Origin: a virus | Taxonomy: Duplodnaviria > Heunggongvirae > Uroviricota > Caudoviricetes | Length of the DNA stretch: 5,568 bases | Reading direction: 5' to 3' (one strand) | Virus record (IMG/VR): IMGVR_UViG_2675903504_000001 | Part shown: positions 1 to 5,568 of the stretch, one piece after another | Position numbering within the stretch: position 1 is the stretch's first letter | Layout of the letters: each line of letters opens with the position of its first letter | Program-made: the position numbers and the translations under genes | The notes under the pieces: generated by a model | Databases searched by the model: none | What the model saw: the letters and a program-made list of their open reading frames with translations, nothing else | Told to the model about the DNA's origin: nothing

Positions 1-311
1 AAGTTGGCAGCATCACCGCCACAGAGAATGTTCATATTGTATTAAAAAATGATAATACAGTGTTATTAAAGGGCCTAAAAAACATTGTGTCTGTCAAATT
101 TTCAAAGGATAGGCATCTTATAGAAACGACCTCTAATAAGCTGAAATCCAGAGAGATCACATTTCAGGAATACAGAAGAAACCTTGCTAAAGCAGGAGTT
201 TTTCGGTGGGTTACAAATATCCACGAACAAAAAAGATATTACTATACCTTTGATAATTCATTACTCTTTACTGAAAACATACAGAGCACATCACAAATGT
301 TTCCACACTAA
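1..311 (+). CDS. 3' portion of a conserved prophage protein, possibly DUF1398 (YbcV/YdfO-like); 5' end lies outside the window
   Basis: The frame is open from the window edge (no stop in frame from position 3) to TAA at 309-311. The track's start at 60 is an in-frame GTG, so the true start is probably upstream of the window. Family assignment rests on recalled resemblance of the AGVFRW...HEQKRYYY segment and on position near a lambdoid lysis cassette on the opposite strand, as in K-12 DLP12/Qin; not verified. Confidence 0.45.
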
Positions 312-805
312 ACCATAACGTCCGGTTTCTTCTACCCCTGCACCGGACTGGCTGACATGAAGAGCAACCCCGCGTTCAGTTGACGCGTTAATAACCCGGT
401 GTGCATCGTTTTTGATTATTCCCGCACACTCACGCAGAAGGAATTCCCCGTCGGGCTACGGTCATGGTTAATGCGGGAATACGGCGACGATACAGCGCAT
501 GATGTGTCAGGCTTGAATACCTTTATCCGTTAAAAGGGATATCAGTTAAGTTATCCCGTGTAGGGTATAAGCCATTGTCGAGACCACTCATTGAATGGCC
601 TCTGCAATAACCGATGTCTTTCCATCAGTCCGCCACCACAAAGAATCTTTTTTGCCTTAAGGCAGGAGCTTCATCTTTCAGTGGCTGCCAGTGTTATTTC
701 CCCACTTACTGGCTTGGGTTGTTTCGTGGTACTGCCGTTAACTGGTGGCCCAGAATAAATTCCGGTTTCATTATCAAGCCCACCCGTAAATGGGCTTTGT
801 AATGG

Positions 806-1075
806 CTACTTCACTTTTGCTTTTGCTTTTGCTTCCGCTCGCTTACGCCGGCGCTCTTCTTTCCTCTCGGCTTTTGCCATGTCCATGAATGCCTGCATGA
901 TCGAGTTCCGCATCATGTAGCTAACAAAGTGATGATTGACACAGCCGTTGAGGCGCAGCTGCTCGCCAAACTCATCCACCGAGGCCAATGCTTCCATCAT
1001 GCCCTTCTCGCCTTTCATGAACTCTGAGAAGTCGCGCCCCGCTCTGGAGGCGTATTCAATGACACGATCACTCAT
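806..1075 (-). CDS. hypothetical small protein (89 aa) with strongly basic Lys/Arg/Ala-rich C-terminal tail (ERKEERRRKRAEAKAKAKVK)
   Basis: ORF of 89 codons whose ATG (1073-1075) overlaps the TGA of the upstream KilA-N gene in an ATGA arrangement, indicating translational coupling. Stop is TAG at 806-808. No family recognised from sequence. Confidence 0.55.
   Translation of the reverse strand: MSDRVIEYASRAGRDFSEFMKGEKGMMEALASVDEFGEQLRLNGCVNHHFVSYMMRNSIMQAFMDMAKAERKEERRRKRAEAKAKAKVK
814..837. repeat. hexanucleotide tandem repeat (CTTTTG)x3 plus one degenerate unit, in frame within the 3' end of the 806-1075 CDS
   Basis: Plus strand 814-831 reads cttttg cttttg cttttg, followed by cttccg at 832-837. 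On the coding (-) strand this is GCAAAA-type repeats encoding the AKAKAK tail. Confidence 0.5.
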
Positions 1076-1569
1076 CCCGGAAGCCCGGGGATCGTAATCT
1101 GCAGCTGGTTAGCCAGGGAGTTAATCTCAGCGACCAACACTGGCTTCGTATAGCGCCATGCTGCCAGCCCTTGTCCGCAGAAGCTCGCCATGTCTTTCTT
1201 CTGGTCAAACTCATGACATTTCATGTTGAGCTGCGCACTTAAGCTGTTGCGATGCTGAAGTTCTCCGGTGAAGTAGTCATCGAGGACTTTATAGGCCGCG
1301 TACTTGAACCCGGGGTTTAACCAAGCCGCATAATCGTAAGCAACAAACTTCCCGCCATATGTTCCACCGTGTACACCGCGCTCAGTAAAAACCACAGATT
1401 CGTGGTTTTTCTCCAGCTCGGCTAAGAACTCTTTGGTCTGCTTGTTTCGCAGGTAGTGGTAAGGCGATTCAGATTCACTTTTACCACTGGCTTTCCACAT
1501 ATCAGTGAGGCAGATCATGCCATCTTCACCGATACGAATTGGTTGATTGAAGAGGGTTAATGATTTCAT
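1072..1569 (-). CDS. KilA-N domain protein (prophage-encoded, putative DNA-binding/antirepressor-like)
   Basis: 165-aa ORF. The central segment GVHGGTYGGKFVAYDYAAWLNPGF matches the recalled KilA-N signature (GTW-HP-LA...W-SP-F). A plausible SD (AGAGTAGG) lies ~9 nt upstream of the ATG at 1567-1569. Domain call is from memory of the family pattern. Confidence 0.65.
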   Translation of the reverse strand: MKSLTLFNQPIRIGEDGMICLTDMWKASGKSESESPYHYLRNKQTKEFLAELEKNHESVVFTERGVHGGTYGGKFVAYDYAAWLNPGFKYAAYKVLDDYFTGELQHRNSLSAQLNMKCHEFDQKKDMASFCGQGLAAWRYTKPVLVAEINSLANQLQITIPGLPG

Positions 1570-1684
1570 AGCGTGTACCTACTCTTTGAAATGAACCTTT
1601 GCCGCACAGGAAACCAGCCCACCGAGGCTCGCCAGCACTAACTGGTATCCTCAAAGGCCCATTCCAAAGGGGCAGGTTCGGTGT

Positions 1685-1739
1685 AAAAAACATGCGTTGC
1701 GGTACGCATTTATTGCAAAAAGCCCCGCATCGCGAGGCT
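1685..1739 (-). terminator. tandem rho-independent terminators downstream of Rz/Rz1 (on - strand)
   Basis: Hairpin 1721-1739 (agccccgc/atc/gcgaggct) forms an 8-bp stem with one G-U wobble on the - strand RNA (a C-A mismatch on the + strand) and is followed on the - strand by U4-5 (plus 1717-1720). Hairpin 1692-1709 (atgcgt/tgcggt/acgcat) is followed on the - strand by G then U6 (plus 1685-1690). Confidence 0.5.
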
Positions 1740-1770
1740 CATTAAATGGACTTTGTGATTTGCAAAAAAA

Positions 1771-2244
1771 TTATTTCAGGCATTGCGTCCTGATGTATTC
1801 CTGCAGGTAGTTAACCTGCGCGGTTATCTTGTCGATTCCACTTCGGAGACGGTAATAATTGAGTTCAGCATCTGCTGTAAGTCCTGGGCTTTCTCCATCG
1901 CCCATGCCGCTGGCTCCGGTCGTTGACTTTGCACAGGTGGCGGCGACTTGCAGGCGCTTACGCCCAGCAGAAACATCAGCACGGAGACTTTCGATAGTCG
2001 CGTTAGCATCAGCAAGCTCCTTTGTGTATCTTGCGTCGAGTTCTGCTACATCACGTTGACGCTTCCGCATGTCAGCGATGGTGGCGTTCGCCTTCTCCAG
2101 TTCACTGGCCTTGTTATCGCGCTGCTCTTTGTAGGCGATTGCGTTATCACGGTAATGATTAACAGCCCATGACAGGCAGACGATGATGCAGATAACCAGA
2201 GCATAAATAATCGCGGCGACTCTGCTCACTGATCTATCCCCCAA
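1771..2244 (-). CDS. Rz: Rz i-spanin (inner-membrane spanin subunit)
   Basis: 157-aa ORF with an N-terminal hydrophobic TMD ([20 protein letters not shown]) followed by a charged, coiled-coil-like periplasmic domain. Its start overlaps the 3' end of the endolysin gene by 19 nt and it contains an embedded out-of-frame lipoprotein ORF, the canonical Rz/Rz1 architecture. Confidence 0.85.
1824..2015 (-). CDS. Rz1: Rz1 o-spanin (outer-membrane lipoprotein) embedded in the +1 frame of Rz
   Basis: 63-aa ORF entirely inside Rz in another frame. Signal peptide ends in a lipobox-like VSAC followed by a proline-rich mature region ([16 protein letters not shown]), typical of Rz1. The exact start (Met1 or Met3) is uncertain. 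Confidence 0.65.
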
Positions 2245-2759
2245 CAGGCTAATGCGCTTTCCTGGTCACGACGAATAACCTGTCCATAGCAGTTATTTGA
2301 ACGTATGCGGCAATCGCGCCCACCATCTTTTATCCACCAGCGAATCGCCTCGCATGCACCTTTACGATCACCGGCATTCAGCCGCTTATAAAACGTCGAC
2401 GGGAAACACTTACCGGGGCCAATGTTATAGGGACAAAATGACGCGATACCCGCTTTCTGTGGTTCGGTCAGTGGCACTTTAATATTGCGCTCCACCCATG
2501 CCAGCGCCTTATCCCGTTCAATGGCGTTAACCTGGTCGCATTTTTCCTTCGACAGTTTCATACCGGGAAAAACGGGTTTTCCATCCACCACCGTGGCACC
2601 CCGACAGATGGTCCAGATGCCGGAACCATCGCGGTATGCCGTTGTGTGGTTACCTTCTTTTTCATCCAGAAACTGGTCGAGAATATCAGGCGCAGGCGCA
2701 CCGACGGCAATCAGTGCCAGAACGGCAGCCGACAGGCCGTATCTGATTTTTGCGTTCAT
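2226..2759 (-). CDS. R: SAR (signal-anchor-release) endolysin, GH24 T4-lysozyme-like muramidase
   Basis: 177-aa ORF. N-terminus has K/R followed by a weakly hydrophobic Gly/Ala-rich segment ([18 protein letters not shown]) typical of SAR domains. Catalytic E-x8-D-x5-T triad is present ([16 protein letters not shown]). Size and context match the recalled K-12 Qin RrrQ-type lysozyme. Confidence 0.9.
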
Positions 2760-2864
2760 GGATATTTATCAGGATTTATCGGTTTCTGAACCCTGGATAT
2801 GTTTATCTGTCCCGGCCTGTTGAATCAGGCAAGGAATAGTTAAATACAATAGAGAGGATTGTTT

Positions 2865-2954
2865 ATGGACAATAGCACCATTTCTCTACAGGAGTTGCTC
2901 GACTGCATTTCCAAGCTTCGGGATGATGTAAATGCCCTTACTGTCGCATTTTAA
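2865..2954 (+). CDS. candidate small ORF (29 aa, MDNSTISLQELLDCISKLRDDVNALTVAF) on the strand opposite to the lysis genes
   Basis: ATG at 2865 is preceded by a strong SD (agagagga at 2851-2858, 6-nt spacing); stop is TAA at 2952-2954. It lies in an otherwise unexplained 340-bp gap between the DUF1327-like gene and the endolysin gene. No homology recognised and the peptide is not hydrophobic. Below the ORF-track cutoff, so speculative. Confidence 0.2.
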   Translation: MDNSTISLQELLDCISKLRDDVNALTVAF

Positions 2955-3102
2955 TATCTGGCATTCTCAATTCCCAAGGAACAAATGCAACCAACACTGG
3001 CATCGCTCCAGCTTGAATCACTCAACCCCAAATGGTCCCAGCAACAACAAAATTCTTTCAAGTGGCTGGCGGTATTACTGGAAGAAAAATATGCTGGTGA
3101 AA

Positions 3103-3447
3103 TTACCATTTCGGCGGAGTCTTCAGAGAACCAGTAATTCTTCCCGGTAGCTTTCCTTTGTAGGTTATCCACACATTCTGCGCCTCTAAAATTATGGGGC
3201 GCTTTTCCGGCGACAGCTCATCCCCTTCACATAACCCGGCAGCAACATCCAGGAAGACCTGTCTGATGCTCCTTCTGGCTGCTGCCTCATAAAACTCCAG
3301 CGCGGCACCTTCAACACGGTCCAGCGAGATGTCCAGGTCAAAAATTTCACCGTCAAAGCGTTTTTTGTCCCGTAACGCTAAAGTTACCGTAACTTTATTC
3401 TCAAAATTGCGGATCCCTTTCACAATCAGTTCATAGTTTTGAGTCAT
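3103..3447 (-). CDS. DUF1327-like (YdfR-like) prophage protein located between holin and endolysin
   Basis: 114-aa ORF starting 4 nt after the holin stop, with SD-like GGGGAGAG inside the holin 3' end. The holin - DUF1327 - lysozyme - Rz order matches the recalled essQ-ydfR-rrrQ-rzpQ order of the K-12 Qin prophage. Family assignment is by synteny and recalled N-terminal similarity, not verified. Confidence 0.55.
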   Translation of the reverse strand: MTQNYELIVKGIRNFENKVTVTLALRDKKRFDGEIFDLDISLDRVEGAALEFYEAAARRSIRQVFLDVAAGLCEGDELSPEKRPIILEAQNVWITYKGKLPGRITGSLKTPPKW

Positions 3448-3451
3448 TGAA

Positions 3452-3667
3452 TTACTCTCCCCGTGCAGCCTTACGCTTGTCTTCTTTAATCTTGAAATAA
3501 AGGTTTGTCAGGTACGTCAGCATGCCAAATACCAGGCTACCCAGCACTCCAATTGCCGCCCACTGTGAGGGCGTGACTTTATCTAGCAGCTGTAAAAACC
3601 AGTACCCGGCACTACCTGCTGAGGTGCCATAGGCGACACCCGTTGTTAACTTATCCATGGATTTCAT
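3452..3667 (-). CDS. S: class II pinholin, phage 21 S21-like (71 aa) with dual-start motif
   Basis: 71-aa ORF beginning MKSMDK (Met1 and Met4, the S21-71 antiholin / S21-68 holin dual-start arrangement). Two TMDs are present ([19 protein letters not shown] and [23 protein letters not shown]) with a charged C-terminus ([13 protein letters not shown]). Strong SD GAGGTG lies 6 nt upstream of Met1. Near-identity to phage 21 S / K-12 EssQ is recalled from memory. Confidence 0.9.
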
Positions 3668-3777
3668 AACCCCACCTCGCAGACAAAGCGGGTGTAAATT
3701 GAGGGAATACTACGAAACGTAACAGACTCGGAGTCAGTGAATAACTCAGGTATTGGGTTATCAGCTAATATCGAGAC

Positions 3778-3812
3778 TCAAAAAATGGAAAAACCCGCTC
3801 GACGGCGGGTTT
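3778..3812 (-). terminator. rho-independent terminator on the - strand ~110 bp upstream of the holin start
   Basis: Perfect hairpin aaacccgc/tcgacg/gcgggttt at 3791-3812 (GC core cccgc/gcggg). On the - strand RNA it is followed by UUUUUCCAUUUUUUG (complement of plus 3779-3793). On the + strand it is followed only by UUUAAGC, so it is oriented for - strand transcription. Confidence 0.5.
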
Positions 3813-4240
3813 AAGCTGTGTGACGAAGTAACCACTCTTAACAGCATAACCAATTTTTTACGTACGTAAACCACTAAATGATATTTGCGAGAATGCTACC
3901 GAGTATTGAAAACACCACTACAAATACATAAGCAAATCTCAACAAATAACCAACAAATAATTTCCAGTGTTATTTTTAGCCGGTTTAAATTGAACCTTCA
4001 AATTATAGAGCACTTATAAATAACAGCCGTTAATATAAATTGGCTAATAGATTTATTTTTATTCAGCCAAGAGCCATGAATAGGATTCGATAGAAAAAAG
4101 TTCAGATAAAAATAGAGATCTACTTCACAAATCAAACGAGAAACCAAAACTTACATCTTGAAATAATCACATTGATTAGATGAATATTTATCGCGCAGTG
4201 ACATCATTTTTTAATAATAGTTCAAAAAAAAGGGCTCACG
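3813..4240. promoter_or_regulatory. AT-rich divergent regulatory region upstream of the porin gene, with an OmpR-box-like motif and candidate promoter elements
   Basis: About 430 bp of A/T-rich sequence with many A-tracts. TTACATCTTGAAAT at 4151-4164 resembles recalled OmpR-site sequence from ompC/ompF promoters (ACATTTTGAAAC). Candidate -35 TTGAAA (4158-4163) and -10 GAATAT (4182-4187) with 18-bp spacing. Porin SD aaggg lies ~8-12 nt before ATG 4241. Promoter assignment is weak. Confidence 0.35.
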
Positions 4241-5323
4241 ATGAAAAAATTAACAGTGGCAATTTCTGCTGTAGCTGCATCAGTACTGATGGCGATGTCT
4301 GCTCAGGCAGCTGAAATTTATAATAAAGACAGTAACAAGCTGGATCTGTACGGGAAAGTTAATGCTAAGCACTACTTCTCCTCTAATGATGCAGATGATG
4401 GTGATACTACTTATGCCCGTCTTGGCTTCAAAGGTGAAACCCAAATCAACGATCAACTGACTGGTTTCGGTCAGTGGGAATATGAATTCAAAGGCAACCG
4501 CGCTGAATCTCAAGGTTCCTCCAAAGATAAAACCCGTCTTGCCTTCGCTGGCCTGAAATTCGGTGACTACGGCTCCATCGATTATGGCCGTAACTACGGT
4601 GTAGCATACGATATTGGTGCATGGACCGACGTTCTGCCAGAATTCGGTGGCGATACCTGGACCCAAACAGATGTATTCATGACTGGTCGCACCACAGGTG
4701 TTGCAACTTATCGTAACAACGACTTCTTTGGTCTGGTTGATGGTCTGAACTTTGCTGCTCAGTATCAGGGTAAAAATGACCGCACTGACGTAACTCAAGC
4801 TAATGGTGATGGTTTCGGTTTCTCCACTACTTATGAGTATGAAGGTTTCGGCGTAGGTGCAACCTATGCTAAATCTGACCGCACTAATAATCAGGTTATC
4901 TACGGTAACAACAGCCTGAATGCATCTGGTCAAAATGCTGAAGTATGGGCAGCTGGTCTGAAATATGATGCGAACAACATCTATCTGGCTACCACCTATT
5001 CTGAAACCCAGAACATGACTGTTTTTGGTAATAACCATATTGCCAACAAAGCACAAAACTTCGAAGTAGTTGCACAATATCAGTTCGACTTCGGTCTGCG
5101 TCCGTCCGTTGCTTACCTGCAATCTAAAGGAAAAGACTTGGGTGCGTGGGGTGATCAGGACCTGGTTGAATATATTGATGTAGGTGCAACCTATTACTTC
5201 AACAAAAATATGTCCACTTTTGTTGATTACAAAATCAACCTGATTGATAAGAGCGATTTCACGAAAGCATCTGGCGTTGCTACCGATGATATCGTTGCTG
5301 TAGGTATGGTTTACCAGTTCTAA
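4241..5323 (+). CDS. nmpC: outer-membrane general porin, OmpC/OmpF/PhoE superfamily; prophage-encoded NmpC/Lc (OmpD-like) type
   Basis: 360-aa ORF with signal peptide [23 protein letters not shown] / AEIYNKD. Porin hallmarks throughout: [109 protein letters not shown], and C-terminal aromatic F (VYQF). N-terminus and overall sequence match recalled E. coli NmpC / phage PA-2 Lc. Location between the phage late regulator region and the holin matches the DLP12 quuD-nmpC-essD arrangement. Confidence 0.93.
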
Positions 5324-5338
5324 TTTGATTACTAAAAG

Positions 5339-5421
5339 ATATGTTGCGGGAGGCTTTGCCTCCCCAACATATAAGTGGCTCCCTCAAGCCACTTCCTTTA
5401 GAAGCACAACCTTGCTTCTAA
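5339..5421. other. array of three immediately adjacent perfect or near-perfect stem-loops; the first (5339-5372) is a candidate - strand terminator (tR'-like)
   Basis: Hairpin A 5339-5372: atatgttg-c-gggaggc/ttt/gcctccc-caacatat (15 bp with a 1-nt bulge). Hairpin B 5373-5394: aagtggct/ccctca/agccactt (8 bp). Hairpin C 5398-5421: ttagaagca/caacct/tgcttctaa (9 bp). On the - strand RNA, hairpin A is followed by CUUUUAGUAAUC; on the + strand it is not followed by a U-run. Confidence 0.45.
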
Positions 5422-5450
5422 CTATATAAACCTTCTGTTATATATTACCC

Positions 5451-5486
5451 TTTATTTTTGGGGGCGTTGCAACGCCCCATTTTTAA
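5451..5486 (+). terminator. rho-independent terminator of the porin gene
   Basis: Perfect GC-rich palindrome ggggcgttgcaacgcccc at 5461-5478, preceded by tttatttttg and followed on the + strand by AUUUUUAAUAAC (T5 at 5480-5484). On the - strand it is followed by an A-run, so it is + strand specific. Confidence 0.6.
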
Positions 5487-5511
5487 TAACTTTTAGTAAA
5501 CAACTGGCATA

Positions 5512-5568
5512 TTAATTAGAGTTATTAACAACGATATCCATCTCTAACGTAAGCGTCGTCTCAGCACC
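5512..5568 (-). CDS. 3' end of a - strand ORF entering from the right edge (candidate late antiterminator Q-like gene; identity not established)
   Basis: One - strand frame is open from the window edge and ends at TAA (plus 5512-5514), encoding ...GAETTLTLEMDIVVNNSN*. The position immediately upstream of a promoter-like / hairpin / terminator module and the lysis genes is where Q lies in lambdoid phages. Only 18 codons are visible, so the call is positional inference. Confidence 0.3.
   Translation of the reverse strand, partial: GAETTLTLEMDIVVNNSN

Follow-up and report, generated by a model that had tools for sequence, protein, structure and literature searches.

The KilA-N domain is widespread in phages and eukaryotic viruses, and we know of almost no biochemistry on it. 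Proteins that carry the domain, such as KilA of phage P1, are reported to kill the host when expressed, and KilA-N domain proteins are said to form the Bro network described by Iyer, Koonin and Aravind in 2002. The gene pair considered here, a KilA-N gene followed by a small gene, corresponds to hkbK/hkbL of phage HK620 and is also present in Stx, P22-like and HK97-like phages, with matches in about 1570 of 5426 complete E. coli genomes. The versions found in HK620, in Stx phages 1717 and 2851, in ECP1 and PhiR49_1, and in Salmonella S107/S135 are the same genes (95-100% protein identity), and they share with the present locus the ATGA overlap between the two reading frames, the position after Rz and the leader RNA described below; nothing substantial differs save a Cys8-to-Tyr change in the small protein of the window, by which is meant the whole 5,568-nucleotide stretch of Caudoviricetes DNA that was analysed.

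Other described genes occupy the same slot with a different combination of domains. Rha of P22 (orf201) and of phi80 is encoded at the same post-lysis position, shares an ORF11CD3 C-terminal domain, the same variant of the leader and the downstream block, but has an N-terminal Phage_pRha domain rather than KilA-N, and no coupled small gene lies behind rha in P22. In P22 and phi80, rha is reported to be detrimental to lytic growth in hosts that lack IHF (PMC4936722), which makes Rha the only cassette-type member with a reported phenotype. The gp73 proteins of HK97, HK022 and mEp234 have a KilA-N N-terminus and are encoded in the same slot, behind a leader that belongs to this RNA family, and the small protein encoded behind them is 84-96% identical to that of the window. 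However, they end in a P63C domain, their KilA-N domains are merely 23% identical to the one studied here, a 2-nt spacer replaces the overlap, and most gp73 relatives have no small gene. Less closely related is KilA of P1, which has the KilA-N domain in common (29-30% identity over residues 17-127) but carries the KilA-C/ANT domain, absent in the window, and sits in the lytic replicon rather than in a late operon. BstA of enterobacterial prophages also has an N-terminal KilA-N-like DNA-binding domain (PMC8585504), but it is a protein of about 307 aa with another C-terminal domain, is encoded beside the repressor, is expressed in lysogens and has a DNA self-immunity element. The window protein, with 165 aa and a place in the late region, is unlike BstA, and these features were not seen there.

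The earlier note regarded the pair as the best place in the window to look for an undescribed accessory activity. The pair has in fact been annotated since HK620 and is very common, and the part of the claim that stands concerns function, since nothing was found in the literature on what hkbK/hkbL or the ORF11CD3 domain do. The gene pair is therefore an already known Bro-network accessory cassette that adds little by itself, and what is new here is the conserved, folded leader RNA that precedes it.

A KilA-N gene and its coupled small gene in the late region

Both genes lie on the minus strand, which the earlier note did not state, with the KilA-N gene at 1072-1569 (165 aa) and the small gene at 806-1075 (89 aa) in the list of open reading frames. 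On the same strand the stop codon of Rz occupies 1771-1773, and terminator-like hairpins follow it ahead of the KilA-N gene. The first of these, detected in a consensus scan, overlaps the end of Rz (1764-1793; stem 1793-1776, then AATAATTTTT with its U-run). The second, at 1717-1740, is an intrinsic terminator 3' of the lysis genes (GAGCCUCGCGAUGCGGGGCUUUUU, that is, GAGCCUCGC-GAU-GCGGGGCUU followed by UUUU), which forms part of the minimum-free-energy fold and has a homologous hairpin in HK97 and P22. The third, at 1685-1709 (AUGCGUACCGCAACGCAU then GUUUUUU), doubles as the first helix of the conserved leader RNA, and most relatives have no U-run at this point. The terminators with which the earlier note closed the lysis operon are accordingly present, with the correction that the third hairpin also belongs to the leader, and the pair was correctly placed beyond them, where it forms a separable mosaic module. 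Its description as an independent unit was not supported: a scan for sigma-70 consensus sites found no sigma-70-like promoter on the coding strand between positions 500 and 2400, the homologous slot of P22 is described as part of the late operon (PMC4936722), and in the loci examined the cassette always points the same way as the late operon and is flanked by Rz and the terminase genes. The order Rz, pair, terminase on the late strand recurs in HK620, PhiR49_1, an E. coli prophage, HK97, mEp234 and Dewey. Because no promoter-like site was found, the pair would most likely be expressed by read-through from the late operon.

Conservation continues on the far side of the pair. A hairpin predicted by folding lies just 3' of the small-gene stop codon (776-797, minus strand; AAGCCCA-UUUACGGG-UGGGCUU) and has no U-run on this strand; the first 38 nt past the stop are kept in about 200 loci, in which the stem varies by G-U. 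Next comes a conserved non-coding block (570-775, minus strand), homologous to the region past P22 rha, that is 85-95% identical in more than 100 loci and has a fold z-score of -4.2. It is found 3' of rha in P22 and 3' of the small gene in HK022, and it overlaps the reported P22 small RNA P22G (PMC13397905).

The assignment of the 165-aa protein to the KilA-N family is borne out by a Pfam search, in which PF04383 matches the N-terminal part (residues 9-101, nt 1267-1545) with 57.6 bits against a cut-off of 23.8. The same search places an ORF11CD3 domain (PF10549), which the earlier note did not mention, at residues 109-161 (nt 1087-1245; 50.5 bits against a cut-off of 25). On the basis of its domain composition the product is classed as a Bro-network protein with an ORF11CD3 C-terminal module. 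This module is attached to other N-terminal domains elsewhere, namely Phage_pRha in P22 Rha and P22_AR_N at a further locus (L071); the Pfam search found Phage_pRha (PF09669) in P22 Rha and not in the window protein. The sequence is 100% identical to the versions of ECP1 and PhiR49_1. An AlphaFold2 model (pLDDT 84.5) consists of an N-terminal beta-hairpin with helices, followed by a long helical hairpin. Comparison of the model with the PDB by Foldseek gave no significant match, the APSES domain of Mbp1 ranking second with an E-value of 0.79, and a sequence search of the PDB returned no match. Matches were also obtained to PHROG families whose annotation is anti-repressor or transcriptional regulator. 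In PADLOC the KilA-N protein gave a weak, partial match of the KilA-N core to the candidate system PDC-S22 (E 1.2e-8), and no BstA model was matched.

The small gene is real and not a chance reading frame, since it matches phrog_875 (E 1.4e-52), has homologues in 136 clusters at 90% identity and relatives in 310 IMG/VR stretches, and gives an AlphaFold2 model of three helices with a mean pLDDT of 92.5. It belongs to a narrow Enterobacterales family, and a profile search run exhaustively against 1.8 billion representatives found only 21 clusters; sequence searches of Pfam, NCBIfam and the PDB returned no match. A match to QatB in PADLOC (E 0.017) was dismissed as noise. The acidic, amphipathic body and very basic tail were accurately described from the start, the tail being helical and reading KAERKEERRRKRAEAKAKAKVK. 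Four residues are conserved, Cys8, Cys45, His48 and His49, and together with the helix topology they suggest that the protein is probably zinc-binding. The window copy has Tyr8 (TAC, 1052-1054) at the position where relatives have cysteine (90 of 90 and 76 of 76 examined), a change that may impair the partner function of this copy. The idea that the 89-aa frame is a frameshifted fragment of a longer, KilA-C-containing protein was rejected: homologues measure 83-92 aa, the few longer or fused sequences are singletons or of low quality and show frame errors or ends that arose by recombination, the longer PHROG family matched by the KilA-N protein is not matched by the small one, and KilA-C/ANT (PF03374) found no match in either protein at E <= 0.01.

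The two genes overlap by the ATGA at 1072-1075, which reads ccgggATGAgtg, and the coupling junction (1072-1089, minus strand) further includes a GC-rich hairpin, CCCGG-GCUU-CCGGG (1076-1089), directly 5' of it. Read from the sequence, the junction offers the small gene no Shine-Dalgarno sequence of its own. The tight coupling is real, the -4 overlap being retained in all 104 of 104 ORF11CD3-type pairs. Conservation of the pair holds in one direction. The small gene lies directly 3' of a KilA-N gene in 92 of 92 loci, representing two KilA-N architectures (ORF11CD3 and P63C), whereas the KilA-N gene is often found without it, as in 49 of 67 P63C-type genes, some of which are 93-99% identical to gp73 of HK97, and in 7 of 7 ORF11CD3-type genes of 45-60% identity. 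The second-gene slot after KilA-N is variable and holds at least three unrelated families. Within its own family the small protein is 63-99% identical across KilA-N partners that share merely 26-100% identity.

A folded leader RNA ahead of the KilA-N gene

A conserved structured RNA of 144 nt precedes the KilA-N gene and ends at its ATG (1567-1710, minus strand; ATG at 1567-1569), as delimited by the covariance model R2, covariation and folding. The earlier note had missed it. The leader opens at its 5' end with a hairpin (1692-1709), which in the window variant continues into a U-run that reaches 1685. Next come the 5' arm of an alternative helix (CACCGA, 1678-1683) and a long hairpin (1577-1677); the matching 3' arm (UCGGUG) is at 1620-1625 and the ribosome-binding site (GUAGGU) at 1577-1582, all on the minus strand. 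In the most stable fold the ribosome-binding site of the KilA-N gene is base-paired. The basal helix of the long hairpin is CCUUU:AAAGG, and its upper helices show compensatory changes. In the alternative helix the stretch just 5' of the anti-Shine-Dalgarno sequence pairs with the apical loop, and this pairing covaries as well.

The R2 model was built without window-type sequences and nevertheless matches the window leader over its full length (59.5 bits, E about 1e-11). On the R2 alignment compensatory changes occur at 29 of 32 pairs, and pairing extends to 90.7% of cells, where shuffles reach 71.6%. Covariation scores 0.544, compared with 0.219 for shuffles and 0.05-0.14 for slid partners; because the alignment was fitted to the model itself, pairing is inflated in these values. 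Divergent variants folded singly gave the same hairpin, with the CCUUU:AAAGG base, in 15 of 17 cases, and the fold z-score of the window leader is -3.4. An alternative covariance model, R1, derived from an RNAalifold consensus, contained just 12 pairs and was not used.

The alternative helix was assessed by a window-based run-length test, controlled by shuffles and by cross-class comparisons. This test took the place of column counts on MAFFT alignments, in which the 5' arm is displaced by one column from variant to variant. At least six consecutive pairs are present in 75 of 78 distinct sequences, compared with 8.5% of shuffles, and more than 20 different arm pairs occur among the variants. 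When transcripts are cut after the 3' arm, this helix closes the fold in most variants; the alternative fold is less clear-cut in the window-type variant than in others. From geometry and nearest-neighbour energies we infer that the two folds are mutually exclusive.

The leader thus has the feature expected of a cis-acting translational repressor, a conserved pairing of the Shine-Dalgarno sequence supported by covariation, and it appears to hold translation of the KilA-N gene off. A described parallel is the N gene of phage lambda, which is preceded by an RNase III-processed hairpin that sequesters its ribosome-binding site. The lambda N leader likewise sets a long hairpin over the Shine-Dalgarno region of a dosage-sensitive regulator, but the leader described here belongs to a different sequence family, has a covarying alternative helix and found no match in Rfam at E <= 1 (1567-1710). 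The 5' hairpin was also considered as a boxB of P22, to which its GCGC...GCGC stem is similar, and was rejected as such from a reading of the sequence and established knowledge, the loops being a misfit to an N-binding loop. In P22-infected cells an 89-nt RNA, P22F, that spans the upper hairpin up to the ribosome-binding site has been detected (PMC13397905). The leader also precedes P22 rha, HK97 gp73 and HNH endonuclease genes, an association that is biased, since KilA-N or the small protein served as the query by which the loci were retrieved.

A proposed gated late cassette and the alternatives

The reading that we favour, with a probability of roughly 0.45, is that of an accessory cassette in the late operon of lambdoid phages, placed and laid out like its rha counterpart in P22, in which a leader switch is combined with a partner for the KilA-N protein. 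In lytic growth the terminators would be read through by Q-modified RNA polymerase, making the cassette a late gene pair. The leader would then act as a two-state translational switch, in which an early fold closed by the alternative helix frees the ribosome-binding site and the more stable long hairpin subsequently shuts it, so that the KilA-N protein, presumed to be harmful in excess as reported for P22 Rha and P1 KilA, would be made in small amounts or briefly. Only ribosomes coming straight from the end of the KilA-N gene would translate the 89-aa protein, which would act on or with the KilA-N domain, probably as a zinc-binding partner that contacts nucleic acid, and not as an antidote. 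By analogy with other Bro-network proteins, the target of the KilA-N protein would most plausibly be DNA, either the host's own or that of a competing element. Extended to the family, and at a little under even odds, an undescribed two-state RNA switch, with the sequestering hairpin as one state and a fold or pseudoknot closed by the alternative helix as the other, may gate dosage-sensitive accessory genes (KilA-N, Rha, P22-antirepressor-N and HNH endonuclease) in the late region of lambdoid phages of enterobacteria, with the 89-aa Cys/His protein as a dedicated KilA-N partner and P22F as a fragment of the leader, not a trans-acting RNA.

A toxin-antidote or effector-immunity pair, as suggested by the earlier note, would have the KilA-N protein poison the host and the small protein neutralise it. 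The reported host killing by P1 KilA, the tight coupling and the fact that the small gene was never seen without a KilA-N gene in the loci examined fit such a pair, which we nonetheless consider highly improbable. The many KilA-N genes without the small gene or with a different one, and P22 Rha without any second gene, argue against an obligate pair; an antidote would here be made after its toxin and in no greater amount; and the PADLOC match is partial, linking the KilA-N core to a candidate family. Of the properties of type II toxin-antitoxin systems, neither obligate co-occurrence (92 of 92 loci in one direction, with 49 of 67 and 7 of 7 KilA-N genes unaccompanied in the other) nor, in the scan for sigma-70 consensus sites, an autoregulated promoter of its own was found. 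The one-sided co-occurrence favours the small protein as a KilA-N-specific accessory partner, although its high identity beside two unrelated C-terminal domains would also fit a function independent of its neighbours. Decay of the cassette into a non-functional remnant of a defective prophage is just as hard to credit. Tyr8 in place of the cysteine of all relatives examined points that way, as do an adjoining DUF1398 gene that has lost its N-terminal third and the presence of the whole window in no complete E. coli genome of the collection (at best 88% coverage at 99.2% identity), but the KilA-N protein is identical to that of the active phages ECP1 and PhiR49_1, and no damage is seen in the leader, the overlap or either reading frame.

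The cassette is flanked by hairpins and terminators and lies in the slot of lambda bor, a classic moron site, which invites the view that it is a moron expressed in the lysogen to guard the host from other phages by abortive infection or superinfection exclusion. BstA provides a precedent for a KilA-N-like defence protein (PMC8585504), and the weak match to PDC-S22 points in the same direction. We judge this reading to be rather unlikely, since the promoter that a moron should have was not detected among sigma-70 consensus sites, the leader sequesters the ribosome-binding site, the protein differs from BstA in size, architecture and position and matches no BstA model, and HNH homing endonuclease genes, which do not belong to defence, are served by this leader as well. 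Unlikely too, if less strikingly so, is an antirepressor-like late protein directed at other resident elements: during lytic growth it would bind heteroimmune prophages or satellites, at their DNA or through their repressors, and the small protein would tune its specificity. ORF11CD3 is common to Rha-type and P22 antirepressor-N-type proteins, the PHROG annotations agree, and the variable second-gene slot is what a conflict interface would be expected to show; against this, the argument is one of family annotation, and the small protein is highly conserved, not diversifying.

As regards the late cassette gated by its leader, KilA-N, Rha and HK97 gp73-type genes share the leader, the slot and the downstream block, so that they can be treated as interchangeable members of one regulated cassette. 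This turns the old Rha phenotype into a test for all members of the cassette. The annotated start codon of P22 rha falls within the leader, suggesting that this start should be relocated. As a candidate for a new cis-regulatory RNA the leader itself is well supported, and it would explain how potentially self-harming genes can be carried inside a strongly transcribed late operon, while the tie of the small protein to KilA-N offers a concrete handle on the KilA-N domain.

Setting and distribution of the cassette

On the minus strand of the window, the late region of a lambdoid prophage comprises a P21-type holin gene (3452-3667), a DUF1327 (YdfR-family) gene (3103-3447), a lysozyme gene (2226-2759) and an Rz gene (1771-2244) with an embedded Rz1-like ORF. 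Holin and lysozyme genes normally overlap; in this prophage they are separated by the DUF1327 gene together with about 340 nt that contain no annotated gene (2760-3102 (-)). The lysis genes are immediately preceded by an OmpC/NmpC-like porin gene on the other strand (4241-5323 (+)), an arrangement shared with DLP12-type prophages and with PhiR49_1, in the annotation of which the porin is OmpD. Downstream of the late genes is a DUF1398 (YbcV-like) gene (60-311 (+)) without its N-terminal third, where only profile positions 48-119 are matched. This truncation and the adjoining 250 nt of non-coding DNA (312-560) suggest decay in that part of the prophage.

Three terminator-like hairpins with U-runs (1776-1793, 1717-1740 and 1692-1709) lie in the interval from the end of Rz to the start of a gene encoding a 165-aa protein (1072-1569 (-)), which has Pfam matches to KilA-N (residues 9-101, 57.6 bits) and ORF11CD3 (residues 109-161, 50.5 bits). 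A gene for an 89-aa protein follows (806-1075 (-)), overlapping the first through an ATGA at 1072-1075. The two ORFs, their overlap, the preceding hairpins and the KilA-N assignment had all been proposed in an earlier note, and are confirmed. The pair is not, as that note supposed, undescribed, since it is already annotated as hkbK/hkbL of phage HK620 and is widespread. The 1.1-kb region has matches in 180 phage records, among them HK620, ECP1, PhiR49_1 (where the KilA-N gene is annotated as 'KilA-N-ORF11CD3'), Stx phages 1717 and 2851 and many P22-like Salmonella phages, and is matched in 1571 of 5426 complete E. coli genomes. Literature searches found no functional study of the pair. In the loci examined it always lies between the Rz and terminase genes, in the same orientation as the late operon. 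A GIY-YIG nuclease gene fills this slot in other genomes, and bor fills it in lambda. As its contents differ in this way, the slot is a variable accessory site, and the pair is one of its previously annotated occupants. The pair is an ordinary, widespread Bro-network accessory cassette known from sequence.

In lambdoid late transcription, Q-modified polymerase passes terminators, and the simplest explanation for expression of the pair would be that this polymerase reads through those that precede it. The suggestion that the two genes form an independent unit is not supported for transcription, since a scan of the coding strand from 500 to 2400 predicted no sigma-70-like promoter, and the homologous P22 gene, rha, has been described as a late-operon gene (PMC4936722). 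The cassette is a separable mosaic module but probably does not form its own transcription unit. Positions 570-797 (-) hold a hairpin, directly 3' of the small gene's stop codon, and then a non-coding block of approximately 200 nt. The block is strongly structured (z = -4.2), is 85-95% conserved across many phages whichever gene lies upstream (in P22 it follows rha), and overlaps the reported P22 RNA 'P22G' (PMC13397905).

Coupling and co-occurrence of the two genes

The tight coupling originally proposed for the two genes is borne out by the ATGA overlap seen here and by retention of the -4 overlap in 104/104 ORF11CD3-type pairs. A GC hairpin, CCCGG-GCUU-CCGGG (1076-1089), directly precedes the ATG of the small gene, for which a Shine-Dalgarno sequence was absent on reading the junction. 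Because the overlap is invariably kept, and given the hairpin and the missing Shine-Dalgarno sequence, the small protein's translation most likely relies on ribosomes that have reached the stop codon of the KilA-N gene and terminate there.

Among 92 loci retrieved by searching with the small protein, one of which ends before any upstream gene, a KilA-N gene lies directly upstream wherever upstream sequence is present. This neighbour is either of the ORF11CD3 type (-4 overlap) or of the unrelated P63C type of HK97 gp73 (2-nt spacer); between the two types the KilA-N domains are only 23% identical. The identity of the small proteins (63-99%) does not follow that of their neighbours (26-100%). 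Viewed from the KilA-N gene, the small gene is downstream in 98/100 ORF11CD3-type loci more than 90% identical to the window, in 6/6 of those 48-50% identical (187-188 aa), in 0/7 of a class 45-60% identical and in 18/67 of the P63C type. Loci without it have nothing in the second position or another gene there, either a member of a ~120-aa family (which in L115 again overlaps by ATGA) or a basic-tailed ORF of 57 aa; neither has a Pfam match. Different second genes are found at L098, L108-L110, L115, L116, L160 and L165-L172, and at L173-L174.

In the loci examined the dependence runs one way: the small protein needs its KilA-N neighbour, and KilA-N proteins manage without the small protein. 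Such co-occurrence argues against an obligate toxin-antidote pair, a possibility raised in the earlier note, since many KilA-N genes of the P63C type and all of the 45-60% class lack the small gene. Instead, the pattern fits an accessory partner that recognises the KilA-N domain, the sole feature common to both types of neighbour.

The two proteins and their relatives

The small protein is a member of phrog_875 (E 1.4e-52) and has 136 homologous 90% clusters, nearly all of 83-92 aa, the organism-named ones being exclusively from Enterobacterales. When 1.8 billion representatives were searched exhaustively with a profile, only 21 clusters came up, so the family is narrow. The second gene is real: a check for a frameshifted fragment came out negative, the longer 'fused' sequences being singletons that show frame errors or have recombinant ends. 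Gly13-Arg-Asp-Phe-Ser17 and Cys45 are invariant in the family, and Cys8, His48 and His49 nearly so. As the start of helix 1 adjoins the helix 2-helix 3 loop in the up-down-up bundle, Cys8, Cys45, His48 and His49 could form a putative metal site. Residue 8 of this copy is Tyr (TAC, 1052-1054 (-)); it is Cys (TGC) in every relative examined, including the E. coli copy closest to the window (1 base different in 1101). If Cys8 is a metal ligand, the small protein of this copy may be impaired. The basic tail is coded by a (GCAAAA)x3 hexanucleotide repeat (812-829 (-)), and relatives have lengths of 85, 87, 89, 91, 93 or 95 aa, in steps of one Lys-Ala unit, which suggests repeat slippage.

Active phages encode KilA-N proteins identical to the one of this copy. 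Its model (pLDDT 84.5) has an N-terminal beta-hairpin with helices (residues 1-84), then helices of 45 and 25 residues that form a helical hairpin, the ORF11CD3 part. Foldseek with this model gave nothing significant (the Mbp1 APSES domain ranked second, E 0.79), and a KilA-C/ANT domain was absent in the domain search. Among relatives with a reported phenotype, P22 Rha is the closest; it has the same ORF11CD3 C-terminal domain, leader and downstream block, but its N-terminal domain differs and it lacks a small partner. BstA is a KilA-N-like defence protein (PMC8585504), but differs from the window protein in size, second domain and location. The metagenomic protein P0133 is a natural chimera of a Phage_pRha N-terminus and the C-terminal two-thirds of the window KilA-N protein, and is a direct example of domain swapping within the cassette.

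A conserved leader RNA

Beside an ordinary pair, the most interesting result is a conserved leader RNA, overlooked in the earlier note. The stretch from the terminators to the KilA-N ATG forms a long irregular hairpin, at the base of which ACCUGC...CCUUU pairs with AAAG...GUAGGU, the ribosome-binding site (minimum free energy -73.8 kcal/mol over 206 nt, z = -3.4). Several very different sequence variants in related loci keep the same helices; 15/17 variants folded individually gave the same hairpin with CCUUU:AAAGG at its base, and RNAalifold on a plain MAFFT alignment found compensatory changes in 11/20 pairs. A covariance model, R2, built from 20 leaders with the window type left out, matched window positions 1567-1710 (-) over its full length (144 nt, 59.5 bits, E about 1e-11) and gave 94 hits from 89 sources in total; no Rfam match was found for the leader. 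In the alignment fitted to R2 itself, 90.7% of cells are paired vs 71.6% in shuffles, 29/32 pairs have compensatory changes, and the covariation score is 0.544 vs 0.219 in shuffles (0/500 reach 0.544) and 0.05-0.14 with partners slid.

A second covarying pairing, the alternative helix, joins CACCGA (1678-1683) to the apical-loop UCGGUG (1620-1625). Its 5' arm consists of 6-8 nt that immediately precede the anti-Shine-Dalgarno sequence. At least 6 consecutive pairs form in 75/78 distinct sequences, vs 8.5% of shuffles and 19.6% of cross-class pairings, and more than 20 different arm pairs occur (e.g., CCAAGAG/CUCUUGG, CGAGAG/CUCUCG, CUCAGAA/UUCUGAG and CGUCGAA/UUCGACG). Because the 5' arm abuts the base of the ~40-bp stem and the 3' arm lies within its loop, the hairpin and alternative folds are probably mutually exclusive. 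The minimum-free-energy structure of the full-length leader is the sequestering hairpin; in transcripts truncated after the 3' arm, the alternative helix closes the fold in most variants, and the hairpin it encloses is formed, in most non-window variants, between the anti-Shine-Dalgarno sequence and a conserved UGAGRA box. As modelled, the layout is that of a predicted two-state translational switch.

The 89-nt P22 RNA 'P22F', catalogued in a 2026 study without an assigned function, corresponds to the upper part of the leader hairpin and extends as far as the ribosome-binding site (PMC13397905). In RefSeq, P22 rha (orf201) is annotated from a GTG that falls inside the apical part of the leader (L331, NC_002371, 1576). 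An ATG 70 nt downstream (1646) has a Shine-Dalgarno sequence, gives a product of 178 aa and is likely the true start; the P22 small-RNA study also counts rha from this ATG, downstream of the leader (PMC13397905).

Leader variants are shuffled relative to the following gene: the window variant also precedes P22 rha, that of HK97, where it lies before gp73, is also found upstream of ORF11CD3-type genes, and a third serves both KilA-N types and HNH genes. HNH_3 homing-endonuclease genes lie directly behind leader copies in L007 (phage Dewey, 1812-2492), L032 (ECP1, 3971-4660) and L119/L162 (~980-1700). In Dewey such a gene has inserted behind the leader and ahead of the KilA-N gene, and the latter retains just the last ~35 nt of another leader. 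Within an association biased by the fetching of all loci with KilA-N or small-protein queries, the leader also precedes one P22_AR_N + ORF11CD3 gene and three different HNH_3 endonuclease genes. The shuffling argues against protein-specific autoregulation and favours a generic leader mechanism, for example folding kinetics, a host factor or a nuclease. The common denominator of the genes served by the leader is that they are dosage-sensitive accessory genes.

Follow-up and report, generated by a model that had tools for sequence, protein, structure and literature searches.

In the lysis system of phage 21 (S21, R21, Rz/Rz1), neither ydfR nor the 90-codon gene discussed below, here called orf90, is to our knowledge found between S and R. 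The Qin prophage of Escherichia coli K-12 has the gene order essQ-ydfR-rrrQ-rzpQ, with ydfR (103 amino acids [aa]) overlapping the start of rrrQ (ATGA) without any spacer; translation of rrrQ would there be coupled to that of ydfR via the ATGA overlap. Morons, of which lambda bor is an example, are optional genes that intervene between conserved late genes; they often lie on the opposite strand and are active during lysogeny. Other versions of the ydfR-endolysin junction are seen in two further phages, PhiR40_1 (PV340560) and the Stx2-converting phage 86. The former encodes a YdfR of 116 aa, and a gene-free spacer of 63 nucleotides (nt) separates its ydfR from the endolysin gene; phage 86 has a 268-aa YdfR fusion and an unrelated opposite-strand gene of 104 aa at the same place.

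The window, that is, the whole 5,568-nt stretch of DNA analyzed here, comes from an E. coli lambdoid (DLP12/Qin-like) prophage and represents its late region. Its lysis genes, all on the − strand, encode an S21-type class II holin of 71 aa that begins with MKSM (3452-3667; PF04971, E value 3.2e-35), a ydfR-like (DUF1327) protein of 114 aa (3103-3447, with the stop codon at 3103-3105; PF07041, E value 4.1e-42 and 142.8 bits against a gathering cutoff of 25), an RrrQ-type lysozyme of 177 aa, which is the endolysin (2226-2759; PF00959, E value 1.4e-24), and the Rz spanin (1771-2244; PF03245, E value 2.2e-39), in whose gene an Rz1-like ORF is embedded (1824-2015). A KilA-N/ORF11CD3 gene (1072-1569, − strand) and an nmpC/ompC-like porin gene (4241-5323, + strand) are also present; relatives of this cassette carry bor just after Rz. 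All three families expected of a pinholin/SAR-endolysin system (PF04971, PF00959, and PF03245) were matched, and the SAR-type segment of the endolysin, a Gly/Ala-rich hydrophobic stretch at its N terminus, and the lipobox of the Rz1-like product (VSAC) are putative, both having been read by inspection from the sequence alone. The window resembles the phage 21 system in having a holin of the S21 family, a lysozyme with a weakly hydrophobic N-terminal segment, and an Rz gene with an embedded Rz1-like ORF, but its endolysin is of the RrrQ and not the R21 type. With Qin it shares the gene order and 87 to 92% DNA identity over the holin gene, the first two thirds of ydfR, and rrrQ (92% for the endolysin gene), whereas orf90 and the gap between ydfR and the endolysin are absent from Qin. 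The holin and ydfR-like genes are separated by 4 nt, and the start codon annotated for Rz in a homologue is a GTG that overlaps the stop codon of the endolysin (the equivalent position here is 2229), so the cassette is tightly packed except at the ydfR-endolysin junction.

At this junction, 343 nt (2760-3102) lie between the ydfR-like stop codon and the endolysin ATG (2759-2757, − strand), in agreement with a preliminary description of the sequence that reported a gap of about 340 bp in the lysis cassette, containing a Shine-Dalgarno (SD)-led 29-codon ORF on the + strand, antisense to the lysis genes. The ORF is there as described (2865-2954, with its ATG at 2865), the SD sequence AGAGAGGA (2851-2858, + strand) ending 6 nt ahead of the ATG. 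We consider it very probable that the gap consists of an opposite-strand accessory gene, orf90, which is broken in this prophage, and of the endolysin's own SD-less, AU-rich leader. The 29-codon ORF ends at a TAA (2952-2954, + strand), whereas relatives have TCA (Ser30) at this place, the difference being a C>A change at 2953. In the same frame, and separated from it by only the TAA and nine sense codons, follows a 50-codon ORF (2985-3137, + strand) that is catalogued as a 50-aa protein (P0054) and represents the C-terminal remnant of orf90; it was overlooked in the preliminary description. The complete pseudogene thus covers 2865-3137 on the + strand, 90 codons with an internal stop at codon 30 and the original stop codon at 3135-3137.

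DNA identical to positions 2700-3160 was found in three complete E. coli genomes, and RefSeq labels it (NZ_CP025842) as a pseudogene of 273 nt for a "hypothetical protein" that is interrupted by an internal stop. In 99.6%-identical genomes, including MLI110, which has the closest overall context, the same 273 nt form an intact coding sequence, WP_000370550.1. Over these 461 nt, two positions distinguish the intact allele from the window, both inside the ORF and one of them the site of the TCA>TAA change; the intact allele matches the phrog_2411 profile over positions 1 to 90 of 90 (E value 1.6e-59). WP_000370550.1 and PHROG 2411, both labeled "hypothetical protein," therefore represent the same gene as orf90, from which the window copy differs by its internal stop; the uninterrupted frame of a functional PHROG 2411 member is lost in the window through the TAA at codon 30. 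No family was found for the intact protein in Pfam, NCBIfam, or PADLOC. The exact TAA-bearing 60-mer occurs in only 4 of the 406 genomes of this subtype. The 61 codons downstream of the stop are still in frame and 99 to 100% identical to those of intact alleles, and the break must therefore be recent. One C>A change, turning the Ser30 codon TCA into TAA, was enough to kill the gene and to limit the ORF reading to its first 29 codons. Taken together, the in-frame second ORF, the pseudogene annotation, the intact 99.6%-identical relatives, and the rarity of the TAA allele identify the 29-codon ORF as a fragment of a recently broken gene. Judged by this comparison of alleles, it represents the 5' part of a gene of 90 codons that a nonsense mutation has cut and not the antisense small gene that had been suggested, and what we see is ordinary prophage decay rather than a new regulatory device.

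The part of the gap adjoining the endolysin is a leader of about 55 nt (2760-2815, − strand), SD-less and AU-rich, which is common to cassettes with and without orf90. The GATAAAT direct repeat noted earlier next to the endolysin ATG is present in two copies, an ATG-proximal one at 2764-2770 and a second one at 2774-2780 (both on the − strand), but its context is exactly GATAAAT-CCT-GATAAAT-ATCC-ATG, with 4 nt (ATCC) and not 3 in front of the ATG. A third GATAAA is located at 2802-2807. The number of GATAAAT copies is not significant (3 in the window versus about 1 expected, with 17 of 200 shuffled sequences reaching 3), and the ATAAAT part of copy 1 also occurs within the ydfR coding sequence of K-12 Qin. 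The lack of a convincing SD for the endolysin was confirmed: the start codon is preceded by CCGAUAAAUCCUGAUAAAUAUCC-AUG, with no GGAG, GAGG, or AGGA within 15 nt of the ATG and no GGAG-like element 5 to 12 nt upstream. Since the first in-frame stop codon lies 12 nt upstream of the ATG, the endolysin has no alternative upstream start, and no upstream ORF in the window ends at the endolysin ATGA. Both PhiR40_1, a phage devoid of orf90, and Stx2 phage 86, whose junction is occupied by another gene, have the same leader with the same arrangement of repeats (CCGATAAATCCTGATAAATATCC-ATG) before the endolysin, and the earlier idea that the repeats belong to an insertion is thereby refuted. These two phages also overturned the view, suggested by loci L092 and L097, that the whole 105-nt spacer, repeats included, travels with orf90.

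Nucleotide diversity among 24 distinct haplotypes was 0.026 in the leader (positions −26 to −1), compared with 0.084 at positions 1 and 2 and 0.252 at position 3 of the first 49 endolysin codons. The leader is thus about ten times less variable than the neighboring third codon positions, which indicates that it is constrained and fits the role proposed earlier for the repeat region at the endolysin start. Its predicted mean unpaired probability between −20 and +15 was 0.56, against a background of 0.42 ± 0.08, and exceeded the 90th percentile (0.52) of windows along the late RNA. The leader therefore probably matters for endolysin translation, and its most economical reading is an open, AU-rich region for SD-independent initiation. 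Initiation that depends on ribosomal protein S1 is well established, and translation of the endolysin may be initiated in such an SD-independent manner on the open AU-rich leader. The mRNA would be the Q-antiterminated late transcript, as extrapolated from lambda biology; Q-antitermination would explain how 343 untranslated nt are tolerated within the operon, and a terminator-like hairpin is found at 3812-3791, the position expected of tR'.

An alternative to such a generic AU-rich start is that the GATAAAT repeat is a specific site for a protein or small-RNA regulator gating endolysin translation. We consider this unlikely. In its favor, apart from the low variability of the leader, are the identity of the leader sequence in three cassette layouts and the properties of the upstream product, YdfR, which in K-12 is reported to bind the catalytic half of RNase E via residues 1 to 72 and to pull down RNA (PMC13232886). 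As the YdfR of the window has the same N-terminal part as that of K-12, an RNA-level role at the ydfR-endolysin junction is conceivable; the literature on DUF1327 and ydfR contained nothing on this junction. However, the repeat units range in number from one to three among relatives and contain single-base variants, Qin has just the last 10 nt of the leader, and the leader has no known partner. A candidate leader hairpin, CAGGGUU/AAUCCUG, was rejected for the lack of compensatory changes in relatives. The regulatory RNA in the gap that had also been put forward found no support, either, as no Rfam family matched the gap at an E value of ≤1 and the − strand RNA of the gap folded no better than shuffled sequences (z score of 0.16, with −1.21 for the leader), so that neither a structured cis-regulatory RNA nor a known small RNA was recognized there by these two approaches.

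Returning to orf90, this gene is convergent with ydfR, and its 3' end overlaps the last 35 nt of the latter. Homology between the window and PhiR40_1 runs to 3108 and resumes at 2815, the 292 nt in between (2816-3107) being replaced by 19 nt in PhiR40_1; this segment comprises 49 nt upstream of orf90 and orf90 codons 1 to 81, while codons 82 to 90 and the stop are the antisense of the ydfR 3' end and match the disordered tail of the predicted product. Homology with Qin breaks at 2769/2770 and resumes at 3242, so that 472 nt of the window (2770-3241) stand for 92 nt of Qin. The notion of an insertion carrying an antisense gene was therefore sound, since PhiR40_1 lacks 2816-3107 and orf90 opposes the lysis genes. 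A presence/absence pattern with such sharp boundaries and a base composition below that of the neighbors (G+C content of 0.44 in orf90 and 0.38 in its upstream spacer, compared with 0.52 in the endolysin and Rz genes) are features of morons. Like lambda bor, orf90 is optional, lies in or next to the lysis cassette, and is read against the late operon; in contrast to bor, to which it bears no sequence relation, it has no signal peptide, lipobox, or identifiable promoter or terminator.

It thus appears to be a moron-like optional gene between conserved late genes, and since it is optional and read against them, it would most likely have its own expression signals and be active outside the lysis program, probably during lysogeny. 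Neither a convincing promoter nor a terminator nor expression data were found for orf90. A sigma-70-like scan of the + strand gave no consensus match of at least 9/12 for an orf90 promoter, the weak candidates being TTATCG-16-TATGTT and TTGAAT-19-TACAAT, the latter with its end 14 nt upstream of the ATG; in the hexamer and consensus scans combined, no convincing, positionally conserved promoter was detected. Neither was a terminator-like site present on the + strand between 3137 and 3800, and a transcript from orf90 would consequently run antisense into ydfR and the holin gene.

One may ask whether the ydfR-endolysin junction is a dedicated slot for opposite-strand genes, whose products or convergent transcription could tune the lysis cassette. 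The 104-aa gene of Stx2 phage 86 (gp06) occupies the same position and is unrelated to orf90 (hhalign probability of 0.5%). An orf90 relative in Citrobacter lies on the opposite strand just upstream of a cassette with a lambda-S-type holin, CHAP, and DUF2514, and further relatives on the strand opposite their prophage neighbors are found in Yersinia and on a lambdoid contig. Possible routes of action would be the damping of leaky holin and ydfR expression in lysogens or an action together with YdfR on the SD-less leader. Nothing links orf90 to the control of the endolysin that was initially envisaged for the insertion, and we consider a tuning role of the junction quite improbable. The isolated, viable phage Chlobot and an Stx2k phage carry orf90 in place, in the same layout, which is therefore compatible with lysis.

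The distribution of orf90 points to a gene that is frequent in E. coli. It was present in 1,206 of 5,426 complete E. coli genomes, and a word-indexed search returned 64 clusters, mostly of exactly 90 aa and 68 to 100% identical, from Escherichia or Shigella wherever the source was named, apart from one partial record labeled Pseudomonas. IMG/VR gave 134 matches, and among phage records 101 had ydfR and only 3 had orf90. The frame was intact in 95 of the 101 loci fetched. Five of the other six had disabling changes at four different sites, namely, the nonsense allele of the window (two loci), nonsense mutations in codons Ser47 and Gln60, and a frameshift; the remaining locus (L098) was an extraction offset and is annotated as an intact coding sequence of 84 aa. 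One further allele had an in-frame deletion of 7 codons. Intact orf90 is present in BL21(DE3) and its derivative C41(DE3) (locus TH69_RS07140), and the gene also occurs in the derivative BL21 Star(DE3) and in Shiga-toxin phages. Outside lysis cassettes, a 90-codon copy with 71% DNA identity and an open frame lies beside the adhesin gene iha among insertion sequence (IS) remnants, and an 84-codon copy, likewise open, is carried on a 138-kb plasmid.

In the 237 nt of orf90 outside the ydfR overlap, the Nei-Gojobori (NG86) dN/dS ratio was 0.31 in the orf90 frame and 0.83 and 1.06 in the other forward frames, and the variable columns were distributed over the three orf90 codon positions as 27/21/45. 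The antisense shadow frame, which has its wobble positions in common with orf90, gave 0.22, and the dN/dS ratio alone thus makes a choice of strand impossible. All five other frames, however, have stops in divergent alleles, while that of orf90 is open at 60 to 70% protein identity and in unrelated contexts; the shadow frame, considered as a true − strand gene of the late operon, was rejected because it contains stops in every divergent lineage. Almost all divergent alleles retain the SD core GAGGA and the ATG within an otherwise variable upstream region, and the SD-led ORF is no chance feature but the beginning of a conserved gene. A dN/dS ratio of about 0.3 indicates only moderate constraint, and together with the several independent knockouts it shows that orf90 is dispensable in at least some hosts. 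We regard orf90 as a genuine protein-coding gene, moderately constrained and, in some hosts, dispensable. The conservation that had been named as a check on the small ORF thus exists, as the gap is conserved and has a coding-type pattern, but it applies only to the 90-codon gene, which in the window is a pseudogene.

Distant relatives of the orf90 product are few. An exhaustive profile search of 1.84 billion representatives yielded only 20 proteins, among them relatives of 81 to 97 aa with 25 to 47% identity that share the motif ELL..I..L....N.L..AFSYLAFS......L..T...L.FES; all of these relatives match PHROG 2411 and only that family, and Pfam, NCBIfam, and PADLOC gave no family for them. Relatives with 25 to 60% identity occur in Citrobacter, in Yersinia, and in nonphage contexts. 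As far as these collections reach, the family is almost confined to lambdoid prophages of Escherichia, and its distant relatives come from other Enterobacterales. The AlphaFold2 model of the orf90 product has helices at residues 8 to 34, 38 to 52, and 59 to 77 and a disordered tail (mean pLDDT of 80.8). At 10 kDa, acidic (pI 4.3), and without a membrane segment, signal peptide, or lipobox, the product is predicted to be a cytoplasmic three-helix protein. Comparison of the fold gave no informative structural match, a profile search against PDB sequences was empty, and no paper in the literature searched mentions the orf90 protein accessions or PHROG 2411.

That orf90 is no real gene at all, but a noncoding spacer or the template of an antisense RNA against the ydfR/holin mRNA, its open frame being an accident of close relatedness, is in our estimate very unlikely. 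Such a reading would agree with the failure to predict a promoter or a terminator, the narrowness of the family and its lack of a known domain, the similar dN/dS ratio of the shadow frame, and the antisense course of any transcript into ydfR and the holin gene. It is hard to reconcile with a frame that stays open in divergent alleles, with homologues at 25 to 47% identity in other genera, with the conserved SD and ATG, and with the confident helical model; in addition, shuffled sequences fold just as well as the − strand RNA of the gap.

The C>A change might, in principle, have been selected for a new − strand promoter driving the endolysin and spanin genes independently of Q, with the loss of orf90 as a side effect. 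A candidate promoter, TTGGGA-18-TAAAAT, is found at 2977-2948 (− strand), in which the first T of the −10 hexamer is the complement of the mutated base, intact alleles reading GAAAAT there, and the TAA allele occurs in cassettes that differ in the genes downstream (bor in NZ_CP025842, KilA-N in the window). This is a single promoter-like match, against 1.6 expected by chance in the stretch, and constitutive expression of a SAR endolysin is more likely to be harmful; moreover, the promoter-creating allele is rare, all of which makes such selection highly improbable. Still less credible is that the 29-codon ORF is a functional micropeptide or a newly evolving short gene since, even though it keeps the conserved SD and ATG and would encode most of predicted helix 1 (and only that), its truncating allele is rare, other broken alleles stop elsewhere, as random decay predicts, and the codons after the TAA are still those of a recently intact gene.

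The gene itself is not new, as orf90 is already catalogued in RefSeq and PHROGs and this allele had already been flagged as a pseudogene by an annotation pipeline. We see modest leads in the conserved leader without an SD and in the slot that repeatedly takes up opposite-strand genes. With orf90, about a fifth of the complete E. coli genomes carry a gene for an uncharacterized 10-kDa protein set against the lysis operon, and this gene survives intact even outside phages. If the junction were indeed a slot for genes that tune the cassette, it would constitute a new layer of lysis control in pinholin/SAR-endolysin phages. The strongly conserved SD-less leader of the RrrQ-type SAR endolysin, whose amount determines the death of the cell, would lend itself well to studies of SD-independent initiation in a natural setting.

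The orf90 nonsense allele was found in two cassettes that differ in their content downstream of Rz. In the window, the region 3' of Rz (806-1569, - strand) contains a KilA-N/ORF11CD3 gene together with an 89-aa ORF; in NZ_CP025842, which carries the identical orf90 allele, bor takes their place (L001, 1744-2037). Since one nonsense allele is thus shared by two differing cassette contexts, recombination is implied. Another orf90-bearing cassette (L086/L087) has a ParD-like/ParE-like toxin-antitoxin pair (1589-2123) 3' of the endolysin gene, in the usual position of Rz; no ydfR was called in this cassette, and its endolysin leader contains a single repeat unit only.

The mutation itself (position 2953) falls within a promoter-like match, TTGGGA-18-TAAAAT (2948-2977, - strand), which is directed toward the endolysin gene and is the sole such match near the gap between ydfR and that gene, a count that is not significant (1 found versus 1.6 expected). 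The complement of the mutated base is the first T of the -10 hexamer, which reads GAAAAT in the intact alleles, so that a single SNP both killed orf90 and improved the -10 hexamer.

Diverged copies of orf90, with 71 to 73% DNA identity and frames still open, were found outside any lysis cassette in E. coli PK8276 (L097, 2370-2773), where the copy adjoins iha, and in plasmid pNTEC2-42405 (L098, 2453-2736). Both lie amid IS remnants and adjoin adhesin or autotransporter genes, and a vestige of the start and leader of the endolysin gene is still attached to the iha-linked copy. Two distant relatives of orf90 have in common an upstream element, GGAGGAATGGCTGATTAACTCTG (about 3955-4000 in L100 and 3945-3988 in L105), located approximately 20 nt 5' of their start codons. 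It is composed of an SD and a 3-codon mini-ORF (ATG GCT GAT TAA) and is possibly a conserved leader element.

Upstream of the holin start, at a distance of 124 nt, there is a strong hairpin (3791-3812, - strand) that is terminator-like and consists of AAACCCGCCGTCGAGCGGGTTT and then TTCCATTTTT; a lambda tR'-like terminator of the late operon would be expected at this position. The spacer, which extends 570 nt to the porin gene, is AT-rich, with a G+C content of 0.35, and would contain pR'/qut. The holin begins with MKSM (3656-3667, - strand), the dual-start pattern known for S21, and embedded in Rz is an Rz1-like ORF (1824-2015, - strand) that has a VSAC lipobox and ends in a proline-rich tail.

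Among the cassettes, YdfR (gene at 3103-3447 in the window) is mosaic in its C-terminal third, with forms of 103, 114, 116, and 268 aa. Residues 1 to 72 of K-12 YdfR have been reported to bind RNase E at its catalytic domain, and RNA to copurify with the protein (PMC13232886). In Stx2-converting phage 86, the ydfR-endolysin junction (L110, 1501-2631) comprises the 268-aa YdfR fusion and a 104-aa gene on the opposite strand, which is unrelated to orf90 and has a similar SD context (GAGGATT). This junction appears to be a recurrent slot for genes on the opposite strand.

Follow-up and report, generated by a model that had tools for sequence, protein, structure and literature searches.

The window, by which we mean the whole stretch of 5,568 nucleotides that was analysed, is the late-control and lysis region of a lambdoid prophage of the DLP12/PA-2 type. 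Read from right to left on the minus strand, it holds the end of the Q gene, a porin gene in antisense orientation, an AT-rich spacer, the hairpin under study, and then the genes for a pinholin, a DUF1327 protein, an endolysin and Rz/Rz1 (Table 1). The order Q, antisense porin and holin is common to DLP12 of E. coli K-12 (quuD, nmpC, essD), phage 434B and PA-2. Biofilm and vesicle phenotypes have been associated with the lysis genes of DLP12.

The C-terminal Q translation found in the window matches the C-terminus of DLP12 QuuD and of phage 434B Q. Full-length Q homologues of 127 aa, taken from near-identical loci, belong to Pfam family PF06530 (E = 3.5e-53), and the DLP12/434B-type Q shares 78% identity with the Q protein of VT2-Sakai, both being PF06530 proteins. 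Homologues of the porin are labelled porin, lc or nmpC in phage 434B, PA-2 and K-12. The S21-type holin gene is the first late gene past the terminator, and its homologues in 434B and phage 21 are annotated as antiholin or holin class II.

Table 1. Features of the late-control and lysis region, listed from right to left along the window.
Feature	Position	Strand	Remarks
Q 3' end, last 18 codons (...TLEMDIVVNNSN*)	5512..5568	-	Q21/933W family; gene runs past the right window edge
Porin gene (NmpC/Lc type)	4241..5323	+	PF00267 Porin_1, E = 3.7e-153; antisense to Q and the late operon
Published sigma-E-type essDp of DLP12 (GAACTA...TCACT)	4190..4225	-	+1 near 4192, as far as PMC7918800 allows it to be placed
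pR' -35, TTTACG	3870-3865	-	Aligned with the 'putative late promoter' of VT2-Sakai/SC370
Perfect palindrome TTTACGTACGTAAA, candidate Q-binding element	3870-3857	-	Contains the -35; conserved
pR' -10, TATGCT	3848-3843	-	16-bp spacer from the -35; aligns with TATCAT of VT2-Sakai
Conserved TGnTAAGAGTG, candidate sigma-dependent pause element	3833..3842	-	Would hold the start; assigned by homology
Small 5' leader stem GUGGU/GUCAC (predicted)	3820..3835	-	About +2 to +17
Terminator hairpin AAACCCGC-CGTCGA-GCGGGTTT	3812-3791	-	About +25 to +46 of the predicted pR' transcript
U-tract UUUUUCCAUUUUUU	3780..3793	-	Read from the sequence; downstream of the stem, TTCCATTTTTT at 3790-3780
S21-type pinholin/antiholin gene, 71 aa, dual start MKSM	3452..3667	-	PF04971, E = 3.2e-35
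DUF1327 gene, between holin and endolysin	3103..3447	-	PF07041, E = 4.1e-42
Endolysin gene	2226..2759	-	PF00959, E = 1.4e-24; SAR-type label from the annotation of homologues
Spanin gene Rz	1771..2244	-	From the ORF list; homologues annotated i-spanin/o-spanin
Rz1-like ORF, embedded in Rz	1824-2015	-	From the ORF list

The hairpin consists of a stem of 8 bp, five of them G-C pairs, and a loop of 6 nt. The U-tract that follows is broken by CCA, and its initial three U are engaged in pairs with the AAA of the stem base. This is the sequence of an intrinsic terminator, that is, a G+C-rich stem-loop and then a U-run on the transcribed strand, with the U-run interrupted. Folded alone, the hairpin reaches -12.0 kcal/mol (z = -3.6) and only 1 of 200 shuffled sequences folds as well, while the z-score for a context of 61 nt around it is only -1.8. 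On the plus strand a T-run is absent after the stem, so that the site is unidirectional. Within 3600-4300 it is the sole terminator-like site and lies 112 nt ahead of the holin ATG (3667), which agrees with the original prediction of a minus-strand terminator between the porin gene and a pinholin gene, about 110 nt before the holin start. The hairpin at 3812-3791 and its U-tract are real, but the word strong fits this terminator only in part, given the break in its U-tract. Moreover, terminator patterns were counted 8 times in the whole window, with 5.1 +/- 2.5 expected, and once in 3600-4300, with 0.6 expected. The pattern alone is within chance, and the case therefore depends on the comparison with related loci.

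A sensitive search with positions 3668-3870 as the query retrieved 360 phage records, of which only 36 showed a coverage of at least 80%; most of the remaining ones match just 3789-3870, a segment located directly downstream of Q in Stx phages. The block 3871-3789, of about 83 bp, is conserved with 933W/VT2-Sakai and with PhiR55_1 (77% to VT2-Sakai, 85% to PhiR55_1). Similarity to VT2-Sakai is limited by position 3871 on one side and by position 3789, just past the first hairpin and its U-run, on the other. In the VT2-Sakai and SC370 records, the matched stretch carries the annotations 'putative late promoter', 'putative Q-utilization' and the first 'possible rho-independent terminator'. The alignment thus locates at 3870-3843 a predicted late promoter that is homologous to an experimentally mapped pR', and its start would lie about 25 nt before the stem. 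This agrees with one of the two options of the original prediction, a genuine tR' that has pR' close by on its right. A consensus scan misses this promoter because its hexamers match only 8 of the 12 consensus positions. Exactly one copy of the promoter cassette is present in the window, and a second one was found neither after Q nor elsewhere in it.

For both Stx prophages of strain Sakai, dRNA-seq has given the position of the pR' start and Term-seq that of the 3' end; the pR' RNA has 258 nt and is cut by RNase E at +173, between GU and AUU (Sy 2020, PMC7547250). When both anchors were placed on the VT2-Sakai sequence, +1 fell within the AAGA of TAAGAG. By homology, transcription in the window would begin at about 3836-3838, 5-7 nt past the -10. 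With a start near 3837, the hairpin would occupy about +25 to +46 and the U-run would end at about +57; the 3' end of the RNA is expected in the U-tract, so that the product would measure about 47-57 nt. Conserved TGnTAAGAGTG, which resembles the pause element TAAGCTG of phage 21, covers the predicted start. TAAGAGT, TGGTTAC and other hexamers were weighed as candidates for a pause element, the register with respect to the mapped start being loose by a few bases. TAAGAGT varies little across the family sample, in which the module finder tolerated one mismatch at this motif, and in an alignment of 47 sequences its TAA and final T were invariant. For the small stem in the 5' leader, 79% of the cells pair, compared to 21-60% when the partner column is slid; there is one covarying pair (AU 15, GC 14, GU 9) and the stem is present in the single-sequence fold. 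This is only suggestive of a real structure.

No Rfam family matched the region at E values up to 1, and neither StxS nor the pR' leader, nor any other part of the K-12 region, is represented by a family in Rfam. micF is transcribed divergently from the ompC promoter, and a micF-like sRNA divergent from the porin promoter was rejected here on the grounds that there is no Rfam match (E up to 1) and that the pR' homology explains the region. Window positions 3790-3780 correspond to 577,275-577,285 of K-12, and position ~3837 to ~577,227-577,229 of MG1655. The supplements of Adams 2021 on K-12 RNA ends have no entry at these hairpin and promoter coordinates. The pR' promoter, its start and the terminator are unannotated in the K-12 RefSeq record and in the carefully curated 434B record. 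The element was found in 2658 of 5426 complete E. coli genomes.

The family was surveyed in two sets, 120 viral contigs gathered by the leader motif and 80 species-representative genome loci gathered by Q protein similarity, the latter being unbiased regarding the DNA motif. Among the Q-sampled loci, a recognisable cassette was located within 4 kb in 51 of the 80, adjacent to Q in 33 and displaced by 0.9-2.9 kb in 18. At least seven promoter classes can be told apart by a palindrome that overlaps the -35 and the spacer (TTTACGnnCGTAAA, ACGCGTACGCA, GCGGnCCGC, TGTAATTACA, TGGAATTCCA, TTCGTTACGAA and TGTTATAACA). When the Q proteins were clustered by single linkage at 68% identity, each Q cluster corresponded to one palindrome class in 137 loci, which are not independent since many are related prophages, and this held with Q adjacent or 0.6-2.9 kb away. 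The palindrome class of the window is represented by 32 adjacent and 36 displaced cassettes, and another class by 7 and 18. Such one-to-one pairing speaks for a displaced cassette being the cognate promoter of the upstream Q, with the palindrome as the probable site of specificity.

The same survey revealed an early terminator in most cassettes of the family. A strict criterion was applied: the stem had to be perfect, at least 5 bp long and with no fewer than 4 G-C pairs, and a T-rich tail had to follow. Of 104 unique cassettes, 85 passed, with hairpins that begin at +26 to +68 (median +32); the corresponding rates were 0.8% for shuffled sequences and 1.7% for windows drawn at random from these loci. 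These hairpins have 22 different inner stems (CCCGC/GCGGG, CTCGC/GCGGG, CTGCC/GGCGG and others), and the structure has therefore been kept despite sequence change. In the window too, an early intrinsic terminator, at about +25 to +46, separates the predicted start from the late genes. What the analysis shows directly is the homology, the anatomy of the cassette, the family-wide conservation of an early terminator and the co-variation of Q and palindrome.

In 933W, the last Q codons, AAT AGT TTA CGA TCG TAA, are at the same time the pR' -35 and the palindrome. The window-type Q stops a few codons past ...LEMD, with a tail different from that of 933W, and the gap of about 1.6-1.67 kb between its stop at 5512 and the -35 at 3870 is filled by the antisense porin gene. 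Q is thus not immediately upstream of pR' here; that position is a usual feature of these loci, not an obligatory one. No Q remnant was detected upstream of the cassette, where BLAST similarity to VT2-Sakai ends at 3871 and only a few bases resembling the last codons were seen by inspection. Judged from these comparisons, the porin cassette is inserted between Q and its own promoter pR', and the split between Q and promoter is seen again with unrelated inserts in other prophages. Late transcription would therefore start downstream of the porin gene and would not cross it. The original prediction had a late transcript coming from the right of the porin gene and crossing it in antisense, and this part was not supported, as the single cassette lies to the left of the porin gene and Q is cut after LEMD. 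The suggested shut-off of the porin by late transcription had to be dropped together with that premise, because a start beyond the porin gene is unsupported. Antisense transcription through the porin gene would be possible only by early, pR-derived read-through from Q, and the untranslated antisense porin RNA would be open to Rho.

The arrangement in the window was compared with known systems. Phage 21 has in common with it a PF06530 Q, a promoter with an embedded Q site (a candidate site in the window), a TAAG element at the start, an intrinsic terminator that ends within about 50 nt, and an S21 holin and SAR endolysin thereafter. The curated record of phage 21, which is the type phage of the family and the member whose Q complexes have been solved, contains pR', the QBE, the start, a pause element (TAAGCTG, +2 to +8) and a terminator that spans +3 to +50 and folds into a single hairpin followed by U7; a terminator some 50 nt into the transcript thus follows a pattern already known for the family. 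However, Q21 and the window-type Q have only about 30% protein similarity, and the QBE of Q21, situated between -35 and -10, consists of a direct repeat (ATTGAGCA/AATGAGCA), in contrast to the palindrome over the -35 that is the candidate in the window. Phage 21 also differs in its one long hairpin from +3, in Q21 abutting the promoter and in the tRNA genes that come after the terminator.

In the pR'-tR' region of lambda, from which 6S RNA originates, a constitutive late promoter, a sigma-dependent pause and a terminator precede the lysis genes, and Q allows read-through. The cassette of the window follows the same logic, without sequence similarity to the lambda region. Lambda Q belongs to an unrelated family (PF03589) and is encoded adjacent to the promoter, and lambda tR' is at +194.

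The closest relationship is that with the pR'-qut-first terminator region of the Stx phages 933W, VT2-Sakai and H-19B, which has about 83 bp of direct homology to the window. Common to both are the TTTACG within the TTTACGnnCGTAAA palindrome, the -10, an invariant TAAGAGTGGTTAC at the start and the AACCCGC...GCGGGTT hairpin with its U-run. In Stx phages, Q overlaps the promoter, whereas it lies about 1.67 kb off in the window, behind the antisense porin gene. Stx phages also have a second terminator at +258, followed by tRNA and stx genes; in the window, a scan of 3600-4300 found no second terminator before the holin gene of the kind present in 933W. The small RNA StxS (Sy et al. 2020, PMC7547250) originates from a homologous promoter, and counterparts of the leader and the first hairpin are both part of its precursor. 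In Stx phages, passage of this hairpin without Q is frequent enough for the 258-nt precursor of StxS, which ends at the second terminator, to be abundant (PMC7547250). The 74-nt 3' segment of StxS, with the rpoS-pairing seed and the +258 terminator, is absent from the window, in which similarity to VT2-Sakai stops at 3789. Membership in StxS was ruled out by the missing 74-nt 3' part and its terminator.

Since the Stx-phage homologue is often passed without Q, termination at the hairpin of the window may be only partial. In the PA-2 lineage (at least 14 loci), GCGGG is changed to GCTGG, and the resulting C.U mismatch abolishes the predicted hairpin. PA-2 is nevertheless an isolated, plaque-forming phage. 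Further points against a tR' at this site are the break in the U-tract, the poor consensus match of the promoter, the published sigma-E promoter farther upstream and the fact that Q21 uses a direct repeat, not a palindrome.

Taken together, we consider it about 80% probable that the hairpin acts as tR', an intrinsic terminator located close behind the late promoter pR', in a DLP12/PA-2-type prophage, with the lysis genes gated by Q. As such, it is an ordinary, unannotated tR' of the known Q21/933W-type late cassette, and the mechanism is the textbook Q/tR' gate. The gating of the lysis genes by Q antitermination, also put forward in the original prediction, is favoured by the homology to pR'/tR' cassettes. 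For this locus, the start site, the efficiency of termination and the Q-dependent read-through are what we infer, as follows. Sigma-70 RNA polymerase would initiate at about 3837 on the minus strand and copy the conserved leader of about 25 nt. Without Q, it would stop at the hairpin and U-tract (3812-3780) and release an RNA of about 50 nt, and the genes for holin, endolysin and spanins would stay silent as a result of this termination. Upon induction, Q would be produced from the gene that ends at 5512-5568, beyond the antisense porin gene. It would bind a site in the promoter, probably the palindrome TTTACGTACGTAAA, and load onto the early-paused polymerase. There, as seen in structures for Q21, it would form a nozzle on the RNA-exit channel, so that terminator hairpins could not form and the modified polymerase would continue into the lysis and later genes. 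The nozzle mechanism of Q21 and the name 'Q21/Q933W family' are from Yin et al. (bioRxiv 10.1101/651190). According to literature cited in PMC7918800, expression of the DLP12 lysis genes depends on Q.

Other explanations of the hairpin were weighed against this one. That it is a chance inverted repeat without function would be in line with a pattern count in the window not above that of shuffled sequences and with the z-score of -1.8 in the 61-nt context. Nevertheless, position and structure are conserved with 22 different stems, at 82% versus 1-2% in the controls, and the repeat is homologous to annotated terminators, so that we regard chance as practically excluded. The other option of the original prediction was a second barrier passed only with Q, which would put pR' to the right of the porin gene, directly after Q, and have the transcript cross the porin gene in antisense before it meets the hairpin. 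Q does normally abut pR' in lambdoid phages, and on the minus strand no terminator-like site exists between the Q stop (5512) and the hairpin, so that anything reading out of Q meets this hairpin first. However, the same interval, up to the cassette, contains neither a consensus promoter nor another cassette. Moreover, the -35 and palindrome that are located in the last Q codons in 933W are found here to the left of the porin gene. In displaced loci, the palindrome class follows the Q cluster without exception, and the same split is known with many unrelated inserts. A promoter to the right of the porin gene is therefore very improbable.

Two further readings accept the hairpin as a terminator and give it another main role. 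In one of them, it would chiefly attenuate transcripts of the sigma-E promoter essDp, about 380 nt into their 5' UTR, and the adjacent 933W-like promoter would be inactive. essDp was described for the same type of locus, with Q of DLP12 controlling the lysis cassette (Rueggeberg et al. 2013, 2015, via PMC7918800). It is of the sigma-E type, and the region from -121 to +650 is given in PMC7918800, citing Rueggeberg 2015; reconstructed from the amplicon and primer sequences in that article, its +1 falls at about 4192, next to GAACTA-16 nt-TCACT and some 350 nt ahead of the 933W-type pR'. Furthermore, the spacer between nmpC and essD is catalogued as an AT-rich 'promoter island', and transcripts from essDp would likewise meet the hairpin. 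Against this role as the main one, promoter, leader and terminator stay together family-wide, whatever lies upstream; where Q is adjacent, this is the coding sequence of Q itself. In addition, Q loading requires a binding site and an early sigma-70-dependent pause near the start (bioRxiv 10.1101/651190). We hold this reading to be unlikely as the chief function; it is compatible with a Q-gated tR', and both can coexist. In the other one, the element would primarily be the gene for a constitutive trans-acting sRNA of about 50 nt, similar to StxS, and the gating of late genes would be secondary. pR' is constitutive in lysogens and a terminated RNA can regulate, as StxS does (PMC7547250); the element occurs in the 2658 E. 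coli genomes mentioned above, the 5' stem has modest support, and a single-stranded CACACAGCUUA-like leader sequence recurs with variation, although part of this conservation arises by construction because the module finder required (G/A/T/C)CTTA or GTTTA there. Yet the active part of StxS is its 3' 74 nt, which has no homologue in the window because similarity ends at 3789. Conservation of the leader is also expected from DNA-level signals for pausing and Q loading, and there is neither an Rfam family nor an annotation. We give a primary sRNA gene a slightly smaller chance still.

Returning to tR' as the preferred reading, its leader has been conserved among prophages of Enterobacterales, in which it follows at least seven Q-specific promoter types. 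It is conceivable, if rather doubtful, that this leader of about 50 nt, comprising the 5' stem, CACACAGCUUA and the terminator, is a constitutive regulatory sRNA or a cis RNA element needed by Q of the 21/933W type. If it were a cis element for Q, the late promoter of DLP12 would be the sigma-70 pR' and not the sigma-E essDp. The analysis also points to a conflict, for the DLP12 lysis cassette, between the published sigma-E promoter essDp, as described in PMC7918800, and a 933W-type pR'. The expectation that late transcription crosses the porin gene is corrected by the present analysis, and Q and its promoter appear to be separable by inserted genes without loss of their specific pairing. Late promoter, start and terminator can now be placed, at the level of prediction for the start, in a module that is present in about half of the complete E. 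coli genomes.

Each cluster of Q antiterminator proteins was paired with a single class of palindrome in the late promoter pR' (3857-3870 in the window and its counterpart elsewhere; 137 loci in all), and this one-to-one correspondence held for seven classes with no exceptions. This pairing suggests that the palindrome is the element that sets Q specificity, although the solved site of Q21 is a direct repeat. In the related locus L012, Q belongs to a different cluster from that of the window and the promoter carries a correspondingly different palindrome (ACGCGTACGCA), while the transcribed leader, the hairpin and the downstream lysis region are identical to those of the window. The junction of this mosaic therefore lies at about the -10 element or the start site.

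The leader, which comprises TGnTAAGAGTG, a short 5' stem and CACACAGCUUA, is kept across Enterobacterales, 3' of differing promoter classes, and its 5' stem contains one covarying pair (AU 15, GC 14, GU 9). This conservation is partly by construction, since the module finder demanded TAAGAGT (at most one mismatch) together with a (G/A/T/C)CTTA or GTTTA motif. The leader may act as a pause signal, in RNA stability or as a small-RNA seed. In the lineage of phage PA-2 (L002, L006, L017, L022, L024 and others), the 3' arm of the terminator reads GCTGG instead of GCGGG, a change at the site that corresponds to window 3796. With this allele the predicted hairpin is abolished (MFE -8.4, no stem), and the lineage also carries a 16-nt insertion further downstream.

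Three hairpins follow one another on the plus strand in the porin 3' region (window 5324-5490), the last of them being a terminator. The small RNA IpeX has been described downstream of nmpC in DLP12; no Rfam match was obtained for this region. At the other side of the porin gene, the published sigma-E-type promoter of DLP12, essDp, as reconstructed via PMC7918800 (citing Rueggeberg 2015), maps to the minus strand at about 4190-4225, with its +1 near 4192. It adjoins the porin start codon of the opposite strand; from there it is about 350 nt downstream to the 933W-type pR', a different assignment. The K-12 nmpC-essD spacer has been catalogued as an H-NS-bound 'promoter island'. Of the 5426 complete E. 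coli genomes, 2658 contain the stretch 3668-3900, and no annotated feature lay beneath the top matches listed. Further downstream, K-12 DLP12, 434B and phage 21 have nothing between the holin and endolysin genes, whereas in the window a DUF1327 gene and a 343-nt spacer intervene.

Features of the window and of inserts between Q and pR' in related loci
Feature	Location	Strand	Remarks
DUF1327 gene	3103-3447		between holin and endolysin genes
Spacer, 343 nt	within 2760-3447		between holin and endolysin genes, with small plus-strand ORFs
Small ORFs in spacer	2866-2953, 2985-3137	+	
Leader	3811-3840		about -3 to +26
Terminator, porin 3' region	5461-5478	+	GGGGCGTTGCAACGCCCC then ATTTTT
Kiwa KwaB	insert of L106		E = 2e-126
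PDC-S20 KAP-type NTPase	insert of L026		E = 1e-177
PDC-M68A, HNH protein	insert of L059		

A gap between the Q stop codon and the promoter cassette, at 3871-5511 in the window, was also seen in L005, L009, L010, L012, L026, L027, L048, L059, L063 and L106. Insertion has thus recurred at this site, between Q and a displaced pR', with inserts of 0.6-2.9 kb in which most large ORFs run antisense to Q. In addition to the porin gene, the inserts bring in anti-phage defence genes, namely Kiwa KwaB, the PDC-S20 NTPase and the HNH protein PDC-M68A.

Follow-up and report, generated by a model that had tools for sequence, protein, structure and literature searches.

The AT-rich tract at 3813-4240 of the window (the whole 5,568-nucleotide stretch of viral DNA analysed here) is the promoter and control region upstream of nmpC/lc, the lambdoid-prophage porin gene of DLP12 and PA-2. 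It is very probably the sigma-70 promoter of a "moron" porin that is activated by CRP, repressed by OmpR at the -35 element, and coated by H-NS upstream, with a transcript to which RybB can pair. Control of the nmpC/lc upstream region by OmpR, CRP, and H-NS is already recorded in the literature and databases, and the finding is not new: PnmpC of DLP12 in K-12 and the PA-2 lc promoter (Blasband 1986; Coll 1994) represent the same locus, with the same start, CRP sites, OmpR repression, and H-NS binding.

Alignment of 3813-4240 with Escherichia coli K-12 MG1655 shows two substitutions (3888 and 3954) and a single additional A within the A-run 4224-4231. Positions 4100-4223 are identical, so published K-12 experiments apply directly to this upstream region; all of the nmpC experiments cited below were done in K-12, whose nmpC is interrupted by IS5, and not in the strain of this window. 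The interval 3668-4300 has megablast matches in 3297 of 5426 complete E. coli genomes, with identities of 99.4-99.8% to DLP12-type prophages and phage 434B and 94.8% to the PA-2 lc record. The features are collected in Table 1.

Table 1. Features of the window, in order of position (+, plus strand; -, minus strand;., no strand assigned)
Feature	Positions	Strand	Basis
Rz-type spanin gene	1771-2244	-	
Phage lysozyme gene	2226-2759	-	
DUF1327 gene	3103-3447	-	
Class II / P21-type holin gene (essD/S homologue), divergent from porin gene	3452-3667	-	Pfam Phage_holin_2_1, E = 3e-35; position as essD and 434B holin
Intrinsic-terminator-like hairpin and T-run, between AT-rich region and holin gene	3791-3812	-	Terminator scan: 8 pairs, 5 GC pairs
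"Promoter island" nmpC(-)/essD(+), H-NS-bound in K-12	3806-4159	.	PMC3661553 Table 1, 576129_354, aligned to K-12
Distal CRP-like site TGTGAcgaagtAACCA, core 3819-3834	3816-3836	+	J02580 misc_binding 1067-1087, mapped by alignment to PA-2 lc
Porin regulatory module, ~83% identity with second porin locus by yedK	3903-4240	+	Megablast query 236-614 or 236-633; locus L005; allele alignment
Proximal CRP site AGAGAtctactTCACA, centre -73.5	4114-4129	.	J02580 misc_binding 1363-1383 (maps to 4112-4132)
OmpR ChIP-exo peak of K-12, centre 4152 (-43)	4122-4182	.	PMC5438342 Supplementary Table 1, peak P4
OmpR-like 20-mer CTTACATCTTGAAATAATCA, includes motif 4151-4164, overlaps -35	4150-4169	+	-45 to -26; PWM 11.6 bits
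-35 hexamer TTGAAA	4158-4163	+	-37 to -32, by position from mapped start
-10 hexamer GAATAT, 18-bp spacer	4182-4187	+	Inferred from start at 4195; alternative AATATT 4183-4188
Transcription start site G	4195	+	TSS-seq, Kim et al. 2012; 5' RACE, PMC11677980
5' UTR, 46 nt, Shine-Dalgarno AGGG at 4231-4234	4195-4240	+	Start site and ATG at 4241; RBS annotated in 434B
Predicted RybB pairing region; seed target CAGUGGC 4254-4260, codons 5-7	4231-4261	+	RNAduplex with K-12 RybB, -22.4 kcal/mol
Intact porin gene nmpC/lc, 360 aa	4241-5323	+	Pfam Porin_1, E = 4e-153; annotation of near-identical records
Intrinsic terminator of porin transcription unit	5461-5486	+	Terminator scan

Start site, core promoter, and CRP

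The transcription start has been mapped repeatedly in K-12. TSS-seq placed the nmpC start at position 576093 (v2), with 331 reads and a 45-nt UTR (Kim et al. 2012), and the 51 bases printed in that study, which end at the start, correspond to 4145-4195 of the window, identifying the start as G4195. A 5' RACE study of 2024 also reports a "G", in agreement with mapping from 1986 and 1994 (PMC11677980). A sigma-70 promoter made up of TTGAAA, an 18-bp spacer, and GAATAT would initiate at this G to give the short leader listed in Table 1. The -10 hexamer is unchanged in all alleles compared in the allele alignment. Promoter activity requires -199 to -1, as published for sequence identical over 4100-4223. 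A generic promoter scan of 3600-4350 found no promoter, though the mapped one lies there.

Studies of K-12 indicate how this promoter behaves. PnmpC is the main driver of IS5 transposase expression; Crp activates it at two operators, and OmpR, IHF, and MprA repress it (PMC11677980). The IHF consensus WATCAANNNNTTR has no match here, although the literature names IHF as a regulator. Warming from 23 to 37 degrees raises nmpC expression 16.5-fold, and nmpC is listed beside ompF among genes with strong pH dependence.

CRP sites upstream of the porin gene are annotated in GenBank J02580 and are absent from the first-pass annotation of this DNA, which was made from the letters alone and whose main points (an OmpR box, binding by H-NS, and a phage porin under host regulation) otherwise hold. 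The proximal CRP site carries 8 of the 10 consensus bases of TGTGA-N6-TCACA, including one perfect half-site, a grade of match expected 2.8 times per window, and is unchanged in all E. coli alleles examined. Measured from G4195, its centre is 2 bp off -71.5, one of the canonical class I positions (-61.5, -71.5, -82.5, and -92.5). Published experiments place CRP binding somewhere in the nmpC upstream region, and nmpC is among the CRP genomic-SELEX targets (PMC3105977). Bound at AGAGAtctactTCACA, cAMP-CRP would activate the promoter in a class-I-like manner; the dependence on CRP comes from the literature, and the geometry is suggested by the spacing. The distal CRP-like site lies ~369 bp upstream of the start, beside the minus-strand terminator.

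Base composition and H-NS

The first-pass annotation described the region as far more AT-rich than its flanks, and this is borne out by a GC content of 30.8% in 3813-4240 and 29.0% in 3903-4240, compared with 46.7% in the rest of the window, 49% in the holin gene, and 44% in the porin coding sequence. The description of the region as A-tract-rich holds only insofar as such runs are present. Runs of A/T of at least 4 bases are no commoner than composition predicts (9 observed; 9.0 expected from mononucleotide and 11.3 from dinucleotide shuffles), and those of at least 5 bases show a marginal excess (7 observed vs 3.4-4.4 expected, P = 0.04-0.10). The A-tracts are thus a consequence of AT-richness. 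AA/TT dinucleotides show no 10-11 bp periodicity in the region, so its A-tracts are without helical phasing, and with run counts that follow composition the sequence offers no support for the proposed curvature. Nor does AT-richness mark horizontal acquisition, as had been suggested: the upstream regions of the core porin genes ompF (31% GC) and ompC (33%) and of chromosomal ompD orthologues (27-37%) are just as AT-rich.

The same annotation called the promoter H-NS-silenced. Occupancy by H-NS is documented in published K-12 ChIP-chip data: Shavkunov and co-workers list the nmpC/essD island (576129, 354 bp) as bound in all three sets and score it "A" (PMC3661553). Silencing is contradicted by the 331 TSS reads in K-12 and by expression of the IS5 transposase from this promoter. 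The high-affinity H-NS motif TCGATAAATT, allowing up to 2 mismatches, occurs 7 times vs 6.8 expected, which is no better than background, and because the motif is not enriched, H-NS binding probably follows AT content. In the proposed reading H-NS coats the 29% GC DNA upstream, at about 3806-4159, and it probably contributes to the strong 23-to-37 degree induction of nmpC, which fits H-NS-type thermoregulation.

These observations also bear on an alternative in which the tract serves chiefly to nucleate H-NS: as such a platform, or "promoter island", it would silence or insulate both the moron and the adjacent lysis genes, with the specific regulators secondary. Binding in all of the ChIP-chip studies and the island classification, the low GC content, and the temperature induction of nmpC are what such a platform would show, but a promoter this well expressed in K-12 is not, core porin promoters are equally AT-rich, and neither H-NS motif enrichment nor A-tract phasing is found. 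The platform is an unlikely choice as the principal role of the tract, although as a component it complements the reading of the region as a CRP-activated, OmpR-repressed promoter and does not exclude it.

OmpR at the -35 element

The OmpR-box-like motif TTACATCTTGAAAT singled out from the letters lies at 4151-4164, which corresponds to -44 to -31, and overlies the -35. The claimed positions are right, with TTACATCTTGAAA(T) at 4151-4163(4) followed by CACATTGATTAGATGAATATTT at 4168-4189. What was proposed as the other half of the site (CACATTG...ATATTT) corresponds to promoter spacer and -10 sequence and scores 3.2 bits. The motif lies within a single OmpR-like 20-mer, 4150-4169. The 12-specified-base core of ompC site C1, TTACATNTTGAAA, is matched exactly in the nmpC box; up to one mismatch, the C1-core pattern is expected 0.05 times per window, a figure for a pattern picked after the fact. 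The second half-site of the box is GAAAT, not GAAAC. Just upstream, nmpC GAAACCAAA at 4140-4148 is identical to ompF F2b.

The scoring matrix was built from the six classical 20-bp OmpR sites (F1-F3, C1-C3), each confirmed in K-12 ompF/ompC upstream sequence. With this matrix, 4150-4169 scores 11.6 bits, in line with F1 (12.8) and C1 (10.6) when each is left out of the matrix, and ranks fifth in the window. As a matrix hit it is no better than background, the outcome that the first-pass annotation had named as counting against the box: shuffled by dinucleotides, the 428-nt region reaches 11.6 bits in 58% of cases. Among the scanned starts 4120-4175 (about -75 to -1), no other 20-mer exceeds 5 bits. 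The motif is invariant across diverged E. coli alleles.

Binding data from K-12 locate OmpR at this box. A ChIP-exo study reports peak P4, "nmpC", at 576106-576166 (Seo et al. 2017; PMC5438342), which aligns to the window with its centre inside the motif, 43 bp upstream of the start. The coordinates are v2, as shown by the ompF peak; the essD and nmpC positions confirm the mapping, and in the same data the ompF and yedS peaks fall on canonical OmpR boxes, which validates coordinates and resolution. The entry "distance to TSS 43" in the ChIP-exo table does not imply a start near 4109: the TSS-seq start is 576093 (4195), and the table gives the distance without sign, the peak centre lying upstream. 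The signal-to-noise ratio at nmpC is weak, 2.26 vs 43-111 for ompF, ompC, and ompX (PMC5438342). The motif stands above chance because the ChIP-exo peak centres on it and because it is invariant across alleles.

Expression data give the direction of control. Knock-out of ompR raises nmpC from 19.0 to 46.5 FPKM in K-12 RNA-seq (2.4-fold, log2 1.29, class "Rep"), and the same study places nmpC among the OmpR targets already on record, with reference to Coll et al. 1994 (PMC5438342). Repression by OmpR is thus reported by two independent sources (PMC11677980, PMC5438342). The proposal that a phage-borne porin is under host OmpR control is upheld by the ChIP-exo peak and the change in the ompR knock-out, with repression as its direction.

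It is improbable that the motif is no more than the -35 of a CRP-dependent sigma-70 promoter together with the bases upstream of it, alike to C1 by chance, with the OmpR effect indirect or exerted through other nearby sequence. The matrix score shared with shuffles and the weak ChIP-exo signal are compatible with this, and TTGAA is the conserved -35 of ompD orthologues that lack the TTACAT part; such a coincidence would nevertheless have to accommodate a peak centred at 4152 on the motif, the only 20-mer above 5 bits among starts 4120-4175, a 12-base core exactly as in C1, and OmpR repression in both sources.

For OmpR acting directly, the simplest explanation of repression is occlusion: OmpR would bind the ompC-C1-like box CTTACATCTTGAAATAATCA at -45 to -26 and exclude RNA polymerase, as the box covers the -35 hexamer. 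The exact bases contacted are inferred from the likeness to C1, and the site footprinted by Coll et al. 1994 may not coincide exactly with 4150-4169. GAAAC (4140), CTTAC (4150), and GAAAT (4160) are spaced at exactly 10 bp. This phasing, together with the F2b identity of GAAACCAAA, suggests that OmpR may contact more than the single 20-mer. The arrangement differs from that of ompF and ompC, where OmpR sites are activating: nmpC has one box over the -35, repression, and a ChIP signal 20-50 times weaker. An ompF/ompC-type array of three contiguous activating sites (-100 to -40) is absent in the scanned starts 4120-4175. Under such control the phage porin would fall in high osmolarity or acid, like ompF. 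A full-text literature search for the motif string returned no relevant paper.

A caution applies to all of these scans. The OmpR matrix, the CRP consensus, the H-NS motif, the A-tract counts, and the promoter scan all failed to separate documented sites from the AT-rich background.

Prophage surroundings, RybB, and related porin loci

The minus strand of the window carries a lambdoid-prophage lysis cassette and the plus strand an intact porin gene. In related prophages nmpC/lc has the Q antiterminator gene on one side and the holin on the other, and its transcription opposes that of the late operon. Like the lambda bor and lom morons, the nmpC unit has its own promoter and terminator, is located in the late region, is expressed in the lysogen, and encodes an outer-membrane protein. 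The features expected of a phage moron are all found: a start at 4195, a terminator at 5461-5486, expression without induction, and flanking lysis genes and Q in related prophages. Unlike bor and lom, it is placed between Q and the lysis genes in the opposite orientation to the late operon, and late transcription must consequently read through it in antisense.

Several other features of the surroundings were noted. The endolysin and holin genes are not adjacent here, unlike in DLP12 and 434B (window 2760-3447): between them are the DUF1327 gene, which is downstream of the holin here and missing from DLP12 and 434B, and ~340 nt without a convincing gene. On the minus strand, 1072-1569 is a KilA-N/ORF11CD3 (antirepressor-like) gene, and the next ORF (806-1075, 89 aa) begins at an ATGA in which its start and the stop of the KilA-N gene overlap, an arrangement that suggests translational coupling. 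Ahead of the porin terminator, 5324-5486 holds two long hairpins, at about 5340-5372 and 5375-5398. An sRNA, IpeX, has been described downstream of nmpC in K-12; it has no annotation in the RefSeq record examined, and Rfam gave no match in the window.

The terminator-like hairpin at 3791-3812 points at the holin gene, ~125 nt upstream of its start codon, and late transcripts from Q/pR' that pass through the antisense porin gene must cross it. The terminator scan expects 0.6 such hairpins by chance, and this one is kept in PA-2, 434B, and alleles of 91-96% identity. TSS-seq reported a minor essD start site with 7 reads (Kim et al. 2012) that maps to window 3779, directly after the T-run, and that may reflect RNA processing instead of a promoter. 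The conserved minus-strand terminator just upstream of the holin, the reported start at 3779, and the position of Q beyond the porin in related prophages with the holin on the other side raise the idea that the chief role of the region is on the minus strand, as part of a long leader that Q-modified RNA polymerase crosses on its way from pR', beyond the porin gene, to the holin, with terminator 3812-3791 keeping the lysis genes off in the lysogen, but this is very unlikely given that nothing within 3813-4240 resembles a minus-strand signal, that conservation is strongest in the porin core promoter, and that a porin locus outside any prophage carries the same module without lysis genes.

On the plus strand, the porin transcript is a predicted target of RybB, although not in the way first suggested. 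The 5' UTR had been proposed as the sRNA target, yet the leader is just 46 nt long and the bases that match the RybB seed fall within codons 5-7. This 5' seed, GCCACUG in the K-12 gene, is perfectly complementary to CAGUGGC at 4254-4260. The predicted duplex reaches back to the Shine-Dalgarno at 4231, so that only the last ten bases of 3813-4240 are involved, and the best duplex confined to the UTR reaches -12.5 kcal/mol vs -22.4 kcal/mol when extended into the coding sequence. After transcription, RybB could thus pair from the Shine-Dalgarno to codon 7. The leader fold is not unusual (z = -1.3), and an Rfam scan of the whole window, with E up to 1, found nothing in or near the region. nmpC is a reported RybB target (PMC3333887, citing Gogol 2011), and the four sRNAs known for Salmonella ompD each pair within the coding sequence, none in the leader (PMC3333887). 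A separate study names "RyhB" as the sRNA acting on nmpC (PMC11677980); RybB has the perfect seed match and is reported elsewhere, and "RyhB" may be a slip for RybB.

Comparison of alleles that are 83-96% identical overall shows a sharp division: 4101-4240, which holds the CRP site, OmpR box, -10, and leader, is nearly invariant, and 3900-4100 is variable. The regulatory module recurs at a second porin locus, located between yedK and the ybcM-ybcL-emrE block near fliE (L005 4001-4398, L004 4001-4379). Some strains, such as the one whose record is labelled DH5alpha, retain the module plus the opening 40 nt of the coding sequence but have no annotated porin gene, which leaves an orphan promoter. 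Identification of this second locus with K-12 yedS was rejected, as the K-12 yedS upstream region differs and has its own strong OmpR box.

Chromosomal relatives share the core. Seventeen OmpD-type loci from Salmonella, Citrobacter, Enterobacter, and Lelliottia align with the same AAACTTA..TTGAA followed by an A-rich -10. As in nmpC, ompD orthologues have a CRP-type TCACA half-site upstream and a conserved RybB seed target CAGUGGC early in the coding sequence. Salmonella ompD starts at the homologous place, 69 nt upstream of the AUG (PMC3333887), giving a leader of 69 nt vs 46 nt in nmpC. The CRP-like centre is at -73.5 in nmpC vs -81.5 in Salmonella ompD with the -35 unmoved, a shift of 8 bp and not a full helical turn.

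The OmpR box is where these promoters part. At its position ompD orthologues have ACTTATTATTGAA, with TTATTA for TTACATC, and score -9 to +6 bits vs 11.6 in nmpC; the E. albertii allele has CCTGGTTCTTGAA and no box there. Some ompD orthologues have an OmpR-like 20-mer one helical turn upstream. Because the ompD orthologues and the E. albertii allele lack the box at that position, it can be suggested, tentatively and from sequence comparison, that the box over the -35 arose in the phage-borne nmpC/lc lineage of E. coli. This possible lineage specificity is the sole mildly new point of the analysis. If true, an OmpD-type CRP promoter became OmpR-repressed and ompF-like through a small number of base changes (ACTTATTATTGAA to ACTTACATCTTGAAA), and the prophage porin would be withdrawn under conditions in which the host switches to OmpC.

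The main use of these results is in annotation: they locate the transcription start, the core promoter, and the regulator sites for a prophage porin gene that is widespread. In contrast to DLP12, with its IS5-interrupted nmpC, the porin gene here is intact (360 aa, no IS5), so that this promoter drives a functional gene and the porin is probably made, under OmpR, CRP, and H-NS. An intact, regulated porin bears on antibiotic permeability, phage and colicin receptors, and heat resistance.

Follow-up and report, generated by a model that had tools for sequence, protein, structure and literature searches.

An intact NmpC/Lc-type porin gene between the Q and holin genes of an insertion-sequence-disrupted lambdoid prophage

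Introduction

Porins of the NmpC/Lc type that are carried by lambdoid phages form a well-described family, and the gene family itself, its location, the state of the K-12 copy after IS5 insertion and its expression in natural isolates have all been documented already. The Lc porin of phage PA-2 (“protein 2” of record J02580) is a protein of 365 residues whose gene lies upstream of the lysis genes. According to work by Schnaitman and co-workers between 1975 and 1986, Lc reportedly lowers or replaces OmpC, which is the receptor of PA-2. The K-12 member of the family, NmpC (b0553), is part of the DLP12 prophage, where the order is quuD, nmpC on the opposite strand and essD, and where the porin gene is split by an IS5 element inserted at a CTAA target (PMC11677980). 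The K-12 promoter, PnmpC, lies within positions -199 to -1, depends on sigma-70 and is transcriptionally active (PMC11677980).

Other members are known from complete phages and from pathogenic strains. Phages PhiR34_1 and PhiR68_2, which their records describe as complete and plaque-forming, carry a porin named “OmpD” in the order Q, porin, holin, and the lambdoid prophage Perceval of the adherent-invasive strain AIEC LF82 carries an NmpC porin as a moron that is expressed in the lysogen at a level 10-fold over the local prophage background (PMC9928086). The nmpC copies of CFT073 are upregulated at 37 °C as both mRNA and protein (PMC12890032), nmpC of S. flexneri is induced anaerobically (PMC4229854), and nmpC mRNA is a reported target of RybB, with nmpC regarded as equivalent in E. 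coli to ompD (PMC3333887). Salmonella OmpD, the closest chromosomal porin lineage to the protein described here, is a core chromosomal product and is not phage-borne.

The interval between Q and the holin gene S is a slot for cargo genes in lambdoid phages. It holds nmpC in DLP12, cspB/cspF in Qin and stx in Stx phages, as a prior sequence-only reading of the present DNA had pointed out; the cargo of Stx2 phage II is stx2AB, and in phage 1H12 an opposite-strand lipocalin gene, blc, directly follows a related Q. The present work concerns a stretch of 5,568 nucleotides, referred to below as the window, in which that reading had recognized an intact porin gene within a prophage.

Results

Gene content and the Q-holin interval

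The direction of the phage late genes corresponds to the minus strand of the window. The genes are as follows.

18-311, plus strand: 3' part of a DUF1398 gene
806-1075: ORF of 89 amino acids
1072-1569: KilA-N protein
1771-2244: Rz with embedded Rz1
2226-2759: lysozyme of 177 amino acids
3103-3447: ydfR/DUF1327
3452-3667, minus strand: class II (S21-type) holin of 71 amino acids, essD-like (PF04971, E = 3.2e-35), annotated as essD in two homologous loci; left border of the Q-S interval
4241-5323, plus strand: porin of the NmpC/Lc type (OmpD-like), with an ATG start and an uninterrupted run of 360 codons and a stop
4241-4309, plus strand: signal peptide of 23 residues, identical to the one that PA-2 record J02580 annotates as sig_peptide, and followed by AEIYNK
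5512-5548, minus strand: 3' remnant of quuD, the Q antiterminator, comprising the last 11 codons (LEMDIVVNNSN) and the stop, by comparison with QuuD of K-12, S1-CAM and PhiR34_1

The porin gene thus lies on the opposite strand between quuD and the holin gene of a lambdoid Escherichia prophage of the DLP12/PA-2 type. The flanks are lambdoid throughout (Q, holin, ydfR, lysozyme, Rz/Rz1 and KilA-N), so the prophage context proposed from the sequence alone is sound. The porin is not the only gene on the plus strand, as had also been proposed, because the 3' part of the DUF1398 gene at the left edge of the window lies on that strand as well. The same order of Q, opposite-strand porin and holin is found in DLP12, in the complete prophage of S1-CAM-01-C and in PhiR34_1, and it recurs in 9 of 10 contigs that encode the identical protein; in PA-2, too, the porin gene is upstream of the lysis genes and oriented alike. 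The resemblance to the DLP12 and PA-2 type covers positions 3465-5548, and the part comprising the holin, ydfR and lysozyme genes resembles Qin, with a Qin-like lysis cassette (ydfR and the 177-residue lysozyme) where DLP12 has an rrrD-like one.

The porin gene differs from its surroundings in composition. Its GC content is 44% and that of its upstream region 35%, as against 48-52% for the neighbouring genes, and its fraction of optimal codons (Fop) is 0.72, which is close to the 0.78 of ompF, whereas the phage genes around it have values of 0.44-0.49. Such departures from phage neighbours in base composition and codon usage are among the marks of a moron. A tRNA scan of the whole window detected no tRNA in the Q-S interval, unlike the situation in Stx phages, and an Rfam scan of the whole window returned nothing relevant, its sole match being a chance snoRNA hit (E = 0.49).

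Integrity and predicted structure of the porin

The reading frame at 4241-5323 has exactly the coordinates that had been claimed for it and contains no internal stop. Residues 29-360 of the product cover positions 1-337 of the 337 positions of the Pfam profile PF00267 (Porin_1), with an E-value of 3.7e-153 and a score of 510 bits, far beyond the level of chance. Among proteins in the PDB the closest are OmpK37, OmpC, OmpK36 and PhoE (E about 1e-135), and the solved structures of OmpC, OmpK36, PhoE and OmpF match it with E-values from 1e-137 to 1e-108. Alignment shows that the PEFGG motif of loop 3 is kept, as are the charged pore-lining residues equivalent to K16, R42, R82, R132, D113 and E117 of OmpF, and the protein ends in VYQF, with a terminal Phe. 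The earlier description of an intact porin with a signal peptide, beta-barrel motifs and a C-terminal Phe is therefore borne out by the reading frame, the Porin_1 match, the identity of the signal peptide with that of Lc, the PEFGG motif and the terminal YQF.

An AlphaFold (AF2) model computed with 44 homologues predicts 16 strands and a short N-terminal strand that closes the barrel. The model has a mean pLDDT of 72.8 and a pTM of 0.70, with loop 3 below 50, and since it is only moderately confident the loop boundaries taken from it are approximate. An antisense ORF of 280 amino acids (4280-5122, minus strand) was also considered as a gene and was dismissed, since the codon bias of the porin gene probably accounts for it.

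Lineage and naming

Reference porins were taken from K-12 MG1655 and from PA-2 record J02580. The porin of the window is 91.1% identical to Lc and likewise 91.1% identical to K-12 NmpC from which IS5 had been removed in silico, compared with 63.6% for K-12 OmpC, 62.2% for OmpF, 64.7% for PhoE and 67.4% for OmpN. Its identity to Salmonella OmpD is 79-80%. The Perceval porin of LF82 is 93.9% identical and represents another loop allele, of the S1-CAM-01-C class, which differs in L5 and L8. The nearest relatives are the porins of PhiR34_1, PhiR68_2 and E. coli MLI110, which are identical at 359 of 360 positions (99.7%), the sole change being Q186 here and E186 there. Lc and NmpC are therefore nearer to the protein than any chromosomal porin of E. 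coli is, in agreement with the NmpC/Lc assignment made beforehand; in the protein comparisons that had been suggested as a check, phage and prophage porins match best (99.7% and 91%), and the chromosomal OmpC, OmpF, PhoE and OmpN follow at 62-67%.

The automatic annotation of the gene points elsewhere. PGAP labels it “porin OmpC” and RefSeq calls it ompC in every genome listed. The PGAP name arises because the protein exceeds the cutoff of a broad NCBIfam model, the OmpC “subfamily” model, with a score of 517.8 against a cutoff of 484; the NCBIfam equivalog models for PhoE and OmpF score under their cutoffs. For a porin of the NmpC/Lc type the name OmpC is misleading.

Sequenced phages and hundreds of genomes already contain the allele, and in this respect the locus is an ordinary textbook case. 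Of 5426 complete E. coli genomes, 2503 carry the gene over at least 80% of its length, in a search in which 446 records have at least 99% identity. Under the name “MULTISPECIES: porin OmpC/OmpD [Escherichia]” the exact protein occurs on 73 public contigs, its 90% cluster has 2741 members, and 42 phage records carry a homologue of the porin.

The IS5 site

In K-12 nmpC, IS5 follows nucleotide 1040, which aligns to position 5265 of the window, and an alignment of the window with the K-12 series of nmpC fragment 1, IS5 and fragment 2 shows that the sequence is continuous there, as the sequence-only reading had claimed.

5262-5265, plus strand: homologue of the K-12 IS5 target, CGAA where K-12 has CTAA (a synonymous change of ACT to ACG), with no insertion

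Insertions in or beside the porin gene are otherwise frequent, with IS5 found in K-12, 434B and MLI110 and IS1 in JNEC-KY204.

Mosaic structure and loop variation

The similarity to K-12 nmpC is unevenly distributed along the gene. The first 360 nucleotides are 98-100% identical to K-12 nmpC, and over codons 1-120 dS is 0.025 and dN is 0, whereas over codons 121-360 dS rises to about 1.0. From codon 121 on, dS against Lc is about 0.8-1.0, so the 3' two-thirds come from another, old allele lineage. Judged from these rates, the gene is a mosaic, in which a 5' third that is nearly identical to nmpC is joined to an old and divergent remainder.

The differences at the protein level are concentrated in surface regions. 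Relative to Lc there are 32 substitutions, mostly in loops L4, L5, L6 and L8, together with a deletion of 3 residues in the predicted L4 and one of 2 residues in L5, and the length is 360 residues against 365. The sequence-only reading had proposed that divergent residues be mapped onto the predicted external loops; with the loop boundaries of the AF2 model, these loops, chiefly L4, L5, L6 and L8, hold 24 of the 32 differences from NmpC (odds ratio 7, Fisher p = 7e-7). Loops L4-L8 have a dN of 0.27, as against 0.026 for the rest, and a dN/dS of about 0.05 in the non-loop codons points to purifying selection. Within the loops dS is saturated or undefined, so positive selection is inseparable from recombination with an old allele, and recombination with an old, divergent allele is sufficient to account for the loop pattern.

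Regulatory region and candidate terminators

The features of the noncoding parts of the interval are as follows.

3668-4240, plus strand: intergenic regulatory region between holin and porin, 573 bp, 35% GC; the nmpC/lc promoter region by homology
3791-3812, minus strand (late-gene strand): terminator-like hairpin and U-run from a terminator scan, about 125 nt upstream of the holin gene (-12 kcal/mol, z = -2.45)
3816-3836, plus strand: CRP-binding site 1 of the PA-2 annotation (J02580 1067-1087), identical in the window
4112-4132, minus strand: CRP-binding site 2 of the PA-2 annotation (J02580 1363-1383), with a AGAGATCTACTTCACA core, identical in the window
5339-5373, no strand assigned: strong 15-bp hairpin that starts 16 nt past the porin stop and is followed on the minus strand by CUUUUAG
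5461-5486, plus strand (porin strand): terminator-like GC hairpin followed by ATTTTTAA, from a terminator scan (-13.9 kcal/mol, z = -2.7)

The 573-bp region has a mean identity of 98% among the window, K-12, PA-2, PhiR34_1 and S1-CAM, and in the same five sequences the 240 bp before the porin ATG are virtually invariant. The match with PA-2 over the upstream region is about 98% and includes both CRP sites. The porin regulatory region is thus better kept than the coding region, at about 98% nucleotide identity compared with about 88%. A strict sigma-70 consensus scan of positions 3600-5568 gave no promoter, and a looser scan offered only weak candidates, with 8 of 12 bases matched, which lay where a promoter is implausible; since the consensus scans picked out none, the porin promoter is placed by homology alone. 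Being AT-rich, the region might be subject to silencing by H-NS.

On both strands the hairpin at 5339-5373 has a folding energy of -23 to -24 kcal/mol, with z-scores of -4.0 and -4.5, and no shuffled sequence equals it; it is a candidate for the 3' end or a stabilizer of the porin mRNA and also for the late terminator tR'. The hairpin at 3791-3812 is kept in K-12, PA-2 and PhiR34_1.

The late promoter pR' was sought by scans, which did not locate it, and by alignment of the region downstream of Q with 1H12 and Stx2 phage II, which was too weak to place it. QuuD is 78-81% identical to the Q proteins of Stx phages, and the record of Stx2 phage II gives a putative late promoter about 155 nt after Q. 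If the same spacing applied here, pR' would fall at about 5330-5511, and the porin would therefore be antisense within the late transcript. A reporter fragment with the regulatory part of the DLP12 lysis operon is described as running from -121 to +650 (PMC7918800), which hints at a start site nearer the spacer between porin and holin.

State of the prophage

Both ends of the window lie in insertion sequences.

1-17, no strand assigned: terminal 17 bases of IS1, the reverse complement of GGTGATGCTGCCAACTT, identical to the IS1 end found at 14605-14621 of locus L017
5549-5568, plus strand: the 20 leading bases of an IS66-family element that interrupts quuD

These two segments (1-17 and 5549-5568) had no match in E. 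coli genomes, in which all matches start at 18 and end at 5548, and the junction between quuD and the IS66-family element had no match in a collection of species-representative genomes. Locus L017, which encodes the exact porin protein, is 100% identical to positions 18-5568. Its IS66-family element carries HTH_Tnp_1, TnpB_IS66 and DDE_Tnp_IS66 ORFs and is flanked by an 8-bp duplication, TCTCTAAC; after the element come about 85 nt more of quuD, then IS1 and then unrelated DNA. The Q gene of L017 is thus destroyed, as is very probably that of the genome from which the window comes. At the other end IS1 cuts the DUF1398 gene after codon 39, a gene which is intact in L017 and encodes 136 amino acids. 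It looks as though the window is an entire contig of a short-read assembly, broken at IS copies.

Since Q is cut by the IS66-family element and DUF1398 by IS1, the element is very probably defective. The earlier designation as a prophage is right as to the lambdoid flanks and overstated as to the condition of the element. The situation is the reverse of that in DLP12, where an IS splits the porin; here an IS destroys Q and the porin is intact. The element differs in the same way from the complete, plaque-forming PhiR34_1 and PhiR68_2.

Discussion

The preferred reading, to which a probability of about 0.9 can be assigned, is that the gene encodes a functional, trimeric, 16-stranded general-diffusion porin of the phage-borne NmpC/Lc lineage, within the OmpD-like branch of the OmpC/OmpF/PhoE family, and that it forms a self-contained moron in the slot between Q and holin. 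By analogy with the relatives described above, we infer that this copy would be expressed, would act as a pore and would have effects on exclusion and permeability. Host RNA polymerase with sigma-70 would transcribe the gene from the nmpC/lc promoter region with its CRP sites, irrespective of phage induction, and this transcription would run against the phage late genes. The precursor would be exported by Sec and cleaved after AQA, BAM would insert the barrel by way of the C-terminal YQF signal, and the porin would then supplement or partly replace OmpC and OmpF in the outer membrane, so that outer-membrane permeability and the surface loops displayed to phages, colicins and antibodies would change. 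Because the prophage is eroded by insertion sequences and Q is destroyed, what remains is most likely a defective prophage in which the porin survives as a gene expressed by the host.

A more specific proposal, which is put forward tentatively, concerns the class of 360-residue alleles with short L4 and L5, an nmpC-identical 5' third and an nmpC-identical promoter. Such a class may represent a surface-specificity variant maintained by selection, and the retention of an intact copy after the loss of Q may reflect domestication by the host.

The first alternative is that the main role of the gene is one that serves the phage and not the host, either because convergent transcription of the porin damps leaky transcription of the late (lysis) genes or because the porin acts as a decoy or an exclusion factor against competing phages. 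The orientation of the gene opposite to the late genes suits such a role, as does the antisense position that it would have in a late transcript started with the spacing found in Stx phages; terminator-like hairpins on the late strand lie at both ends of the insert, and the variable part of the protein consists of surface loops. The antisense arrangement depends, however, on a pR' which scans and alignment did not locate in the window, and the DLP12 fragment hints at a start near the intergenic region between porin and holin. The loss of Q has not entailed that of the porin, whose present maintenance therefore cannot be due to a role for the phage, and as an account of its main function this alternative is unlikely.

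A second alternative holds that the reading frame is intact yet silent, quiescent like ompN or like nmpC of K-12, that it adds nothing to the outer membrane, and that it survives only because decay has not reached it yet. The prophage is indeed decaying, with IS1 and IS66-family sequences at the ends of the window and Q destroyed in L017; insertions in or beside the gene have occurred repeatedly (K-12, 434B, JNEC-KY204 and MLI110), the expression of nmpC may be harmful (PMC11677980), and scanning yielded no consensus promoter. A silent gene would not, however, be expected to keep its regulatory region better than its coding region (98% against about 88%), to have the codon usage of a highly expressed porin or to show a dN/dS of about 0.05 outside the loops; the corresponding promoter region is active in K-12, and LF82, CFT073 and S. 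flexneri all express close homologues. Silence is accordingly given very little weight.

The remaining alternative, that the gene is a chromosomal ompC (or ompF or ompD) orthologue or paralogue and not a phage gene, has in its favour the NCBIfam OmpC score above the cutoff and the RefSeq ompC annotation throughout the genomes listed, but it is refuted by context and identity, since the protein is 63.6% identical to K-12 OmpC against 91% to Lc and NmpC, micF and rcsD, the neighbours of ompC, do not adjoin it, its location is always the interval between the phage Q gene and the holin gene, it also occurs in the genomes of isolated phages, and the NCBIfam model that it passes is a subfamily model and not an equivalog.

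The locus, read as a phage-borne porin expressed by the host, is a case in which the porin outlives the adjoining phage regulator Q. If the proposal of a selected allele class is true, that class would alter which porin-dependent phages, colicins and antibodies target the cell. Phage-borne porins can alter permeability, and with it the entry of antibiotics and nutrients, as well as the receptors available to phages and colicins, and for this reason an intact copy is worth noting when the envelope phenotype of a strain is considered.

Mosaic organization of the lysis region

The lysis cassette of the window is a mosaic, in which a gene order of the type found in the K-12 prophage Qin stands beside a segment (3465-5548) that resembles the K-12 prophage DLP12 and the Lc phage PA-2. 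The cassette matches essQ-ydfR-rrrQ of Qin but not essD-rrrD of DLP12, and its lysozyme has a hydrophobic N-terminus. The slot downstream of Rz holds bor in lambda, DLP12 and the isolated phage PhiR34_1; in the window it is occupied by a KilA-N/ORF11CD3 protein and an 89-aa reading frame.

Features of the window
1-17: IS1 end, left edge
806-1569, minus: KilA-N/ORF11CD3 protein and 89-aa ORF, downstream of Rz
2226-3667: lysis cassette (S21-type holin, then ydfR (DUF1327), then 177-aa lysozyme)
2865-3137, plus: frame of WP_000370550.1, broken by a stop
3791-3812, minus (late-gene strand): conserved terminator-like hairpin with U-run; the holin gene starts about 125 nt downstream
4196-4203: GCAGTGAC, presumably within the 5' UTR of the porin transcript
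4280-5122, minus: 280-aa ORF, antisense, inside the porin gene
5549-5568: IS66-family end, right edge

Sequences upstream of the holin and porin genes

The hairpin may shield the lysis genes against stray transcription, or it may be the late terminator. A 16-bp indel lies at 3714/3715, upstream of the holin; the segment GTATCGCAAAAAAGCA is absent from the window and from K-12, and is present in PA-2, PhiR34_1 and the prophage-bearing strain S1-CAM-01-C. Ahead of the porin gene, GCAGTGAC resembles the target of the RybB seed. RybB has been reported to target nmpC in E. coli (PMC3333887).

Antisense reading frames

The 280-aa frame most likely arises from codon bias in the porin gene; comparable antisense frames are annotated in the records of PA-2 and 434B. 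Antisense to ydfR, a 90-aa hypothetical protein (WP_000370550.1) is annotated by PGAP in E. coli MLI110 and in S1-CAM; its frame in the window is open over 2985-3137 only.

Insertion sequences around quuD and the porin gene

Two genes, the DUF1398 gene and quuD, are interrupted at the window edges, and the window is probably an entire short-read contig whose ends are breaks at repetitive IS elements. Positions 18-5568 are 100% identical to locus L017 (GCA_964038745.1), one of the public loci encoding the exact porin protein. In L017 (11309-14621) quuD carries an IS66-family element with an 8-bp duplication (TCTCTAAC) and, about 85 nt beyond, an IS1. This IS1 connects what is left of quuD with an AlpA-like gene and with dsdC-dsdX-dsdA; the prophage early region is not adjacent.

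In MLI110 the porin gene is intact and an IS5 lies just downstream, inserted at a TTAG overlapping the quuD stop codon (L001 ~16908, equivalent to window 5519/5520). The porin gene of K-12 and of the 434B record carries IS5 in codon 347, and that of JNEC-KY204 contains an IS1. Taken together, IS elements have inserted within or next to the porin gene several times independently.
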